This document shows, in pieces, positions 1 to 64,000 of a stretch of 64,000 nt of DNA. The first letter of the stretch is position 1; each line of letters begins with the position of its first letter. The stretch is from Pseudomonadales bacterium (GTDB taxonomy: Bacteria; Pseudomonadota; Gammaproteobacteria; Pseudomonadales; JBFGWM01): assembly GCA_041682035.1 (NCBI GenBank), contig JBFKKR010000001.1, forward strand, positions 2,792-66,791, in the 5' to 3' direction. The notes below the pieces were generated by a model. The model worked only from the letters and a program-made list of their open reading frames with translations. It was not told where the DNA came from and did not search any database. The position numbers were made by a program, and so were the translations under genes.

Positions 1-1
1 T

Positions 2-2218
2 GTCACCGCCACGCGGGCCAGTCTGGCCCGACAGGCCGTTGGTGTCGGTCCCGTAACCAAACCCGAACAGGGGCTGCCGGTTCTTTTTCGCGCCAGCCAC
101 CGCTTTCTCGTGGATCGACAGCGTCTCTGCCATGTCCTCGCGGAAGCCGCGGCTGGAGCCGTTGCTCGGGTACAACACACCGCCGGCACGCAGCAACCGT
201 GTCGCCTGGTCGATGGTGGTGCCCCCGAACGTGCCGTGCGTGGAGACGATGGGGTACGGCGGCTCCTGCGACTCGGTCAGCTCCAGGATCTGCGTCTTCA
301 TGCCCATCTCGGCATGATCCCAGTCGAAGATGAAACCCCGCGCCATGATCGCCTGGTAGGCGAACAGGCCGATCGGCGTCATCCAGCGCGCGTTGCACTG
401 CCGGTTGTTCTTCGACTGCGGATACTGGTCGAACGGCGGGTAATCCGAGAAACGATAGCCCTCGTACTCATTGGGAATCTCGCCCGACGGGTAACAGGGT
501 GTGGGCCCGCCCCAGCGCCCGTCCTGGCCCAGGGGATGGCAGTACGGCGGTGACAGGTAGCTCTGCGTGCTGCCGCCGCTGCTGCCCCAGAGGTAGCCGC
601 TGAAGCCCTCGGTCTCCCCCTCGATCGGGCAGTCATAGGTGGTCCACCACTCACCGGTCGGCGTCTCGGCCGCACCCGGGTTGTCGAACAGCGCGGCGAC
701 CTGCGAGGCGTCTCCGCCGGCGGCCAGCAGGTTGGTGGCGCGGGCAAGATCGCCGGAGGGAATCATGCCGGAGTTCTCGCGGTTGCCCAGGTTCAGGATG
801 AGGCCGTCGAAGATGCCGTTGCCACCGAACGCGTTGTCGAACTCGTGGATGGTGATGAGCTGGCGCACGCCCCAGCCCCAGGCCCGCTCCATCTGCTCGA
901 CGAGGCTCTCCGGGGTGCAGGTATAGGAATTCTCGCCCGGGGTGAAGTACATCGGCTCCTCGTGCGGCCCCTTGCGCTCCGGGTTCTGCGCGTAGTTGAC
1001 CTTGCAGTTGAACAGGTTGGAGATCTCGATGCCGAGGATGACCGCGATCTTGCCATCGGCGATCACCTCCCGCGCCTGGGCGGCGTTGTGCACGATGCGG
1101 AAGAAACCGGCACCGCGGCCACCGTACTGCGCATCGATGTAATCCATCATGCCGTACATGGTTCCGGCCTGGCGGCCGGCGTTGTTCATCGAATTGCAGT
1201 CGATATTCGGATTCCCGGAGATCTGGCGCTGCAGTTCACAGAGCGTCTCGTTATCGACGAGGTCGTTGACGATGACACGCAACCCGGCGGCCCAGCTGCG
1301 CTCCAGCCATTTCCAGTAGATCGCCTCGTGGGTGAGCATGTCGCGCGCCGGCCACTCGTTGAAGTGGGGGAAGCCGGCGGTGTCATGGCCGTCGGTGTCC
1401 GTGGCGAACAGGCCGCCGACGATGTCGCGGTAGCCATTCGGCCCGTGCCGCTCGCTGCAGTCGGACAGCGCATGCTCGACCCCGAACCTGTGGTAGGGAT
1501 AGCCATGCTGCAACCCGCCGAGGAACTCGGTCGCACTGATGTGCACGTGCGCATCGACGTGCCCGACCACGCTGCCGTCCGGTCGTGTGCCGCTGAAGGG
1601 CCTGCCACTGAAATTGCTCTCCGCCTCGGGGAAGTTGGCGCAGCCGCCTGCGGGCACGAAGCGGAACGCTTCCGCATTGCCGGTGACCGCGAGCCTGCCG
1701 TCGCCGACGGCCAGGAACTGCCCGGGCGCCTGGGTGGACTCGATGGTGAACGTCAGCGACTGGATTTCCGGATCGACGAAACCGGTGTATGCCTGCACCT
1801 GTTCCGGCGTCGGCTCACGGTGGTAGGCGGGCGTCGGCGGATACCCGGTGGTGTCGCCGGCCGCCTTGACCGTCCATTCCACCGAATCATCGGCTTCCGC
1901 CCGGCTGCGACCGGACAGGCTGCCACCGTCGTTGGCCAGGAGGCGGCCACCGGCGTCATGCAGCATGTACTTCCCGAGCGCGGTCGGCTTCAGGTAAAAC
2001 GGCGCCGCCGCAGCCACTTCGGCGGCATCGGCACGGTAGCCCGATGCCGCGTCGCCGACGTACTGCCCGCTCGCCTCCACGTACAGTGCCCAGCACTGGT
2101 TGGCCATGGCGTAGCGGGTGCGTGCCTCGCCATGCACGGCCCAGGCCGTCTGCGCCGTGCAGGTGAGCAGGGAAAGAAAGAGTGCGCCAGCCGGCGCGGC
2201 GATTCGGATGGGGTTCAT
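2..2218 (-). CDS. Secreted amidohydrolase-superfamily-like protein, N-terminal 739 codons (C-terminus runs off the left edge)
   Basis: Absent from the supplied ORF track. I checked every in-frame triplet on the minus strand: ATG at 2218-2216 and no stop codon down to position 2. The product starts MNPIRIAAPAGALFLSLLTCTAQTAWA (Sec-signal-like) and contains HVDAHVHIS (HxH metal motif). Codons end mostly in G/C, as in the other real genes. The overlapping listed ORFs translate to Arg/Pro/Ala-rich nonsense. Confidence 0.8.
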   Translation of the reverse strand, partial: MNPIRIAAPAGALFLSLLTCTAQTAWAVHGEARTRYAMANQCWALYVEASGQYVGDAASGYRADAAEVAAAAPFYLKPTALGKYMLHDAGGRLLANDGGSLSGRSRAEADDSVEWTVKAAGDTTGYPPTPAYHREPTPEQVQAYTGFVDPEIQSLTFTIESTQAPGQFLAVGDGRLAVTGNAEAFRFVPAGGCANFPEAESNFSGRPFSGTRPDGSVVGHVDAHVHISATEFLGGLQHGYPYHRFGVEHALSDCSERHGPNGYRDIVGGLFATDTDGHDTAGFPHFNEWPARDMLTHEAIYWKWLERSWAAGLRVIVNDLVDNETLCELQRQISGNPNIDCNSMNNAGRQAGTMYGMMDYIDAQYGGRGAGFFRIVHNAAQAREVIADGKIAVILGIEISNLFNCKVNYAQNPERKGPHEEPMYFTPGENSYTCTPESLVEQMERAWGWGVRQLITIHEFDNAFGGNGIFDGLILNLGNRENSGMIPSGDLARATNLLAAGGDASQVAALFDNPGAAETPTGEWWTTYDCPIEGETEGFSGYLWGSSGGSTQSYLSPPYCHPLGQDGRWGGPTPCYPSGEIPNEYEGYRFSDYPPFDQYPQSKNNRQCNARWMTPIGLFAYQAIMARGFIFDWDHAEMGMKTQILELTESQEPPYPIVSTHGTFGGTTIDQATRLLRAGGVLYPSNGSSRGFREDMAETLSIHEKAVAGAKKNRQPLFGFGYGTDTNGLSGQTGPRGGD

Positions 2219-2454
2219 GCTGTGGATTCCCGCTGTACTGCCCGGGCGGCCTGCGAGGGGGTGGGGCCCGGCTGATCCTGTGCCAATGCGGGTCCGCGCA
2301 CGAACCCGCCTGTTCGTAAAACAACCGCCATGCAGCGGCCATCGAACAAATTATGGCCCACGATGGACCTCGCCGCCCCGGCGGAAAGTTGGGTTCTGGC
2401 CGCCCGAATGACCGGAGAGCCTCTGAAACGCCTCCTTTTGTGCCCAAAAAGTGA

Positions 2455-4053
<1,599 letters not shown>

Positions 4054-4075
4054 GCCTGCAGGGAGGAATTCGATC

Positions 4076-4510
4076 ATGATGTCCAACCCCACCAACCGCC
4101 TGACGCAGGGCCAGTTCAGCTTCCTGCCGGACCTCACCGACGCGGAGATCAGCCTGCAGATCGAGTACGGGCTGGAAAAGGGCTATGCATGGAGCGTGGA
4201 GTACACCGACGATCCCCACCCGCGCAATACCTACTGGGAGATGTTCGGCAACCCGATGTTCGACCTGCGCGACGCCGCCGGCGTGCTGATGGAGGTGAAC
4301 AACTGCCGCAAGACGTTCCCGGACCATTACATCCGACTGATGGCATTCGACTCCACGCGCGGCATCGAGTCCATCGCCATGAGCTTCATCGTCAACCGGC
4401 CGGCGGCGGAACCGGGCTTCCACCTGCAGCGGCAGGAGATCGACGGCCGCCGCATGCGTTACACGACGCGCGGTTACGCGGCGGAGAAACCGGAAGGCTC
4501 GCGGTATTGA
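4076..4510 (+). CDS. cbbS: RuBisCO small subunit (red-type, with C-terminal extension)
   Basis: GGGAGGA lies 8 nt upstream of the ATG. The product is [22 protein letters not shown]...[11 protein letters not shown]. It starts 22 nt after the cbbL stop. Confidence 0.95.
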
Positions 4511-4514
4511 GTGG

Positions 4515-4548
4515 CCGGCGCGCCGCCTGATTCTCGCGCGGTTTTTTT
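4515..4548 (+). terminator. Hairpin plus T7 tract after cbbS (possible partial terminator/attenuator within the cbb operon)
   Basis: CCGGCGCG...CGCGCGG stem with one bulge, followed by TTTTTTT (4542-4548). Confidence 0.5.
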
Positions 4549-4645
4549 GTAGGTAAGGCTTTCGCCTTACGCGCGCCAGCCTTTGCGCATGGTTGTAGGT
4601 AAGGCTTAAGCCTTACAGGCGCGCCGGACTGAAGTCTGGCCTACA
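4548..4645. repeat. Three REP-like hairpin elements; the last two are inverted and share a GGCGCGCC core (REPIN-like)
   Basis: TGTAGGTAAGGCTTTCGCCTTACGCGCGCC (4548-4577) and TGTAGGTAAGGCTTAAGCCTTACAGGCGCGCC (4594-4625) are in the forward orientation. The reverse complement of 4618-4645 reads TGTAGGCCAGACTTCAGTCCGGCGCGCC. Confidence 0.75.
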
Positions 4646-4679
4646 TTCTGATCCACAGGTTCAGGGGAACGGAAACCGT

Positions 4680-5600
4680 ATGACCGAACCACAGCCCATC
4701 AAGCCCGAAACCGTGGACCTGCAGCAACTGCTGCAGGAGTCCAACGTGAGCGAGGTGCTCAACCAGCTCGATGAGGAGCTGGTGGGCCTGGCGCCCGTAA
4801 AACGCCGCATCCGCGAGATCGCGGCGTTCCTGCTGGTGAGCAAGGCGCGGCAGCAGATGGGCCTGGAAGCGGACCCGCCGTCGCTGCACATGTGTTTCAC
4901 CGGCAACCCCGGCACCGGCAAGACCACCGTCGCCATGCGCATGGCGGAGATCCTGCACCGGCTCGGCTACGTGCGGAAGGGGCATGTCGTGGCGGTCACG
5001 CGCGACGACCTGGTCGGGCAGTACATCGGCCACACCGCGCCGAAGACCAAGGAGGTCCTGAAGAAGGCGATGGGCGGGGTACTGTTCATCGACGAGGCCT
5101 ATTACCTCTACCGGCCGGAGAACGAGCGCGATTACGGGCAGGAGGCGATCGAGATCCTGCTGCAGGTGATGGAGAACCAGCGCGACGACCTCGTGGTGAT
5201 CCTCGCCGGCTACGCCGACCGCATGGCGACATTCTTCTCCGCCAACCCCGGCATGGCCTCGCGCATCGCGCACAATCTCGACTTCCCGGACTACTCGCCG
5301 GACGAGCTGATGCAGATCACGAAGCTGATGCTGGAGCAGCAGCACTACCGGCTTTCCGGGGGCGCCGCCACCGCGATGCGCGAGTACATCGTCAAGCGCA
5401 TGCGGCAACCGAATTTCGCCAATGCCCGCTCCATCCGCAACGCCCTGGATCGTGCCAGGCTGCGGCACGCCAACCGCCTGTTCGAGCAGGCCGAGCAGGG
5501 CGTCCGGCTGGATGCGGACGCGCTCAGCGAACTGGGCGAGGCGGACCTGCGCGCATCGCGCGTCTTCAGCCAGGACACGGCAGAGCAGAACAATGAATAA
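4680..5600 (+). CDS. cbbX: CbbX, AAA+ red-type RuBisCO activase
   Basis: Walker [12 protein letters not shown] and Walker [12 protein letters not shown]. The gene follows cbbLS. Confidence 0.95.
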
Positions 5601-5610
5601 GGAAATCTCC

Positions 5611-6690
5611 ATGAGCCTATACAGCGGCCGCACCACGCTTTCCAAGTTCGTGATCGAGCATCTCGGCGGCGGGTCGCGCCCGGACCAGCTGGCCTCCCTG
5701 CTCATCGACGTGGCCGCGGCCGTGAAGACCATCGCCGCGATCACCGGCAAGGGCGCGCTCGGCGGGCTGCATGCCTTCCTGGGCACCGAGAACGTGCACG
5801 GCGACGACCAGAAACGTCTCGATGTGATGGCCAACGCGATCTTCATCGATCACTGCAGCTGGGGCGGCCCGGTGGCCGGCATGCTCTCGGCGGAGAACGA
5901 GGAGCCGATTCCGGTGGCCGGCGACCTGATCCGCGGCCGTTACCTGCTGATGTTCGACCCGCTGGACGGCACCAACAACATCGAGCTGAACGCGTCGGTC
6001 GGCTCGATCTTCTCGGTGGTCGAATACACCGGCAGCGGGCGCCCGGAGAAAGCGGACTTCCTGCAGCCCGGCAACCGCCAGGTCGCCGCCGGCTACGCCA
6101 TCTTCGGGCCCGCCACCATGCTGGTGCTCACCGCCGGCCGCGGCACGCACGGATTCACGCTGGACCGCGAGGTCGGCAACTTCGTGCTGACCCATCCCGA
6201 CCTGCAGATCGCGCCGGAGACCAATGATCTCGCCATCAATTCCTGCAACGAAAGATTCTGGGAGGCGCCCATCCACCGCTACGTCAGCGAGTGCAAGGAG
6301 GGCAGCACCGGCATCCGCGGCAAGGATTTCAACATGCACTGGATCGCGTCCATGGTGGCGGACGTGCACCGCATCCTGATGCGTGGCGGCGTGTTCATGC
6401 ACCCGCGTGACGACCGTGGCGGACGGCACCAGGGACGCCAGCGTCACCTCTACGAGGCCAGCCCGATGGCATTCATCGTCGAGCAGGCCGGCGGCGCCGC
6501 CAGCACCGGCCGGCAGCGGCTGCTCGAGGTCACGCCGGGCGACCTGCACGACCCCATTCCCGTCATTCTCGGTTCCCGGCAGGAAATCGAGCGTATCGAG
6601 CAGTACCACGCCAGCTACGATGCGGGCTCGGACAAGCCGTTCCAGTCGCCCCTGTTCAACGAGCGGTCCCTCTACCGCGCGGACGCCTGA
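5611..6690 (+). CDS. fbp: Fructose-1,6-bisphosphatase class I (cbb-operon copy)
   Basis: Internal ATG 10 nt after the cbbX stop, preceded by AAGGA. Product MSLYSGRTTLSKFVIEH...FDPLDGTNNIE...YEASPMAFIVEQAGG. Confidence 0.93.
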   Translation: MSLYSGRTTLSKFVIEHLGGGSRPDQLASLLIDVAAAVKTIAAITGKGALGGLHAFLGTENVHGDDQKRLDVMANAIFIDHCSWGGPVAGMLSAENEEPIPVAGDLIRGRYLLMFDPLDGTNNIELNASVGSIFSVVEYTGSGRPEKADFLQPGNRQVAAGYAIFGPATMLVLTAGRGTHGFTLDREVGNFVLTHPDLQIAPETNDLAINSCNERFWEAPIHRYVSECKEGSTGIRGKDFNMHWIASMVADVHRILMRGGVFMHPRDDRGGRHQGRQRHLYEASPMAFIVEQAGGAASTGRQRLLEVTPGDLHDPIPVILGSRQEIERIEQYHASYDAGSDKPFQSPLFNERSLYRADA

Positions 6691-6734
6691 ACGCACTGAT
6701 CGCAACCGCCACGGCCCAGCCACGGAAAGACCCG

Positions 6735-7610
6735 ATGTCCACCAAGCACCCGATCATCGCCGTCACCGGTTCCTCCGGCGCCGGCACCTCCACCGTCATG
6801 CGCAGCTTCGAGCACATCTTCCGCCGCGAGGGCATCCGCGCCGGCATCATCGAGGGCGACGCGTATCATCGCTACGACCGCAACGCGATGCGCAAGGCCG
6901 TTGAGGACGCGATGCGCGCCGGTAATTTCCACCTCAGCCACTTCGGCCCGGAAACCAACCTGCTCGCGGAGCTGGAAGCAAGCTTCAGCACCTACGCGGA
7001 GACCGGCACCTGCCGGACCCGCACCTACCTGCACAATGCCGAGGAAGCCGAACCGTTCGGGCAGGAGCCCGGCACGTTCTCGCCCTGGCGGGAACTCGAG
7101 TCCGATACCGACCTGCTCTTCTACGAGGGGCTGCACGGCGCCTACGCCGACAGCGAGATCAACGTTGCCCGCCACGTCGACCTGATGATCGGCGTGGTGC
7201 CGATCATCAACCTGGAGTGGATCCAGAAGCTGCACCGGGACCAGAACATCCGCGGCTACTCGCAGGAGGCGGTGGTCGACACCATCCTGCGCCGCATGCC
7301 CGACTACGTGAACCACATGTGCCCGCAGTTCTCGCGCACGCACATCAATTTCCAGCGCGTGCCATCGGTCGACACGTCCAACCCGTTCATCGCCAAGGAT
7401 GTGCCGAACGCGGACGAGAGCATGGTCATCATCCGCTTCGCGAACCCGCGCGGCATCGACTTCCCCTACCTGCTGTCGATGCTGCAGAACTCCTGGATGA
7501 GCCGCCCGAACAACATCGTGATCCCGGGCGGCAAGATGGGCGTGGCGCTGCAGCTGATCCTGACGCCGATGATCCTGCGGCTGGTGGACCAGAAGAAACG
7601 CGCTGCATAA
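6735..7610 (+). CDS. prk: Phosphoribulokinase
   Basis: MSTKHPIIAVTGSSGAGTSTV P-loop. The length and sequence are typical of bacterial PRK, and it is the last gene of the cbb operon. Confidence 0.95.
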   Translation: MSTKHPIIAVTGSSGAGTSTVMRSFEHIFRREGIRAGIIEGDAYHRYDRNAMRKAVEDAMRAGNFHLSHFGPETNLLAELEASFSTYAETGTCRTRTYLHNAEEAEPFGQEPGTFSPWRELESDTDLLFYEGLHGAYADSEINVARHVDLMIGVVPIINLEWIQKLHRDQNIRGYSQEAVVDTILRRMPDYVNHMCPQFSRTHINFQRVPSVDTSNPFIAKDVPNADESMVIIRFANPRGIDFPYLLSMLQNSWMSRPNNIVIPGGKMGVALQLILTPMILRLVDQKKRAA

Positions 7611-7619
7611 CAGCAGGGC

Positions 7620-7681
7620 TGTAGGTCAGCCTTCAGGCTGACTCGGAAGCAGCCCCTTGTAAGGCTGAAGCCTTACCTACA
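7620..7681. repeat. REPIN-like inverted pair of REP hairpins after prk
   Basis: TGTAGGTCAGCCTTCAGGCTGAC (7620-7642) is paired with the reverse complement of 7659-7681, which reads TGTAGGTAAGGCTTCAGCCTTAC. Confidence 0.75.
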
Positions 7682-7705
7682 GCCGGTTCCCCCCCGGGAC
7701 AGGCT

Positions 7706-8434
7706 TCAGATCGCCAGCCTGCGCACCACCGGGTGGTCGTCGCCGGTCAGTTCCATGACGAAGTCGGACGGGTTCTCGCGGACACAGAAATCCATGTCTG
7801 CCTGGTCGAAGTCCGGCTGCGCCGGGTCGAGGAATTTCTGCGCCGCGGCCGAGGCGAGGATGTGATCCCGCATCCGTGCCGAGGCGTCCGCATCCTCCTG
7901 GCCACGGATCATGCTCTCGATGAAGCGCGCGCAGTGCATGTCCTCCTCGCCGCTCGGATGCGAACCAATGATGTTGATCCGCCGGATCCGCCCGGCGAGC
8001 ACCTCCTCGCGGACGTAATGCGCGGTGGCACGGGCGTTGGAGAAGCCCGTCACCACGACGCGGCCGACCCGCAGGGCGTTCAGCGCCGACGGCACGCCGT
8101 TGGTGGTGGTCAGGATGATGCTCTTCCCGGCCAGGTCCATCGCCGCCACCTCGGCCGGTGAATTCTGGATATCGAAACCCTCGATCTTCTTCGACTTGCG
8201 CTCCCCGGCCAGCACGTGATCGGGGTTCGCCGCCTTGGCGGCACGGGCCTCCTCGACCGACCGGTAGAGAAAGACCTGCTCGGCGCCACTGAGAAACGCG
8301 CAATGGCTCATGGTGAAGGCGCGGATCACGTCGATGGCGATGGACAGTGCATCGTCCAGCAGTTCCGGATCATGACCCTGGGCCACCCGGATCTCGATAT
8401 CGGGCGTGGTGAGGGGCTGGAACGGCGAATTCAT
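7706..8434 (-). CDS. 2-phosphosulfolactate phosphatase (ComB) family protein
   Basis: SIAIDVIRAFT...ILTTTNGV...VVTGFSNA pattern, and a length (242 aa) typical of the ComB family. Confidence 0.7.
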   Translation of the reverse strand: MNSPFQPLTTPDIEIRVAQGHDPELLDDALSIAIDVIRAFTMSHCAFLSGAEQVFLYRSVEEARAAKAANPDHVLAGERKSKKIEGFDIQNSPAEVAAMDLAGKSIILTTTNGVPSALNALRVGRVVVTGFSNARATAHYVREEVLAGRIRRINIIGSHPSGEEDMHCARFIESMIRGQEDADASARMRDHILASAAAQKFLDPAQPDFDQADMDFCVRENPSDFVMELTGDDHPVVRRLAI

Positions 8435-8557
8435 CGGCAGGCACCATCGTCTAAAAAGGCGCCAATCATAGACGTCCGGCGGTCGCCCGTGAACCCCGCA
8501 CGAGCTACCCGCCGGGAGCGGCTATCCTAGGGAGGATTCCAACCGTGTAGCCGCCCC

Positions 8558-10267
8558 ATGCCCGACCAAGCCGAGAAACGCCCGCTCTACATCCCCTTCG
8601 CCGGCCCCGCCCTGCTGGAGACGCCCCTGCTGAACAAGGGCAGCGCGTTCTCTGCCGAGGAGCGGCTGGCCTTCAACCTGGAAGGGCTGCTGCCGCACCG
8701 CATCGAGACCATCGAGGAGCAGGTCGCGCGCGTGTACCGGCAGTTCTGCGAGAAGACCACGGACATGGGCAAGCACGTCTTCCTGCGCAGCATCCAGGAC
8801 ATGAACGAGACCGCCTACTACCGGCTGATCAGCGAGCACCTGGCAGAGATGATGCCGATCATCTACACGCCGACGGTGGGCCAGGCCTGCCAGCAGTTCT
8901 CGCAGATCTACCGCCGCAAGCGCGGCCTGTTCATCTCCTACCCGGACCGCGACCGCATCGACGACATGCTGCAGAACGCCACCAAGCAGACCGTCAAGGT
9001 CATCGTCGTGACCGATGGCGAACGCATTCTCGGCCTCGGCGACCAGGGCATCGGCGGCATGGGCATTCCCATCGGCAAGCTGGCGCTCTATACCGCCTGT
9101 GGCGGCATCAGCCCCGCCTACACGCTGCCGGTGGTGCTGGACGTCGGCTGCAACAATCCGGAAGTGACGGAAGACCCGATGTACATGGGCTGGAACCATC
9201 CGCGCATCACCGGTGACGAGTACTACGCATTCGTCGACATGTTCATCCAGGCAGCGCTGCGCCGCTGGCCGGACGTACTGCTGCAGTTCGAGGATTTCGC
9301 GCAGGCCAACGCGACGCCGCTGCTGCGCCGCTACCAGGACAGGATGTGCTGTTTCAACGACGACATCCAGGGCACTGCCGCCGTCACGGTGGGCACGCTG
9401 CTGGCCGCCTGCAGGGCCAAGGGCGAGAAGCTCAAGGACCAGTCGGTGGCCTTCGTCGGCGCGGGCTCCGCAGGCTGCGGCATCGCCGAGCAGATCATCG
9501 CCGAGATGTGCAGCGAGGGCCTGCCCGAGAAGGAAGCGCGCGGTCGCATCTACATGGTGGACCGTCATGGCCTGCTGGTGGACGACATGCGTGGCCTGCT
9601 GGATTTCCAGTCTGTGCTTGCCCAGCCCGCGGCCAGGGTCCGCGCCTGGCCGCGCGGCGCCGACCAGGCCAGCGACAACCCGGGCATTCTCGAGGTCATC
9701 CAGCAGGCGCAGCCGACCGTACTGGTGGGCGTCTCGGGCCAGCCCGGCCTGTTCACGGAACGGGTCATCAAGACGATGCACGCGGGCACCGCCAGGCCCA
9801 TCGTGCTGCCGCTTTCCAACCCGACCTCGCGGGTGGAAGCCAAGCCCAAGGACATTCTCGGCTGGACCCAGGGCGCGGCCATCGTCGCCACCGGCAGCCC
9901 GTTCGACCCGGTCGCCGTGGAAGGCGAGGCACCGCGGGCGATCGCCCAGTGCAACAACAGCTACATCTTCCCGGGCATCGGCCTGGGCGTGCTGGCCGCG
10001 CGCGCCGGCCGCATCACCACCAACATGCTGATGGCCTCCAGCCGGGCGCTGGCCGAGTGTTCGCCGCTTGCCACCGGCGCGGGCACGGACCTGCTGCCGC
10101 CACTGGACGAGGTGCCCGCGGTGAGCCGCATGATCGCCCGCGCGGTGGCGCGCCAGGCCATTGCCGACGGCGTCGCCATGCAGATTCCCGAGGACGCGCT
10201 GGATGCCGCGGTGGAGCGCAATTTCTGGAAACCGGTGTACCGCAGCTACCGGCGCACCTCCTTCTGA
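8558..10267 (+). CDS. maeA: NAD-dependent malic enzyme
   Basis: [13 protein letters not shown]...[25 protein letters not shown]...[11 protein letters not shown]. 569 aa. Confidence 0.93.
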
Positions 10268-10450
10268 AGCGGTGCCCGGCAGGCGGGGCGGTGAACGGCG
10301 TGGCGCCAGGGCGTCAGCCAACATGATGAATATGCCTCTACGGATGCCTGTATTACACTTCATGGGGGCATGTTCGTGCACCAAATGAACGGCTCTGCCG
10401 TCTGGAACGTAAAATGCGCATCTCGAAATCCCTGGCTGGTCTGATCGGTA

Positions 10451-14464
<4,014 letters not shown>

Positions 14465-14491
14465 AGCGCCGAGCCGGCCTTAAAAATGCTT

Positions 14492-15487
14492 TCAGCGCGA
14501 TTCGCGGGGCGGGCTGAAAACCGGTTTCGGGGGAGCGGCGTTCCGCCGGTCCACGCCCAGGCGCCGGCCCGGTTCCGCCGGCACGCCCGCGGCGGCGCGC
14601 CGGTCTGCCTCGTGCCGCCGTTCGTCGTGCCGCCGTTCAGCGAAGGATTGCAGCCGGCAGTTGCACTGCAATCGCTTGTTGCAGGTCTCCAGCGGCAGCT
14701 TCGGCACCTCGAACTCCGAGAAACACAGGCCGTCCAGCGCCTGCGCGGCGCGGCAGCAACGCTCCGCTTGACCCGCCACGAGGATCACGTCACCGGCGGT
14801 TTCCGCCGCTGCCCCGACCGCGCCTGCGGTGTCCGCTTCCGTGGGCTGCGCCGGCCGCGAAACAGGGCGCCGGATGCTGTTGAAATCGAGGCTGATCGAG
14901 ACGTTGCCCTTGGCGGGAATGGCGGGCGCGATGCCGTTGCCGGCGAAATCCGCATCGCTGCGATCCGGGAACAGGATGCGAAGACGTTCCGGCACCGGCC
15001 CGGACCGGCACGAATCCAGCAGGTGATGGATGAAGAGGCTCTGCAGGAAGCTCTGGAACAGCCGCGCGGACTGCCCGGCCATGAGCTGCAGTCCGGCGAC
15101 CCAGTCCATCCCACGGCCCTGCTCGCGGCTCTTGCGCACCGAGCGGACCACGTAGTCCTGCGCAAACAGCGGGGCATCGTCCCCGGCATCGTGCGCCTCC
15201 AGCCGGACCTCCTCGCCCACCTGCAGGCGGATGGAAAGCAGCGCCCCGAAACCGGCGGCGCCGATATCGGCGATCGAGGCCCGGGTAGTGGCGTCGCTGC
15301 GCAACTGGGTACGCCGCAGGACGAAGTAGAGCGTGCGTGCGCGGCCGGGCCCGTCCACCACGTACAGGCTGGGAATCCGGGCGATGCGTACCTCGCTGCG
15401 GCGGAATTCCTGGAAGACCTCGTCCACTTCCGCCACGGGCGCCGGCCCGGAGGGCGTGGCAATGATGTTCCGGCGTCGTTCTTTCAA
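14492..15487 (-). CDS. PilZ-like (long-spacer subtype) protein with Cys-rich region and Arg-rich tail; start uncertain
   Basis: The minus frame has G/C-ending codons from about 15487 (TTG) down to the stop at 14492. Further upstream the third-position GC drops. Motifs are RRSEVR, then 39 residues, then DIGAAG, then [10 protein letters not shown]. Seven Cys lie in [34 protein letters not shown]. The tail is [11 protein letters not shown]...GVDRR. Confidence 0.6.
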
Positions 15488-15627
15488 GGCGCGCAGCCAT
15501 GCGGGTTCACGAGAGTCCGAGTATACTTTCCCCCGCCGTCCTTTCGCGAATCCCGCAGCCGGTGCGATTGACGGGCGGTCGCGAATACCGGACGCTTGCG
15601 CCTTCGCCGCCGACTCCAGAGGTCCCC

Positions 15628-16740
15628 ATGCCACCGGCCCAGAAGCCCGCCAACCCGAACTTTTCCTCCGGCCCCTGCAGCAAGCGGCCGGGTTACGACG
15701 TGTCCGCGCTGGACCTCTCCACCCTCGGCCGCTCGCACCGCGCCGCCGTCGGCAAGGAAGCCCTGAAGCGCGCCTGTCTCGACACCGCCCGCATCCTCGG
15801 GTTGCCCGCGGACTACCGGGTCGGCGTGGTGCCGGGATCGGACACCGGCGCCTTCGAGATGGCGATGTGGACGATGCTCGGCGCCCGTCCGGTGGACGTG
15901 TTCTGCTGGGAATCCTTCGGTGAGGGCTGGCTGTCCGATATCGACAAGCAGCTGAAACTGGAAGCGGTCAACCGCTACCAGGCCGACTACGGCGAGCTGC
16001 CGGACCTCGGCCGGGCCGACCCCGGGCACGACATCGTCTTCACCTGGAACGGCACCACCTCCGGGGTGTGCGTGCCGGATGGCGACTGGATCGCCGCCGA
16101 CCGTTCCGGCCTGACCTTCTGCGATGCGACCTCCGCGGTGTTCGCGATGGAACTCCCCTGGGAGAAGCTCGACGTCACCACCTTCAGCTGGCAGAAGGTG
16201 CTCGGCGGCGAAGGCGCGCACGGCATGCTGATCCTCGGCCCGCGGGCGGTGGAGCGGCTGGAATCCTACGCCCCGCCCCGGCCGCTGCCCAAGGTCTTCC
16301 GCCTCACCAAGGGGGGCAGGCTGATCGAGGACATCTTCACCGGCGCCACCATCAACACGCCCTCCATGCTCTGCGTGGCGGATTACCTCGACGCACTGGA
16401 ATGGGTGGAAAGCATCGGCGGCGTCGCCGGCTGCGTGGCGCGCGCACGGGACAACCTCGCGGTACTGGAATCCTTCGTGGCGGAAAACGACTGGATCGAC
16501 TTCCTGGCGAAAGACCCCGCGACCCGCTCATGCACCAGCGTCTGCCTGAGCGTGAAACTGGATGCGGACCGCATCAAGCAGATGACGAAACTGCTCGAGA
16601 CCGAAGGCGTGGCCTATGACATCGGCGCCTACCGGGACGCGCCGCCCGGTCTGCGCATCTGGTGCGGCAGCACGGTGGAACGCAGCGACCTGGAACTGCT
16701 GATGCCCTGGCTCGCGTGGGCCTACACGGAAGTCGCCTGA
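15628..16740 (+). CDS. serC: Phosphoserine aminotransferase (short SerC type)
   Basis: Internal ATG of ORF 15499..16740. Product [23 protein letters not shown]...[18 protein letters not shown]. Confidence 0.88.
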
Positions 16741-16757
16741 GGAGCCGGTAACCAGCC

Positions 16758-17927
16758 ATGTACAAGATCAGAACCTACAACCAGATCGCCGTGAAAGGCC
16801 TGGACCGTTTTCCACGCGACCGCTTCGAGGTCGCCAGCGAGATCAGTCACCCGGATGCGTTCGTGCTGCGCAGCCAGAAACTGCACGACGTGGACTTTCC
16901 GCCCTCGCTGAAGGCCATCGCCCGTGCCGGCGCCGGCGTGAACAATGTCCCCGTCGACCGCTGCACGGAACGGGGCATCGTGGTGTTCAACACGCCCGGC
17001 GCAAACGCCAACGCGGTGAAGGAACTGGTGCTGACCGGCCTGCTGTTGAGTTCGCGCGGCATCACGGCCGGCATCAATTTCGTGCAGACGCTGGGCGAAA
17101 TGAAGGACGAAGCCGAACTGGCCCGCTTCCTGGAAGCGGAAAAGAAACGGTTCAAGGGATCGGAGATCGCCGGCAAGACGCTGGGCGTGGTCGGCCTCGG
17201 CGCAATCGGCTCCATGGTCGCCAACATGGGCCTGTCGCTGGGCATGGATGTCGCCGGCTACGACCCTGCCATCTCGGTCGACGCAGCCTGGCGGCTGTCC
17301 AGCAAGGTGCGCAAGATGGAGAACCTGTCCTCGCTGCTGGCGCGCTGTGATTTCGTCACGCTGCACGTGCCCGCCATGGAGGCCACCCGCCACCTCATCA
17401 AGGCCGAGTCGCTCGCCACCGCGAAAACGGGCATCGTGCTGCTCAACTTCGCGCGGGAGGAGGTCGTCGACGCAGCGGCGGTGGTGAACGCCCTGGACCA
17501 GGGAAAACTGTCCCGCTACGTCACCGATTTTCCGACCCCGGCGCTGATCGGCCGTGACGACGTCATCGCCATGCCTCACATCGGGGCCAGCACCGAGGAA
17601 GCCGAGGAGAACTGTGCCGTCATGGCGGCCGACCAGGTGATGGACTTCCTCGAGCACGGCAACATCGTCAACTCGGTCAATTTCCCGCCGCTGCGGATGG
17701 ATCGCACCGGCGGTTCCCGGATCACGTTCGCCAACCACAACGTCGCCGGAGTACTCGGCAACGTGCTGTCGGTGCTGGCCGAGCGCGAAGTGAACGTTGC
17801 GGATATGCTGAACAAGAGCCGGGGCAATGTCGCCTACAACATCCTCGACGTGGAGGGCGCGCCCGACGAATCCCTGCTGCAGGCCATCGGCAGCATCGAG
17901 CACGTCATCAACGTGCGCAGCATCTGA
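16758..17927 (+). CDS. serA: D-3-phosphoglycerate dehydrogenase with C-terminal ACT-like domain
   Basis: GKTLGVVGLGAIGSMVA NAD fold, HIGASTEEAEEN, and a 389-aa length. It starts 18 nt after serC. Confidence 0.88.
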   Translation: MYKIRTYNQIAVKGLDRFPRDRFEVASEISHPDAFVLRSQKLHDVDFPPSLKAIARAGAGVNNVPVDRCTERGIVVFNTPGANANAVKELVLTGLLLSSRGITAGINFVQTLGEMKDEAELARFLEAEKKRFKGSEIAGKTLGVVGLGAIGSMVANMGLSLGMDVAGYDPAISVDAAWRLSSKVRKMENLSSLLARCDFVTLHVPAMEATRHLIKAESLATAKTGIVLLNFAREEVVDAAAVVNALDQGKLSRYVTDFPTPALIGRDDVIAMPHIGASTEEAEENCAVMAADQVMDFLEHGNIVNSVNFPPLRMDRTGGSRITFANHNVAGVLGNVLSVLAEREVNVADMLNKSRGNVAYNILDVEGAPDESLLQAIGSIEHVINVRSI

Positions 17928-17968
17928 GGCCGACGCCGGCCACATACGGAAACAACGGAGAAATCCCC

Positions 17969-18364
17969 ATGAACAGAATCCTGCTGATCGCCGCGCTGCT
18001 CCCCACCCTGGCGCTGGCCCAGGACTACCAGGGCATGTCGCAACAGGACATGCAGAAGATGATGCAGGGCATGCAGCAGATGCAGTCCTGCATGCAGAAG
18101 GTGAACCAGGCCGAGATGGAAGCGGCGGGCAAGCGGGCGGAGGCCATGCAGAAAGAGGTCGAGGCACTGTGCGCCGGCGGCAAGCGCGACGAGGCACAGG
18201 CAAAGGGGATGGCGTTCGCCCGCGAGATGCAGCAGAACCCGGCCATGCAGCAGATGGGAGAGTGCGGCCAGATGATGGCGGGCATGATGCCGGCATCACC
18301 GTTCCTGGAGCAGATCAAGCAGTCTTCGGGCGAGTCCGGCGGCAGCCGGCACATCTGCGACTGA
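17969..18364 (+). CDS. Periplasmic Met/Gln-rich small protein
   Basis: Signal peptide [17 protein letters not shown]|QD. By my count the mature part has 17 Met in about 114 residues, many Gln, and 4 Cys. Confidence 0.75.
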
Positions 18365-18383
18365 GACCCCGGGAAGCCAGCCC

Positions 18384-19325
18384 ATGGCCGCCGGCAGCCT
18401 GCTGACCCTGCTCGACGACATCGCGCTCATCCTCGATGACGTCGCGGTGCTCAGCAAGCGCGCCGCGGTCAAGACCGCCGGCGTGCTGGGCGACGACCTC
18501 GCGCTGAATGCCGAACAGGTCTCCGGCGTGCGCGCGGAGCGCGAGATTCCGGTCGTGTGGGCGGTCGCGAAGGGGTCGTTCCTCAACAAGTTCATCCTGG
18601 TGCCGGCGGCGCTCGCGATCAGCGCCATCCTGCCCTGGCTGATCGTCCCGCTGCTCATGTGCGGCGGGCTGTTCCTCTGCTTCGAGGGCGTGGAGAAACT
18701 CCTGCACCGTTACCTGCACCCGCAGGAGAAACAGGCGCACGATGCCAAACTGCACGAGGCCCTGCTCAAGCCGAAGGCCGACCTGGTCGCGCTGGAGAAA
18801 CAGAAGATCCGTGGCGCGATCCGCACCGACTTCATCCTGTCCGCGGAGATCATCGTCATCGCGCTCGGCACGGTGCAGGATGCGGACTTCCTGACCCGCA
18901 CCCTGGTGGTGACGACGATCGCCTTCATGATCACCTTCGTGGTGTACGGGCTGGTCGCGGGCATCGTGAAGCTGGATGACGCCGGGCTGCACCTCCTGAA
19001 GCAGGAGGCCTCCGCGATCAAGCAGAGGATCGGCGGCTGGATTCTCTGGTTCGCCCCGGTGCTGATGAAGGGACTTTCCGTCCTGGGCACACTGGCCATG
19101 TTCCTCGTCGGCGGCGGCATCCTCGTGCACGGCATCCCGTTGCTGGCGACGTTCGGGCATGACGCGGCCCATCTCGGCGAGGCGCTGCCCGGGGTCGGCT
19201 TCCTCGCCGGCCTGTTGGCTGGTGCATTCTTCAACGCAGTGGTGGGCGTGGTCGCCGGCGCCGCGGCGGTGGCGGCGGTCACCCTCTTCACGCGCCTGCG
19301 TGGTCCGTCGGCGCCGTCGGCGTAG
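18384..19325 (+). CDS. DUF808 (YedI-like) inner-membrane protein
   Basis: [45 protein letters not shown]...[11 protein letters not shown] closely matches my recollection of E. coli YedI. Confidence 0.88.
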
Positions 19326-19328
19326 CGC

Positions 19329-20258
19329 ATGACCAGCGCATTCGCGGAGCGCCTGCGGGAAACCCTCGATGGCGTGATCCGTGGCAAGCGCGATGCCATC
19401 GACCTGCTGATCACGGCCGTGATCGCGGGCGGGCACGTGCTGCTGGAGGACGTGCCGGGCCTGGGCAAGACCACGCTCGCCAAGGCCTTCGCCCGTTCCG
19501 TCCGCCTGCAGTTCACGCGCGTGCAGTTCACGCCGGACCTGTTGCCCGCCGACATCATCGGCGCGCAGGTGCTGCACCCGGAGAACGGCACCTTCAGCTT
19601 CCAGGCCGGTCCGGTTTTCACCCAGGTGCTGCTCGCCGACGAGATCAACCGCGCCTCGCCGCGCACCCAGAGCGCATTGCTGGAGGCGATGAGCGAGGGA
19701 CAGGTGTCCGTCGACGGCACCACGCATGCCCTGCCCGACCCGTTCATCGTGCTGGCGACGCAGAATCCCGTCGACTTCCAGGGCACCTACCCGCTGCCGG
19801 AGGCGCAACTGGACCGGTTTCTGCTGCGTTTCTCGCTGGGCTACCCGCCGCCGGAAGTGGAACTGGACGTGCTCGACGCGCACCGTGACGCACAACCGGT
19901 CGACCGCGTGCAGCCGGTCGCCGACCAGGCCGACCTGCAGGCGGCCCGGGAAGCCGCCCGCGCCGTCACCGTGACGCGGGAGGTCGGCGCCTACCTGATG
20001 CAGGTGGTGCAGCGCACGCGCGATCACCGGGAACTGGAACTCGGCGTGTCGACGCGCGGTGCGCTGGCCTGGTACCGCGCCGCGCAGGCGTTCGCCGCAT
20101 TGCATGGCCGCGATTACGTGAGCCCGGACGACCTGCAGCGTCTTGCCGTTCCCTGCCTTGCTCACCGGGTGGTGCCCACGCCGGAAGCCCGCTTCGGCGG
20201 TACCAGCATGGCCTCGCTGGTCGAATCCATCCTGCAGGAAGTCCCGGTTCCGGCGTGA
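19329..20258 (+). CDS. moxR: MoxR-family AAA+ ATPase
   Basis: GHVLLEDVPGLGKTTLAKAFA...QFTPDLLPADIIG...LLADEINRASPRTQSALLEAM. It starts 3 nt after the DUF808 stop. Confidence 0.93.
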   Translation: MTSAFAERLRETLDGVIRGKRDAIDLLITAVIAGGHVLLEDVPGLGKTTLAKAFARSVRLQFTRVQFTPDLLPADIIGAQVLHPENGTFSFQAGPVFTQVLLADEINRASPRTQSALLEAMSEGQVSVDGTTHALPDPFIVLATQNPVDFQGTYPLPEAQLDRFLLRFSLGYPPPEVELDVLDAHRDAQPVDRVQPVADQADLQAAREAARAVTVTREVGAYLMQVVQRTRDHRELELGVSTRGALAWYRAAQAFAALHGRDYVSPDDLQRLAVPCLAHRVVPTPEARFGGTSMASLVESILQEVPVPA

Positions 20259-21547
20259 ACGGCGCGGACCTCTCCCGCACGCTGGCGCGCCTGAACCACG
20301 TCTTCATTCCCGCCACCAAGGAAGGCCGCGACCGGACCCGGCGCAATCCACTGGTGCGTGCCGCCGCACCCGTGATGTGGATCTACAAGGGCCTCACCGA
20401 TACCGGCCGCTGGCTGGCGGTGCTGAGCATCCTCGTCGGCGCCGCCGCACTCGACGTGACCACCAGCGAGGCCTACGTGCTCTGGTGCCTGCTCGCGGGA
20501 CTGCTGCTGGGTGGTTTCCTGTTGCGGCCGTTCTATCGGCTCGATCGTGTGCACCTCGATGTCGATGGTCCACGGCAGGTCACCATCGGTGAAGAGGTCA
20601 GCTTCCGGCTGACGCTGGACAACCCCACCGGGCGCGAGTTCGCCCTGCTCAATATCGACCGGCCACTGCTGCCCTGGGACGGCGCCTGGCGCGAGGCGCC
20701 GCCGGTGGTGGACCTGCTGCCGGCCCGGGATCATGCCCGGGTCACGACGCGGGCGCGGTTCACGGAACGCGGACATCACCACCTGGATGCATTCCACGCG
20801 GCGGTGATGCTGCCGTTCGGCATCACGCAGGGCCGGCGCATCGACAGCCGCGGATTCCACTTCGTGGTGGTGCCGCGGATCGCCCGGGTCGATCGCATCC
20901 GGCTGCCGGAGCGGAGCCGTTACCAGCACGGCGGCGTTGCGCTGGCATCCACCACCGGCGAGTCCATGGAACTGCTCGGCGTGCGCCCGTACCGGCACGG
21001 CGACGCGGTGCGCGACCTGCACGCGCGCAGCTGGGCGCGGCGCGGCGAACCGGTCGTGCGCGAGTACCAGCAGGAGTACTTCTCGCGCGTCGGCGTGGTG
21101 CTGGACACCGACCTCGCCGCGGCGGGCGAGGCACAGCTCGAGGCCGGTATCTCGCTGGCCGCCGGCGTCATCGCCTGCCTGGGCCGGGGCGAGACGCTGA
21201 TCGACCTGCTGGTGACCGGCGACCGCCTGCACCGCTTCACCCTCGGCCGCAGTCTCGGCCACCTTGAACAGGGACTGGACCACCTCGCCTGCGTGAAGCC
21301 CGGGCCGGCACTGGACGCAAGACAGCTGGCACACCTGCTCGCGCCCTTTCTCGACCGGCTTTCCTGCGTGGTGTTCATCGCGCTGCACTGGGACGGCGCG
21401 CGCGCGGCGCTGGCCGACGAGATTCGCACCCGGGGCGCTGCCTGCAAGCCACTGCTCGTCGCACCGGACACGGACGCCACCGGCGCACCCGGCATCACCG
21501 TGCTGCGCTGCGCGGAGATCCAGAGCAGCCCGGGGCTGGTGCTGTGA
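20255..21547 (+). CDS. DUF58 protein (MoxR partner)
   Basis: GTGA overlap with the moxR stop. GVRPYRHGDAVRDLHARSWARRGEPVVREYQQE is the DUF58 hallmark. Confidence 0.88.
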   Translation: MNGADLSRTLARLNHVFIPATKEGRDRTRRNPLVRAAAPVMWIYKGLTDTGRWLAVLSILVGAAALDVTTSEAYVLWCLLAGLLLGGFLLRPFYRLDRVHLDVDGPRQVTIGEEVSFRLTLDNPTGREFALLNIDRPLLPWDGAWREAPPVVDLLPARDHARVTTRARFTERGHHHLDAFHAAVMLPFGITQGRRIDSRGFHFVVVPRIARVDRIRLPERSRYQHGGVALASTTGESMELLGVRPYRHGDAVRDLHARSWARRGEPVVREYQQEYFSRVGVVLDTDLAAAGEAQLEAGISLAAGVIACLGRGETLIDLLVTGDRLHRFTLGRSLGHLEQGLDHLACVKPGPALDARQLAHLLAPFLDRLSCVVFIALHWDGARAALADEIRTRGAACKPLLVAPDTDATGAPGITVLRCAEIQSSPGLVL

Positions 21548-23388
21548 GAGGTGGTATCGAGGCGAGAACCCGGCGCATCGCCGCCTGGGATTTCGCCGCG
21601 GCCGCCTGCGCGCTGATGGCGCTCGCCGTGATGACGATTTCCTCGTCGTTCTACGCACTGCTGCCGCTGATCCTTCTCAGCGCGGTGATCCGCCAGCGCC
21701 TGCCGGGTGGCGGTCCGGTCGAACTGGTGCTGTCGGCCGCTGCGCTGGGCGCCGGCATCCTGCTGGCCGGCGAGGCCGGCGTGCGCAATGCGAGCGGCCT
21801 GCTGGCCTCCATCGCGGCCGAGGTCCTGCTCGGCGGGCTGTTCCTGCTGATCGCGCGGCTCTACCTGGATCACCCGCGCGGCGGCAACCTGCTCACACTC
21901 TCGATCGGCCTGGCGGCGATGACCGCCGGCGGCAGCGGCAACCTCGGCTGGGCCTACCCGGCGCTGTGCGCGCTGTACCTGCTGACCGCGCTGCACGGAC
22001 TGCGCGCGCGCGAACACGCCCGCACGCAACCGCGCTTCCCGCCACTGGCCAGGCTCGTTCCGGGCATCGCCTACCTGGTCGGCAGTGCGGCGTTCGCGGG
22101 CGCGCTGATCGTGGCCCTGCCACCGCTGTACGGCTTCGCCACCGAGCGTTTCGTGGACTGGATCCGGATCGACCCGCCAAAAACCGGCTTTACCGAGGGC
22201 GGCATGTTCCTCGGCGCGATGGAAGGCATGTGGGAGTCCGACGAGATCGTGATGCGCATCGATGGCGCTGCCTTCAACCTGCACCTGCGTGGCTCAGTGC
22301 ACCGGCGCTATCGCGGCGGGGCCTGGCTGCAGGAGCCGGCGCCTCCGCGCGCCCCGCGCACGGCCCCCGTCGCCGGGAGCGCTCCGCCCGTCTCGTTGTT
22401 CCGCGTGAGCCGGGAAAGCGCCGTGCTGATGACCACACTGGGTGCCATGGCCACGACCGCGGCGGGCATACCGCTGCGCACCGATGTCTTCGGGATCGCG
22501 CGCAGCAGCGATCCGCTGTTGACCCGCTACCGGCTCGTACCGTCGCCGCAAGCCGACCGGCCGCTGCCCCCCGAAATGGCCGACCTGGACGTCCCGGAAG
22601 AACTGCGCGCAACAGTCGGCGGAATGGCGGCGGCTTGGACCCGGCGCGCCGCTGATCCCGCCGGGCGCATGGCCGCCATCTTGCGCCGGCTCGAGGGCGA
22701 CTTCGTGTATTCGCAGCACTACCGGCGCACCCCCGGGGCGGACCCGGTGCTGGAGTTCCTGCAGCAGAACCGGCAGGGGCACTGCGAATACTTCGCCTCG
22801 GCGCTGGCGCTGCTCGCGCGCGCGCAGGGCATCCCGGCGCGCGTGGTGCGTGGCTACCGGGTGCGCGAACGCAACCCGATCACCGGGCAGTACATCGTGC
22901 GCGAGAGCAACGCCCACGCGTGGGTCGAGGCCCACATCGGCGGCGAATGGCGCACCTACGACCCGGCGCCATTGCAGAGCCTGGAGCCACCGCCACGGGA
23001 ATCGATGTCGTGGCTGGCGGCGCTGGCCGATGCATTGCGCGTCGCCTCCCAACGCGCCTGGCAGGTCGCGCGGGCGAATCTGAAAACGACCGGGTACGCG
23101 ATCGCCGCCCTGCTTGCAGCGCTCTACCTGTGGGGTCGCTTCCGGACTTTGCTACGCATGCGCGCCCGCACCCGCAATCGTCCTGCAGGGCAGAACGCGT
23201 TCGTTTGCCCGCCGGAAGTCGAGACCCTGTTCGCCGAACTGTCCCGGCGCGGACTGGTGCGCGCAACGGGGGAAACGCTGGAACAGTTCGGCGAGCGGTG
23301 TGCGCAGGCCGGCCTGCCCGCGCCCTTTTCGGTCGCACACCGGCAGATCGCTGCCTACGCAACAAAACGCTACAGGGGCCATTCCTGA
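21544..23388 (+). CDS. Membrane transglutaminase-like protein
   Basis: GTGA overlap with the DUF58 stop. Multi-TM N-terminal half. Cys-His-Asp core GHCEYFA...AHAWVE...YDP. Confidence 0.85.
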   Translation: MRGGIEARTRRIAAWDFAAAACALMALAVMTISSSFYALLPLILLSAVIRQRLPGGGPVELVLSAAALGAGILLAGEAGVRNASGLLASIAAEVLLGGLFLLIARLYLDHPRGGNLLTLSIGLAAMTAGGSGNLGWAYPALCALYLLTALHGLRAREHARTQPRFPPLARLVPGIAYLVGSAAFAGALIVALPPLYGFATERFVDWIRIDPPKTGFTEGGMFLGAMEGMWESDEIVMRIDGAAFNLHLRGSVHRRYRGGAWLQEPAPPRAPRTAPVAGSAPPVSLFRVSRESAVLMTTLGAMATTAAGIPLRTDVFGIARSSDPLLTRYRLVPSPQADRPLPPEMADLDVPEELRATVGGMAAAWTRRAADPAGRMAAILRRLEGDFVYSQHYRRTPGADPVLEFLQQNRQGHCEYFASALALLARAQGIPARVVRGYRVRERNPITGQYIVRESNAHAWVEAHIGGEWRTYDPAPLQSLEPPPRESMSWLAALADALRVASQRAWQVARANLKTTGYAIAALLAALYLWGRFRTLLRMRARTRNRPAGQNAFVCPPEVETLFAELSRRGLVRATGETLEQFGERCAQAGLPAPFSVAHRQIAAYATKRYRGHS

Positions 23389-23586
23389 CCGCCGAAACGA
23401 ATATTGCAGGGCAGGTTGAGGCGCTGCCGGGGCCGCAGGAAGCCATTCCAGGCGTTTCGGGATTCCATGGTTTTTGCCATGGCAGCCCGCCACTGCCGGG
23501 CCTAGACTGACTCCTGAACACATATTCATCAATCAGGCGGCTACGTCACGCGGTCGGACGTACACTCACTCCCGGAGGAAGAACCC

Positions 23587-24357
23587 TTGAATCGACACAT
23601 CGGAACCCTTGGCCTCGGACTGGTCTCGCTGGCGATGCAGACGCAGGCGATGGCTGCCAGCGCGACGGCGGAAGTCTGCGTGGCGCGCGTGGTCGAAGCC
23701 GTGCAGGAACAGGGTATCGGCAACCCGGTGCTGGCCTACGATTTCAGCGGCGGCAGCGTGAACAACCTGTGGCCGCCCAATCACAAGTTCGCAACGATCC
23801 AGATCATCGGCTACCGGGAAGCGGGCGGAAACCCGTCCGGACTTGGCGTCACCCTTTCCAGTGATCCCGGCATGAGCCAGTCCACGGAGTGTGCCGTTCG
23901 CGTGGTGAGCATCACCCATGATGAATTCGTGCAGGAAACCATCGAAGCCGCCGGCTCGGGCAACACCTGGCCGGACGCAAAGCGTTACTGCCGGCCCGGC
24001 GACGATCCGTCCGTTGCGCAACTCGACCTGCGCGCGGAACGCTCCGGCCTCGGCAACGGCCGCGTGTACACCATCGCGGTGCAGGTGACGCCGCTGCTCA
24101 TCCACACCGATGACGGCGCAGGTAACGTGAATACCGTGACCAGCCCGGTCGGCACGGAAACCAAGCTGATCGAGGTGAAGGTGCCGCACGATCAGCGCGT
24201 CAATGGAACGGTCGGCAATGAAAACGAGTTCGTCGGCGCGAACGCCTACGAAGACGAGGAGTACCCGATGGGCGAGAGCGTCATCGAGCCGAAAGCCTGC
24301 GGAGGCGCTGACGGCAGGCACCAGAGCACCGGCCCGCAACGTGACAAAAAGAAGTAG
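23587..24357 (+). CDS. Secreted hypothetical protein (LWPPNHK...RAERSGLGNGRVYTI motif)
   Basis: TTG start 7 nt after GGAGGA. Signal-like LGLGLVSLAMQTQAMA. A terminator follows the gene. Confidence 0.72.
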   Translation: MNRHIGTLGLGLVSLAMQTQAMAASATAEVCVARVVEAVQEQGIGNPVLAYDFSGGSVNNLWPPNHKFATIQIIGYREAGGNPSGLGVTLSSDPGMSQSTECAVRVVSITHDEFVQETIEAAGSGNTWPDAKRYCRPGDDPSVAQLDLRAERSGLGNGRVYTIAVQVTPLLIHTDDGAGNVNTVTSPVGTETKLIEVKVPHDQRVNGTVGNENEFVGANAYEDEEYPMGESVIEPKACGGADGRHQSTGPQRDKKK

Positions 24358-24399
24358 GGCGAACGGAAAGGTAACTTCCGTACGGCGGTCCTTCGTGAA

Positions 24400-24430
24400 A
24401 ACCCGGCAGGAAACTGCCGGGTTTTTTTCT
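24400..24430 (+). terminator. Rho-independent terminator
   Basis: ACCCGGCAG-gaaa-CTGCCGGGT followed by TTTTTTT. Confidence 0.85.
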
Positions 24431-24490
24431 GCACGAGACTTTCCGCTGGCCTAAACTGGGTCACCGTACGCAGGGAGGTTTGCAGGTACC

Positions 24491-25750
24491 TTGCAGCAGA
24501 GCACACCCACCGAACACTTCATTCCCTACCGCAAATCCGACCTCGTGCGCATGTGCGGGCAGGACCTCGGCAGCGTTCCCGCTGCGGATTTCCGCCAGTT
24601 CTGCGCGCTGCTGACCGCCCTCTTCCATTTCGAGTTCCACGAACGGCTCGAGAAGCTGAAGGACCTCTACGCGCCGGTGAACCCGGACCTCGACACGCGC
24701 CCCTGCCCGGTCACCGGCGCCGAACCGACGGAGCCGAAATCACTGGTATCCGAACTGGAGACGGTGCTGACCGCCGCCAACTTCGTGGCGATCACGCGGG
24801 CGGACCTGGAGCGCGCACTGCAGGAGGAATCGCTGTTCAACGTGCGGCTGGAGGTGAACTTCGACGATTTCGAGGAGGTGGTCTTCTTCCGCCGCGGCGA
24901 ATCGCGGCGGACCGAGACCATCCGGAGCCTGTTCGGGCTGCGGAAGCGCGAGATCACCTTCACCAACTACGACCGCGTGCTGGTCTACGTGCGGTTCAGG
25001 GGGGCGGAACACTTCGCCCGGCAGGGTCGGAAGAACCTGCTGTTCACGCCCGGCTCCACGCTGCTCAAGCTGTTCCAGGACGTGCCCAAGGCCGACCTCG
25101 AGATGCTGTTCCCGAATACCGAGGTACGCATGAAGCTGATCGACAAGATCCTGATCGGCGTGCCCGCCGCCGCCGGCAGCGTCGCCCTGCTGGTGACCAA
25201 GCTCAGTGGCACATTGATCCTCGTCGGTGCATTCATTGCCTTCTGGCTGGGCCTGCGTGCCGATCCGGTGAGCATCGACCAGGCCGCGCTGGTGACGCTG
25301 GCGGTCGGCCTCGGCACGCTGGGCGGCTACCTGTTCCGGCAGTTCAACAAGTTCAAGAACCGCAAGATCCAGTTCATGAAGACGCTGACCGAGAACCTCT
25401 ACTTCAAGAACCTCGACAACAACGCGGGCGTCTTCCACCGGCTGATCGACGCCGCCGAGGAGGAGGAATGCAAGGAGGCGTTGCTGGCCTACCGCGCGCT
25501 GCTGCTGGCCGGGCGGCCCCTGACCGAGCAGGAACTCGACGATACCGTGGAGGACTGGTTCCGGACGCGCTGGCAGTGCGAGCTGGATTTCGAGGCCGAC
25601 GACGCGCTGGCCAAGCTGGTCCGGCTGGAACTGGTGGAGCGCTCCGGGGAGCGGTACGGCGCGGTGCCCATCGGGGAGGCCCTGCGGCGGCTGGACGAAC
25701 GCTGGGACGGCATCTTTCAATTCGCCGGCGAGGGTGCTTCCATAGCCTGA
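24491..25750 (+). CDS. DUF3754 (TMEM143-like) membrane protein
   Basis: TTG start. FHFEFHERLEKLKDLYAPVNPD... followed by two TM helices (ILIGVPAAAGSVALLV, ILVGAFIAFWLGL). Confidence 0.75.
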   Translation: MQQSTPTEHFIPYRKSDLVRMCGQDLGSVPAADFRQFCALLTALFHFEFHERLEKLKDLYAPVNPDLDTRPCPVTGAEPTEPKSLVSELETVLTAANFVAITRADLERALQEESLFNVRLEVNFDDFEEVVFFRRGESRRTETIRSLFGLRKREITFTNYDRVLVYVRFRGAEHFARQGRKNLLFTPGSTLLKLFQDVPKADLEMLFPNTEVRMKLIDKILIGVPAAAGSVALLVTKLSGTLILVGAFIAFWLGLRADPVSIDQAALVTLAVGLGTLGGYLFRQFNKFKNRKIQFMKTLTENLYFKNLDNNAGVFHRLIDAAEEEECKEALLAYRALLLAGRPLTEQELDDTVEDWFRTRWQCELDFEADDALAKLVRLELVERSGERYGAVPIGEALRRLDERWDGIFQFAGEGASIA

Positions 25751-25775
25751 TCCTCCGCTGACCGATGGACCGACC

Positions 25776-27386
25776 ATGCGCGCCCTGCCGCCCTTCGTGA
25801 TGCTGTCCCTCGCCATGCTGCCCGACGTCGCGCCGGCCGACCCGGTCTGCAAGGCCGGCCAGGTGCCCCTGCTGCTCAGCGGCAGCGTGAGCAAGGCCGA
25901 CGAGAAGTCCTACCTGCTGCTGCCGTTTGAGGTGCACCCGGGGGTGAACCGGGTCGAGGTCGGCTACCGCTGGCAGGACCGGAACCCGCTGCCATCCAAC
26001 CCCGTCACCCAGACGGTGTTCGACCTCGGCCTGTGGGACGAGGACGGCACGGCCGGTCCGCAGGCCTTCCGGGGCTGGTCCGGTTCCCGCCTCGGCCGGC
26101 TGGACCAGGATCAGCCGCCGGTCTTCGTGGAACGCGCACGCGCCAGCCGGGGCTACACGCCCGGACCGGTGCGGCCGGGCACCTGGCACGTGGAGCTGGG
26201 CGTCGCAGCGCTGAACCAGGCCGGCGCCGACTGGCAGGTCGAGATCCGCTGCCAGGCCGCTGACTCCGGCGGGCAGCAGCCGAAACCGGACCCGGTCGAC
26301 CCGGCCCACGTCGCCAACCCGGCGCCGGGCTGGTACCACGCCGACTTCCACATGCATGCCTTCCACTCCCATGCGAACGGCCCCGATGGCGAGGAACTCG
26401 CGGCACAGGCGCGCGCCGCCGGGCTCGACATCCTGCTCGTCACCGAGTACGTCACAGGTCAGCACTGGCGCGAGCTGGGCGCGCTCCAGCGCGCCCATCC
26501 CGACCTGCTCATCTACCCGGGGCGTGAAGTGATCACTTACTTCGGCCACGTCAACACGTTCGGGGAGACACCCAGCATGCTGGAGTACCGGCACGGCCAT
26601 GCCGGCATCTCCATCGCCGACATCCAGGCCGGTGCCATCGCCGACGGCGCGCTGTTCGGGATCAACCACCCGACCATCTTCCCCGGGCCGGTGTTCTCCA
26701 ATTTCTGCCGCGGCTGCGAGTTCACGCTCGGCGCGGAGATCGACTGGCGCCAGGTGCACACCATCGAGGTGGTCACGGGCCCGACGCTGGCGAAGTCCAG
26801 CGATGTCGGCGCGCCCGATACCGGGCAGACCGCGCAGAACCCGTTCCTGCAGACCGCCATCGACTACTGGGAGGAGAAGCTGCTGGCCGGCCACCGCATC
26901 ACCGCCGTCAGCGCCTCGGACTTCAAGGGTGTGCAGGAGTCCGACCGGCAACGCGTGGGTTACGGTTCGTCCGCCACCGCGATTCATGCCGACAGCCTGA
27001 GCCGTGCCGACGTGCGGTCCGCCATCCTCGCCGGGCGCGCCTACGTCCGCGCCCGGGGTGTCCACGACTCCCCGGAACTGGCGCTGAAGGTCATCGACAG
27101 CCTCGGCAACGAGGGGATGTTCGGCGACTCGTTCCGCAGCGACCATGCCACCCTGGAGGTCGAGGTACGCGGTGGCGCCGGCCAGCACCTGCGCCTGGTC
27201 CAGAACGGCCAGGAAGTGCTGGTGCTGCCCATTACCGGTGACCCGCAGTCGTGGACGCTGCCGATCGCCCGCAACCCTGCGACAGAGGGCCCACTGGGGA
27301 CCTTCTGGCGGGTGGAAACCTACGACGAGCAGTCCGTGACGACCATCGGCAACCCGGTTTTCCTGACCGCCGGTTCGTTGCCCTGA
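25776..27386 (+). CDS. Secreted PHP-domain (CehA/McbA-like) metallohydrolase
   Basis: N-terminal signal-like segment. WYHADFHMHAFHSHANGPDG...ILLVTEYV...INHP. Confidence 0.78.
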   Translation: MRALPPFVMLSLAMLPDVAPADPVCKAGQVPLLLSGSVSKADEKSYLLLPFEVHPGVNRVEVGYRWQDRNPLPSNPVTQTVFDLGLWDEDGTAGPQAFRGWSGSRLGRLDQDQPPVFVERARASRGYTPGPVRPGTWHVELGVAALNQAGADWQVEIRCQAADSGGQQPKPDPVDPAHVANPAPGWYHADFHMHAFHSHANGPDGEELAAQARAAGLDILLVTEYVTGQHWRELGALQRAHPDLLIYPGREVITYFGHVNTFGETPSMLEYRHGHAGISIADIQAGAIADGALFGINHPTIFPGPVFSNFCRGCEFTLGAEIDWRQVHTIEVVTGPTLAKSSDVGAPDTGQTAQNPFLQTAIDYWEEKLLAGHRITAVSASDFKGVQESDRQRVGYGSSATAIHADSLSRADVRSAILAGRAYVRARGVHDSPELALKVIDSLGNEGMFGDSFRSDHATLEVEVRGGAGQHLRLVQNGQEVLVLPITGDPQSWTLPIARNPATEGPLGTFWRVETYDEQSVTTIGNPVFLTAGSLP

Positions 27387-27578
27387 TGCCCCGGGAGTAG
27401 CCACCCGGGCCAATGATCATGATATAGTCAGGCCCGTCCTGCATTCTGGTCCTGGCAGGCGTCCCCGGTTGCCGCGCATCCTGCGCGTTCCTGGTCAAAA
27501 AACTACTGAAATTTCAGGCAGCTACGAGGACCACGCGGAAAGCCCCTGCTTCCGTGCGGGCAGCCCGAGGACATGTAT

Positions 27579-28790
<1,212 letters not shown>

Positions 28791-28811
28791 GCCGCCTGTG
28801 CATCGACCATG

Positions 28812-28846
28812 AAAAAGGGCGGCCCGTGGGCCGCCCTTCTCGTTTC
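28812..28846. terminator. Bidirectional terminator between rhlE and the convergent gene
   Basis: AAAAA-GGGCGGCC-cgtg-GGCCGCCC-TTCTCGTTTC: an 8-bp GC stem flanked by an A-tract and a T-rich tract. Confidence 0.75.
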
Positions 28847-28857
28847 GGCATTGCCGT

Positions 28858-29364
28858 CTACTGGGCGCTGACGCCACCTTCAGCAGAGACACCGACCGAA
28901 GCGCCGGTCTTGAGCGCCTTGTCCGCAGCCTCGGCTGCCTTGCCGACACCGGCTTCGGCCTTGCCGCGCACCTTGCCTTCGGTTTCCATGCCCTTGGCCT
29001 TGGCCTGGGCGCCCTTGTCACGCGCGCTTTCGTGCGCCGCGGCCGCCTTGGCCTGGCCGGCTGCCTTCGCGTCTACCGCCTTCTGCGCCGCTGCATCGGA
29101 TGCAGCCTTGCCGTCGGCATTGGCGTTCGCCTTGGCTTCTGCCTTGGCTTCTGCCTTTGCATTGGCCTTGGCATCGGCCTTGGCATCGGCCTTGGCTTCA
29201 CCACCACCGAGCAGACCGCCCACGGCATTGACCGTGCGGTTCACGATGCCGGTGTCCGCGCTCGCTTCGGCGTTCACGTTGGCCTCCGCGCTGGCGCCGG
29301 TTTCCGCCAGGGCGGACGTGGAAATCAGGGCTGCTGCCAGCAGCGTCATGGATGCTTTCTTCAT
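28858..29364 (-). CDS. Secreted Ala/Lys-rich repeat protein
   Basis: Signal peptide MKKASMTLLAAALISTSALA|ET. (K-A-x-A)n run AKADAKADAKANAKAEAKAEAKANANA, encoded by about 12-nt DNA repeats (roughly 29117-29199). Confidence 0.7.
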   Translation of the reverse strand: MKKASMTLLAAALISTSALAETGASAEANVNAEASADTGIVNRTVNAVGGLLGGGEAKADAKADAKANAKAEAKAEAKANANADGKAASDAAAQKAVDAKAAGQAKAAAAHESARDKGAQAKAKGMETEGKVRGKAEAGVGKAAEAADKALKTGASVGVSAEGGVSAQ

Positions 29365-29571
29365 TGGATTACCTCACCTCGTGGGTGTCCGTTACTCAAG
29401 GACGCACTAGGGTAACGGGAGTTTCCCGCTTGTGCAATTTCACCAATTCAGGAACCGTTCAGGTAGAATGTGCCCTCGCCGCCGGGCGCACACGCGTGCA
29501 AGACTTGCGAAAATTGCGTCTGCGCCGGCATCGGCTACAGTCTGAACACTGCGGATTCCAGGAGTGATGAC

Positions 29572-30810
29572 ATGATTCCCCACAGCATCCAGGTCCCCCT
29601 GCTGCGCATCTACATGCTGGTCTTCAAGCTGATCACGTGGATGCTCCCGTTCCGGATCCCCCTCATGTTCGTCGGCGCCGGCGCCTCGCGGCAGATGGCC
29701 GCGACCATGGCGCACACCGGCGTGAAGAAGGTGTTCCTGGTCACCGACGCCATGCTGATCAAGCTCGGCGTCGTCGACGGCATTCTGGAGGAACTGAAGA
29801 AACAGGGCGTGGAAGTGGTGGTGTACGACGGCATCAAGCCAGACCCCACCATCCAGCAGATCGAGGACGGACTGGTCATGCTGCAGCAGAACCAGTGTGA
29901 CGCGATCCTCGCGGTCGGCGGCGGATCTTCCATCGACGCCGCGAAGGTCATTGCCGCGCGCGCCACCAGTTCCAAGGAGATCCGCAAGATGACGGGCATC
30001 TCCCACACCATGCTGTCGCTGTTCTTCGGCACCGCGCCCTTCCCGCTGTACGCGGTTCCGACCACGGCCGGCACCGGCTCCGAGGTCACCGTCGCCGCCG
30101 TCGTGTCCGATCCGGAGCAGAAGCGGAAACTGCCCATCATGAACCTCGCGCTGGTGCCGAAGATGGCGGCGCTGGACGGAGAGCTGGCCAAGGGCCTGCC
30201 GGCGCCGATCACCGCCGCCACCGGCATGGACGCACTGACGCACGCGGTGGAGGCCTATATCTCGCGCAACCACCTGGCGCGCACCGACGAGATGGCCGTC
30301 GCGGCTACGCGGCTGATCATGAAATACCTGGAACGGGCCGTGGAAAATGGCGCCGAGGATGTCGAGGCGCGCCAGGGCATGTCGCTGGCCGCATTCTACG
30401 CCGGCATCGCCTTCACCCAGGCCGGCGTCGGTTACGTGCATGCCATCGCGCACAACTTCGGCGCCCTTTACCACACGCCGCACGGCCTCGCGAACGCCAT
30501 CGTCATGCCGCACGTGCTGGACTATTCCAAGCCGGAGTGCACGCGCCGGCTGGCGGAACTGGCGGAGATCGCGGAACTGCGCGAGCCGGGCGACAGCGAC
30601 CAGGTGGCCGCGGACAAGTTCATCGCCCGCATCCGCCAGATGAACGAGAAATTCAAAATCCCGACCCAGCTGGAAGCACTGCAGGCCGCAGACATCCCGG
30701 CCATCGCCGAGGCCGCACTGGACGAGGCCCGCTTCACCTACGCTGTTCCGCGCTACATGGACAAGCCGACCTGCGAGGCGCTGGTTCGCCAGATGCTGGT
30801 GAATGCCTAG
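29572..30810 (+). CDS. Iron-containing (group III) alcohol dehydrogenase
   Basis: Internal ATG after CAGGAG. ILAVGGGSSIDAAKV, GTGSEVT, and the His cluster HAIAHNFGALYHTPHG. Confidence 0.9.
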   Translation: MIPHSIQVPLLRIYMLVFKLITWMLPFRIPLMFVGAGASRQMAATMAHTGVKKVFLVTDAMLIKLGVVDGILEELKKQGVEVVVYDGIKPDPTIQQIEDGLVMLQQNQCDAILAVGGGSSIDAAKVIAARATSSKEIRKMTGISHTMLSLFFGTAPFPLYAVPTTAGTGSEVTVAAVVSDPEQKRKLPIMNLALVPKMAALDGELAKGLPAPITAATGMDALTHAVEAYISRNHLARTDEMAVAATRLIMKYLERAVENGAEDVEARQGMSLAAFYAGIAFTQAGVGYVHAIAHNFGALYHTPHGLANAIVMPHVLDYSKPECTRRLAELAEIAELREPGDSDQVAADKFIARIRQMNEKFKIPTQLEALQAADIPAIAEAALDEARFTYAVPRYMDKPTCEALVRQMLVNA

Positions 30811-30891
30811 GGAGATTTCCCGCCGGTAGCGGGTTCAATCTCGGGAACGCCGCGCCTGCTGGCGCAGGGCCGGGGCTGGCGCGCGTGCTGC

Positions 30892-32241
30892 TCAGCCCGA
30901 AGAATTGTTGCGCGCGGCCAGATAGATGCTGTCAAGGGCTGCCTTGTACAGCAGGTTCTCGACCCCTGCGTCCAGTTCCAGTCCGAAGGCGGAGACGTGG
31001 TCGCCCATCTGCCTGGCGCGCTTGGCGATCGCGCCGCGCATGCGCTCGATCGCTGACATGTTGCGCACCGTGAACGGCAGTTCGAACAGCACCGATTCCT
31101 CCGCCGCGCAAAAGCCGGTCACCACCACCCTTTCGCCGATCTTGAGCCGGATATTGGCCAGCAGGCGGGCGCCTTCCGGGGAGAAGTTGAGCATCTCGGA
31201 GTGCACGGCGCGGTCGGAGTCGGTCCCCTCCTTGCGGATGCGCAGGTCCACGTTGCGTGGCTTCTCCTCGCCCTCCATGAGAATGAACAGCTCGACGGCC
31301 AGGTCGTCACGGGTGGAGCGGCGGCGCACCTCCTCCTCGGTCATCTCCACTTCCGCGATCGGCAGGTAACCGAAGGTCGTGTTGGCCGAGTACGAGTCGC
31401 CAGGCGTTTGCCTGGGCGCCGCCGGCGCCATTGTTTCAGCCATGGCACTCTCGCTCATGGCAGGTTCGTCCATTGATCCGACGGCATCCGGTTCTTCGGT
31501 GTCCATGTCCGCCGACTCCGCGCCGGCAGACGCCACCGGTTCGGCCGCCTCGTCGGCCGCCGTCGACGGATCGCTGCCGGGCGCCGCAGCATCCCCGGTA
31601 GCACCCGACGGCGGCGCATCCTCGACCGGAGGCGCCTCCGGTTCCGCGGCTGCCTGCGCTTCAGCGTCGGCAAGGGCGGCCTGCGCGTCCCCGTCCTTCA
31701 GTTCCTCGACCACCATGCCCTGCGGTGCACCACCACCGGAGGGAGCCACCTCGGTTTCCCTGCGAATGATGTCCAGGCACTCCTGCGTGGCATTCAGCAG
31801 AATGCGCGCGTCACCCGGGTCCATGGACAAACCGTGGACGAACAAAGGCCGGTCCTCGAAGCCCCTGGGTCGGGGACGGTCCGCAGGGAAATCGCGCCGG
31901 TCGACGAGGATCGCATTGACATCCAGCTGGGGCTGCGAGCTCACCGCGAGATTACCGAGTATGTGCACCCGCGCGCCGACATCAAGCCGTTCGGTACAGA
32001 CCACGCCGACACCGCCCTTGTTCACGTCGTACAGGAAGCAGTCCACCGGACTGCCGCACCCCTCGAGGGAGATCTGGAGATCCAGGCGTACGAACTGGTC
32101 GGGCAGCACCAGCACAAAAAGACCGATCGGCGCGGGAATTCTCCGTCCGTTCTGTCGCCTCTTTTCGTGGCCGCGCTTGTTGGCGCCATCCGAACCGAAG
32201 GTGATCGGCTCGGAGAATCGGCGCATGAGTGAACCAAACAT
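30892..32241 (-). CDS. Tandem di-PilZ protein with acidic Ala/Pro/Glu linker
   Basis: N-terminal domain: RRQNGRR, 38 residues, DVNKGG. C-terminal domain: RRRSTR, 40 residues, NFSPEG. A linker of about 110 aa is rich in A/E/P/D. The C-terminal helix is ENLLYKAALDSIYL. Confidence 0.78.
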   Translation of the reverse strand: MFGSLMRRFSEPITFGSDGANKRGHEKRRQNGRRIPAPIGLFVLVLPDQFVRLDLQISLEGCGSPVDCFLYDVNKGGVGVVCTERLDVGARVHILGNLAVSSQPQLDVNAILVDRRDFPADRPRPRGFEDRPLFVHGLSMDPGDARILLNATQECLDIIRRETEVAPSGGGAPQGMVVEELKDGDAQAALADAEAQAAAEPEAPPVEDAPPSGATGDAAAPGSDPSTAADEAAEPVASAGAESADMDTEEPDAVGSMDEPAMSESAMAETMAPAAPRQTPGDSYSANTTFGYLPIAEVEMTEEEVRRRSTRDDLAVELFILMEGEEKPRNVDLRIRKEGTDSDRAVHSEMLNFSPEGARLLANIRLKIGERVVVTGFCAAEESVLFELPFTVRNMSAIERMRGAIAKRARQMGDHVSAFGLELDAGVENLLYKAALDSIYLAARNNSSG

Positions 32242-32361
32242 GGCGACTATTCTATCTCCCGGCTCCGCATAGTCACAGGAAAATCACGCATCGCGGAATA
32301 GGAAAAATGCGAGTCCTGCCTCACCCGGACCGGCGGGCGGCGTGCCCGGCCCGGCCCCGCC

Positions 32362-33756
32362 TCACCCATTTTCGTCCGTGCGCGACAACGCGCAGACGGG
32401 GATCGGTTCCGGAAAGCCCTTCAGTGGCTCCGGCTCGCGCATCTCGCGCCGGATCGGCGCCTGCCCGTCGAGTGCATCGGCCGTGCGGATGTCCGCCAGC
32501 ACCTCGCCGGCGGCGGCGCGATCGCTCAGCCGGGCGGCGAGGTTCACAGGATTGCCCACCGCCACGTACTCGAGCCGTCCGGCGCCCTTCAGGGTGCCGA
32601 CAGTCGTGTTCCCGGTCGCGATGCCGACGCCGATTCCCAGTTGCGGCGCCGTCGTGCGCAGCATCCGGCTGCCCTGCTCGGCGAGATCCAGCGCCAGTTG
32701 CGCGGCCTGGCTTGCATGGTCCGGCTGCGGTATCGGCGCGCCTACCAGGATCAGCACACCATCGCCGGCATGGTCCTTGATGGTGCCGCCGTACTTGGCG
32801 GCAATTTCCCCGACGACCCGGTAATACCGCTCCAGGACGTTCATGACGATGTCGGAGTCCTGCGTGCGCGCGAACTGGGTGAAACCGCGCAGGTCGCTGA
32901 ACACCACGCTGAGCACCCGGCGCTCGCGCGCCATGGTGGACTGGATGCCCTGGATGCGCACCAGTTCCGCCACCTCCGGCGAGAGAAACTGGCTCATGAA
33001 CTGGCCGCGCTGGTTCTGCACCACGAGGTACCGCACGGACCCGGCCAGGTAGATCAGCAGGCCCAGCGTCATCAGCAGCGGCACGTACAGGTCTTCCACG
33101 ATGAGCGCCAGCAGCAGCAGCGGCGAGGCGATCAGCAGGGCCCGCAGGCGGATGCGTTCGGCGCGATCGACGCGCGTCACCAGCGTCACGGCGATGGCGA
33201 TGCCGGCGCACAGCAGGGCCGTGCCGAGCACCGGTGCGAAGATGGCCCACTCCAGCCCGCTCACCTGCACGGCACCCTCGCGATCGCTCATCGCGAGTTC
33301 CGGCGCGATCATCAGGTAGCCGATCTGCAGCCCCAGGAATACCACCACCAGCACCTGCGAGAGGATGAAGAGCGTGCGGATCGCCCAGTGCGCCCCGGTG
33401 CCGGCGCGACCGACGCGCTTGCCCCACTCGATGCCGAAGAAGATGCCCGCCGCCTCCAGCGTCTGCGCGACCATCCCGACGAGGATGCCGCCGGTGGTGC
33501 GGAAGTCCTCGTCATAGCCCATGATCAGCATGCGGACGCCGATCGCGAGCAGAGAGTAGGCGAGCGGCCGGCTGGTCGGGTTGGCGCGATCCAGGCGCAG
33601 GAAGATCAGCCCACAGCCGGCGGTCATCAGGCCGACGGTGAGGAACGGGGTTTCGAGGGCGGACACTAGGTCACGACCCGCGGCTGTGCGGCTGCGAAGG
33701 CGCCGGCGCCGGTATCGGTCGTGCCTGTCAGGCGTGGTGCGGTCTCCATGCAGCAA
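32362..33756 (-). CDS. Membrane-anchored class III adenylate/guanylate cyclase (start uncertain; GTG at 33666 is possible)
   Basis: About 6 TM helices, then VVFSDLRGFTQFA...IKDHAGDGVLILVG...VAVGNPVNLAARL. Confidence 0.87.
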   Translation of the reverse strand: MLHGDRTTPDRHDRYRRRRLRSRTAAGRDLVSALETPFLTVGLMTAGCGLIFLRLDRANPTSRPLAYSLLAIGVRMLIMGYDEDFRTTGGILVGMVAQTLEAAGIFFGIEWGKRVGRAGTGAHWAIRTLFILSQVLVVVFLGLQIGYLMIAPELAMSDREGAVQVSGLEWAIFAPVLGTALLCAGIAIAVTLVTRVDRAERIRLRALLIASPLLLLALIVEDLYVPLLMTLGLLIYLAGSVRYLVVQNQRGQFMSQFLSPEVAELVRIQGIQSTMARERRVLSVVFSDLRGFTQFARTQDSDIVMNVLERYYRVVGEIAAKYGGTIKDHAGDGVLILVGAPIPQPDHASQAAQLALDLAEQGSRMLRTTAPQLGIGVGIATGNTTVGTLKGAGRLEYVAVGNPVNLAARLSDRAAAGEVLADIRTADALDGQAPIRREMREPEPLKGFPEPIPVCALSRTDENG

Positions 33757-33813
33757 GCATAGCCGCCCCGGTCGGAGCGGCCATGCCGTGCACGGACCCG
33801 GGCGCCGCCCGGT

Positions 33814-35130
33814 CTACCTGCGCCGGCTGATCGGCACGAAGCGCTGGTTCTCCGGGCCGGTATAGTTCGCCGACGGCCGGATGATCTTGTTGTCGATGCG
33901 CTGCTCGATGATGTGCGCGCTCCAGCCCGCCGTCCGCGCCAGCACGAACAGCGGCGTGAACATCGCCGTGGGCACGCCCATCATGTGGTAGGAAACCGCG
34001 CTGAACCAGTCGAGATTGGGGAACATCTTCTTGATGTCCCACATCACCGTCTCGAGGCGCTCGGCGATGTCGAACATCTTCATCGACTTCGCTTCCTGGC
34101 TGAGCTTGCGGGCCACTTCCTTGATGACCACATTGCGCGGATCACTGATGGTGTAGACGGGGTGGCCGAAACCGATGATGACCTCCTTGCGCTCGACACG
34201 TGCGCGGATGTCGGCTTCCGCCTCGTCCGGGTTGGCGTAGCGCTTCTGGATGTCGAAAGCGACCTCGTTCGCTCCGCCGTGCTTGGGCCCGCGCAGCGCG
34301 CCGATGCCACCACAGATCGAGGAGTACATGTCCGAGCCGGTGCCCGCCACCACGCGGCAGGTGAAGGTACTGGCGTTGAACTCGTGCTCGGCGTAAAGGT
34401 TCAGGCTGGTGTGCATCGCGCGCACCCAGCTTTCGGGCGGTTCGACGCCGTGCAGCAGGCGCAGGAAGTGCCCGCCGATGGAGTCGTCATCGGTCTCGAC
34501 CTCGATGCGCCGCCCGTTGTGGCTGTAGTGATACCAGTACAGCAGCATGGAACCCAGGCTGGCCATCAGGCGGTCGGCGATGTCGCGCGCACCCGGATGA
34601 TTGTGGTCATCCTTTTCCGGCAAGACCGTGCCCAGCACGGACACGCCGGTGCGCATCACGTCCATCGGGTGCGCCGCGGCCGGCACCGCTTCCAGCGCCG
34701 CGCGCACCGCCGCCGGCAGCCCGCGCATGGACTTCAGCTTGGCCTTGTACCCCGCCAGTTCCGCCCGGTTCGGGAGCGCCCCGTGGACGAGCAGGTGGGC
34801 GACCTCCTCGAACTCGCAGGTTTCGGCGATGTCGAGAATGTCGTAGCCACGATAGTGCAGGTCATTACCGGTCCTGCCGACAGTGCACAGTGCGGTGTTG
34901 CCTGCGGCCACGCCCGACAGCGCCACGGACTTCTTGGGCTTGAAACCACCCGCGGGGGCGACGTTCCTGCCACGGACCGCCGCTCGCTTGTTCACGGTGG
35001 TCTTCTTCGCCTTCGCCGCAGGCTTTTTGCCCGCAGGCTTTTTGCCCGCAGGCTTTTTCGCCGCAGGCTTTTTCGCTGCGGGCCTGGTCGCGTTCGCGGG
35101 CGCGCGGCGTGTGTTCCTGGATTGGGCCAT
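33814..35130 (-). CDS. Citrate synthase / 2-methylcitrate-synthase-type enzyme with about 75-aa Lys/Ala/Pro-rich N-terminal extension
   Basis: ATG at 35130 after GGAGA. The tail is [27 protein letters not shown]. The core has [32 protein letters not shown] and GFGHPVY. Confidence 0.9.
35015..35083. repeat. 15-bp tandem repeat (about 4.5 units) encoding the (P-A-x-K-K) tail of the citrate synthase
   Basis: GCCGCAGGCTTTTTG/GCCCGCAGGCTTTTT... recurs head-to-tail on the plus strand. Confidence 0.85.
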
Positions 35131-35340
35131 GCTGACATCTCCACTCAGTGCTGCGGTGCGGGTGCCGCCACCCGGGCCGCATCGGACCGGGCCTGCAACC
35201 CGCAGGAGAGCGCACGTTAGCGCAAGCGGCAGAGGCTTTAAAGACTTTGCAGGCGGCCCAGGCCGCCCTCGCGGGACAAATCCCGGCGGATGTTCCGTAA
35301 TCCGGGTCGGATTCCCGGCGCTCAAATGCGCCGGCGCGCC

Positions 35341-36006
35341 CTACCAGGCGTTGGCCGCCTTGCGTTCCAGCATGGCGGTCCAGTTCGCCAGGCGGCTGAC
35401 ATCGGACACGCGCTTCTCGCCGTCGCTGCGCGGCACGTACAGGCCGGTGCCGTTGAACTCGTAGACAACCTGCAGTTCGGTCCGCTCGGACAGCGGCACC
35501 ACCTGGCCCTGGATGTTGTCGATGACGCTGGGCGCCGCATCCGGCGCCGCGCGATACAGCAGCACCATGTGGGCGAAGGTATTGGCGTTGAACGTGGCGC
35601 GCGTGTAGGCGATGCGCAGTTTCTCTTCCGGCACGCCCAGCGCCAGCAGGGTGTAGAACTTGGCGATGGCGGAATCCTCGGAATCGCCGGCGCCGCGGGC
35701 GGTGAACTGCAGCGGCGTCGCCCAGTAATCCTGCTCGTTCCACTGCGCGCTGTCCGCGGCCTGCCCGGTATTGGTGTTGAAAAACTCGTTGACCCGGGCG
35801 ACCTTCTCGCTTTCTGAGGCCGGCATGTTCTGCGAGACGAGGTCTCGCCACGCCTGCAGCCGGGCGGCCGCGCCCGCACCGAGGTCCTGCTCCACCGCTG
35901 CGGCGACCTCGGCCGTGACCCCCAGGTCCTCCACGCCGGCCAGGACCTGCCCCGCCAGTGCCCAGCCGAGCGCCAGCCCGGCCCACTTCGCCCATACCGT
36001 CGCCAT
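35341..36006 (-). CDS. Periplasmic BTLCP / LapG-like transglutaminase-fold protein with nucleophile Cys replaced by Ser
   Basis: Signal/TM segment WAGLALGWALAGQVLA. DYWATPLQF...GAGDSEDSAIAKFYTLLALG...AHMVLL...VIDN matches the BTLCP pattern GDCEDYAxxK...H...D, except for Ser (TCC, 35680-35682) at the Cys position. Confidence 0.78.
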   Translation of the reverse strand: MATVWAKWAGLALGWALAGQVLAGVEDLGVTAEVAAAVEQDLGAGAAARLQAWRDLVSQNMPASESEKVARVNEFFNTNTGQAADSAQWNEQDYWATPLQFTARGAGDSEDSAIAKFYTLLALGVPEEKLRIAYTRATFNANTFAHMVLLYRAAPDAAPSVIDNIQGQVVPLSERTELQVVYEFNGTGLYVPRSDGEKRVSDVSRLANWTAMLERKAANAW

Positions 36007-36128
36007 ACCCGGCTCCCCGTCGCCATATGCTTGATAGACCTTGTCATTCTAGCGAATCCAGCGCTGGCCGCGAGCGGGCCGGCATCTATACTCGGGTGAC
36101 TGCCCGGAGCGGACCGACAGGAGAGCCC

Positions 36129-37943
36129 TTGAGCGAGCCTACTTCCGTGGCGCCGGGCGGTACCGCCTCCTACGTCCTCGACGAGGAGACCAACGAACTG
36201 GTGGCGACGCTACATTTTGCGGCCACAGCGCTGGAGGCCTCCGAGGAATGCCTGGACGCCCATCTCAGGGCGGCCGGATTCGGTGGGTTCTATCCCGACC
36301 GGAAGGGCCGCAAGGCGCTGGTCAAGGCGCTGCGCGAGATCAACAGGCAGGTACCCGGCCTGCTGCCGGAGCAGGCGGCTGGGGACGGGACGGTCACGCT
36401 CGACCTCTCCCAGCATTTCCCGGCCGAATCACTGCGCTTCGTCGTTGCCGAGCGGCGCGACGCCAGCATCGAGGTGTCCGTCAGCAAGAGCGAACTGGAG
36501 TGCACCCTGTCTGTCTCGAAAGCCTGGGGAGGGCAGCCGGCCACGCTGGAGCGGCTGCGCGAACAGCTCGTGGCGGCGGGTGTCTCCACCGGCATCGACG
36601 AGGCGGCGCTGAATGCAGCCCTCGACGGCGCCCCCGACCGTGCCTACGTGGTGGCGCGCGGGCGCGACCCGGTCGACGGGGAACCGGCCGCGTTCGAGGC
36701 GCTGGTCGAATCGGTCATCATGAAGGCGCCGACAGAGGACGCCCGGGGCAAGGTCGACCACCGCGACCGCGTCGGTTTCGTCACGGTGCACCCGGGCGAT
36801 GCACTGATGCGCCGCAAGCCACCCACACCGGGCAGGGACGGCTTCACCGTGCTCGGCAGCATCCTGCCCGCCAGGCCCGGCGAGGACACGCCGTTCGAGT
36901 ACAACGCCGACTCGGGCACGGCGCCGGACAGCAAGGATCCGAACCTGCTGGTCGCACGCTCAACCGGACACCCGGTCATCAGCGCAACCGGGGTAAGGAT
37001 CGACCCGACGCTGGAGGTGGACCGGGTCAACCTGCGCACCGGCAATATCAACTTCGAGGGCTCGCTGCTGGTGCGCGAGGAGATCGCCGACGGCTTCCGC
37101 GTCGAGGTGGGCGGCGATGTCTTCGTCGGCGATTCCGTCAGCAAGGTGCAGATCATCGCCGGCGGCAACGTGCAGATTCTGCATGGCTGCATCGGCGGCG
37201 ATCCGGACTCGGTCGGGAAAGACGAACAGGGCAACCAGATCTACCCGACGCGCATCGAGTGCAAGGGCTCCTTCACCGCCCGTTTCGTATCCCTGGCCGA
37301 GATCCGCGCCGGCGAGATGGTCATGGTCGAGGAATACATCCGGCACTGCCGCATCGTTGCGGACGAGGTGCTCTGCGGGTTGCCCGACGGCAAGGGCATC
37401 GTCCAGGGCGGCCACCTGAAAGCGCACAGCCAGATCGTCGCGCGCGTATTCGGCAACCCGGGTGGCGTCCCCACCCTGCTGGAGGTGGGGGACGATTCGC
37501 GCGGCATCCTGGAATCCCGGCGCAGCTGCCGGGCACAGGAACGGGCGCTGCGCGAGAAACTCAAAGAGGTGAACCGGGTCGGCGCCATGCTGCTGGCCAG
37601 GGCCAAGGCCACCGGGGCGACGCCGGAGCTGCGGGAGAAACTGCTCAGGGTCTCCGACACCAGGAAACACCTCGGGGCGGAGCTGGAGCGCATCGGCGAG
37701 ACCCTGCGCGAGCTGGCCGCGCAATTCGCCTGGGGCGAGGCCAGCATCACCGCCTACGACACCTTCCACCCCAACGTGCAACTGGTCATCGACGGGATCA
37801 CCGGCAAGATCCGCATCGAACGCAATAACTGTACCTACCGGCTGCGCGACGGCAAGTTCATGCGGCGCCGGGCCGAGGCCGAGGAGGACGGCACCGAACC
37901 GGAAGCGGAGATCGACGACATCGCCGAGGAAGCCGGCACCTGA
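36129..37943 (+). CDS. FapA (DUF342) family protein
   Basis: TTG start after AGGAGAG. The central region GNINFEGSLLVREEIADGFRVEVGGDVFVGDSVSKVQIIAGGNVQI is beta-helix repeat-like, and the C-terminus is coiled-coil. Confidence 0.78.
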   Translation: MSEPTSVAPGGTASYVLDEETNELVATLHFAATALEASEECLDAHLRAAGFGGFYPDRKGRKALVKALREINRQVPGLLPEQAAGDGTVTLDLSQHFPAESLRFVVAERRDASIEVSVSKSELECTLSVSKAWGGQPATLERLREQLVAAGVSTGIDEAALNAALDGAPDRAYVVARGRDPVDGEPAAFEALVESVIMKAPTEDARGKVDHRDRVGFVTVHPGDALMRRKPPTPGRDGFTVLGSILPARPGEDTPFEYNADSGTAPDSKDPNLLVARSTGHPVISATGVRIDPTLEVDRVNLRTGNINFEGSLLVREEIADGFRVEVGGDVFVGDSVSKVQIIAGGNVQILHGCIGGDPDSVGKDEQGNQIYPTRIECKGSFTARFVSLAEIRAGEMVMVEEYIRHCRIVADEVLCGLPDGKGIVQGGHLKAHSQIVARVFGNPGGVPTLLEVGDDSRGILESRRSCRAQERALREKLKEVNRVGAMLLARAKATGATPELREKLLRVSDTRKHLGAELERIGETLRELAAQFAWGEASITAYDTFHPNVQLVIDGITGKIRIERNNCTYRLRDGKFMRRRAEAEEDGTEPEAEIDDIAEEAGT

Positions 37944-37952
37944 GAGACGTCC

Positions 37953-39818
37953 TCAGGTTGCCGGCTGTTCACCCCCGCGCGCCTCCCCGTTCTGCGCGCG
38001 CTCCTCCTCGCGCTGCGCGCGCTCCTGCTCCAGGCGCGCGGCCGAGACCAGGCTGCCGATCTGCGACCCGGGCTTGGGACGCAGTTCGGCGCCCTCCGTG
38101 AAGAAGTGCAGTTGTCCGCCCGGCGTGATGTAGAACAGCGGGATGACCCCCTTGCTGTTGTGTTCCAGGTACTCCTTGTAGCCGAAGTCCTCGGTCAGGC
38201 GGGTCGTGCGGATCTTCGCGCCCTTGGAAATCATCGACGCCAGCTTGCTGTGCGTCACGTCCTTGGAACAGATCATCCGCCCGGCCACCGAACCCGGCAG
38301 CGCACGCCGCAGCGAGTCCTTCTTGTCCACGGTCGCGGAAAGGCGGTAAAGGTTATTCGGACCGAACTCGTGCTTGTAACGCACGCAGGCCAGCGCGTTG
38401 ATGGCGGGGTGCGGGCTCATGGCCAGCAGGCGGCCGATCCCCGACAGCTCCAGGTTGACCTCGGCGTGCTCCGATACGGCGGCCCCGAAATACGTCTCCA
38501 GGCCCGCCATGCGCGCGGCGCGCACGTTTTCCCAGCCGGTGTCGGCCAGCCGCACCAGGAAGCCGGCCTGCTGCAGCGCGGAGCCGATCTCGCGCGCCAC
38601 CGCGTTCGCCCCCACGATCAGGATCCCGGACGGAGCCGGCGCGGTCGCCTTCATTTTTTCCGCCAGCTTGCGCGCGGTGAGACTCTGCAGGGTCACCGTG
38701 CCGATGATCATCAGGAAGGTCAGCGGCACGATGATCTGCGCCTCCGGATAGCCGGCAACCTCCAGCCGCAACGCGAACAATGCAGAAACCGCCGCCGCGA
38801 TGATCCCGCGCGGCGCCACCCAGCCCAGCACCACGCGTTCGCCGATGCTGAGGCTGGAACGCCAGGTGCAGATGAGCACGGACAGTGGCCGCGCAATGCC
38901 CACCACCACCCCGAACAGGAGCAGCGCCGGCCAGCCGAGGTCGAGCAGCTGGGTGAGATCCATGCGCGCCGCCAGGACGATGAAGAGCACGGAGATCAGC
39001 AGGACGCTGATGCTCTCCTTGAAGAACAGCAGCTCGTCGATGTCCAGGCGGTCGTCGTTGGCGAGCATCATGCCCATGATCGTGACGGCGAGCAGCCCCG
39101 CCTCGTGGGCGAGCGCGTTGGACACCGCGAACACCGCCACCACCAGCACCAGGGTGAACACATGGTGCAGGTAATGCGGCAGCCAGTCCTTGCGCAACAG
39201 CGTGGAGATCAGCTGCGCGCCCAGGTAGCCAAGGACCGAACCGACGACGGCCACGCGCAACAGGCCGAACCACGGATTTTCCGACGACTGTCCCGAGACC
39301 AGGTAGTCGAAGACCAGCAGCGTGAGCATCGCACCCAGCGGGTCGAGGACGATGCCTTCCCATTGCAGTACCCGCGCGGTCTTCTCGCTCAGGCGCGCGC
39401 TGCGCAGCAGCGGCTTGATGACGGTCGGGCCGGTCACTGTCATCACCGCGCCGAACAGCCAGGACACGCCCCAGGACAGCCCCAGCAGCCAGTGCGTGGC
39501 GATCGCCAGCACGGCGGCGGTCACCAGTGCGCCGATGGTCACCAGGTTGCGCACCACCGGTCCGAGCGTTTTCACCTCACTGAATCGCAGCGTCAGGCTG
39601 CCCTCGAAGAGGATCACCGCGACGCCCATGGAGACCATGGGGAAGAGCAGATCACCGAACAGCGCGTCCGGATTCAGGACCCCGGTCAGGGGGCCGACCA
39701 GGATACCGAGCACCAGCAGCGGGAGGATGGCTGGCAGGTCGATACGCCAGGCCAGCCACTGGCACAGGATGCCGGCCAGCCCGATCATCGACAGCGTAAT
39801 CAGCACCGAGTGTTCCAA
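37953..39818 (-). CDS. CPA1-family Na+/H+ antiporter with C-terminal RCK/TrkA-N-like domain
   Basis: About 12 TM helices. GAVMTVTGPTV. Rossmann-like ILIVGANAVAREIGSALQQAG. Confidence 0.88.
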   Translation of the reverse strand: MEHSVLITLSMIGLAGILCQWLAWRIDLPAILPLLVLGILVGPLTGVLNPDALFGDLLFPMVSMGVAVILFEGSLTLRFSEVKTLGPVVRNLVTIGALVTAAVLAIATHWLLGLSWGVSWLFGAVMTVTGPTVIKPLLRSARLSEKTARVLQWEGIVLDPLGAMLTLLVFDYLVSGQSSENPWFGLLRVAVVGSVLGYLGAQLISTLLRKDWLPHYLHHVFTLVLVVAVFAVSNALAHEAGLLAVTIMGMMLANDDRLDIDELLFFKESISVLLISVLFIVLAARMDLTQLLDLGWPALLLFGVVVGIARPLSVLICTWRSSLSIGERVVLGWVAPRGIIAAAVSALFALRLEVAGYPEAQIIVPLTFLMIIGTVTLQSLTARKLAEKMKATAPAPSGILIVGANAVAREIGSALQQAGFLVRLADTGWENVRAARMAGLETYFGAAVSEHAEVNLELSGIGRLLAMSPHPAINALACVRYKHEFGPNNLYRLSATVDKKDSLRRALPGSVAGRMICSKDVTHSKLASMISKGAKIRTTRLTEDFGYKEYLEHNSKGVIPLFYITPGGQLHFFTEGAELRPKPGSQIGSLVSAARLEQERAQREEERAQNGEARGGEQPAT

Positions 39819-39884
39819 GACCGCTCCCCGGTAAAAAGGTTTCCTAACTGTAGACTGCGCACGCCGCGCGCGGCGGCGGCCGCG

Positions 39885-40658
39885 TCAGCGGCCCTGGAAA
39901 TCGCCCGGGCGCTGCTCCCGGAAAGCCCTGACGCCCTCGGCGTGGTCGGCGGTGCGGAACAGCCGCGCCTGCTCGGTGAACTCGTGCTCGGTGTGCGCGC
40001 GAACCGCCTCGACCAGGCCCCTCCGCAGCGTGGCGCGCGTGGACACCACCGCGAGCGGCGCGTTGGCGGCGATGTCCGCCGCCAGTTGCAGCGCCTCGCC
40101 GCGCAGATCCGGCTCCGGCGCGAGCCGGTCCGCGAGCCCGATCTGCACCGCTTCCGCGCCCTTGACCATGCAACCGGTCAGGAACATGCGCTGCGCCTGC
40201 TGCGGGCCGATCAGCCGCGGCAGCGTGTGCGTGAGGCCGAAACCCGGGTGGATGCCGAGGCGGACGAAATTGGCAATGAACTTTGAGCGCGCCGACACGA
40301 CGCGAAAGTCCGCCACCAGCGCCAGCCCCAGTCCACCGCCCACCGCGGCGCCCTGGACCGCCGCCACCAGCGGCTTCTGGCAGGCGAACAGGCGCAGGGC
40401 CTGTTCGTAGATGGCGTCCACCCGCAGGGCAAGGCTGTTGTCCCCGGACACCTCGCCATGCGTCCTGAAATCGGCACCGGCACAGAAGGAACGCCCCTCC
40501 GAGGCCAGCACGACGGCGCGACAGTCATCATTGCGATCGAGCGCCTCCAGTGCATCGGCGAGCTGTTCGATCAGGGCGCGGTCGAAGTGATTGTGCGGTG
40601 GACGGTGCATTTCCACCAGGGCCACGTGCCGCTCGAGCGAAACCGTGATTTCCTTCAT
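39885..40658 (-). CDS. Enoyl-CoA hydratase/isomerase family protein
   Basis: RAVVLASEGRSFCAGADF...AAVQGAAVGGGLGLAL crotonase fold motifs. Confidence 0.9.
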   Translation of the reverse strand: MKEITVSLERHVALVEMHRPPHNHFDRALIEQLADALEALDRNDDCRAVVLASEGRSFCAGADFRTHGEVSGDNSLALRVDAIYEQALRLFACQKPLVAAVQGAAVGGGLGLALVADFRVVSARSKFIANFVRLGIHPGFGLTHTLPRLIGPQQAQRMFLTGCMVKGAEAVQIGLADRLAPEPDLRGEALQLAADIAANAPLAVVSTRATLRRGLVEAVRAHTEHEFTEQARLFRTADHAEGVRAFREQRPGDFQGR

Positions 40659-40765
40659 GGGATGGATCCCCTCGCTGGTATGGCTTGCAGCATAAGCCCG
40701 GTGGCAGCATCCGCGCGACCCGTCCGCAACCGGCGCATGGGCAATCGCCGGTCCCCGGTGGCAGA

Positions 40766-41761
40766 ATGGGCCTGGAACAACTTAACTGGAATCTGCGAAA
40801 GCAGCGGCCAGGCGAGAAGAAGCGGACGAACATGCCCCGCGCAGCCGGTACCAATCTCCAGTCGGATCTCGACAACCTCGCAAAAAGCAAGGCACTGCTG
40901 GCTTCCGCCATCGACATCGTCCGCTACCTGGAACGCATCCAGCGCAGCCTCGAGACGGTCGCCGTGCTCGGCGCGGACGCGCACAGGATTCCCGCCGATG
41001 CCAAGCGCTTCTTCCTGAAGCTCGGCAACAAGGTCACGCAACTCCCCGCACACAAGCTGCGCGCCTACCTGGCCAAGCTCGACGAGCTGATCCGCGCCGA
41101 TCTCGACCGGATCGTCGCCATCGCTGACGGCGCGGCCAGTCCCGACCTCCTCGATGACGCCAGTGCGTTGTTCGGACTGGACGAGGATGCGGTGAAGAAA
41201 CTCATCAACGAGTTCGAACGGCGCACCCGCACCTCGGTCTCGATGCGCGTGCTCATGATCCGCCGCGGTCTGCAGGTCGAGGTGCTGGTGATCCCGATCG
41301 CCGAGGAGATGCTGCAGCAGCGCATCGAGAAGCTCGACGAGCGGGAGAAGGAATGCACCGGCGTGGTGCAGAACGAGATCGTCGCCATGCGCGATGACAT
41401 CGACCTGATCCTGTCCAGTCACCAGTGCGGCGAGGCGCTCCAGCAGCAGTTGCAGGTCGTGCGCGAGGAACTGGAACAGAACCTGGAGCACCTGCGGGCC
41501 GGCAAGTCCATCGACGCACTGCCGTTCCCGTTCGAGGTGGCGGAGGCAACCGACGCCGGCGCAGGCACGTGGGCGAAGCCGGCGCCAGCGCCGGAACCCG
41601 AACCGGAGCCGGAGCCGGAACCTGCGCCTGCCGGGAACGTCGAACCCGCTCCGGCGGAGGATCTGCCCGCAAGAGGCTTCTTCGGCACGCTCTGGATCTA
41701 CTGCACCACCCCCAACCATGTCACCTGGCAAATGGCCCGCACCTACCGGAAAGGCAGCTAG
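40766..41761 (+). CDS. Hypothetical coiled-coil protein with (PE)n tract (start uncertain; 40832 is an alternative)
   Basis: Codon usage looks coding. Heptad-like EELEQNLEHLRAG, PAPAPEPEPEPEPEPAPAG, and a hydrophobic C-terminus GFFGTLWIYCTTP. Confidence 0.6.
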   Translation: MGLEQLNWNLRKQRPGEKKRTNMPRAAGTNLQSDLDNLAKSKALLASAIDIVRYLERIQRSLETVAVLGADAHRIPADAKRFFLKLGNKVTQLPAHKLRAYLAKLDELIRADLDRIVAIADGAASPDLLDDASALFGLDEDAVKKLINEFERRTRTSVSMRVLMIRRGLQVEVLVIPIAEEMLQQRIEKLDEREKECTGVVQNEIVAMRDDIDLILSSHQCGEALQQQLQVVREELEQNLEHLRAGKSIDALPFPFEVAEATDAGAGTWAKPAPAPEPEPEPEPEPAPAGNVEPAPAEDLPARGFFGTLWIYCTTPNHVTWQMARTYRKGS

Positions 41762-42240
41762 GACGGCTTGCCCCCGCCCGTGCCTTCGCCCTTTCCGTCG
41801 CCCTTGGCGACATTGCGCCGACCGCGATCGTCCAGGCGCGCCGGGTTGCCGACCACCTCCTGGATCAGCTTGCCGACCTCGCGGTTCAGCTTGCGCACCG
41901 CCTCGTAGGAACCCGCCGCGGAGGCATCATGCACCTCGCGCACCAGCGACGAGGTCGCCCGGGTCGCGGGGATGGCGTCGAGGATGCCGAATGTGAGACC
42001 GGCAATCGCCTTGTGCACGGTCTCCACGCCAATGCTGCCGGCGTCGATGGCCTTCTCGGCGACCTTCTGCTTCTCGATCAGCTCGGTCTTGCGCAGTTCC
42101 GCCTCGCGGACCTGCTCGATGAACGCGCGCACCTGCCGCAGGATGGCCACCAGGTTCTCGCGCTGGCACCGCTGCTGCGACAGGGTAGCCAGCAGCAGAC
42201 CGTTCACCGCCAGCAGGGTGAACAACAGGAACCAGGTCAT
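41758..42240 (-). CDS. Hypothetical N-terminally anchored membrane protein
   Basis: This is the 3' part of listed ORF 41758..43188. ATG at 42240. Product MTWFLLFTLLAVNGLLLATL, then a coiled-coil, then a Gly/Lys tail. It lies 2 nt downstream of the previous gene. Confidence 0.68.
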   Translation of the reverse strand: MTWFLLFTLLAVNGLLLATLSQQRCQRENLVAILRQVRAFIEQVREAELRKTELIEKQKVAEKAIDAGSIGVETVHKAIAGLTFGILDAIPATRATSSLVREVHDASAAGSYEAVRKLNREVGKLIQEVVGNPARLDDRGRRNVAKGDGKGEGTGGGKPS

Positions 42241-42242
42241 TG

Positions 42243-42593
42243 TCAGCGCACCCGGACCAGCACGTCGGCGTCGATTTCGCGCCGGGCCAGCATGACCAGC
42301 GACTCCTCGCGCACCTGGCGGTAGACCTCGCGCGTGACCAGGTTGGGGGCGATGCCGGTCACGGTCCAGGCCAGCTTGGATTCCTTCTCCGCCACCTCGA
42401 GCGGGTCGCGCAGGCGGATGACGCATTCCAGCGTCGGCGGACCGGTCTCGGCGGGCATCCCTTCCGTGGGCGCAAGTTGCGCCAGTTCGTGCTGGATCTC
42501 CTCGATCCACTGGCGGCTCCGGTAGACGTTGAAGAACGCCCATCCGCTCAGCAATGCGGCCAGTGCCGCCAGGATGACAATCATCGTGGTCAT
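42243..42593 (-). CDS. Hypothetical N-terminally anchored membrane protein
   Basis: MTTMIVILAALAALLSGWAFF TM helix, 116 aa, with codon usage that looks coding. Confidence 0.68.
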   Translation of the reverse strand: MTTMIVILAALAALLSGWAFFNVYRSRQWIEEIQHELAQLAPTEGMPAETGPPTLECVIRLRDPLEVAEKESKLAWTVTGIAPNLVTREVYRQVREESLVMLARREIDADVLVRVR

Positions 42594-42611
42594 GTATCGG
42601 TACCTTTTCGT

Positions 42612-43523
42612 TCAGTTTGTCCGCGCCGGCGACGCGGCTTCCAGGTGGGCGAGCAATTGCTGCAGCACGGCGTCGGGCCGCTCCAGGTGCAGCCAGTGCC
42701 CGCAGTCGGCCAGCGGCACGTGCCGGACACCACCGGGGAATCGTACCCGTTCGATACAGAACGGGAACACGCGTGCATCCAGGCAGCCGTCGCGCACGCC
42801 ATTGAGTATCAGCGTCGGCGCCTGCACCGGAACGCGGAACAGCTTCTCGGTGATCCAGTAGAACGGGTACAGCGCGCGGTAGTAACGGAGCGCCGCGGTC
42901 AGCACCGGTGGCTGGCGGAACCGCGCCCGCACCTCCTCGAGCAGGTCCGCCGGCGGCGCCAGGCCCGGCGACCAGCGCCGCCACAGCCACTCGACCAGGG
43001 CGAAGTTGTTGACCGCGAAACGGGATTCCGCGAACCCGGGCACGAGGGCGAGGAACTGGTACCAGAAGCGGGCCAGCTGCACCGGCACCTGCGGGATCGC
43101 CCAGGGCATGCCGCCGACCGGTGGAATGGCCAGCGTGGTGAGGGAGGCGATGCGATCGCCGAGGAGCCCGGCAGCGGCATAGCTGCAAACCGCGCCCCAG
43201 TCATGCCCGAGCAGGTGCAACGGGCCGCCGGCGAGCGGTTCCTGTTCCAGCCAGGCGGCGACATCCGCCGCCAGCGCACAGGCGCGGTAATCCGGGTAGG
43301 CGGGAATGGAAGACCGCTCGTAACCGCGCATCACCGGCGTCACCACCCGGTAACCGGCTTCCTGCAGTGCCGGCACCAGCGGGCGGAAGGTCCGCGGACC
43401 ATCGGGAAAGCCGTGCAGCGCCAGCACGACGCCGCGCGGCGCGCCCCGTGCCGGGTAGGCGCGGGCGCTGAAGCGAAGCGGCCCGTGGGTCAGCTGGCAC
43501 GGTTCCCCGGCGGCTTCACTCAT
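42612..43523 (-). CDS. Alpha/beta hydrolase (epoxide-hydrolase/dehalogenase-like, Asp nucleophile)
   Basis: VLALHGFPD...HLLGHDWGA...ADCGHW. Confidence 0.87.
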   Translation of the reverse strand: MSEAAGEPCQLTHGPLRFSARAYPARGAPRGVVLALHGFPDGPRTFRPLVPALQEAGYRVVTPVMRGYERSSIPAYPDYRACALAADVAAWLEQEPLAGGPLHLLGHDWGAVCSYAAAGLLGDRIASLTTLAIPPVGGMPWAIPQVPVQLARFWYQFLALVPGFAESRFAVNNFALVEWLWRRWSPGLAPPADLLEEVRARFRQPPVLTAALRYYRALYPFYWITEKLFRVPVQAPTLILNGVRDGCLDARVFPFCIERVRFPGGVRHVPLADCGHWLHLERPDAVLQQLLAHLEAASPARTN

Positions 43524-44022
43524 CCGCCAGCACGCCGCTGACCGCGGCCTCCAGCCGTGTCATGCCCGCCGCGCGCCCGGTCTCCAACGCTGCTTCGGGC
43601 GTCGCGCCGTGCAGCCAGTGCGCGCGCAGCGCGAACAACGCGCCGACGCGGTTCCCCGAGGCACAGTGCACCAGCACCGGCTGGCCGGCGTGCCGCTGCA
43701 GCAGCCGGTCCAGGCGCTCTGCGTTCTCGCGCGTCAGGCCACCGCCGCCGGCAACCGGCACCTGGTAGTAGGCAACGTCTGCGCCACGCAGCAACGAAGC
43801 CTCATCGAAGCCGGCGTCCTCGTCTGCTGTACGCAGGTTGATCACCGCGGCCAGGCCGTTCTCCGCCAGCCTCTGCAACTGCTCCGCCCCGGGCTGTCCG
43901 GAAGAGACCAGCGTTTCCGAAAGCGCCCGGCTGTTCGGCAGCGACTGCGCGGTTCCGGAAAAATCACCGGCGCCGGCAGACAGGGAAGTCAGCAGGAAAA
44001 GCAAACCGAGCACACGCATCAT
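43516..44022 (-). CDS. Periplasmic CX5R phosphatase-fold protein (DUF442-like)
   Basis: ATG-ATG at 44022. Signal peptide MMRVLGLLFLLTSLSAGA. VLVHCASGNRVG = C-x5-R. It overlaps the next gene by 8 nt. Confidence 0.78.
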   Translation of the reverse strand: MMRVLGLLFLLTSLSAGAGDFSGTAQSLPNSRALSETLVSSGQPGAEQLQRLAENGLAAVINLRTADEDAGFDEASLLRGADVAYYQVPVAGGGGLTRENAERLDRLLQRHAGQPVLVHCASGNRVGALFALRAHWLHGATPEAALETGRAAGMTRLEAAVSGVLADE

Positions 44023-44041
44023 GATGGAACCCCGGGGGAAA

Positions 44042-45748
44042 CTAGCGGAAGAATACGGTAACACCACCGATGACGGTGCGCTGCACCTGCAGATCCGGGA
44101 GGCCCGCCGGGTCGCCCAGCGGATCGCCGTCCAGCACCACCAGGTCGGCCCACTTGCCGGCCTCGATGCTGCCGCGATTGTCCTCCTGGAAAATCTGCCA
44201 GGCCGCGTCCCGCGTGATCGCGGCCAGTGCATCCATCGGCGCGATCCGTTCCCCGGCTCCGAGCACCTGCCCGCCCGAGGTCTCGCGCGTCACCGCGCTC
44301 CAGACCATGCGCATCGGCTGCATGGGCACGACCGGAGTGTCCAGGTGCAGCGAATAACGGAGGCCGGCGGCAGCGGCGGAGCGCATCGGGCTGATACGCG
44401 CCGCGCGGGCCGGGCCCAGGAAGATGTCGCGGTGACGATCGCCCCAGTAATAGACATGGGCGTTGAAGAAACTCGGCGTGATGCCGAGCGCCCGCAGGCG
44501 TGACAGCTGGTCACGGCGCAGCATCTGGGCGTGGACCAGCACCAGGCGCGGATCGAACACCGGATTCACCGACTGGGCCGCGGCGAAGGCCTCGGCCACG
44601 AGATCGATGGCGGCATCGCCGTTGGCGTGGATGGCGAGCTGGCGGCCCGACCCGTGCACCGTGGCGACCCGCCGGAACAGCTCCTCGCGCGGGAGGGTCG
44701 GGTAACCCCGGTAGTCCGGTTTCGCCGGGTCCGGGGCGCGGTGGTAGGGCTGCGCCAGGAATCCGGTATAACCCTGGATGGAACCATCCGAGACCAGTTT
44801 CACCGCGCCGATCTCGAGCCGGTCCGACTCGTAATCGGACTCGTCGAGCTCGCCCGCGATGAACCGGCTGCCCAGTTCGAAGTCGGGCCACAGCACCAGC
44901 CGCAACGGCACCAGGCCGAGTTTCGACGCCGCCGACAATCCGCCCAGGTGCTGCCCCAGCGTCAGGCCGTTCTGCGCCGTGGTGACGCCCCGCCGCAGGT
45001 ACTCCTGCACCGCGTGACGGGTCAGTTCCAGTTGCTGCAGGGGCGAGAACCGCGTGGCGAGCGCGCGCGCCGGCTCGAACGCCGTCTCCAGCAGCAGGCC
45101 GTCCGGCTCGCCGGCCCCATCGCGGTGGATTTCGCCGCCCTCGGGATCGGGCGTGTCGCGGGTGATTCCCAGCAGCCGCAGACCGGCCGAGTTGACGACC
45201 CCCATGTGTGCCGAGATGTGCATGACCAGCACCGGCACGTCCCGGCTGACCGCGTCCAGTTCCGCCTTCGTGGGGTGGCGCCGTTCCGCCAGCGCGGTGT
45301 CATCGTAGCCGTACCCGATCAGCCAGCCACCGCTTCCCGCGTCGGCCAGCCGCGCCTGCAGGCGCCGCATGCCGTCGGCGATGGTGGTCACGTCGTGAAT
45401 CGGCGGGCTGTTGAGGTCGACACCGACGGCCGCCAGCCCGGAGCCGGGGAAATGACCGTGCGCATCGATGATGCCAGGCATCAGTGTCCGCCCGGCAAGG
45501 TCGTGGATGATGGTGCCCCCGTCGGCGAGCGCACGGATCTCCTCCGTGGTACCGACGGCGCGGATCCGTTTCCCCTGCACGAGCACGGCTTCCGCGATGC
45601 GGAGCGTCTCGTCCATGGTCAGAACGCGGCCATTGATGAAGGCCTGCGAAGCGGGTGGCGCAGGGTTGAGCGTTCGCCAGGCGAGCCCGGCGGCGCCGCC
45701 CAGCAGCACGACGGCCACCAGCAGGACCAGGAGGACCTTCTTCAGCAC
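44042..45748 (-). CDS. Membrane-anchored amidohydrolase (YtcJ-like, amidohydrolase_3)
   Basis: GTG start. TM segment LKKVLLVLLVAVVLLGG. GIIDAHGHFPG...LAIHANGD...HLDTPV. Confidence 0.87.
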   Translation of the reverse strand: MLKKVLLVLLVAVVLLGGAAGLAWRTLNPAPPASQAFINGRVLTMDETLRIAEAVLVQGKRIRAVGTTEEIRALADGGTIIHDLAGRTLMPGIIDAHGHFPGSGLAAVGVDLNSPPIHDVTTIADGMRRLQARLADAGSGGWLIGYGYDDTALAERRHPTKAELDAVSRDVPVLVMHISAHMGVVNSAGLRLLGITRDTPDPEGGEIHRDGAGEPDGLLLETAFEPARALATRFSPLQQLELTRHAVQEYLRRGVTTAQNGLTLGQHLGGLSAASKLGLVPLRLVLWPDFELGSRFIAGELDESDYESDRLEIGAVKLVSDGSIQGYTGFLAQPYHRAPDPAKPDYRGYPTLPREELFRRVATVHGSGRQLAIHANGDAAIDLVAEAFAAAQSVNPVFDPRLVLVHAQMLRRDQLSRLRALGITPSFFNAHVYYWGDRHRDIFLGPARAARISPMRSAAAAGLRYSLHLDTPVVPMQPMRMVWSAVTRETSGGQVLGAGERIAPMDALAAITRDAAWQIFQEDNRGSIEAGKWADLVVLDGDPLGDPAGLPDLQVQRTVIGGVTVFFR

Positions 45749-45781
45749 GCCGCGCCAGTCCTCAGTCCGCCGCGGCGGGGT

Positions 45782-47956
45782 TCAGCATGCCCCCGCGGCC
45801 TGGAGTTCCCGCACCAGGAGCATGCGCACGACCTTGTCCTGCATGCTCTGCGGATCACCGATCTGCAGGCGCTCCAGGTAGGGCTTCGCGCCGGCCGGCA
45901 CGTCCTTGAAGAAGAACGCGTCGAGCGCCAGGCGCCACTTCGGCGTGCTGGTGGCGGCCGCCTTGACGCCCTTGAGCGCCTTGCCGAGCAACAACTCGTC
46001 ATCGGTGAAGTCACAGCCCAGCGGGAACGGCGGGAAGTGTCCCTGTTTGCGGTAGGGTTCCAGGATGCGCTCGAGTTTCTCCGGCGTGTTGTTACGGAAG
46101 CGCTCGGGAATCTGGTAGCCCGCCTCCACCTTGCCGGCGGCTTTCGCCTTCGCCAGCAGCCCCTCCTGGAAGCGGGAATCGGTGATGTTGAGCATGGCCT
46201 TGGCGCACTCCGCGTCGGTGCGGCTGCGCAGTTCCGCGACGCCGTACTCGGTGATGATGATGTCGCGCAGGTGGCGCGGCACGGTGCAGTGGCCGTAGTT
46301 GTAGACCACGTTGCTGGATGCGCCGGCGCCCTCCTTGTCGCGCACCGCCCGGCACATGAGGATGGAACGACCATCCTTGAGGTGATGCGCCATGTCGACG
46401 AAGTTGAACTGTCCGCCGACCCCGGAAATGATGCGGTTGTCGGCCAGCGCATCGGATGCGACCGCGCCGAACAGGGACGGCATGATGCCGGTGTTGATGA
46501 AGCGGGCGTCCTTGCGCTGCGCCTTGTAAAGCGGCGGATCGTTGTCGAGCTGGTTGATGTTGTACACGGTGCTCATGCAGATGCGCCGCACCTCTTCTTC
46601 CGGCAGGTCGTTGAGCATGTCGTAGAAGGCCTGCGGACCGAGGAAGAAACCGCCGTGCAGCACGATACCGTTGCGCAGGCGTTCGCCGAGACATTTCTCG
46701 GCCAGCTTCATGCGCGTCTCGGGGATCGCGAGGTTGGCCATGATGCGTTCGCCGTCCGGCGCGATGATGTGCCCCAGTTCGTAGCGGCAGTCGTCGCGGA
46801 ACACGCCGTGATGCTGCAGCACCTCGAACTCGTGCGTGCGGATCACCCGCTCGCCTTCCTTTTCCAGCTGGTCGAACAGGTTGGGACGGAGCGGCTCCTC
46901 GTCCGACACCTCGCCACGATTGAGCAGGCGCTGCAGCTCGGTGAAGTCGTAGACCCGGCGCTTGAGGATCCCCGCATTGAACAGGTGCATGAAGCCGTCC
47001 ACGAACATCTCGGTGGCTCCGTACAGGCCCTTCTCGAAGATGCCGGTACCACCGATCCGGTTGATCAGATCACCGGCGTCCTGCACGATGCCGGCCTGCT
47101 GCAGGATCTCCCGGTAGTGCTCGTTGTGCTCGTTGCGCATCTTCGCTGCGTAGACGATGGCGTCGCCGAGTGCGCCGATGCCGATCTGCAGCGTGCCGCC
47201 GTCGCGGATCATTGCCGAGGCGTTCAGGCCGATCATGTAGTCCGGCGTCGCCACCGACATCTTCGGCGTGGAGAACAGCGTCGTGTTGTATTTCGGGTGG
47301 TCCACCACGATATCGACCATGTCGTCCGGCACGATCGCATCGTTGTACATGAAGGGCAGTTTCTCGTTGACCTGCATGATGACCAGGAACTTCTCGCCGG
47401 TTTCCGCCTCGCGCTCCTTCATGAGCTCGATCAGTTCCGGTCCGGTATCCGGGTTGCAGGACATCGAGTAGACCGTCCTGCCGTCGATCACCTTCTTCGC
47501 ACACGCCTGCATGGCGACGTTGCAGCCCTGCGCGAACACGTCCCGCGCCGCATGCGTGTAATTGGAACTGATGTAGTGCTGCTGGGCGTAGGCGTTGTTC
47601 ATGAACGCGCCCGGCTTGAAGAAAAACTCGCACACCTCGATGTTGTCCGGCAGATTCTGCCTGCGCACCGCCTTCATGTAGTCGAGATCGGGGCAGTCGC
47701 CGAACACGCGCGCCACGAACGGATCGAGAAACGCGCTCTCCAGCTTGCTGCTGCCGGCCGGCTTCTCCAGCGACAGCGCGCTGAGGATCTTCAGCTGGAT
47801 GCTGGAATCCTTGCAAGCCCGCTGGAAGATCGCGTTGATCAGCTGCGGCGGCTTGCCCAGGCCCAGCGGCATGCCGACGACCAGCCGCTTGCCGACGCGC
47901 GCGATGATCTCGTCCACGCACTTTTCCACATCATCGAGAACCAGGGGCTCTGACAT
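45782..47956 (-). CDS. Acetyl-CoA hydrolase/transferase family protein (long form)
   Basis: ATG at 47956, 7 nt after GGAGGA. LVVGMPLGLGKP...GVGGQFNFVDMAH. Confidence 0.86.
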   Translation of the reverse strand: MSEPLVLDDVEKCVDEIIARVGKRLVVGMPLGLGKPPQLINAIFQRACKDSSIQLKILSALSLEKPAGSSKLESAFLDPFVARVFGDCPDLDYMKAVRRQNLPDNIEVCEFFFKPGAFMNNAYAQQHYISSNYTHAARDVFAQGCNVAMQACAKKVIDGRTVYSMSCNPDTGPELIELMKEREAETGEKFLVIMQVNEKLPFMYNDAIVPDDMVDIVVDHPKYNTTLFSTPKMSVATPDYMIGLNASAMIRDGGTLQIGIGALGDAIVYAAKMRNEHNEHYREILQQAGIVQDAGDLINRIGGTGIFEKGLYGATEMFVDGFMHLFNAGILKRRVYDFTELQRLLNRGEVSDEEPLRPNLFDQLEKEGERVIRTHEFEVLQHHGVFRDDCRYELGHIIAPDGERIMANLAIPETRMKLAEKCLGERLRNGIVLHGGFFLGPQAFYDMLNDLPEEEVRRICMSTVYNINQLDNDPPLYKAQRKDARFINTGIMPSLFGAVASDALADNRIISGVGGQFNFVDMAHHLKDGRSILMCRAVRDKEGAGASSNVVYNYGHCTVPRHLRDIIITEYGVAELRSRTDAECAKAMLNITDSRFQEGLLAKAKAAGKVEAGYQIPERFRNNTPEKLERILEPYRKQGHFPPFPLGCDFTDDELLLGKALKGVKAAATSTPKWRLALDAFFFKDVPAGAKPYLERLQIGDPQSMQDKVVRMLLVRELQAAGAC

Positions 47957-48047
47957 CCCGCATTCCTCCAAAGCTGCTGTTGGGGCCTGGCTTGAGCGCC
48001 AAAAGTGAGAAAAGTGTAGTCGAGGCGGCCCGGGCGGGCTGCCGGCG

Positions 48048-48542
48048 TCAGACCGCCTGGCCGGCGGTGTCGGTGGGCACCTCCTTGCGTGGGAGCAGCA
48101 GGAAGTGGGCGCGCGCCACCGCGACCGGGATGTCCCGGTCGTTCTGCCAGCAGGAGATCTGCACCTGGGCCACCCGCCGGCCCTGGCGGAGCACCTCGCA
48201 GCTCGCGAACAGGTCCTGGGTCTTGGCGGTGCGCAGGTAGTCGATGGAGAAATCCACCGGCTTGGGCACCCGGCCGCGATCCTCCAGGATCAGCAGCTGG
48301 ATGACCGCGGCATTCTCCATGAAACCCGCCACCACCCCGCCATGGAGCGCCTGGATGGCGGAGTTCCCGATCAGCCGCTCCTGGTAGGGGAGCGAGAACA
48401 GCAGTTCCTCGCCCTCGAAACGGGCCTGCAGGCCGAGGTAGCTGGAAAAGGGCACCAGTTCGATGAGGCGGTCGACATCCCGCGCATGCGCCGCCTGCCG
48501 GAACAGTTCCCGGGCCTCCTCTTGCTCCTGCGTATGTTTCAT
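48048..48542 (-). CDS. PaaI-family hotdog thioesterase
   Basis: ATGA overlap with the upstream paralogue. ALHGGVVAGFMENAA. Confidence 0.84.
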   Translation of the reverse strand: MKHTQEQEEARELFRQAAHARDVDRLIELVPFSSYLGLQARFEGEELLFSLPYQERLIGNSAIQALHGGVVAGFMENAAVIQLLILEDRGRVPKPVDFSIDYLRTAKTQDLFASCEVLRQGRRVAQVQISCWQNDRDIPVAVARAHFLLLPRKEVPTDTAGQAV

Positions 48543-49024
48543 GCCTTGCCGACCTGGTCGAGGTTCCGGGTGCGCGCGCGCGCCGTGCCCAGCATGAAGG
48601 CGGCCTGCGCGGTCGAGACCGGCCGCTCGCGGCGCTCCTGCCAGATCGTCCCGCGCACGAAGGCGATCTGCCCGGTCAGGCGATAGCACTCGGCGCAGCC
48701 CAGCAGGTCCAGGCCGGCGACCGCCGGGCGCAGGTAGTCCATGCGCAGGTCGAGCGTGGCAATGGTCTGGATCTTGCCGAGCGCACTGAACACGGCGATG
48801 CCACAGGCGGCGTCGATCAGCGTGATCTGGACACCGGTGTGGATCAGGCCGTTCTCGGGGTCGCCCACCAGGCAGTCGCGGAACGGCTGGCGCAGGATGG
48901 CGACGCCGTTGCGCACCTCCTCGATGCGGTGGCCCATGTCCCGGCTGTGGGGCACGTGTTCGATCAGCTGCTCCGAGAAGCGCTGGTTCCGCTCAGTAGC
49001 CGTCTCCTGATCTTGATCTGACAA
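48539..49024 (-). CDS. PaaI-family hotdog thioesterase (paralogue)
   Basis: LIHTGVQITLIDAACG...TLDLRMDYLRP. Confidence 0.84.
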   Translation of the reverse strand: MSDQDQETATERNQRFSEQLIEHVPHSRDMGHRIEEVRNGVAILRQPFRDCLVGDPENGLIHTGVQITLIDAACGIAVFSALGKIQTIATLDLRMDYLRPAVAGLDLLGCAECYRLTGQIAFVRGTIWQERRERPVSTAQAAFMLGTARARTRNLDQVGKA

Positions 49025-49192
49025 GGCGTGCTCCGCTGCCAGGACTCCAGTTGCGCGGACAGCACCGGCGCGCGCGACGCCCGGTCACCATCCTTACCGC
49101 GTACCCTGCTGCGTTCTCCGGCATTTGTCCATACCCCGGGTGGATGCTGGCGGGGTCCGGAATAAAAGCTTACGATTATATTTTCCAGCCAC

Positions 49193-50929
49193 ATGAAGAG
49201 TTCGATGCACGCGCCCGCGCTCCCGGTTCCGAATCGCCATCCCCGTCTGCTTCTCGTCTGTCTCCTCCTGCAGTGTTCGGCCACCCTGGCAAACCCCGGC
49301 ACCGTGCCCCTGCACGGGGTCCGCAGCGACCACCAGCCGCTGGCCTGGATGAGCGCCGAGGAGGCGCGCGCCTTCCCCCGCTACGACTCGCTGGAACCCG
49401 CGGTGCGGTTCTGGATTCGCGTGTTTGCCGAGTTCTCGGAAGACCAATCCGTCATCCACTGGGCCGAGCGGCCGGAGGTCATCCTCGAGGTGCTGGACTT
49501 CTCCCGGGACGTCAACCGCATGAGCAGCCAGGCTTTCTACCGGCACCGCGGCCGCGAGGAGCAGGAGGCGCGCGACCGCAACGAACGCCTGCTGCGCGAG
49601 ATCCACGCCGCGCGCCACAAGCCGGATTCGCTGTCACCGCATGCCCGCCAGGTCTACGACCGGTTCAGCCACATCAGCGACGACCGGAAATTCCTCGCCG
49701 CTGCGGACAAGCTCCGTTCCCAGCGCGGCCTGCGCGAGCGCACCCAGCAGGCGCTGGAGATCGCCGGCCACTACCTGCCCGAAATGGAAAGGATCTTCGA
49801 CGGTTACGGCCTGCCGCGCCTTCTCACGCGCCTGCCGATCCTCGAGTCCAGCTTCAACGTGAACGCCTACTCGAAGGTCGGTGCGGCCGGGCTCTGGCAG
49901 TTCATTCCCTCCTCGGCGCGCATCTACATGCGCTACGACGAGATCGCCGACCAGCGCCGCGACCCCTGGACCAGCACCGATGCCGCCGCCCGCCACCTGG
50001 TCGACGACATGAAACTGCTGAAGAGCTGGCCGCTGGCGCTGACTGCCTACAACCACGGCCGCGCCGGTATCGCGCGCGGCCTGCGGGAGACCGGCGGCCG
50101 CACCATCGAGGACCTGGTGTGGAATTACAGAACGAACCGGTTCGGATTCGCCTCGCGCAACTTCTACGCCGAGTTCCTGGCCGTGATCGAGATCGACCAT
50201 CACCGCGACCTCTACTTCGGGAAGGTGAAACCGCGCAAGCCGATCACCTTCGCGACGGTGAAGACGAACCACTACATGGAATACTCGACCCTGCGCCGGC
50301 TCTCCGGCGCCGGCGAGACGACCTTCCGGAAGCTGAACCCGGCGTTCTCCCGGGAAGTGCAACAGGACAAGATCCTGGTGCCACCGCAGTACGTGATCCG
50401 CGTACCCGCCGGCAAGGCCGCCCACTTCAACGCCGGCTACGCCCAGCTGGCCGCGGCCGAGAAGTTCGACCGCCAGCGTGACTATTTCATCGCCCACCGC
50501 GTGCGCAGCGGAGAAACCATCGGCCGGATCGCCCAGCACTACCGGGTTTCGGAGCGGGCCATCGTCGATGCCAACGGCCTGCGCGACAAGCACCGCATCC
50601 GCATCGGCCAGTCCCTGAAGATTCCCCCGCGCGGCGGTTCCTCCGCCACCACCATGGCGCGGGTGGAGACGGTCCTGCCGGCGCCCGCCGCGAAGACAGC
50701 GGCGCCCGCGGCGGCGGCCTACCGGCTGCACCGCGTACAGGCCGGGCAGACCCTGTGGAACCTGGCGCGGCGCTATGGCACCACGGTGAACGAACTGCGG
50801 CGGCTCAACAACCTGAACAGTTCCGCCGTACTGCCGGTCGGCATGCGGCTGAAGGTGCCCGGTGCAACGACCGAGGTCGCCACCCAGGACTGCAAGGCCG
50901 ACCCGGCCCCGGCAGTCACCTGCGGCTGA
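49193..50929 (+). CDS. Lytic transglycosylase (MltD-like) with two LysM domains
   Basis: SLT core LPILESSFNVNAYSKVGAAGLWQFI...AYNHG. LysM: HRVRSGETIGRIAQHY and HRVQAGQTLWNLARRY. Confidence 0.87.
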   Translation: MKSSMHAPALPVPNRHPRLLLVCLLLQCSATLANPGTVPLHGVRSDHQPLAWMSAEEARAFPRYDSLEPAVRFWIRVFAEFSEDQSVIHWAERPEVILEVLDFSRDVNRMSSQAFYRHRGREEQEARDRNERLLREIHAARHKPDSLSPHARQVYDRFSHISDDRKFLAAADKLRSQRGLRERTQQALEIAGHYLPEMERIFDGYGLPRLLTRLPILESSFNVNAYSKVGAAGLWQFIPSSARIYMRYDEIADQRRDPWTSTDAAARHLVDDMKLLKSWPLALTAYNHGRAGIARGLRETGGRTIEDLVWNYRTNRFGFASRNFYAEFLAVIEIDHHRDLYFGKVKPRKPITFATVKTNHYMEYSTLRRLSGAGETTFRKLNPAFSREVQQDKILVPPQYVIRVPAGKAAHFNAGYAQLAAAEKFDRQRDYFIAHRVRSGETIGRIAQHYRVSERAIVDANGLRDKHRIRIGQSLKIPPRGGSSATTMARVETVLPAPAAKTAAPAAAAYRLHRVQAGQTLWNLARRYGTTVNELRRLNNLNSSAVLPVGMRLKVPGATTEVATQDCKADPAPAVTCG

Positions 50930-51006
50930 GCCGCACCGTAACGGGGTGCGTGCGCCCCGCCGCCAGCCCTGCAGGGCTGGTCGGTCACTGAATCCGGGAG
51001 GACCAC

Positions 51007-51582
51007 ATGGGGGCCATGCTGCTGATTGCCGGACTGCTGCTCTGGAGCGGCGCGCACCTGGGCGCGGCGGCCCGCGCGCCGCTGCGCGGCCGGCTCATCG
51101 ACCGGATCGGCATCGGGCCGTACAAGGGAATCTTCTCCCTGGTCATCCTGCTGTCGATCGGGCTCATGGTCAGCGGCTGGCAGTCCATGTCGCCCGCGCC
51201 GCTGTACCAGCCGCCCCACTTCCTGCGTCACGTGACCATGTTGCTGATGGTGTTCGCGGTCATCCTGTTCATCGGCGCCCGCTTCCCGTCCAATATCCGC
51301 CACTGGCTGCGGCACCCTCAACTGACCGGCGTCAAGACCTGGGCGCTGGCCCACCTGCTGTCGAACGGGGAACCTCGTTCGCTGCTGCTGTTCGGCGGTT
51401 TGCTGGCCTGGGCGGTGCTGTCCGTGATCGTCATCAATCGCCGCGAGGGGGCGTGGAAGCGCCCGGCGCCGGCGGGGTTCGGGGCCACCGCATTACACGT
51501 CGGCGTGGGCATCGCACTGACCGCCGCACTGGTCTTCGCACACCCCTGGATTGCCGGGGTGCCGCTGGTCTCCTCCCGCTGA
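51007..51582 (+). CDS. NnrU-family membrane protein
   Basis: Five to six TM helices. LLIAGLLLWSGAHL...PYKGIFSL...THPQLTG-like RHPQLTGVKTWALAHLLSNG. Confidence 0.78.
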   Translation: MGAMLLIAGLLLWSGAHLGAAARAPLRGRLIDRIGIGPYKGIFSLVILLSIGLMVSGWQSMSPAPLYQPPHFLRHVTMLLMVFAVILFIGARFPSNIRHWLRHPQLTGVKTWALAHLLSNGEPRSLLLFGGLLAWAVLSVIVINRREGAWKRPAPAGFGATALHVGVGIALTAALVFAHPWIAGVPLVSSR

Positions 51583-51585
51583 GCC

Positions 51586-52587
51586 TCAGCCGCCGAGAAT
51601 CTGCGCCACGGCGGGCGAGCGGTAGAACCCTTCCAGCCCCTCGCGCACCATCTCCTCCAGCAGTCCGCGCTCGCGCAACATCCCGATGACGGGCGGCGCG
51701 AATTGCATGGCCTCGGCCAGCATCATGTCCGGGGTGACGCCGATCTCGGCAAGCAGGTCGCGCAGGCTGGTCTCGCCGTACTTGGCGAAGAAGGTGTCGA
51801 TCCCGACGTCGATCATGTTGCGGAACAGGCGCGTGCCGCGCAGGTGCTGGAAGTACTCGTAGCCGATCACGAAGAATTCCTCGACGTCGCGCGTCCCCAG
51901 GTAACTGCGGAAATCCGCCACCGCCCGCTGCTTGTTGTCGTCCCAGAGATCCAGCAGCACCTCGCGAAAATGTTCCGACTCGACCGCCGCCAGGAACTGC
52001 TCCTGGCTGGCCTTCAGGCGCGCCTGTGTGCCCTTCTGGATGAAACTGCGCAGCATCTCCTCGAGTTCCTCGCCCAGTTCCGGCCGTGCCCGGCGCGACA
52101 GCGCCCGGCCCATGCGCGCGGCGGACTTCGAACCGGGGAAGCGCAGGCGCGCGACGAAATCGCGGATGCCCGCGTAGAGCAGACCCGAAATCACTTCCGA
52201 GTAGATGGGGTTGGACACCGACTCGATCACCAGCGCGCGGTAGATCTTGTCCAGTTCCAGCGTCTTGTCGAGGAACTCCTCCAGGTGCGCGTCCGGCACC
52301 AGTTCGTTGAGCGTCGTCCGGTCCAGTGCCTTGTGGCGGTAGATGCGCCGGGCCACGTCGCCGACGAGTTCCGGGACGGCGCCGCCCAGCTGCATGTCGA
52401 TGGCGTAACGATGCGCGGTCTGCTTGATCTGGGCCGGGGTCACGGCCTCGTTCAGGGTGATGTCGGCGGCGCGCTCGAGAAATCGCGCGATGCCGGCGGT
52501 GAAGCGGGGCTGCAGCCGTTCGGACTGCAATTCCGCGAGCACGTAGTCCACGTGCGCCTGCAGCAATGCTTCTGCGGTCGGGTGCAT
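51586..52587 (-). CDS. Hypothetical cytoplasmic protein
   Basis: ATG at 52587, 7 nt after GGAGG. 333 aa, helical-looking, with codon usage that looks coding. I recognise no motif. Confidence 0.68.
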   Translation of the reverse strand: MHPTAEALLQAHVDYVLAELQSERLQPRFTAGIARFLERAADITLNEAVTPAQIKQTAHRYAIDMQLGGAVPELVGDVARRIYRHKALDRTTLNELVPDAHLEEFLDKTLELDKIYRALVIESVSNPIYSEVISGLLYAGIRDFVARLRFPGSKSAARMGRALSRRARPELGEELEEMLRSFIQKGTQARLKASQEQFLAAVESEHFREVLLDLWDDNKQRAVADFRSYLGTRDVEEFFVIGYEYFQHLRGTRLFRNMIDVGIDTFFAKYGETSLRDLLAEIGVTPDMMLAEAMQFAPPVIGMLRERGLLEEMVREGLEGFYRSPAVAQILGG

Positions 52588-52688
52588 GCGAAACCTCCAG
52601 CCGGTCTTGGGGTCGGCAAGTAACACCTCGCCCGCCCATTTCGCCCGGTCAGCGTACCAGACTTCCCTCCGTACTCCAGAAACGCGGT

Positions 52689-52718
52689 GGCGCGGGGTGC
52701 CTGGCTGCACCCCGCGCC
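52689..52718 (-). terminator. 12-bp GC hairpin downstream of the desaturase gene
   Basis: GGCGCGGGGTGC-ctggc-(t)GCACCCCGCGCC. It is followed by a short T-containing tract on either strand (weak U-tract). Confidence 0.45.
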
Positions 52719-52735
52719 CGTTTCGATCCGGCCGG

Positions 52736-53821
52736 TCAGGCCGCGGTCAGCGCCGGCGTGCCACTGCCCGGCAACGACAGGCGGAAGATGCGCCGCACCA
52801 CGGTGCCGAACTGCCGCGTCAGCGGACCCTTGTTGTAGGGCAGGCCGTAACGCAGGCAGATTTCCTGCACCTCCTCGGAGATCTCGGCGTACCGGTGTGC
52901 CGGCAGCGCCGGGAACAGGTGGTGCTCGATCTGGTGGCTGAGGTTGCCGCTCATCACGTGAAACAGCTTCCCGCCGGTCAGGTTGGCCGAACCGAGCAAC
53001 TGGCGGTAGTACCAGTGGCCACGCGTCTCGTTCTCCAGCACCGACTTGTGGAACTGCTGCACGCCATCCGGGAAGTGGCCACAGAAGATGATGGTGTAGG
53101 ACCACAGGTTCCGCACGAGGTTGGCGACCAGGTTGCCGGTGAAGACGTAGAGGAAGAACGGGCCGGCCAGCAGCGGGAACAGCACGTAATCCTTCAGCGT
53201 CTGGCCGCGCGTCTTGCGCCAGATGCCCTTCGCGATGTGCCTGACATCCTTCCAGGTGCGCTCGCCGCTCGCAAGCCGCTCGGTTTCCAGGTCGTGCAGG
53301 GCCACGCCGTACTGGAAGAAAACCGCCAGCAGGAAGGCGTACACCGGGTTGCCGAGATAGTACGGCCGCCATGGCTCCTCGTCCGACATGCGCAGTACGC
53401 CGTAGCCGATGTCACGATCCACGTCCTGCACGTTGGTATAGGTGTGGTGCATGTAGTTGTGCGAGTGCTTCCACTGGTCCCCCGGGCAGGCGGTGTCCCA
53501 GTCGAAGTTTTTCGAGCTGAGCGCCGGGTCCTGCGCGAAGTCGTACTGGCCATGCATGATGTTGTGGCCGATCTCCATGTTGTCGAGGATCTTCGAAGCG
53601 GAGAGCGCCGTCACACCGGCCACCCAGGCCGGCGGGAAGAAGCCGAGCATGAGCAGGCCGCGCCCGGTGACTTCCAGCGCGCGCTGCGCCCGGATCACCT
53701 TGCGGATGTACTGCACGTCACGGTCGCCGAGGTCGGCCATGACGCGAACACGGATGGCGTCCATTTCCTTCCCGAAGGATTCCAGCTGCTCTTCGTTGAG
53801 CACAGGTACTGCGTTAGACAT
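52736..53821 (-). CDS. desB: Membrane fatty-acid (acyl-CoA) desaturase, DesB-like
   Basis: Three His boxes: HNIMHG, HNYMHH, HQIEHH. It follows a reductase gene and faces a divergent TetR gene, as in the P. aeruginosa desT/desCB locus. Confidence 0.85.
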   Translation of the reverse strand: MSNAVPVLNEEQLESFGKEMDAIRVRVMADLGDRDVQYIRKVIRAQRALEVTGRGLLMLGFFPPAWVAGVTALSASKILDNMEIGHNIMHGQYDFAQDPALSSKNFDWDTACPGDQWKHSHNYMHHTYTNVQDVDRDIGYGVLRMSDEEPWRPYYLGNPVYAFLLAVFFQYGVALHDLETERLASGERTWKDVRHIAKGIWRKTRGQTLKDYVLFPLLAGPFFLYVFTGNLVANLVRNLWSYTIIFCGHFPDGVQQFHKSVLENETRGHWYYRQLLGSANLTGGKLFHVMSGNLSHQIEHHLFPALPAHRYAEISEEVQEICLRYGLPYNKGPLTRQFGTVVRRIFRLSLPGSGTPALTAA

Positions 53822-53850
53822 GGTTGGTTACTCCTGGTTTACCTTGTGAA

Positions 53851-55011
53851 TCAAATGTCGAGCGTGACGGTGCCGACGGGCACGCTCACGCAGATGCGAA
53901 TGTCTTCGTTGGCCTCGGTGGAGATCTCACCGGTCTGCAGGTTACGCACGGCGCCGGATACCTTCCGACAGGTGCAGGTGCTGCAGATGCCCATCCGGCA
54001 ACCGGACTGGGGCTGCAGGCCGGCGGCTTCCGCCTGTTCCAGGATGTTGCGGCCATCGTTCGGGACGAAGCGTTCGCTGCGCGCGAACTGCACGTCGCCC
54101 TCGACCGTGTCACCGGCCGGAACCGGGTGGCTCTGCGCGGTGAAGAACTCCTTGTGGAGGCGCTCCGGGATACCGGCCTCGCACCACACCTGGACCACCT
54201 TCTCCATCAGCCCGGGCGGACCACAGAGGAAGGTCTCGGCCGCGGCGAAGTCGGGGATCAGGCTGTGCAGCTGGTCGGCGCTGAAGAAACCGAAGGCCTC
54301 GCCGACGCCCGCCTGCTCCGTGTAGACGCGGATCAGGTCGATGTTGTCGTGCGCATCGGCAATCTGCTTCAGCTCCTCGTTGTAGATGACGTCCTGGTCG
54401 CTCAGCGCGTAATGGAGGAACGTGATCTGTCCCTGGTGCCCTTCATCGACCAGCGTGCGCAGCATGGACATCACCGGGGTGATGCCGCTGCCACCGCTGA
54501 CCAGCAGAACCCGCCCGGGGCGTCGCGACGGCATCCAGAACTCACCCTGTGCCTGCGACAGGCCGACGGTCATGCCCGGACGCGCCTTGGCGAACAGGTG
54601 ACGGGAGACGTAGCCCCACGCATGGGCCTTGACCGTCAGTTCGATCTGCCCGTCGGCACGATGCACCGAGTTGGCAGGCGAGTAGCAGCGCGTGCGCCGC
54701 ACTCCGTCGATCTCGACGGTGAGCTGTACGAACTGGCCGGGACGAAAACCCTGCCAGTGATGGTTGGGACGGATCGTCATGGTGACGGTGTCGGCGGTCT
54801 CGTGGCGGACGTCGGTGATCGTGCCGCGCAGGTCGCTGACGGACCAGCTCGGGTCCACCAGCTCCAGGTAGCGGTCGATGCTGTGCGGGAAGGCCAGCGC
54901 CGCCAGCAGGCGGGAGGCCATGACCGGCTGCAGCGCCTGCTGGGCGCGGACCCGGCGGTGGTTAATGCGGTTGCTTGCGTGTGCCATTTCAAAGCTCCAT
55001 GTAGTGAACAA
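53851..55011 (-). CDS. desC: Ferredoxin-NAD(P) reductase with C-terminal 2Fe-2S domain, DesC-like
   Basis: RCYSPANS FAD motif, LLVSGGSGITP NAD motif, and C-terminal CRMGICSTCTC...C cluster. Confidence 0.85.
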   Translation of the reverse strand: MFTTWSFEMAHASNRINHRRVRAQQALQPVMASRLLAALAFPHSIDRYLELVDPSWSVSDLRGTITDVRHETADTVTMTIRPNHHWQGFRPGQFVQLTVEIDGVRRTRCYSPANSVHRADGQIELTVKAHAWGYVSRHLFAKARPGMTVGLSQAQGEFWMPSRRPGRVLLVSGGSGITPVMSMLRTLVDEGHQGQITFLHYALSDQDVIYNEELKQIADAHDNIDLIRVYTEQAGVGEAFGFFSADQLHSLIPDFAAAETFLCGPPGLMEKVVQVWCEAGIPERLHKEFFTAQSHPVPAGDTVEGDVQFARSERFVPNDGRNILEQAEAAGLQPQSGCRMGICSTCTCRKVSGAVRNLQTGEISTEANEDIRICVSVPVGTVTLDI

Positions 55012-55145
55012 CTGTGCACACTATGGAGTCGAATCAATTTTATGTCAACACATGTACACTAAATAATTTATAAACTATATATATCAAGCATTTATGCAAT
55101 GTTTATGTGTGTACAATAAGTAATTCATTGCGCATGCGTGGCAGC
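55012..55145. promoter_or_regulatory. AT-rich divergent control region with repeated TGT(G)NACA(CT) half-sites (putative DesT operators)
   Basis: This is the only strongly AT-rich stretch of its size in the window. It contains AGTGAACAACTGTGCACACT (55002-55021), TGTCAACACATGTACACT and ATGTGTGTACAAT. Confidence 0.5.
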
Positions 55146-55826
55146 ATGAATACACTTGTGAACATCATGACCAAGACTGCCAGGAACCCGGATCGGCGGG
55201 TACGACGGGTTTCGCGCCGGGGCGACACCCGCCAGGACCTGTTGTCGGGCGCCCTGAAGCTGCTGGACGAGGACAAGAGCCTGGACAGCCTCTCCCTGCG
55301 CGAACTGACCCGCCATGTCGGGATCGTGCCCACCGCCTTCTACCGCCACTTCCCGGGCATGGACGAACTGGGGCTGGCGCTGGTGGAGGAGTCGTTCCGG
55401 GTCATGCGCAAGATCTTCGCCGACGTGCGCAACGACACCGGCTCCACCGACCGGATCATCGCCGGGGTGGTGAAGTCACTGGTGACGCACGCACGCAAGA
55501 ACCGGCTGCACTTCCGCTTCGTGGCCTCGGAGCGTTACGGTGGCAATCCCGGCGTACGCGAGGCGATCCGCAACGGCATGCGCCTGCTGCAGGGCGAACT
55601 GGCGCTGGAACTGGCGCGGTTCCCCTACCTCAAGGAATGGACCGCCAACGACCTGCAGATGCTCGCCGCCCTGCTGGTGAACAGCATGACCATGATTGCC
55701 GAGGAAATCCTTGAGCAGCGCGGACTGGACAAGTACGCCGAAAGGGAACTGATGGAGGTTGCGGAGAAACAGCTACGGCTGATCGTGCTGGGCATCCCTC
55801 ACTGGCGCAGCGGCGCGACGGGCTGA
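55146..55826 (+). CDS. desT: TetR-family regulator, DesT-like (start uncertain)
   Basis: HTH SLRELTRHVGIVPTAFYRHFPGMDELG. It is divergent from the desaturase operon. Confidence 0.83.
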   Translation: MNTLVNIMTKTARNPDRRVRRVSRRGDTRQDLLSGALKLLDEDKSLDSLSLRELTRHVGIVPTAFYRHFPGMDELGLALVEESFRVMRKIFADVRNDTGSTDRIIAGVVKSLVTHARKNRLHFRFVASERYGGNPGVREAIRNGMRLLQGELALELARFPYLKEWTANDLQMLAALLVNSMTMIAEEILEQRGLDKYAERELMEVAEKQLRLIVLGIPHWRSGATG

Positions 55827-56308
55827 GCCGACCGCCGCTGCATGCAGTTCAGGTAGAGGGTGTCCAGCGCCGCCTTGTAGAGCCGGCTGAATGCGCTGTC
55901 CGGGAACTCGAAGCCGCTGACGAAAAACGCGTTGCCGTCGTCGTACCTGCGGCGGCAGCCCAGCACCACGAGATCCTCGCTGAACAGCGCCTCGGGCTCG
56001 GCATCACACGTTGCGCACAACGTGATGCGTTCACCGGCGGGCAGGCGTACCGAGGTGGCCACGGACAGCCCACCGTCACTGATATCGAACAGCGTCGCCT
56101 CGCAGACCTGGGCGGTGTGGCCGTAACGGATCACCGACAGTTCCAGGCGCGTCACCGTCCCGTCCGGCAGCACCAGCGACAGCCCCTCGCCCGGCCGGAC
56201 CCGCCGGCTCTCGCGGCGCGCCCCGTGGACCGAATCGTCCCCTCCCATCAGGGGCGGCTGCTCCTGCACCTGGTTTGCCAGCGAAGGCGCGATAGGCCGC
56301 TCCGGCAT
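55799..56308 (-). CDS. Single-domain PilZ protein (long-spacer subtype)
   Basis: RRESRR, 38 residues, DISDGG. The C-terminal helix SRLYKAALDTLYL matches that of the di-PilZ protein. Its 3' end overlaps the desT 3' end by 28 bp in convergent orientation. Confidence 0.8.
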   Translation of the reverse strand: MPERPIAPSLANQVQEQPPLMGGDDSVHGARRESRRVRPGEGLSLVLPDGTVTRLELSVIRYGHTAQVCEATLFDISDGGLSVATSVRLPAGERITLCATCDAEPEALFSEDLVVLGCRRRYDDGNAFFVSGFEFPDSAFSRLYKAALDTLYLNCMQRRSAQPVAPLRQ

Positions 56309-56518
56309 GACCCACTCCTCAAATGGTCACTTACTGATCGACACGATACGCCCGTTTTTCCGGGCTGTCGATAACAGTGAAGACGCCTTTCGAGAACTCT
56401 GCGTATTTATAGATTCACGCCGCCCTGGGCCGCCACAGTGGCGTCCGGCGAGGTCTGGCACCCGGTCCCGGCCCTGTTTTACCCTTGCCGGTCAGAGTCC
56501 TGAGCAGGGTCCCCAGTC

Positions 56519-58030
56519 GTGCCGCGCACCATCCAGACCGACGTGCTGATCATCGGGGCCGGCGTATCCGGTATCGGCGCGGCCTGCCAGCTGCGGAAGC
56601 AATGCCCCGGCCACTCGTTTCTCCTGCTCGAGCAGCGGGCGGCAATGGGCGGCACCTGGGACCTGTTCCGCTACCCCGGGGTACGCTCCGACTCGGATGT
56701 GCTCACCTTCGGGTACGACTTCCGGCCCTGGCGCGGCGATACGGTGCTGGCTGGCGGGCCGGCCATCAAGCGCTACGTCGAGGAAACCGCCCGCGAGCAT
56801 GGCGTCGCCGACAGGGTCCGCTTCGGACGCCGGGTGATCCGCGCCGACTGGGACCCGGGCGCGGCGCGCTGGCGGCTCGGCGTCAACACCGCCGACGGCG
56901 GCGAGGAGACCTACCACGCGCGCTTCGTCATCGGTTGCACCGGTTACTACGACTACGCGGCGGGCTACCGGCCCCGCTTCCCCGGGGAAGAAACCTATCG
57001 CGGCGTCATCGTGCACCCGCAGCACTGGCCCGAGGATCTCGACCATGCCGGCAGGCAGGTGGTGGTGGTGGGCAGCGGCGCCACGGCAGCGACGCTGGTG
57101 CCGGCGATGGCGGAGACGGCCGCCCGGGTCACCATGGTGCAGCGCTCACCCTCCTACGTGGTCACGCTGCCTGCCGAGGACGGGCTGTCGCGTGTCTTGC
57201 GCAAGGTCCTGCCGGAGAGCTGGGTGTACCGGTTCGCCCGCGCGCGCAACATCTGGCTGGCGCGCATGTTCTTCAGGGCCTCGCGGGCCTGGCCGGGCCT
57301 GGTGAGACGCCTCGTCCTGGCCGGTGTGCGCAGCCAGCTCGATCCGCGCATCGGCATGGAACACTTCACGCCGCGCTACCAGCCCTGGGACCAGCGTGTC
57401 TGCTTCGTGCCTGACGGCGACCTGTTCGAGGCGCTGAACAGCGGCCGGGCCGGGGTGGTGACCAGCCAGCTGGAATCGTTTACCGAAACCGGGGTGCGCT
57501 GTGCATCGGGGCAGGAAATCCCCGCGGACATCGTCGTGCTCGCCACCGGCCTCAACATCCAGATGATGGGCGGCGCGGAGATCCGCGTCGCGGGCGAGCC
57601 GGTGAACATCGCCGAAAGGCTGGTTTACAAGGCCTGCATGCTGGAAGGCATCCCCAACGCCGCCATGGTGTTCGGCTACACCAACGCCACCTGGACACTC
57701 AAGGTGAACATCGCCTGCGCCTATATCTGCCGGCTGCTCAACCACATGCAGGACGCCGGCCATGACTGGGCCTGCCCGGCGGAGAACCACGGCATCGCCA
57801 GCGGCGAGTCGGTGTTCGGATCGCTGATGTCCGGCTATGTCCGCCGCGCCGCGCAGATCCTGCCGCGCCAGGGCACGGTGCCACCCTGGCGGGTGCAACA
57901 CGATTTCCCGCGCGACCGGCGCATGCTGCTGAAAGACCGCATCGAGGACGGCGTACTCCGTTTCGGCGTCGCGCCGCAGAAGGATCACGCCACGGTGCTG
58001 GCGCCGCCCGCGTCGGAACCAGTACCATGA
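56519..58030 (+). CDS. Type I Baeyer-Villiger / flavin monooxygenase (EthA-like)
   Basis: GTG start. GAGVSGIG FAD motif, the fingerprint YRGVIVHPQHWP, and a second Rossmann motif VVVVGSGATA. Confidence 0.87.
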   Translation: MPRTIQTDVLIIGAGVSGIGAACQLRKQCPGHSFLLLEQRAAMGGTWDLFRYPGVRSDSDVLTFGYDFRPWRGDTVLAGGPAIKRYVEETAREHGVADRVRFGRRVIRADWDPGAARWRLGVNTADGGEETYHARFVIGCTGYYDYAAGYRPRFPGEETYRGVIVHPQHWPEDLDHAGRQVVVVGSGATAATLVPAMAETAARVTMVQRSPSYVVTLPAEDGLSRVLRKVLPESWVYRFARARNIWLARMFFRASRAWPGLVRRLVLAGVRSQLDPRIGMEHFTPRYQPWDQRVCFVPDGDLFEALNSGRAGVVTSQLESFTETGVRCASGQEIPADIVVLATGLNIQMMGGAEIRVAGEPVNIAERLVYKACMLEGIPNAAMVFGYTNATWTLKVNIACAYICRLLNHMQDAGHDWACPAENHGIASGESVFGSLMSGYVRRAAQILPRQGTVPPWRVQHDFPRDRRMLLKDRIEDGVLRFGVAPQKDHATVLAPPASEPVP

Positions 58031-58068
58031 GCGCCATCGAGAAATTCGCCTGACAGGAGCGTGTCTGC

Positions 58069-58368
58069 ATGGCAAACGAGGGCTACCACGAGCCGATCGA
58101 GGAACTGAGCGACGAGACGCGGGACATGCACCGCGCCATCAGCTCGCTGATGGAGGAACTGGAGGCGGTCGACTGGTACAACCAGCGCGTGGATGCGTGC
58201 AAGGATGCCGCCCTGAAATCGATCCTGGAACACAACCGGGATGAGGAAAAGGAACACGCGGCCATGGTGCTGGAGTGGATCCGCCGCAAGGACCCGAGGT
58301 TCGATCACGAACTGCGCGACTTCCTGTTCACCGACAAGCCCATCACGCACCCGCACGACCACGACTGA
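58069..58368 (+). CDS. Encapsulated-ferritin-like (EncFtn) protein lacking a C-terminal targeting extension
   Basis: CAGGAG RBS. HEPIEELSDETRDMHRAISSLMEELEAVDWYNQRVDACKD...HNRDEEKEHAAMVLEWIRR matches my recollection of the EncFtn core, including the E/Y/ExxH ferroxidase residues. The protein ends 99 aa in, at ...THPHDHD. Confidence 0.82.
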   Translation: MANEGYHEPIEELSDETRDMHRAISSLMEELEAVDWYNQRVDACKDAALKSILEHNRDEEKEHAAMVLEWIRRKDPRFDHELRDFLFTDKPITHPHDHD

Positions 58369-58374
58369 ACGCGG

Positions 58375-59343
58375 TCAGGAACGCCGCGACAGCCGTTGCG
58401 GCAGCTCCAGGATCATCTGCTTCAGTTCCGGCTGGTTGACCCGCTCGGCGGCGGTGGCGACCGGCAGCCACTGCCGGGCCCGGTGCTGCTCCTCCCACTC
58501 CGCCTCCTGCAGCACGCGCTGCACCTGCATCGGGAACAGCGTCACGGTACAGCGCGCACCCCACTTGTCGATTCCGTAGCTGCCCAGTTCCATGTCGAGT
58601 ACCCGGCCGGTCACGCCCGCCTCCTCCAGCGCCTCCTCCGCGGCTGACTCCTGCGGCGTGCGGCCGGGTCCGCAAACACCCTTGGGCACCATCCAGCTGT
58701 CGCGCTGGCTGGACTGGATGACGAGCACCTCGAACCGGCCCTTCCGCTCGCGGTAGGGAATCACGCCGGACTGCGTGTAGTAATAGGCGGGTCGTTTCCG
58801 GCCTTCCTTCCCGTCCGGCGGCGGGTAGGGGAATCGCTTCGGCAGCTCGCGTCCCGACACCAACCGGCGGTACTGGCTGTTGCCCGGCTGTAGCGCATCC
58901 AGGGGGTCTTCGGTCTGCAGGTGCGCGAGCGTGGCCCGGCGCAGGAGCCTGCCCTTCGCGGCGAGTTCCCGGTGCGGTTGCGCGAGGTGGCGGACCAGAT
59001 CGTCGCAGGCCGGCCGGTGCAGCACCACCAGCACGCGCGCAGCATCCGCGGCACGCTCCGCCAGGACGGCGAGCACCTCATCCAGCCCACCCCGGTAAAG
59101 CCGCTCATCCTCACGGATCATCGCGGCGGAACGGTCCATGGCCATGCAGCAATGCTCGGCGGACACCAGCGCCCGTTCGGCGGGAGAGGTCAGCACCAGG
59201 TCCGGCCGCAGTTCCTGCTGCCACAACCACACGCCAATGCGTTGCACGGCACGCTCACCGCGGTTGTGCAGGGGCATCTCGGCATGCTCCAGTCCCGGCA
59301 GGGTCATGGCCCGGCCGTGCCGCATCACCAGCAGGTCACGCAT
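58375..59343 (-). CDS. Fusion: SixA-like histidine phosphatase (N) + Nudix hydrolase (C)
   Basis: The RHG motif LLVMRHGRA and the second His in VVLHRP form the N-terminal domain. The Nudix box is PKGVCGPGRTPQESAAEEALEEAGV. Confidence 0.8.
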   Translation of the reverse strand: MRDLLVMRHGRAMTLPGLEHAEMPLHNRGERAVQRIGVWLWQQELRPDLVLTSPAERALVSAEHCCMAMDRSAAMIREDERLYRGGLDEVLAVLAERAADAARVLVVLHRPACDDLVRHLAQPHRELAAKGRLLRRATLAHLQTEDPLDALQPGNSQYRRLVSGRELPKRFPYPPPDGKEGRKRPAYYYTQSGVIPYRERKGRFEVLVIQSSQRDSWMVPKGVCGPGRTPQESAAEEALEEAGVTGRVLDMELGSYGIDKWGARCTVTLFPMQVQRVLQEAEWEEQHRARQWLPVATAAERVNQPELKQMILELPQRLSRRS

Positions 59344-59361
59344 CCCCTGCGGCCCGGCTGA

Positions 59362-59853
59362 CTAGGAATCGGCGTCGGCGTCACGGAAAACGCCGAGGTA
59401 GTTTCCGGCGACCGTGCCCGTGGCCACTTCCCGGGTCAGGAACGGGTGCGACACGTCCGCCTCCTGCAACCGGTCCAGGGGCAGCCACTCCACGCCGACC
59501 TGGTGCTGGTCCGGCTTGTGCCCGTTGTGCGGCTCGTAACCGGCCGGCACCTCACAGCGGAACAGGCACTCCAGCAGGTGCCGGATCTGGTTTTTCTGGG
59601 AGGTGCGGCGACGGAAGTACTCGGCCAGGTAGACCAGGCCGGTCATCTGCACCGGCACGCCGATCTCCTCCTCGCACTCACGCTGCAGCGTGCTTTCCAG
59701 CGTTTCGCCCTCTTCCTGCGCACCCCCCGGCAGGGCGTAGCGAATCGCTCCGTCCTCGTACTCCTTGCGCAGCAGCAGGACCGCCCCGTCACGCACGATC
59801 AGCGCGCGGGCGGCGTTGCGAATGTCTGGCGGCGAATCGGGCATGCGCGGCAC
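59362..59853 (-). CDS. Nudix hydrolase
   Basis: LPGGAQEEGETLESTLQRECEEEIGV Nudix box. Confidence 0.88.
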   Translation of the reverse strand: MPRMPDSPPDIRNAARALIVRDGAVLLLRKEYEDGAIRYALPGGAQEEGETLESTLQRECEEEIGVPVQMTGLVYLAEYFRRRTSQKNQIRHLLECLFRCEVPAGYEPHNGHKPDQHQVGVEWLPLDRLQEADVSHPFLTREVATGTVAGNYLGVFRDADADS

Positions 59854-59875
59854 GAGCCATCGTCAGGTCAGGATG

Positions 59876-61306
59876 TCATGAAGGATAGCTGAGGCCGGCC
59901 GTGACCGAGGTCTGGCGCGGCCACGGCATGGCCTCCTCCAGCGCGAAGGCGATCTCCAGCAACTGGCGTTCACGGCCCAGGCCGGCCGCGAACTGCACGC
60001 CGATCGGCAATCCGCTTTCGGTGCGGCCCAGGGGCAGGCTGATCGCCGGGGCGCCACTGACATTCTGCGCCGGGGTGTAGGCGGTGAAGCAGCGCAGGCG
60101 ATCCAGCGCCACGTCCAGGGGCAGGTCCAGCGCCAGGTGACCAAGCGGCGGCGGCGGGGTGGCGACCGTGGGCGTCAGCAGCAGGTCGAAGCGCTGCAGC
60201 AGGTCCGCGTGGATGGCGCGAAATCGCTGCAGGCGCTTCACCGCCCCGGGCAGGCGGTGCAGGTTGCTGCGGAAATGCACTGCGAGGTCGCGGGTGAGCG
60301 GTTCGACCCGGGACGGCTGGAAACGCCGGTCGACCACCGCGCGGCCGAACCAGCGCACGGAGGCGGCCAGCATGGCCCAGTAGAGCAGGAAATCGTCCGC
60401 CATCTGCTGGTCGAAGGGCGTGTCGATCTCCTCCACGGTGTGACCCAGTTCGAGGCACATCGACGCCACACGCTCCACCACCCGGCGGCAGGCCGGATCG
60501 CAGTCGCCGCCGTCCGGGCGGCGCGTGTACATCGCGATGCGCAGCCGCTGGCGGCCGGGGTGCTCCACCACCCCGATCGCCGGCAGGGCGGGGTTCTTCC
60601 AGACCTGCTCGGCGGCCGCCATGAACGCGGCGGTATCACGCACGCTGCGCGAGACGACGCCGTCGGCCACCAGGTTGATCGGCAGCAGGTCGGCCATCTC
60701 GTGGACGCGGACCCGCTCCCGGCTGGGCTTCAGGCCGACCAGCCCGCAACAGGATGCCGGGATGCGGATGGAGCCCCCGCCATCGTTGGCGTGCGCGATC
60801 GGCACCACGCCGGCCGCCACCAGCGCGGCGGACCCGCCGGACGAGCCGCCGGTGGTGTGATCGGTGTGCCATGGGTTGCGCGCGGGCCGGGCCCGCGAAA
60901 ACTCGGTGGTGGCGGTGAAGCCGAACTCGGGGAGCCGCGTCTTGGCGATCGGCAACTGGCCGGTCCGCAGCAGCTGTTCCGCGAAGCGGCCGTCCCGGCG
61001 TACCGGGACCGCCGGCGTGGCGCGCGAGCCGTGCCGGGTCGGGGTCCCGGCGATGTCGGTGTTGTCCTTGATCAGCGAGGGGACACCGGCGAACCAGCCA
61101 CCGGCCGCGGTCCCGGCCAGCCGCTCCAGCTGGTCCGTGAGCAGGCACTCGGTGGCGCACAGCGCCCCCTCCACGGCGTCCAGCCGGCGCAGCGCTGCGC
61201 CCGCTGCCTCCAGGGGCGTGAATTCGCCGTCGCGCAGCCGGCGGGCAATCTCCGTGGCGTCGGCGTCGCCGAGCAGGTCATCGATGGGCGCAGCGATGCG
61301 CGACAT
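59876..61306 (-). CDS. Amidase-signature family amidase
   Basis: ATG at 61306, 5 nt after GGAGG. GGSSGGSAALVAAG and GGSIRIPASCCGLVGLKP. Confidence 0.9.
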   Translation of the reverse strand: MSRIAAPIDDLLGDADATEIARRLRDGEFTPLEAAGAALRRLDAVEGALCATECLLTDQLERLAGTAAGGWFAGVPSLIKDNTDIAGTPTRHGSRATPAVPVRRDGRFAEQLLRTGQLPIAKTRLPEFGFTATTEFSRARPARNPWHTDHTTGGSSGGSAALVAAGVVPIAHANDGGGSIRIPASCCGLVGLKPSRERVRVHEMADLLPINLVADGVVSRSVRDTAAFMAAAEQVWKNPALPAIGVVEHPGRQRLRIAMYTRRPDGGDCDPACRRVVERVASMCLELGHTVEEIDTPFDQQMADDFLLYWAMLAASVRWFGRAVVDRRFQPSRVEPLTRDLAVHFRSNLHRLPGAVKRLQRFRAIHADLLQRFDLLLTPTVATPPPPLGHLALDLPLDVALDRLRCFTAYTPAQNVSGAPAISLPLGRTESGLPIGVQFAAGLGRERQLLEIAFALEEAMPWPRQTSVTAGLSYPS

Positions 61307-61388
61307 GAAGGCCTCCATGCGGGTCCTGGATACAGCAGGCGAGACTGGCATACGCCCCTCGCCCGCGCAACGGGAAAGGTTGGGGAAT

Positions 61389-61411
61389 GTTCAGACTGAA
61401 GTCTGACCTAC
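61389..61411. repeat. Single REP-like hairpin (inverted orientation)
   Basis: The reverse complement reads GTAGGTCAGACTTCAGTCTGAAC, the same family as the elements at 4548-4645 and 7620-7681. Confidence 0.65.
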
Positions 61412-61430
61412 GGGCGGTTTTCGCCCCACA

Positions 61431-61462
61431 AAAGAAAAGCCCGCGCGGTTGCGCGGGCTTTT
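61431..61462 (-). terminator. Rho-independent terminator of the small secreted-protein gene
   Basis: The minus strand reads AAGCCCGCGC-aacc-GCGCGGGCTT followed by TTCTTTTG. Confidence 0.8.
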
Positions 61463-61479
61463 CGGTGCCCCGGCCGGGG

Positions 61480-61899
61480 TCAGCAGGTCAGCGCCAGGCC
61501 GGTGCAGACCTCGTTGACCACGCCACTGACGACGCCACCGATGGCGCCCGGGTCAGTGGGGATGTCACCGGTGAGGTTACCGATCGCGTCGTTCACCGCG
61601 CCGAGATTGGTCGGGTCATTGAGCAGGTCCTGGATCGTGTCGCCCAGGTCCCCGTTCGCACCGTCGATGATCCCCTGCAGGAAGGCGGTCAGCAGGAAGC
61701 CGGCATTCATCAGGTTGCTGTCGTCCGCGCCGATTTCCGGCTGGCTACGGCTCCTGTCATCATGGTCGGCGGCCAGGATGCGGGCCAGCGCGTCACTGTC
61801 GGTGGACGCCCAGGCGCCCCACTCGGAATCTTCCACTGCCAGCGCCGAACTGGCACCCAAGGTGCTGGCCAGGGCAACGGCCAGTGCAAGCTTCTTCAT
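61480..61899 (-). CDS. Small secreted acidic protein (139 aa) with C-terminal C-x6-C
   Basis: ATG at 61899 after GGAGAG. Signal peptide MKKLALAVALASTLGASSALA|VE with no lipobox Cys. The mature part is rich in Asp/Gly/Asn/Leu and ends CTGLALTC. Confidence 0.75.
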   Translation of the reverse strand: MKKLALAVALASTLGASSALAVEDSEWGAWASTDSDALARILAADHDDRSRSQPEIGADDSNLMNAGFLLTAFLQGIIDGANGDLGDTIQDLLNDPTNLGAVNDAIGNLTGDIPTDPGAIGGVVSGVVNEVCTGLALTC

Positions 61900-62058
61900 C
61901 TGATCTCTCCTTTCGTGTCCCGCTACCGGGACGGCATGGTTAGGCTGAATTGCCATAACCATAGAGTCTAGGGCCGCCCGGGGTGGACGCATATTGATCA
62001 AGGGTACTACCTTGCGGTTGCGAAATTCCCGTATTAGGAACCTCTGCCCTGCCCCTTC

Positions 62059-63333
62059 CTAGTCCACCCGCAGCGTGACGCCCGCCTGGAGCACCTCGCG
62101 CTCGTACTCGAATGCATCACCGTTCGCGTCGAGATCCACATCCATCCACTGGACGCTGAAAAGCCAGTTGTTCAGCGCATAATCCACCCCGGCAACCTGC
62201 CGCTTCTCTTCGGTCCGGCGCGCTGCACCGCCGAGCAGCGGCTCACTACCCTCGTAGTCTGCGTCCTTGTGGCGATACTGGGCGTAGAGTCGCCAGGCAT
62301 TGGCGAGACGCCACTGCCAGTCCAGCTGGTAGCCATCCGCATCGTGCTCGAACCGGCTTTGTTCCGCGGTCTGGGTATAGAAGAAATATCCCGCCTTGGC
62401 GCGCATCCCGCGCAGGAGCGGCAGTTCGTAGGCGAACCCCAGTCCATAGCGCTGGCCCTGCAGATCGGAGCTGGCATTGCTTCCGTACTCGCGCGCCTGG
62501 ATGATGCCGTCGACCTTGACGCTGCCCGGACCAACGGGAACGCTGACACCCGGCATCAGCGAGTAGAACGTGGCGAGGTAGTCGCCCCCCTGCTCGATGT
62601 AATCCGCCCGCACCTTGGCCTGCAGGGTGGTTCCGTTGGAAACACGCAGCACCGGACCGGTACCAAAGCTCAGCACGGTCAGCTCGAAGTCGTCGACGTC
62701 ATCCCCACTGTGGAACTTGTTGTAGAAGTAGGCCTGCGACTCGATCGACATCTTGGAGGGCTTGCCGCGGAACTCGCCCGAACTGGGTGAGCGGTACACG
62801 TGGTTGACCGCGACCCGGGTGGCTGTCAGCGTGGCATCGCGGTCCTGGAAGGCGGGATTCACGGCCAGGCCGCTGTCGAGCACGTCGGCGTTGATCCCGT
62901 TGTTGACGTTATCGTCATCGCCGACGAACAGCGAGAACTCGTAGCTGAAGCTGTGCGGGCTTTCCTCGGCTGCGCTCTTGCGCTCGCTCACCAGTTCGTT
63001 GAACTTCTCGACGTTGTCCTTGACCGCGTCCGGCAGGTCCTCGGTCTCCAGCACCTCGTTGGCCAGCCGCTCGGCCTCGTCGTAGATGCCGGCCTGCAGG
63101 TAGGCCACGGCCAGTTCCAGCTTCACCCGGTCCGCGTCCGGCGCCTCCTCCAGGATCTTCTGCAACTGGGCGATCGCGCGGTAAACCTCTCCGTCGCGCC
63201 GGTCGCTCAGGGCATCGCCCAGAACCTGGGCGTCGAAAGAGGTGGCTGCTTGCAGCGGCGCAGCGGACAGCCCGGCGCAGGCGACCAAAACACCGGGAAG
63301 TACGCGCAGAATTCTGTTCATTGTGAGGTGCAT
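62059..63333 (-). CDS. Outer-membrane TPR + beta-barrel protein, Slam/DUF560-like (start 63333 or 63321)
   Basis: Signal peptide VLVACAGLSAAPLQA. TPR-like YRAIAQLQKILEEAPDADRVKLELAVAYLQAGIYDEAERLANEVL. About 300 aa with alternating hydrophobic strands (FSLFVGDDDNVNNGINAD...YALNNWLFSVQW...LQAGVTLRVD). Confidence 0.62.
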   Translation of the reverse strand: MHLTMNRILRVLPGVLVACAGLSAAPLQAATSFDAQVLGDALSDRRDGEVYRAIAQLQKILEEAPDADRVKLELAVAYLQAGIYDEAERLANEVLETEDLPDAVKDNVEKFNELVSERKSAAEESPHSFSYEFSLFVGDDDNVNNGINADVLDSGLAVNPAFQDRDATLTATRVAVNHVYRSPSSGEFRGKPSKMSIESQAYFYNKFHSGDDVDDFELTVLSFGTGPVLRVSNGTTLQAKVRADYIEQGGDYLATFYSLMPGVSVPVGPGSVKVDGIIQAREYGSNASSDLQGQRYGLGFAYELPLLRGMRAKAGYFFYTQTAEQSRFEHDADGYQLDWQWRLANAWRLYAQYRHKDADYEGSEPLLGGAARRTEEKRQVAGVDYALNNWLFSVQWMDVDLDANGDAFEYEREVLQAGVTLRVD

Positions 63334-63423
63334 CCTTTCTCACGGGGCGTGTCGAAAAAGTCTAGATCACAAACAGAAAACCACCAGCCGATCATTGACT
63401 TATGATTTTCGCTCTTTATGAAA

Positions 63424-64000
63424 TCAACGACCGCCCGGCGTCCAGGTCAGTTTCAGGCTGGCCGCACGCTGGATCTCGGTCTGCTGGAAGCGGATGAAGC
63501 TCTGTACGGGGGCCTCCACGGTCTCGTTGTCGAGGAGGTGCGAAAGGCCCAGAGAAAGCTCCAGCTCGGGGTTGATATGCCAGCCGAAGCGCAGGTCCAG
63601 CTCCACGTAGGAGGGGATATTGGCCGACGTACGCGCATCGACATAGCGCACGGTGCCGTCCAGTTCGAAGCCCTCCGGCAGGTTCATGTAGGAGCGGATG
63701 TTGGCGTGGTTGCGGCTGAGGGAACTATCCGCGTACTTCGGCTGTATGTGCGCCCACCAGGCCTGCACCTGCCACCAGTCCCGGGGCTGCCAGTCCAGCA
63801 CCAGCTCGCCACCCCAGTGGTTCTCGCCACGCCGGTTGAAATTCTGGGCCGGGAAATAGGCGAACGGGGCGGTGAATGCCGGGAACTGCGGCGTCGGGGA
63901 TACGACCACGCCGAGTTCGTCGGCAAGACGTTTGTCGAACAGGACGATGTCCCAGGAAAGATTCTCCCGCAACCGGAAACGATGGCCGAGATCGAGCGAG
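63424..64000 (-). CDS. TonB-dependent receptor, C-terminal barrel portion (N-terminus beyond the right edge)
   Basis: The open frame runs to the window edge. GGELVLDWQPRDWWQVQAWWAHIQ...VRYVD...YVELDLRFGWHINPELELSLGLSHLLDNE is the typical TBDR terminal-strand pattern. Confidence 0.72.
   Translation of the reverse strand, partial: SLDLGHRFRLRENLSWDIVLFDKRLADELGVVVSPTPQFPAFTAPFAYFPAQNFNRRGENHWGGELVLDWQPRDWWQVQAWWAHIQPKYADSSLSRNHANIRSYMNLPEGFELDGTVRYVDARTSANIPSYVELDLRFGWHINPELELSLGLSHLLDNETVEAPVQSFIRFQQTEIQRAASLKLTWTPGGR

Follow-up and report, generated by a model that had tools for sequence, protein, structure and literature searches.

Our analysis showed that the minus-strand gene at 30892..32241 of the window (the whole stretch of DNA analysed here, 64,000 nucleotides long) encodes a protein, here called A, with two PilZ domains that belong to a distinct long-spacer family. 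PilZ is a common bacterial sensor domain and the most widespread receptor for c-di-GMP; the family described here is small and lineage-restricted, a rare PilZ variant whose novelty is real but modest. The gene lies just downstream of one for a membrane class III cyclase, and we tentatively favour the reading that A is a two-headed c-di-GMP receptor or adaptor whose likeliest partner is this neighbouring cyclase. Within this reading, binding of c-di-GMP by the two heads is a prediction and the cyclase, a step further removed, is a candidate target. Protein A runs from an N-type PilZ domain through an acidic disordered linker to a C-type PilZ domain, laid out as follows:

30892..32241 (-): di-PilZ gene, protein A, 449 aa, identified from its open reading frame, PF07238, coding GC and orthologs
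31747..32184 (-): N-terminal long-spacer PilZ domain, residues 20-165, from its motifs and the family HMM
32140-32160 (-): RRQNGR(R) of the N half, residues 28-34
32104-32124 (-): GLFVLVL, predicted extra strand of the N domain
32011-32028 (-): DVNKGG of the N half, residues 72-77, after a gap of 38
31759-31803 (-): terminal helix ILLNATQECLDIIRR of the N domain, homologous to the helices of the other copies
31387..31746 (-): acidic Ala/Pro/Glu-rich linker, ~120 aa, from composition, pLDDT and ortholog alignment
30895..31386 (-): C-terminal long-spacer PilZ domain, residues 286-449, from Pfam, motifs and ortholog alignment
31327-31365 (-): conserved pre-motif LPIAEVEMTEEEV of the C domain
31309-31326 (-): RRRSTR of the C half, residues 306-311
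31276-31296 (-): VELFILM, extra strand of the C domain
31171-31188 (-): NFSPEG of the C half, residues 352-357, after a gap of 40
30919-30954 (-): helix LLYKAALDSIYL of the C domain

The reading frame of A has a codon-position GC content typical of coding sequence (0.70/0.47/0.80, in a window of 66% GC), PF07238 matches two stretches of the protein at 34.1 bits against a cut-off of 22.5, and the start MFGSL at 32241 is kept in L002, L007 and P0004, at the DNA or protein level. Hydropathy gives no TM segment, and the protein is predicted to be soluble and cytoplasmic. On the opposite strand, an ORF at 31379..32272(+) was rejected because its codon-position GC (0.51/0.72/0.74) is not coding-like. 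In the alignment of the four ortholog clusters (46-100% identity) the domains are conserved and the linker drifts freely, with a length of ~40 to 135 aa and no conservation. The linker of A itself contains 26 acidic and 2 basic residues, 33 Ala and 15 Pro, and has a pLDDT below 50 in the full-length AlphaFold model; its acidic, Ala/Pro/Glu-rich nature was correctly described in the earlier note on this DNA, but it measures about 120-130 aa rather than the ~110 aa given there.

Domains of the same kind are found in two other proteins of the window, B and C, while the PilZ domain at the N-terminus of protein D (PilZ-DUF1631-GGDEF-EAL) is canonical and provides an internal comparator:

55799..56308 (-): protein B, stand-alone long-spacer PilZ, 169 aa
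56201-56218 (-): RRESRR of B
56168-56182 (-): LSLVL, extra strand of B
56069-56086 (-): DISDGG of B, after a gap of 38
55850-55885 (-): helix RLYKAALDTLYL of B
14492..15436 (-): protein C, long-spacer PilZ, 314 aa from GTG 15436
15386-15403 (-): RRSEVR of C
15251-15268 (-): DIGAAG of C (Ser replaced by Gly), after a gap of 39
15029-15064 (-): helix [12 protein letters not shown] of C, followed by an unrelated tail of ~165 aa
10451..10771 (+): canonical PilZ domain of D, with RRSHRR and DYSLGG at a gap of 22

All the spacings claimed in the earlier note (38 and 40 in A, 38-39 in B and C, 22 at 10451) are correct, and the helix it considered to be shared by the C half of A, B and C is present and in register in all three, with a homologous helix in the N half of A. 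The start of protein C at 15487 is not supported; the gene is called from the GTG at 15436 (P0015), and the GC pattern upstream looks non-coding. Both halves of A had also been credited with RRxxxR and (D/N)xSxxG. The Arg motif is indeed present in both, as RxxxR is in all four copies, but the second motif in its strict form, [D/N]hSxxG, occurs in the C half and in B, whereas the N half of A has DVNKGG and protein C has DIGAAG. The Asn that replaces Ser in the N half is invariant in four orthologs.

The four copies match one another at E values of 1e-4 to 4e-12, and a family HMM searched against the six-frame translation of the window finds exactly these four, with no match to the canonical PilZ of D (E 0.9). 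The count of the subfamily that had been suggested was run on representative proteins: an exhaustive search of 1.84 billion of these with the profile of the four copies yielded ~40 clusters. The motif gap is 37-40 residues in 46/46 family domains, versus 22-30 in the weaker canonical PilZ matches of the same search, so that the proposal of a distinct long-spacer subfamily holds. The family is visible only through the exhaustive search; word-indexed protein searches returned 4 proteins for full-length A, 5 for B and 5 for the domain profile, the last run missing the A family, and a JGI metagenome scan for the helix LYKA[ATV]LD[ST][LI] gave 92 pattern matches with no relative among them. Its known range so far is uncultured Pseudomonadales and a few metagenomes. 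Membership in TIGR02266, a Myxococcus PilZ-like paralog family, was rejected on scores of 13-17 bits against a cut-off of 68.7.

Overall, the 46 domains are ~20-30% identical, and the only invariant columns are the three Arg of RRxxxR (the second in 45/46), the Gly of the second motif and one structural Gly. The D/N of the second motif is present in 45/46 domains, and its third position is S in 25, N in 13, G in 5 and C, A or T in one each. Family signatures are LPxhEVxxxExx before the Arg motif, RRxSxR for the motif itself and LYKAxLDS on the terminal helix. The nearest kin of the N head of A are the stand-alone proteins P0018-P0020 (31-35% identity) and not its own C half, and the C head is 43% identical to the stand-alone P0021. 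Since each head is closer to stand-alone proteins elsewhere than to the other head, A is best explained by the fusion of two paralog types; a recent tandem duplication was rejected on the same grounds, these stand-alone relatives being from other organisms.

The AlphaFold (AF2) model of B (pLDDT 81.8, pTM 0.74) consists of seven strands and a 19-residue terminal helix (112-130), and B is on this model a PilZ barrel with a C-terminal helix. Its top ~34 Foldseek matches in the PDB are all PilZ (TM 0.45-0.59), with YcgR, MrkH, MotI, BcsA, PP4397, Alg44, PlzA, PlzD and MapZ represented, and hhalign aligns the family to canonical PilZ domains with a probability of 97.9% (E 5e-13). Sequence searches of the PDB with A, B and the family profile gave nothing significant, and kinship to solved PilZ structures is therefore visible only by fold or profile-profile comparison. 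The AlphaFold model of full-length A with four orthologs was unusable (pLDDT 39.8); by alignment, both A domains probably share the PilZ fold on which the B model, Foldseek and hhalign agree, in line with the barrel originally proposed.

An extra strand (15-18) stands ahead of beta1 (24-33) in the model of B, and the Pfam beta1 aligns to residue 328 of A, 17 residues past RRRSTR. The extra ~16 residues are thus modelled as a strand, beta0, located between the Arg motif and beta1 and pairing with a lengthened beta1, and together the extra strand and the longer beta1 would fix the motif gap at 37-40 residues. An inserted beta-hairpin had been expected here: there is added beta structure, but it is a single strand before beta1 rather than a hairpin. 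The C-terminal helix, in which the earlier note saw a distinct effector surface, is found in every canonical PilZ as one of its defining elements and so provides no new surface in itself, but the LYKAxLDS signature that it carries is family-specific.

The region upstream of the di-PilZ gene contains the following features:

32362..33666 (-): membrane class III nucleotidyl cyclase, 434 aa from an ortholog-supported start, in an ORF that runs to 33756
32242..32361 (-): intergenic region, 120 nt, between the cyclase stop and the di-PilZ ATG
32309-32327: weak terminator-like hairpin in the intergenic region, after the cyclase

The cyclase has ~6 hydrophobic/TM segments by hydropathy and a catalytic domain (PF00211 at 9.5e-17), and its stop codon at 32362..32364 and the di-PilZ ATG at 32241 place A 120 nt downstream on the same strand, as had been noted. 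It has the hallmarks of class III, namely PF00211, two metal-binding Asp and an Asn-x3-Arg transition-state pair, residues assigned from what is known of the class, and the motifs FSDLRGFT, AGDG and VNLAAR align with Cya2 and CyaB (PDB) and are invariant in 5 orthologs. At the base-selecting positions, adenylate cyclases have Lys together with Asp/Thr, and guanylate cyclases Glu together with Cys/Ser/Gly. In the alignment to CyaB and Cya2, the cyclase has Asp (IKDHAGD) where CyaB has Lys and Cya2 Glu, and Val (EYVAVG) where CyaB has Thr and Cya2 Gly; the Asp and the Val are each invariant in 5 orthologs, and the pair fits neither rule. A conserved promoter-like element, GTGACT-N16-TAGAAT, ends 7 nt before the di-PilZ ATG and, with the weak terminator-like hairpin, makes separate transcription of A possible. 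A c-di-GMP riboswitch in 32242..32361 was rejected for want of an Rfam match, and an Rfam scan of the whole window detected no riboswitch and no other RNA family.

The cyclase/di-PilZ pair is conserved but confined to one narrow Pseudomonadales clade. It occurs on the same strand, with a gap of 105-135 nt, at five loci (window/L001, L002/L003, L004, L006 and L007), between which the upstream flank changes from citrate synthase to GGDEF and the downstream flank from Fe-ADH to LMW phosphatase. It is possible, if somewhat unlikely, that A is a c-di-GMP receptor with a different target, and that its adjacency to the cyclase stems from shared ancestry or co-regulation within this narrow clade and involves no physical coupling. 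Such a receptor would explain why more distant cyclase homologs (31-50% identical over their whole length) never carry a PilZ partner, a long-spacer PilZ being present beside them at 0/47 metagenome loci, 28 of which carry at least 900 nt of downstream sequence, enough to judge. It would also fit the possible promoter of the di-PilZ gene itself and the unrelated contexts of the genes for B, C and a second di-PilZ paralog (L005), the last of which has no cyclase neighbour. In addition, stand-alone PilZ adaptors usually act in trans on unlinked targets. Against this, the pairing has outlasted the change of both flanks and a divergence of the di-PilZ protein down to 46% identity at 5/5 ortholog loci.

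Under the reading that we favour, in which the cyclase is the partner, A would consist of two PilZ heads, each a barrel with its C-terminal helix, joined through a flexible acidic linker whose length varies. In each head, c-di-GMP would be clamped with the RRxxxR loop on one side and the D/N-h-x-x-x-G turn on the other, and this clamping would order the N-terminal segment and expose or create a partner-binding surface, for which the type-specific inserts between beta5 and beta6 (basic in the C domain of A) and the LYKAxLDS helix are candidates. The partner would be the membrane class III cyclase of the gene 120 nt upstream, a dimer each subunit of which would engage one head, and the c-di-GMP level would in this way tune cyclic mononucleotide synthesis. 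Direct switching of the cyclase by c-di-GMP-loaded A is a doubtful part of this explanation, and the cross-talk between cNMP and c-di-GMP at which the earlier note hinted is a possibility suggested by gene neighbourhood.

The residues of the ligand motifs form the most conserved columns of the family, which argues that the ligand site is under selection, and it can be argued that the geometry would let the Arg loop reach the second motif past beta0. Because the Ser of the second motif is variable (Asn in the N head), some heads may bind c-di-GMP weakly or not at all. It is nevertheless unlikely that the long-spacer domains are non-binding PilZ-like scaffolds that act as protein-protein adaptors, as PilZ PA2960 or XCC6012. 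The N head, protein C and ~45% of family domains have a degenerate Ser position, the inserted strand alters the path of the Arg loop in the B model, and PF07238 scores B at 19.1 bits and C at 13.7 bits, both under the cut-off of 22.5, all of which would suit a scaffold. But the three Arg, the D/N and the Gly are the best-conserved positions family-wide; in PilZ domains that have ceased to bind c-di-GMP, the RxxxR loop or both motifs are gone, unlike in those described here; and c-di-GMP binding persists in PA2989, where the second motif is altered and the gap is >90 residues.

We consider it very unlikely that the heads of A sense the product of the neighbouring atypical cyclase, either by itself or in combination with c-di-GMP. 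That the pocket has been retuned to some other nucleotide, for example this product or a different cyclic dinucleotide, is highly improbable: the invariant Asp/Val of the cyclase differs from the characterised Lys/Glu and Asp/Thr/Gly, and such a change would also agree with the family-specific RRxSxR, with the altered geometry of the loop and with the variability of the third motif position, but the motifs that are retained are exactly those that contact c-di-GMP, most family members have no cyclase neighbour, and no PilZ domain is known to sense a cyclic mononucleotide. Arg-rich spurious ORFs are plentiful on all strands of the window, but the explanation of A as a spurious ORF whose motifs arose by chance in GC-rich DNA has a negligible probability and was rejected on the coding GC3 pattern, on orthologs with conserved domains and a free-drifting linker, and on the agreement of Pfam, hhalign and Foldseek on PilZ.

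The rules that serve to predict c-di-GMP binders in genomes place the two PilZ motifs ~20-30 residues apart, with the Arg loop directly before beta1. The long-spacer family breaks the spacing rule, yet its most conserved positions are still the residues that contact the ligand. With two of the three window members below the Pfam threshold, it falls in an annotation blind spot; it also provides a natural test of how far the path of the Arg loop can be changed. If the pairing with the cyclase is physical, c-di-GMP would act on cyclic-mononucleotide synthesis directly at the level of proteins, a link for which the literature searched contains no documented example. If the heads instead read the cyclase product, A would be the first receptor of the PilZ fold to recognise a nucleotide outside the cyclic di-purines. 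The scale of these implications is tempered by the tiny size of the family and by the number of lineage-restricted PilZ variants and tandem PilZ proteins that are already known.

The long-spacer domains share with canonical PilZ domains (PF07238; MapZ/PA4608, the YcgR C-domain, Alg44 and BcsA) the barrel, the helix, the RRxxxR loop and, where beta2 ends, a turn of the D/N-h-S-x-x-G type. In canonical domains the RxxxR loop leads straight into beta1, with ~20-30 residues between the motifs, whereas the long-spacer domains have an extra strand, a longer beta1 and a gap of 37-40, often Asn or Gly for the Ser of the second motif, and the LPxhEVxxxExx and LYKAxLDS signatures. The tPilZ domains (PF16823; XCC6012, PA2989) likewise have extra sequence between RxxxR and the second motif, but their insert consists of two long helices (~57 aa) between beta1 and beta2, which extends the gap to >90 residues and drives tetramer formation; that of the long-spacer domains is ~16 residues of beta structure before beta1, and PF16823 has no match to the window proteins at E up to 1.

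Proteins with two barrels of the PilZ type also include the SMc00999 family, MrkH and YcgR/PlzD/PP4397. PilZ-PilZ tandems are in fact already common (>240 in Pfam and >1000 SMc00999-like proteins), so that the earlier reading was overstated on this point. In the YcgR-like and tandem proteins, however, there are usually no binding motifs and no helix in the N-terminal barrel, RxxxR is in a short interdomain linker and a single ligand bridges both domains. In A, by contrast, an Arg motif, a second motif and a helix are present in both heads, which come from two distinct stand-alone paralog types and are separated by a disordered linker that varies from 40 to 135 aa between orthologs, and neither PilZN nor YcgR_2 of Pfam matches the protein. 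The closest likeness to the gene pair is XC_0250/XC_0249 of Xanthomonas campestris, in which a class III cyclase gene also adjoins a c-di-GMP signalling gene, there one for a cNMP-binding GGDEF protein (PMC3770947). The flow in that system is from cGMP to c-di-GMP synthesis through the cNMP-binding domain (PMC3770947); as A is of a c-di-GMP receptor type without a cNMP-binding domain, any flow would run in the other direction, from c-di-GMP to the cyclase.

The di-PilZ protein A is the product of a real gene, and its two PilZ-fold heads belong to a distinct, very small long-spacer family. Its minus-strand ORF (30892..32241, 449 aa) has a codon-position GC of 0.70/0.47/0.80, as in real genes of this 66% GC window, and its MFGSL start at 32241 is kept in two related loci (L002 and L007) and in the related protein P0004, so the coordinates in the earlier note are right. 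A plus-strand ORF overlapping A was rejected as a gene because its codon-position GC is non-coding. The Pfam PilZ profile (PF07238, cut-off 22.5 bits) matches A at 34.1 bits in two stretches. The motif positions noted previously, and the gaps between the Arg motif and the second motif, were borne out for the four long-spacer domains and for the canonical domain of protein D, our internal comparator:

PilZ motifs and gaps (in residues) in the window
30892..32241, minus strand: A, N half, RRQNGR (28-33) and DVNKGG (72), gap 38
30892..32241, minus strand: A, C half, RRRSTR (306-311) and NFSPEG (352), gap 40
55799..56308, minus strand: B, stand-alone long-spacer PilZ, RRESRR and DISDGG, gap 38
14492..15436, minus strand: C, long-spacer PilZ with a tail, RRSEVR and DIGAAG, gap 39
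10451..14464, plus strand: D, canonical PilZ, RRSHRR and DYSLGG, gap 22

The (D/N)xSxxG motif, ascribed earlier to both halves of A, is present in the C half but not in the N half, where Asn replaces the motif Ser, invariantly among four orthologs; protein C has Gly at this position. Protein D (1337 aa) has an unusual architecture, PilZ - DUF1631 - GGDEF - EAL, with a run of ~50 residues, almost all Gly, near residue 430, and its gene ends 27 nt from the convergent gene C. The tail of protein C extends ~165 aa past the PilZ helix (14492..14990, minus strand) and ends in (E/D)RR repeats ([14 protein letters not shown]...GVDRRN); no homologs of this tail were found, and P0015, which represents protein C, is a singleton cluster.

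The proposal that the four long-spacer domains form a subfamily of their own stood up well. In a database of five sequences they match one another over their full length (E 1e-4 to 4e-12), and their alignment stays in register between the Arg motif and the terminal helix, whereas D's canonical domain gives a trivial match only. Run on the six-frame translation of the window, a family HMM finds exactly these four copies, with E 0.9 for D's PilZ. An exhaustive HMMER search of 1.84 billion representative proteins with the domain profile (E up to 1e-3) returned only 53 matches, ~40 of them covering the whole domain, and the gap is 37-40 residues in 46/46 domains of 40 whole-domain proteins. The weak tail of the match list consists of ordinary PilZ domains with gaps of 22-30; published values are about 20-30 in canonical PilZ and >90 in the tetrameric class with inserted helices. 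The long spacing is therefore a fixed character of this family and is not common among PilZ domains. The family signature reads, in order, LPxhEVxxxExx-RRxSxR-hxxP, beta0, D/N-h-x-x-x-G, PLF, an invariant Gly in the last strand and a helix with LYKAxLDS. No column is invariant other than the three Arg (46/46, 45/46 and 46/46) and two Gly, one in the motif and one structural (46/46 each). The second motif begins with D/N in 45/46 domains, and its third position is S in 25, N in 13, G in 5 and C, A or T in one each. The ligand-motif residues are the most constrained positions of the family. Ahead of its Arg motif, B reads PPLMGGDDSVHG in the window (residues 18-28), whereas its four orthologs keep PPLPEVEE, a segment conserved in the family; the difference could reflect local divergence or a small indel.

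That these domains fold as PilZ barrels is supported by modelling the B domain in AlphaFold2 from a 14-sequence paralog alignment (pLDDT 81.8, pTM 0.74); a model of full-length A has a pLDDT of 39.8 and none of our conclusions draws on it. The top ~34 Foldseek matches in the PDB are all PilZ domains (YcgR 5y6g, MrkH, MotI, BcsA, PP4397, Alg44, PlzA, PlzD and MapZ; E from 2.8e-4, TM scores 0.45-0.59), and a profile-profile comparison of the family with 11 canonical PilZ domains (probability 97.9%, E 5e-13) spans the domain between the beta1-beta2 loop and the last strand. The model has strands at 15-18 (LSLV), 24-33, 39-48 (ending in DIS), 53-57, 66-72, 81-95 and 98-105, and a helix at 112-130. 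Together with the alignment of Pfam beta1 at A residue 328, 17 residues past RRRSTR, these strands indicate that the ~16 extra residues form one added strand and a turn ahead of a longer beta1. This addition is placed after the Arg loop and before the barrel, which is itself uninterrupted. The inserted beta-hairpin of the earlier note was therefore right as to beta structure but not as to a hairpin. Similarly, the C-terminal helix put forward as a distinct surface has a special sequence signature, but the helix itself belongs to the canonical PilZ definition.

The N head of A is 31-35% identical to the stand-alone proteins P0018-P0020 and has no significant match to its own C head, which is 43% identical to the stand-alone P0021. 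P0013 and P0014, more distant di-PilZ proteins, likewise have an N-type head followed by a C-type head, and A is therefore a fusion of two old paralog types. Between beta5 and beta6, the N type has a Pro/Arg-rich insert, RPxPxxF, and the C type has a basic one, RMRGAIAKRARQMG, that is probably helical. As candidate partner-binding surfaces specific to each type, these two inserts stand out more than the helix does. The linker of A (about residues 166-290) has 26 acidic, 2 basic, 33 Ala and 15 Pro residues, and drifts freely among orthologs in sequence and in length (~40 to 135 aa).

The noted position of A, 120 nt downstream of a membrane class III cyclase gene on the same strand, was confirmed:

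Features upstream of A
32362..33666, minus strand: cyclase, PF00211 (Pfam), about six hydrophobic segments
32242..32290, minus strand: conserved GTGACT-N16-TAGAAT element

The best PDB matches of the cyclase are Synechocystis Cya2 (2w01) and P. aeruginosa CyaB (3r5g). Its metal-binding Asp residues, in FSDLRGFT and AGDG, and its Asn-x3-Arg pair, in VNLAAR, are intact. Asp (IKDHAGD, immediately preceded by a Lys) replaces the Lys of CyaB and the Glu of Cya2, and Val (EYVAVG) replaces the Thr of CyaB and the Gly of Cya2. Both residues are invariant in five orthologs. These two positions select the base in class III cyclases, with Lys/Glu and Asp/Thr/Gly in the characterised enzymes, so neither cAMP nor cGMP can be named as the product with confidence. 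The window and L007 share a conserved stretch of 35 nt directly before the A ATG, which L002 keeps in part; it includes GGGAGA 13 nt upstream of the ATG. The GTGACT-N16-TAGAAT element, the sole sigma-70-like match of the intergenic region, ends 7 nt before the ATG, and a weak terminator-like hairpin follows the cyclase; no Rfam families are present in this region. A may thus have its own promoter, and possibly a leaderless mRNA, and need not share an operon with the cyclase.

Ortholog clusters in a 5.8-billion-protein collection number only four for A and five for B; the records that carry names belong to Pseudomonadales MAGs of 'Mix_sand' samples. The cyclase lies directly upstream of A on the same strand, 105-135 nt away, in 5/5 ortholog loci (window/L001; L002/L003, 56% identity; L004, 57%; L006, 46%; L007, 64%), while the outer flanks vary (citrate synthase or GGDEF upstream, Fe-ADH or LMW phosphatase downstream). 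The cyclase is 63-84% identical across orthologs, exceeding di-PilZ conservation. Homologs of the entire cyclase, its membrane domain as well, are widespread in metagenomes (47 loci, 31-50% identity), and none of the 28 loci with >=900 nt downstream has a long-spacer PilZ nearby, the sampled neighbours being unrelated (HAD, TonB, MFS, carboxypeptidase). The di-PilZ/cyclase link is narrow, a neighbourhood conserved within one clade. A second di-PilZ paralog, on contig L005 of the Pseudomonadales MAG that includes L004, lacks a neighbouring cyclase and shares a 9-kb stretch with two stand-alone family genes:

Long-spacer PilZ genes of L005 (two stand-alone, one di-PilZ)
420..1115, plus strand
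1913..2728, plus strand
7875..9053, plus strand

Three family genes in the 64-kb window and another three in L005 show that this lineage has an expanded, clustered set of them. The neighbours of B kept in relatives (a flavin monooxygenase, a TetR gene overlapping its 3' end and ferredoxin reductase/desaturase genes) suggest no function. The 3' ends of B and of the convergent TetR-family gene (55107..55826) overlap by 28 nt (55799..55826), as in L008 and L009. Elsewhere in the window, an ORF of 168 aa (28858..29364, minus strand), called as a gene in L001, has a signal-peptide-like N-terminus and Ala/Lys-rich repeats (AKAEAKAEAKANANAD) and no Pfam family.

At least the C head of A and protein B are fairly likely to bind c-di-GMP; this prediction is less certain for the N head of A and protein C because the motif Ser is replaced, but altered motifs and long gaps are still compatible with binding in PA2989. 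More tentatively, a bivalent A would act on the adjoining dimeric cyclase. Alternatively, A may be a receptor that acts in trans on a different target, a scaffold that does not bind the ligand, or a protein of retuned ligand specificity. Action of A on the cyclase, a PilZ-to-cyclase link, would raise the interest of the finding if demonstrated. Neither the Pfam and NCBIfam libraries nor the literature searched yielded the combination seen here, of the beta0 insertion, a fixed gap of 37-40 residues, RRxSxR and the LYKAxLDS helix with a fusion of two heads whose gene is paired with that of a class III cyclase. The kind of protein to which A belongs is already known, since PilZ variants confined to few lineages, tandem PilZ proteins and PilZ domains with inserts have all been documented.

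Follow-up and report, generated by a model that had tools for sequence, protein, structure and literature searches.

The gene examined herein, which lies within a 64 kb stretch of DNA from a Pseudomonadales bacterium (hereafter the window), belongs, as judged from its sequence, to the EncFtn-like family, in which it is a typical representative of the short, tag-less branch. This class has already been named, as 'Non-EncFtn' (He et al. 2016, PMC5012862) and as 's-FLP' (Eren et al. 2024, PMC11202242), and the identity of the window protein as an s-FLP is almost certain. With regard to function, we consider the chances to be close to even that it acts as a shell-independent cytoplasmic ferroxidase in the form of a free decamer; free action in the cytoplasm is favoured because there is neither a targeting peptide on the protein nor a shell gene linked to it. 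The original prediction had likewise reasoned from the missing tag and the lack of a nearby shell to a role outside of encapsulins, which would seem a sensible reading. Its view of the gene as an unusual orphan does not stand, as tail-less copies unlinked to encapsulin are the rule in a large, named subfamily. The relatives described below stem from a survey of one genome per GTDB species, in which at least 590 loci were found and the best 80 were fetched.

The open reading frame is intact, beginning with an ATG and comprising 99 codons and a stop (Table 1), and its composition is coding-like (GC3 0.87, GC2 0.32; window G+C 66.7 %). Most of the 80 homologous loci carry a GGAG-like box at a spacing comparable to that of the Shine–Dalgarno sequence in the window. 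A search of the window around the s-FLP gene revealed neither a sigma-70-like promoter nor an intrinsic terminator. The gene calls of three NCBI MAG assemblies include an identical protein, surrounded by the same flanking genes.

Table 1. The s-FLP gene, its sequence elements and its adjoining genes, with positions counted from the first nucleotide of the window
Feature	Position	Strand	Description and basis
FMO/BVMO-type flavin monooxygenase gene	56519..58030	+	Pfam FMO-like/Pyr_redox; ends 38 nt before the s-FLP ATG
Shine–Dalgarno AGGAG	58055..58059	+	Read from the sequence; 9 nt 5′ of the ATG
s-FLP/Non-EncFtn gene	58069..58368	+	99 aa and stop; EncFtn-like two-helix ferritin-like core without targeting peptide
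Helix-1 metal-ligand segment: E29/E32 (entry site), E30 (ferroxidase centre), W36, Y37	58153..58179	+	Alignment to R. rubrum EncFtn
ExxH motif E60-K61-E62-H63, with ferroxidase-centre ligands E60 and H63	58246..58257	+	Equivalent to R. rubrum Glu62/His65
Subfamily C-terminal motif LFTDKPITH, including s-FLP-specific K90 and H94	58324..58350	+	Column comparison
Five-residue His/Asp-rich extension PHDHD, a lineage-specific variant	58351..58365	+	Tail-length survey
SixA-like/NUDIX gene, convergent	58375..59343	-	NUDIX E 9e-9; SixA-like N-terminal half 35 bits, below the cutoff of 74.5

The original prediction of a 99-aa EncFtn core is borne out by the profile searches it had called for, with matches above cutoff in both cases. 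Pfam PF22277 (EncFtn-like) aligns over positions 2–85 of 85, with an E-value of 1.3e-44 and a score of 150 bits against a cutoff of 27, and NCBIfam TIGR04535 ('encapsulin-associated ferritin-like protein') reaches 140 bits against a cutoff of 125. The latter match spans only positions 1–89 of 114, such that the C-terminal part of this model is absent from the window protein, which terminates as ...LFTDKPITHPHDHD, 5 residues past the core.

The ferroxidase residues that had been predicted are all in place. In R. rubrum EncFtn, the ferroxidase centre consists of Glu32, Glu62, His65 and Tyr39, and the entry site of Glu31 and Glu34 (He et al. 2016, PMC5012862). A gap-free alignment places the former set at Glu30, Glu60, His63 and Tyr37 of the window protein, and the latter at Glu29 and Glu32, with every one of these residues present. 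For comparison we used the 80 short relatives and 22 longer homologues (117–176 aa, about 55–66 % identical), which end in ...GSLGIGSLK, ...RLTVGSL or ...LTIGSLR. Each of E29, E30, E32, W36 and Y37 is invariant across both sets, as are E60, E62 and H63; the remaining residue of the ExxH motif, K61, is invariant in the short class only.

The closest match in the PDB is NE0167 of Nitrosomonas europaea (PDB 3K6C; E 4.9e-46), with 74 of 94 residues (79 %) identical. This 95-aa protein, the prototype of the class, for which the entry contains ten chains in an apo structure, aligns without gaps from Met1, falls into the same length class, ends similarly in ...LFT(D/N)KPI(A/T)H, lacks a targeting peptide and possesses the same metal ligands. 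Differences include the five extra C-terminal residues (PHDHD) of the window protein and two substitutions, as NE0167 has Leu for Trp36 and Phe7 for His7, both of the latter residues being shared by the window protein and nearly all relatives. 3K6C, an unpublished structure, has been described as a decamer, and s-FLPs were first classed as non-encapsulated (PMC11202242); the same entry served as molecular-replacement model in He et al. 2016 (PMC5012862).

Classical EncFtn proteins (FLP-TP), exemplified by R. rubrum Rru_A0973 (PDB 5DA5) and the H. ochraceum protein (PDB 5N5F), belong to the same two-helix fold family and have the same ferroxidase-centre and entry-site residues, the R. rubrum protein being about 62 % identical to the window protein over the core. 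In contrast to the window protein, they continue into a linker of about 25–45 residues and a targeting peptide (...SLGIGSLK and similar), and an encapsulin gene is adjacent to theirs, usually directly downstream, where the window has a convergent Nudix gene. [quoted passage not shown]

As the original prediction had it, the protein, with its ...KPITHPHDHD end, has no cargo-loading peptide. A targeting peptide of the L/F-x-V/I-G-x-L type is absent both from the window protein and from each of the 80 short relatives, the usual end of which is ...KPIAH[E/K/D]. We defined subfamily-specific positions as those at least 90 % conserved in s-FLPs and shared with no more than 15 % of tagged forms. Seven positions qualify (N3, E12, N38, E81, D84, K90 and H94), and the window protein matches the consensus at all of them. 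Two of these fall within the C-terminal motif: K90 occurs in 93 % of the 80 short forms and H94 in 97 %, as against 0 % of the 22 targeting-peptide-bearing forms in either case. The His-rich HPHDHD tail, for which a metal-binding role had been suggested, is a minority variant, and the conserved feature is the single His94. Tails longer than 95 residues are found in about 11 of the 80 loci, the window included, with a His amongst the extra residues in 10; further database proteins with extended tails are P0001, P0017, P0042 and P0045.

The lack of a shell gene in the window, likewise predicted, was upheld by two approaches. When 48 selected ORFs (long and of high GC3), which together cover most of the 64 kb, were compared with Pfam, neither a Linocin_M18/encapsulin nor a phage-capsid family was returned. 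T. maritima encapsulin, the sequence of which was verified against PDB 3DKT, then served as the phmmer query for a six-frame translation of the entire window and gave nothing at E ≤ 10. This query also detects deposited Family-1 shells from Haliangium, Mycobacterium, Myxococcus, Pyrococcus and others, with E-values from 4e-58 to 3e-7. Extending the same search to ± 10 kb around the 80 s-FLP loci (1.33 Mb including the window) again revealed no Family-1 encapsulin at E ≤ 10. The survey of tail-less homologues that the original prediction had proposed thus gave 80 of 80 untagged and 0 of 80 with a Family-1 shell gene within 10 kb. At a classical EncFtn control locus (L081) the identical procedure identified an encapsulin gene directly downstream, with an E-value of 1e-58. 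The control stems from NZ_CP154629.1 of Acetoanaerobium noterae, a 2.63 Mb entry that is listed as a 'plasmid' in PLSDB with 4 annotated features and is chromosome-like; its EncFtn ends in ...GNGLNIGKMK, and the stop codon overlaps the start region of the encapsulin gene (4333–5148).

These results bear on the possibility that the s-FLP is encapsulin cargo after all, packaged by a distantly encoded shell by way of a non-canonical signal in its short tail (LFTDKPIAHE). The 10-residue tail LFTD(E/N)KPIAHE has been raised as a possible cryptic targeting signal, since a binding sequence yet to be defined might reside in this disordered segment and steric considerations would allow a short tether (PMC11202242). 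In other systems, secondary cargo is known whose genes lie apart from that of the shell (10.1101/085266), and the genome at hand was examined over 64 kb only. The known secondary cargos were, however, identified by the canonical targeting-peptide consensus (10.1101/085266), and the LFTDKPIAH segment aligns with LFTEGPITA of classical EncFtn. Because the classical counterpart lies upstream of the linker and of the real targeting peptide, the segment is to be regarded as core rather than tag. This alignment argues against the cryptic-tag idea, and would itself leave the conserved His94 unaccounted for. Together with the 80 shell-free loci and the immediate downstream shell of the control, this makes packaging improbable. 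A comparison of 12 s-FLP genera, taken from the fetched relatives and 3K6C, with the encapsulin catalogue of Andreas & Giessen is a weak and uninformative point on the same side, producing, among the entries listed, one Nitrosomonas entry only.

Turning to the distribution of the family, the best 80 of the at least 590 loci are 82–94 % identical to the window protein and derive from Alpha-, Beta-, Gamma- and Zetaproteobacteria, as well as from a few MAGs otherwise labelled. There is one copy per locus; 67 of the 80 proteins are 95 aa in length (range 94–100), and all are ATG-started. A word-indexed protein search gave at least 8,000 matches, the best 120 of which are 84–94 % identical and overwhelmingly 95 aa, whilst an exhaustive search of 50 %-identity representatives yielded 1,383 clusters for the superfamily as a whole. 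Even divergent short forms, of 93 aa and 59 % identity, retain a ...LFTDKP(L/I)AH(E/P) end. Longer database homologues of more than 85 % identity (110–176 aa) were considered as potential tagged forms and rejected, the 12 examined, of 110–161 aa, comprising nine mis-called upstream starts, two read-throughs and one internal duplication. On comparison of the C-termini of the proteins retrieved, the EncFtn-like family splits cleanly into a tagged and an untagged branch, and the window protein falls within the latter. Near-identical s-FLP genes also occur in MAGs labelled as a Halobacteria archaeon, Planctomycetota and Haliangium (L065, L047 and L001, respectively). These labels are more likely to reflect binning or label errors than cross-domain presence, because the genes are 85–94 % identical to proteobacterial copies. 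No relatives were found in viral contigs.

A further tail-less type is represented by an EncFtn-like protein of Bradyrhizobium and Rhodopseudomonas plasmids (WP_100554912.1). At 104 aa, it resembles the window protein in having neither a targeting peptide nor an encapsulin gene (within ± 4 kb); it differs in being only 43 % identical and in ending as ...LFTDGDIVEAAEKAEKKAD, with the KPIAH motif absent. One such gene, annotated as hypothetical, is found on Bradyrhizobium betae plasmid pBbPL7HG1 (L082:4001–4315); three further Bradyrhizobium/Rhodopseudomonas plasmids yield similar matches. On pBbPL7HG1 the EncFtn-like gene and mbfA, which encodes an iron exporter, are divergent, and the EncFtn-like gene is followed by one for a cytochrome b; this metal-homeostasis island also comprises a multicopper oxidase gene, and genes for metal regulators are close by. 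The plasmid protein is a second non-encapsulated branch, and one in an explicit iron/metal context.

Conservation within the s-FLPs is extreme. Pairwise amino-acid identity among the 80 relatives averages 0.87 and ranges from 75 to 97 % (minimum 0.755), with 45 of 94 columns invariant. Identity at four-fold degenerate sites has a mean of 0.36, i.e. synonymous sites are near saturation, and the GC3 of the genes varies from 0.21 to 0.96, tracking the G+C content of the locus (r = 0.94). Comparison of the coding sequences in this manner points to a long residence of s-FLPs under very strong purifying selection. Recent horizontal transfer was considered as a source of the high identity and rejected, given the four-fold-site identity of 0.36 and a GC3 that follows the G+C content of the host. 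Amongst 72,556 plasmids the s-FLP gene is nearly absent, the sole high-identity match (82 %) being partial and limited to query residues 1–62.

It was also considered that the gene might be a decaying remnant of a lost EncFtn–encapsulin operon. The missing tag and missing shell gene are in keeping with this, and nothing more is. Against it stand the intact frame, the strong ribosome-binding site, the uniform length of 95 aa and extreme purifying selection over hundreds of species, which leave the idea with virtually no credence.

Over the same columns, tagged EncFtn proteins display a mean mutual identity of 0.55, so that s-FLP sequences appear much more tightly conserved than classical ones; this comparison is biased by the choice of sets, as the short sequences are the 80 closest to the query, whereas those of the tagged set are 22 representatives of 50 % clusters. 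The identity of 58 % reported for the R. rubrum and H. ochraceum EncFtn proteins agrees in direction with looser conservation of the tagged class. Conservation so far above that of tagged proteins of the same fold and chemistry, biased as the comparison is, hints at an additional constraint beyond that expected of a simple free ferroxidase, for example one imposed by a partner or by a second function.

One may therefore ask whether the di-iron ring is put to some other use: as a peroxidase or oxidase, as a sensor of iron or redox state, or as an iron donor or chaperone docking on a conserved but unlinked partner. Such a role would better account for the near-frozen surface of the protein, with 75–97 % identity across alpha-, beta-, gamma- and zetaproteobacterial loci at saturated synonymous sites, and for the conservation of subfamily-specific residues outside of the metal sites (the seven positions listed above). 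In the same vein, the DKPxAH tail is retained in short forms of only 59 % identity (P0199 and P0202), and, on Bradyrhizobium plasmids, the more distant tail-less branch sits next to mbfA and a gene for cytochrome b. On the other hand, every ferroxidase and entry-site ligand is unchanged, as a ferroxidase requires, no partner gene is genomically linked, and burial of interfaces in a small, ring-forming protein may account for part of the conservation. We regard a different use of the ring, which is the main rival reading, as possible, if on the unlikely side.

The surroundings of the gene offer little guidance. All-against-all clustering of 4,952 ORFs from the 80 loci and the window produced no neighbour cluster present in more than 8 of the 80 loci, and none of the recurrent neighbour clusters listed contains a window gene. 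Two other large ORF clusters (41 and 38 loci) are antisense to the s-FLP gene; these apparently conserved ORFs (L001–L080) were rejected as genes, being shadow ORFs that result from extreme conservation of the sense frame. In a Pfam census of 150 immediate neighbours, 157 families were recorded, none in more than 6 proteins, with Lactamase_B the commonest at 6; NUDIX, FMO-like, ferritin and encapsulin families are absent among the 25 most frequent families shown. The orientation of neighbours is mixed: of the upstream ones, 48 of 77 share the strand of the s-FLP gene, and of the downstream ones 36 of 76. The gaps have medians of 123 and 78 nt, respectively. Fur-box-like sites upstream of s-FLP genes are no more frequent than in shuffled sequences, and the enriched upstream 7-mers are solely G+C-rich and only marginally above shuffles. 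Neither gene context nor a shared upstream motif provides any pointer to iron or oxidative stress, and the s-FLP gene is shown by these analyses to be a self-contained unit, independent of its neighbours.

The original prediction had suggested that the gene might be linked to its BVMO or Nudix neighbours. It had also described the next gene as an opposite-strand SixA–Nudix fusion, of which the strand and the NUDIX domain are confirmed, whilst the SixA-like half scores below threshold. That the s-FLP might work together with the BVMO and/or with the SixA–Nudix and Nudix genes gains some appeal from the short distance to the upstream stop codon, and no sigma-70-like promoter or terminator was found in the intergenic gap; co-transcription of BVMO and s-FLP is possible in the window genome. 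The arrangement is repeated in the three MAGs with the identical protein, but these appear to be of the same species, and BVMO adjacency is seen in none of the 80 other species. As neither gene is a recurrent neighbour in those species, and as the NUDIX and FMO-like families are not among the frequent ones of the census, a functional connection of this sort is highly improbable. The stop codons of the s-FLP (+) and SixA-like/Nudix (-) genes are just 6 nt apart (58366–58377), a spacing too short to accommodate a terminator between the genes for either transcript.

Returning to the preferred reading of a free cytoplasmic ferroxidase, a mechanism can be outlined by homology. Two-helix monomers would pair such that Glu30, Glu60, His63 and Tyr37 of two chains form a symmetric di-iron centre, and five such dimers would close into a metal-bridged annular decamer, as in 3K6C and EncFtn. 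Fe(II) would be oxidised with O2 or H2O2, limiting Fenton chemistry or peroxide damage. Isolated EncFtn decamers oxidise Fe(II) yet cannot hold the product, which precipitates without the shell (PMC5012862), in agreement with the statement in the original prediction that EncFtn alone oxidises iron and cannot store it. The Fe(III) generated by an s-FLP may be released or passed on to other acceptors instead of being stored. The flexible C-terminal ...DKPI(A/T)H tail is a candidate site for metal exit and hand-off or for contact with a partner, and the HPHDHD extension of the window protein would supply extra ligands. More broadly, s-FLPs may constitute, rather than a cargo stripped of its shell, a distinct, ancient, shell-independent proteobacterial di-iron protein in which the conserved DKPIAH tail serves as a metal hand-off or partner-docking element, a proposal that we put forward tentatively and with rather limited confidence.

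The window locus itself matters little, representing a routine member of a subfamily for which a structure has been solved, with neighbours that carry no functional signal. The class to which it belongs is of wider relevance, with at least 590 species representatives and a place amongst the tighter-conserved small proteins across proteobacterial classes. No biochemical, genetic or functional study of any s-FLP was found in the literature searched, which yielded solely the 2016 paper (in eLife) and the 2024 review cited above. If s-FLPs are free ferroxidases or iron-handling factors, the textbook list for bacterial iron detoxification (Ftn, Bfr, Dps and encapsulin) gains a component, and if they are shell-independent with a functional tail, they would represent a widespread step of cytosolic iron handling that has yet to be described. 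The contrast between s-FLPs and tagged EncFtn proteins would also bear on whether ferritin cargo or free rings arose first.

Beyond the immediate vicinity of the s-FLP gene, the window contains a second Nudix gene and an amidase gene farther downstream. Farther upstream are a small PilZ-like gene and, at 51586–55826, genes for a fatty-acid desaturase, an FAD/NAD/2Fe-2S reductase and a FabR-like regulator of the TetR type, the last in divergent orientation. The desaturase gene is directly followed by, and overlaps at the ends with, a gene (51586–52710, -) for a 374-aa protein with no match in Pfam or NCBIfam. A Calvin-cycle cluster is located at 2455–7610 (+), comprising genes for a RuBisCO large chain (PF02788 and PF00016), a CbbX-like AAA+ protein (PF00004 and AAA_lid_6), FBPase and phosphoribulokinase. 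Pfam detected no RuBisCO small-subunit family beside the large-chain gene. The presence of this cluster suggests that the host is probably capable of autotrophy. Finally, the region 10445–14464 (+) encodes a protein of 1,339 aa in which PilZ, DUF1631, GGDEF and EAL domains occur together with a long central poly-Gly/Gly-rich stretch.
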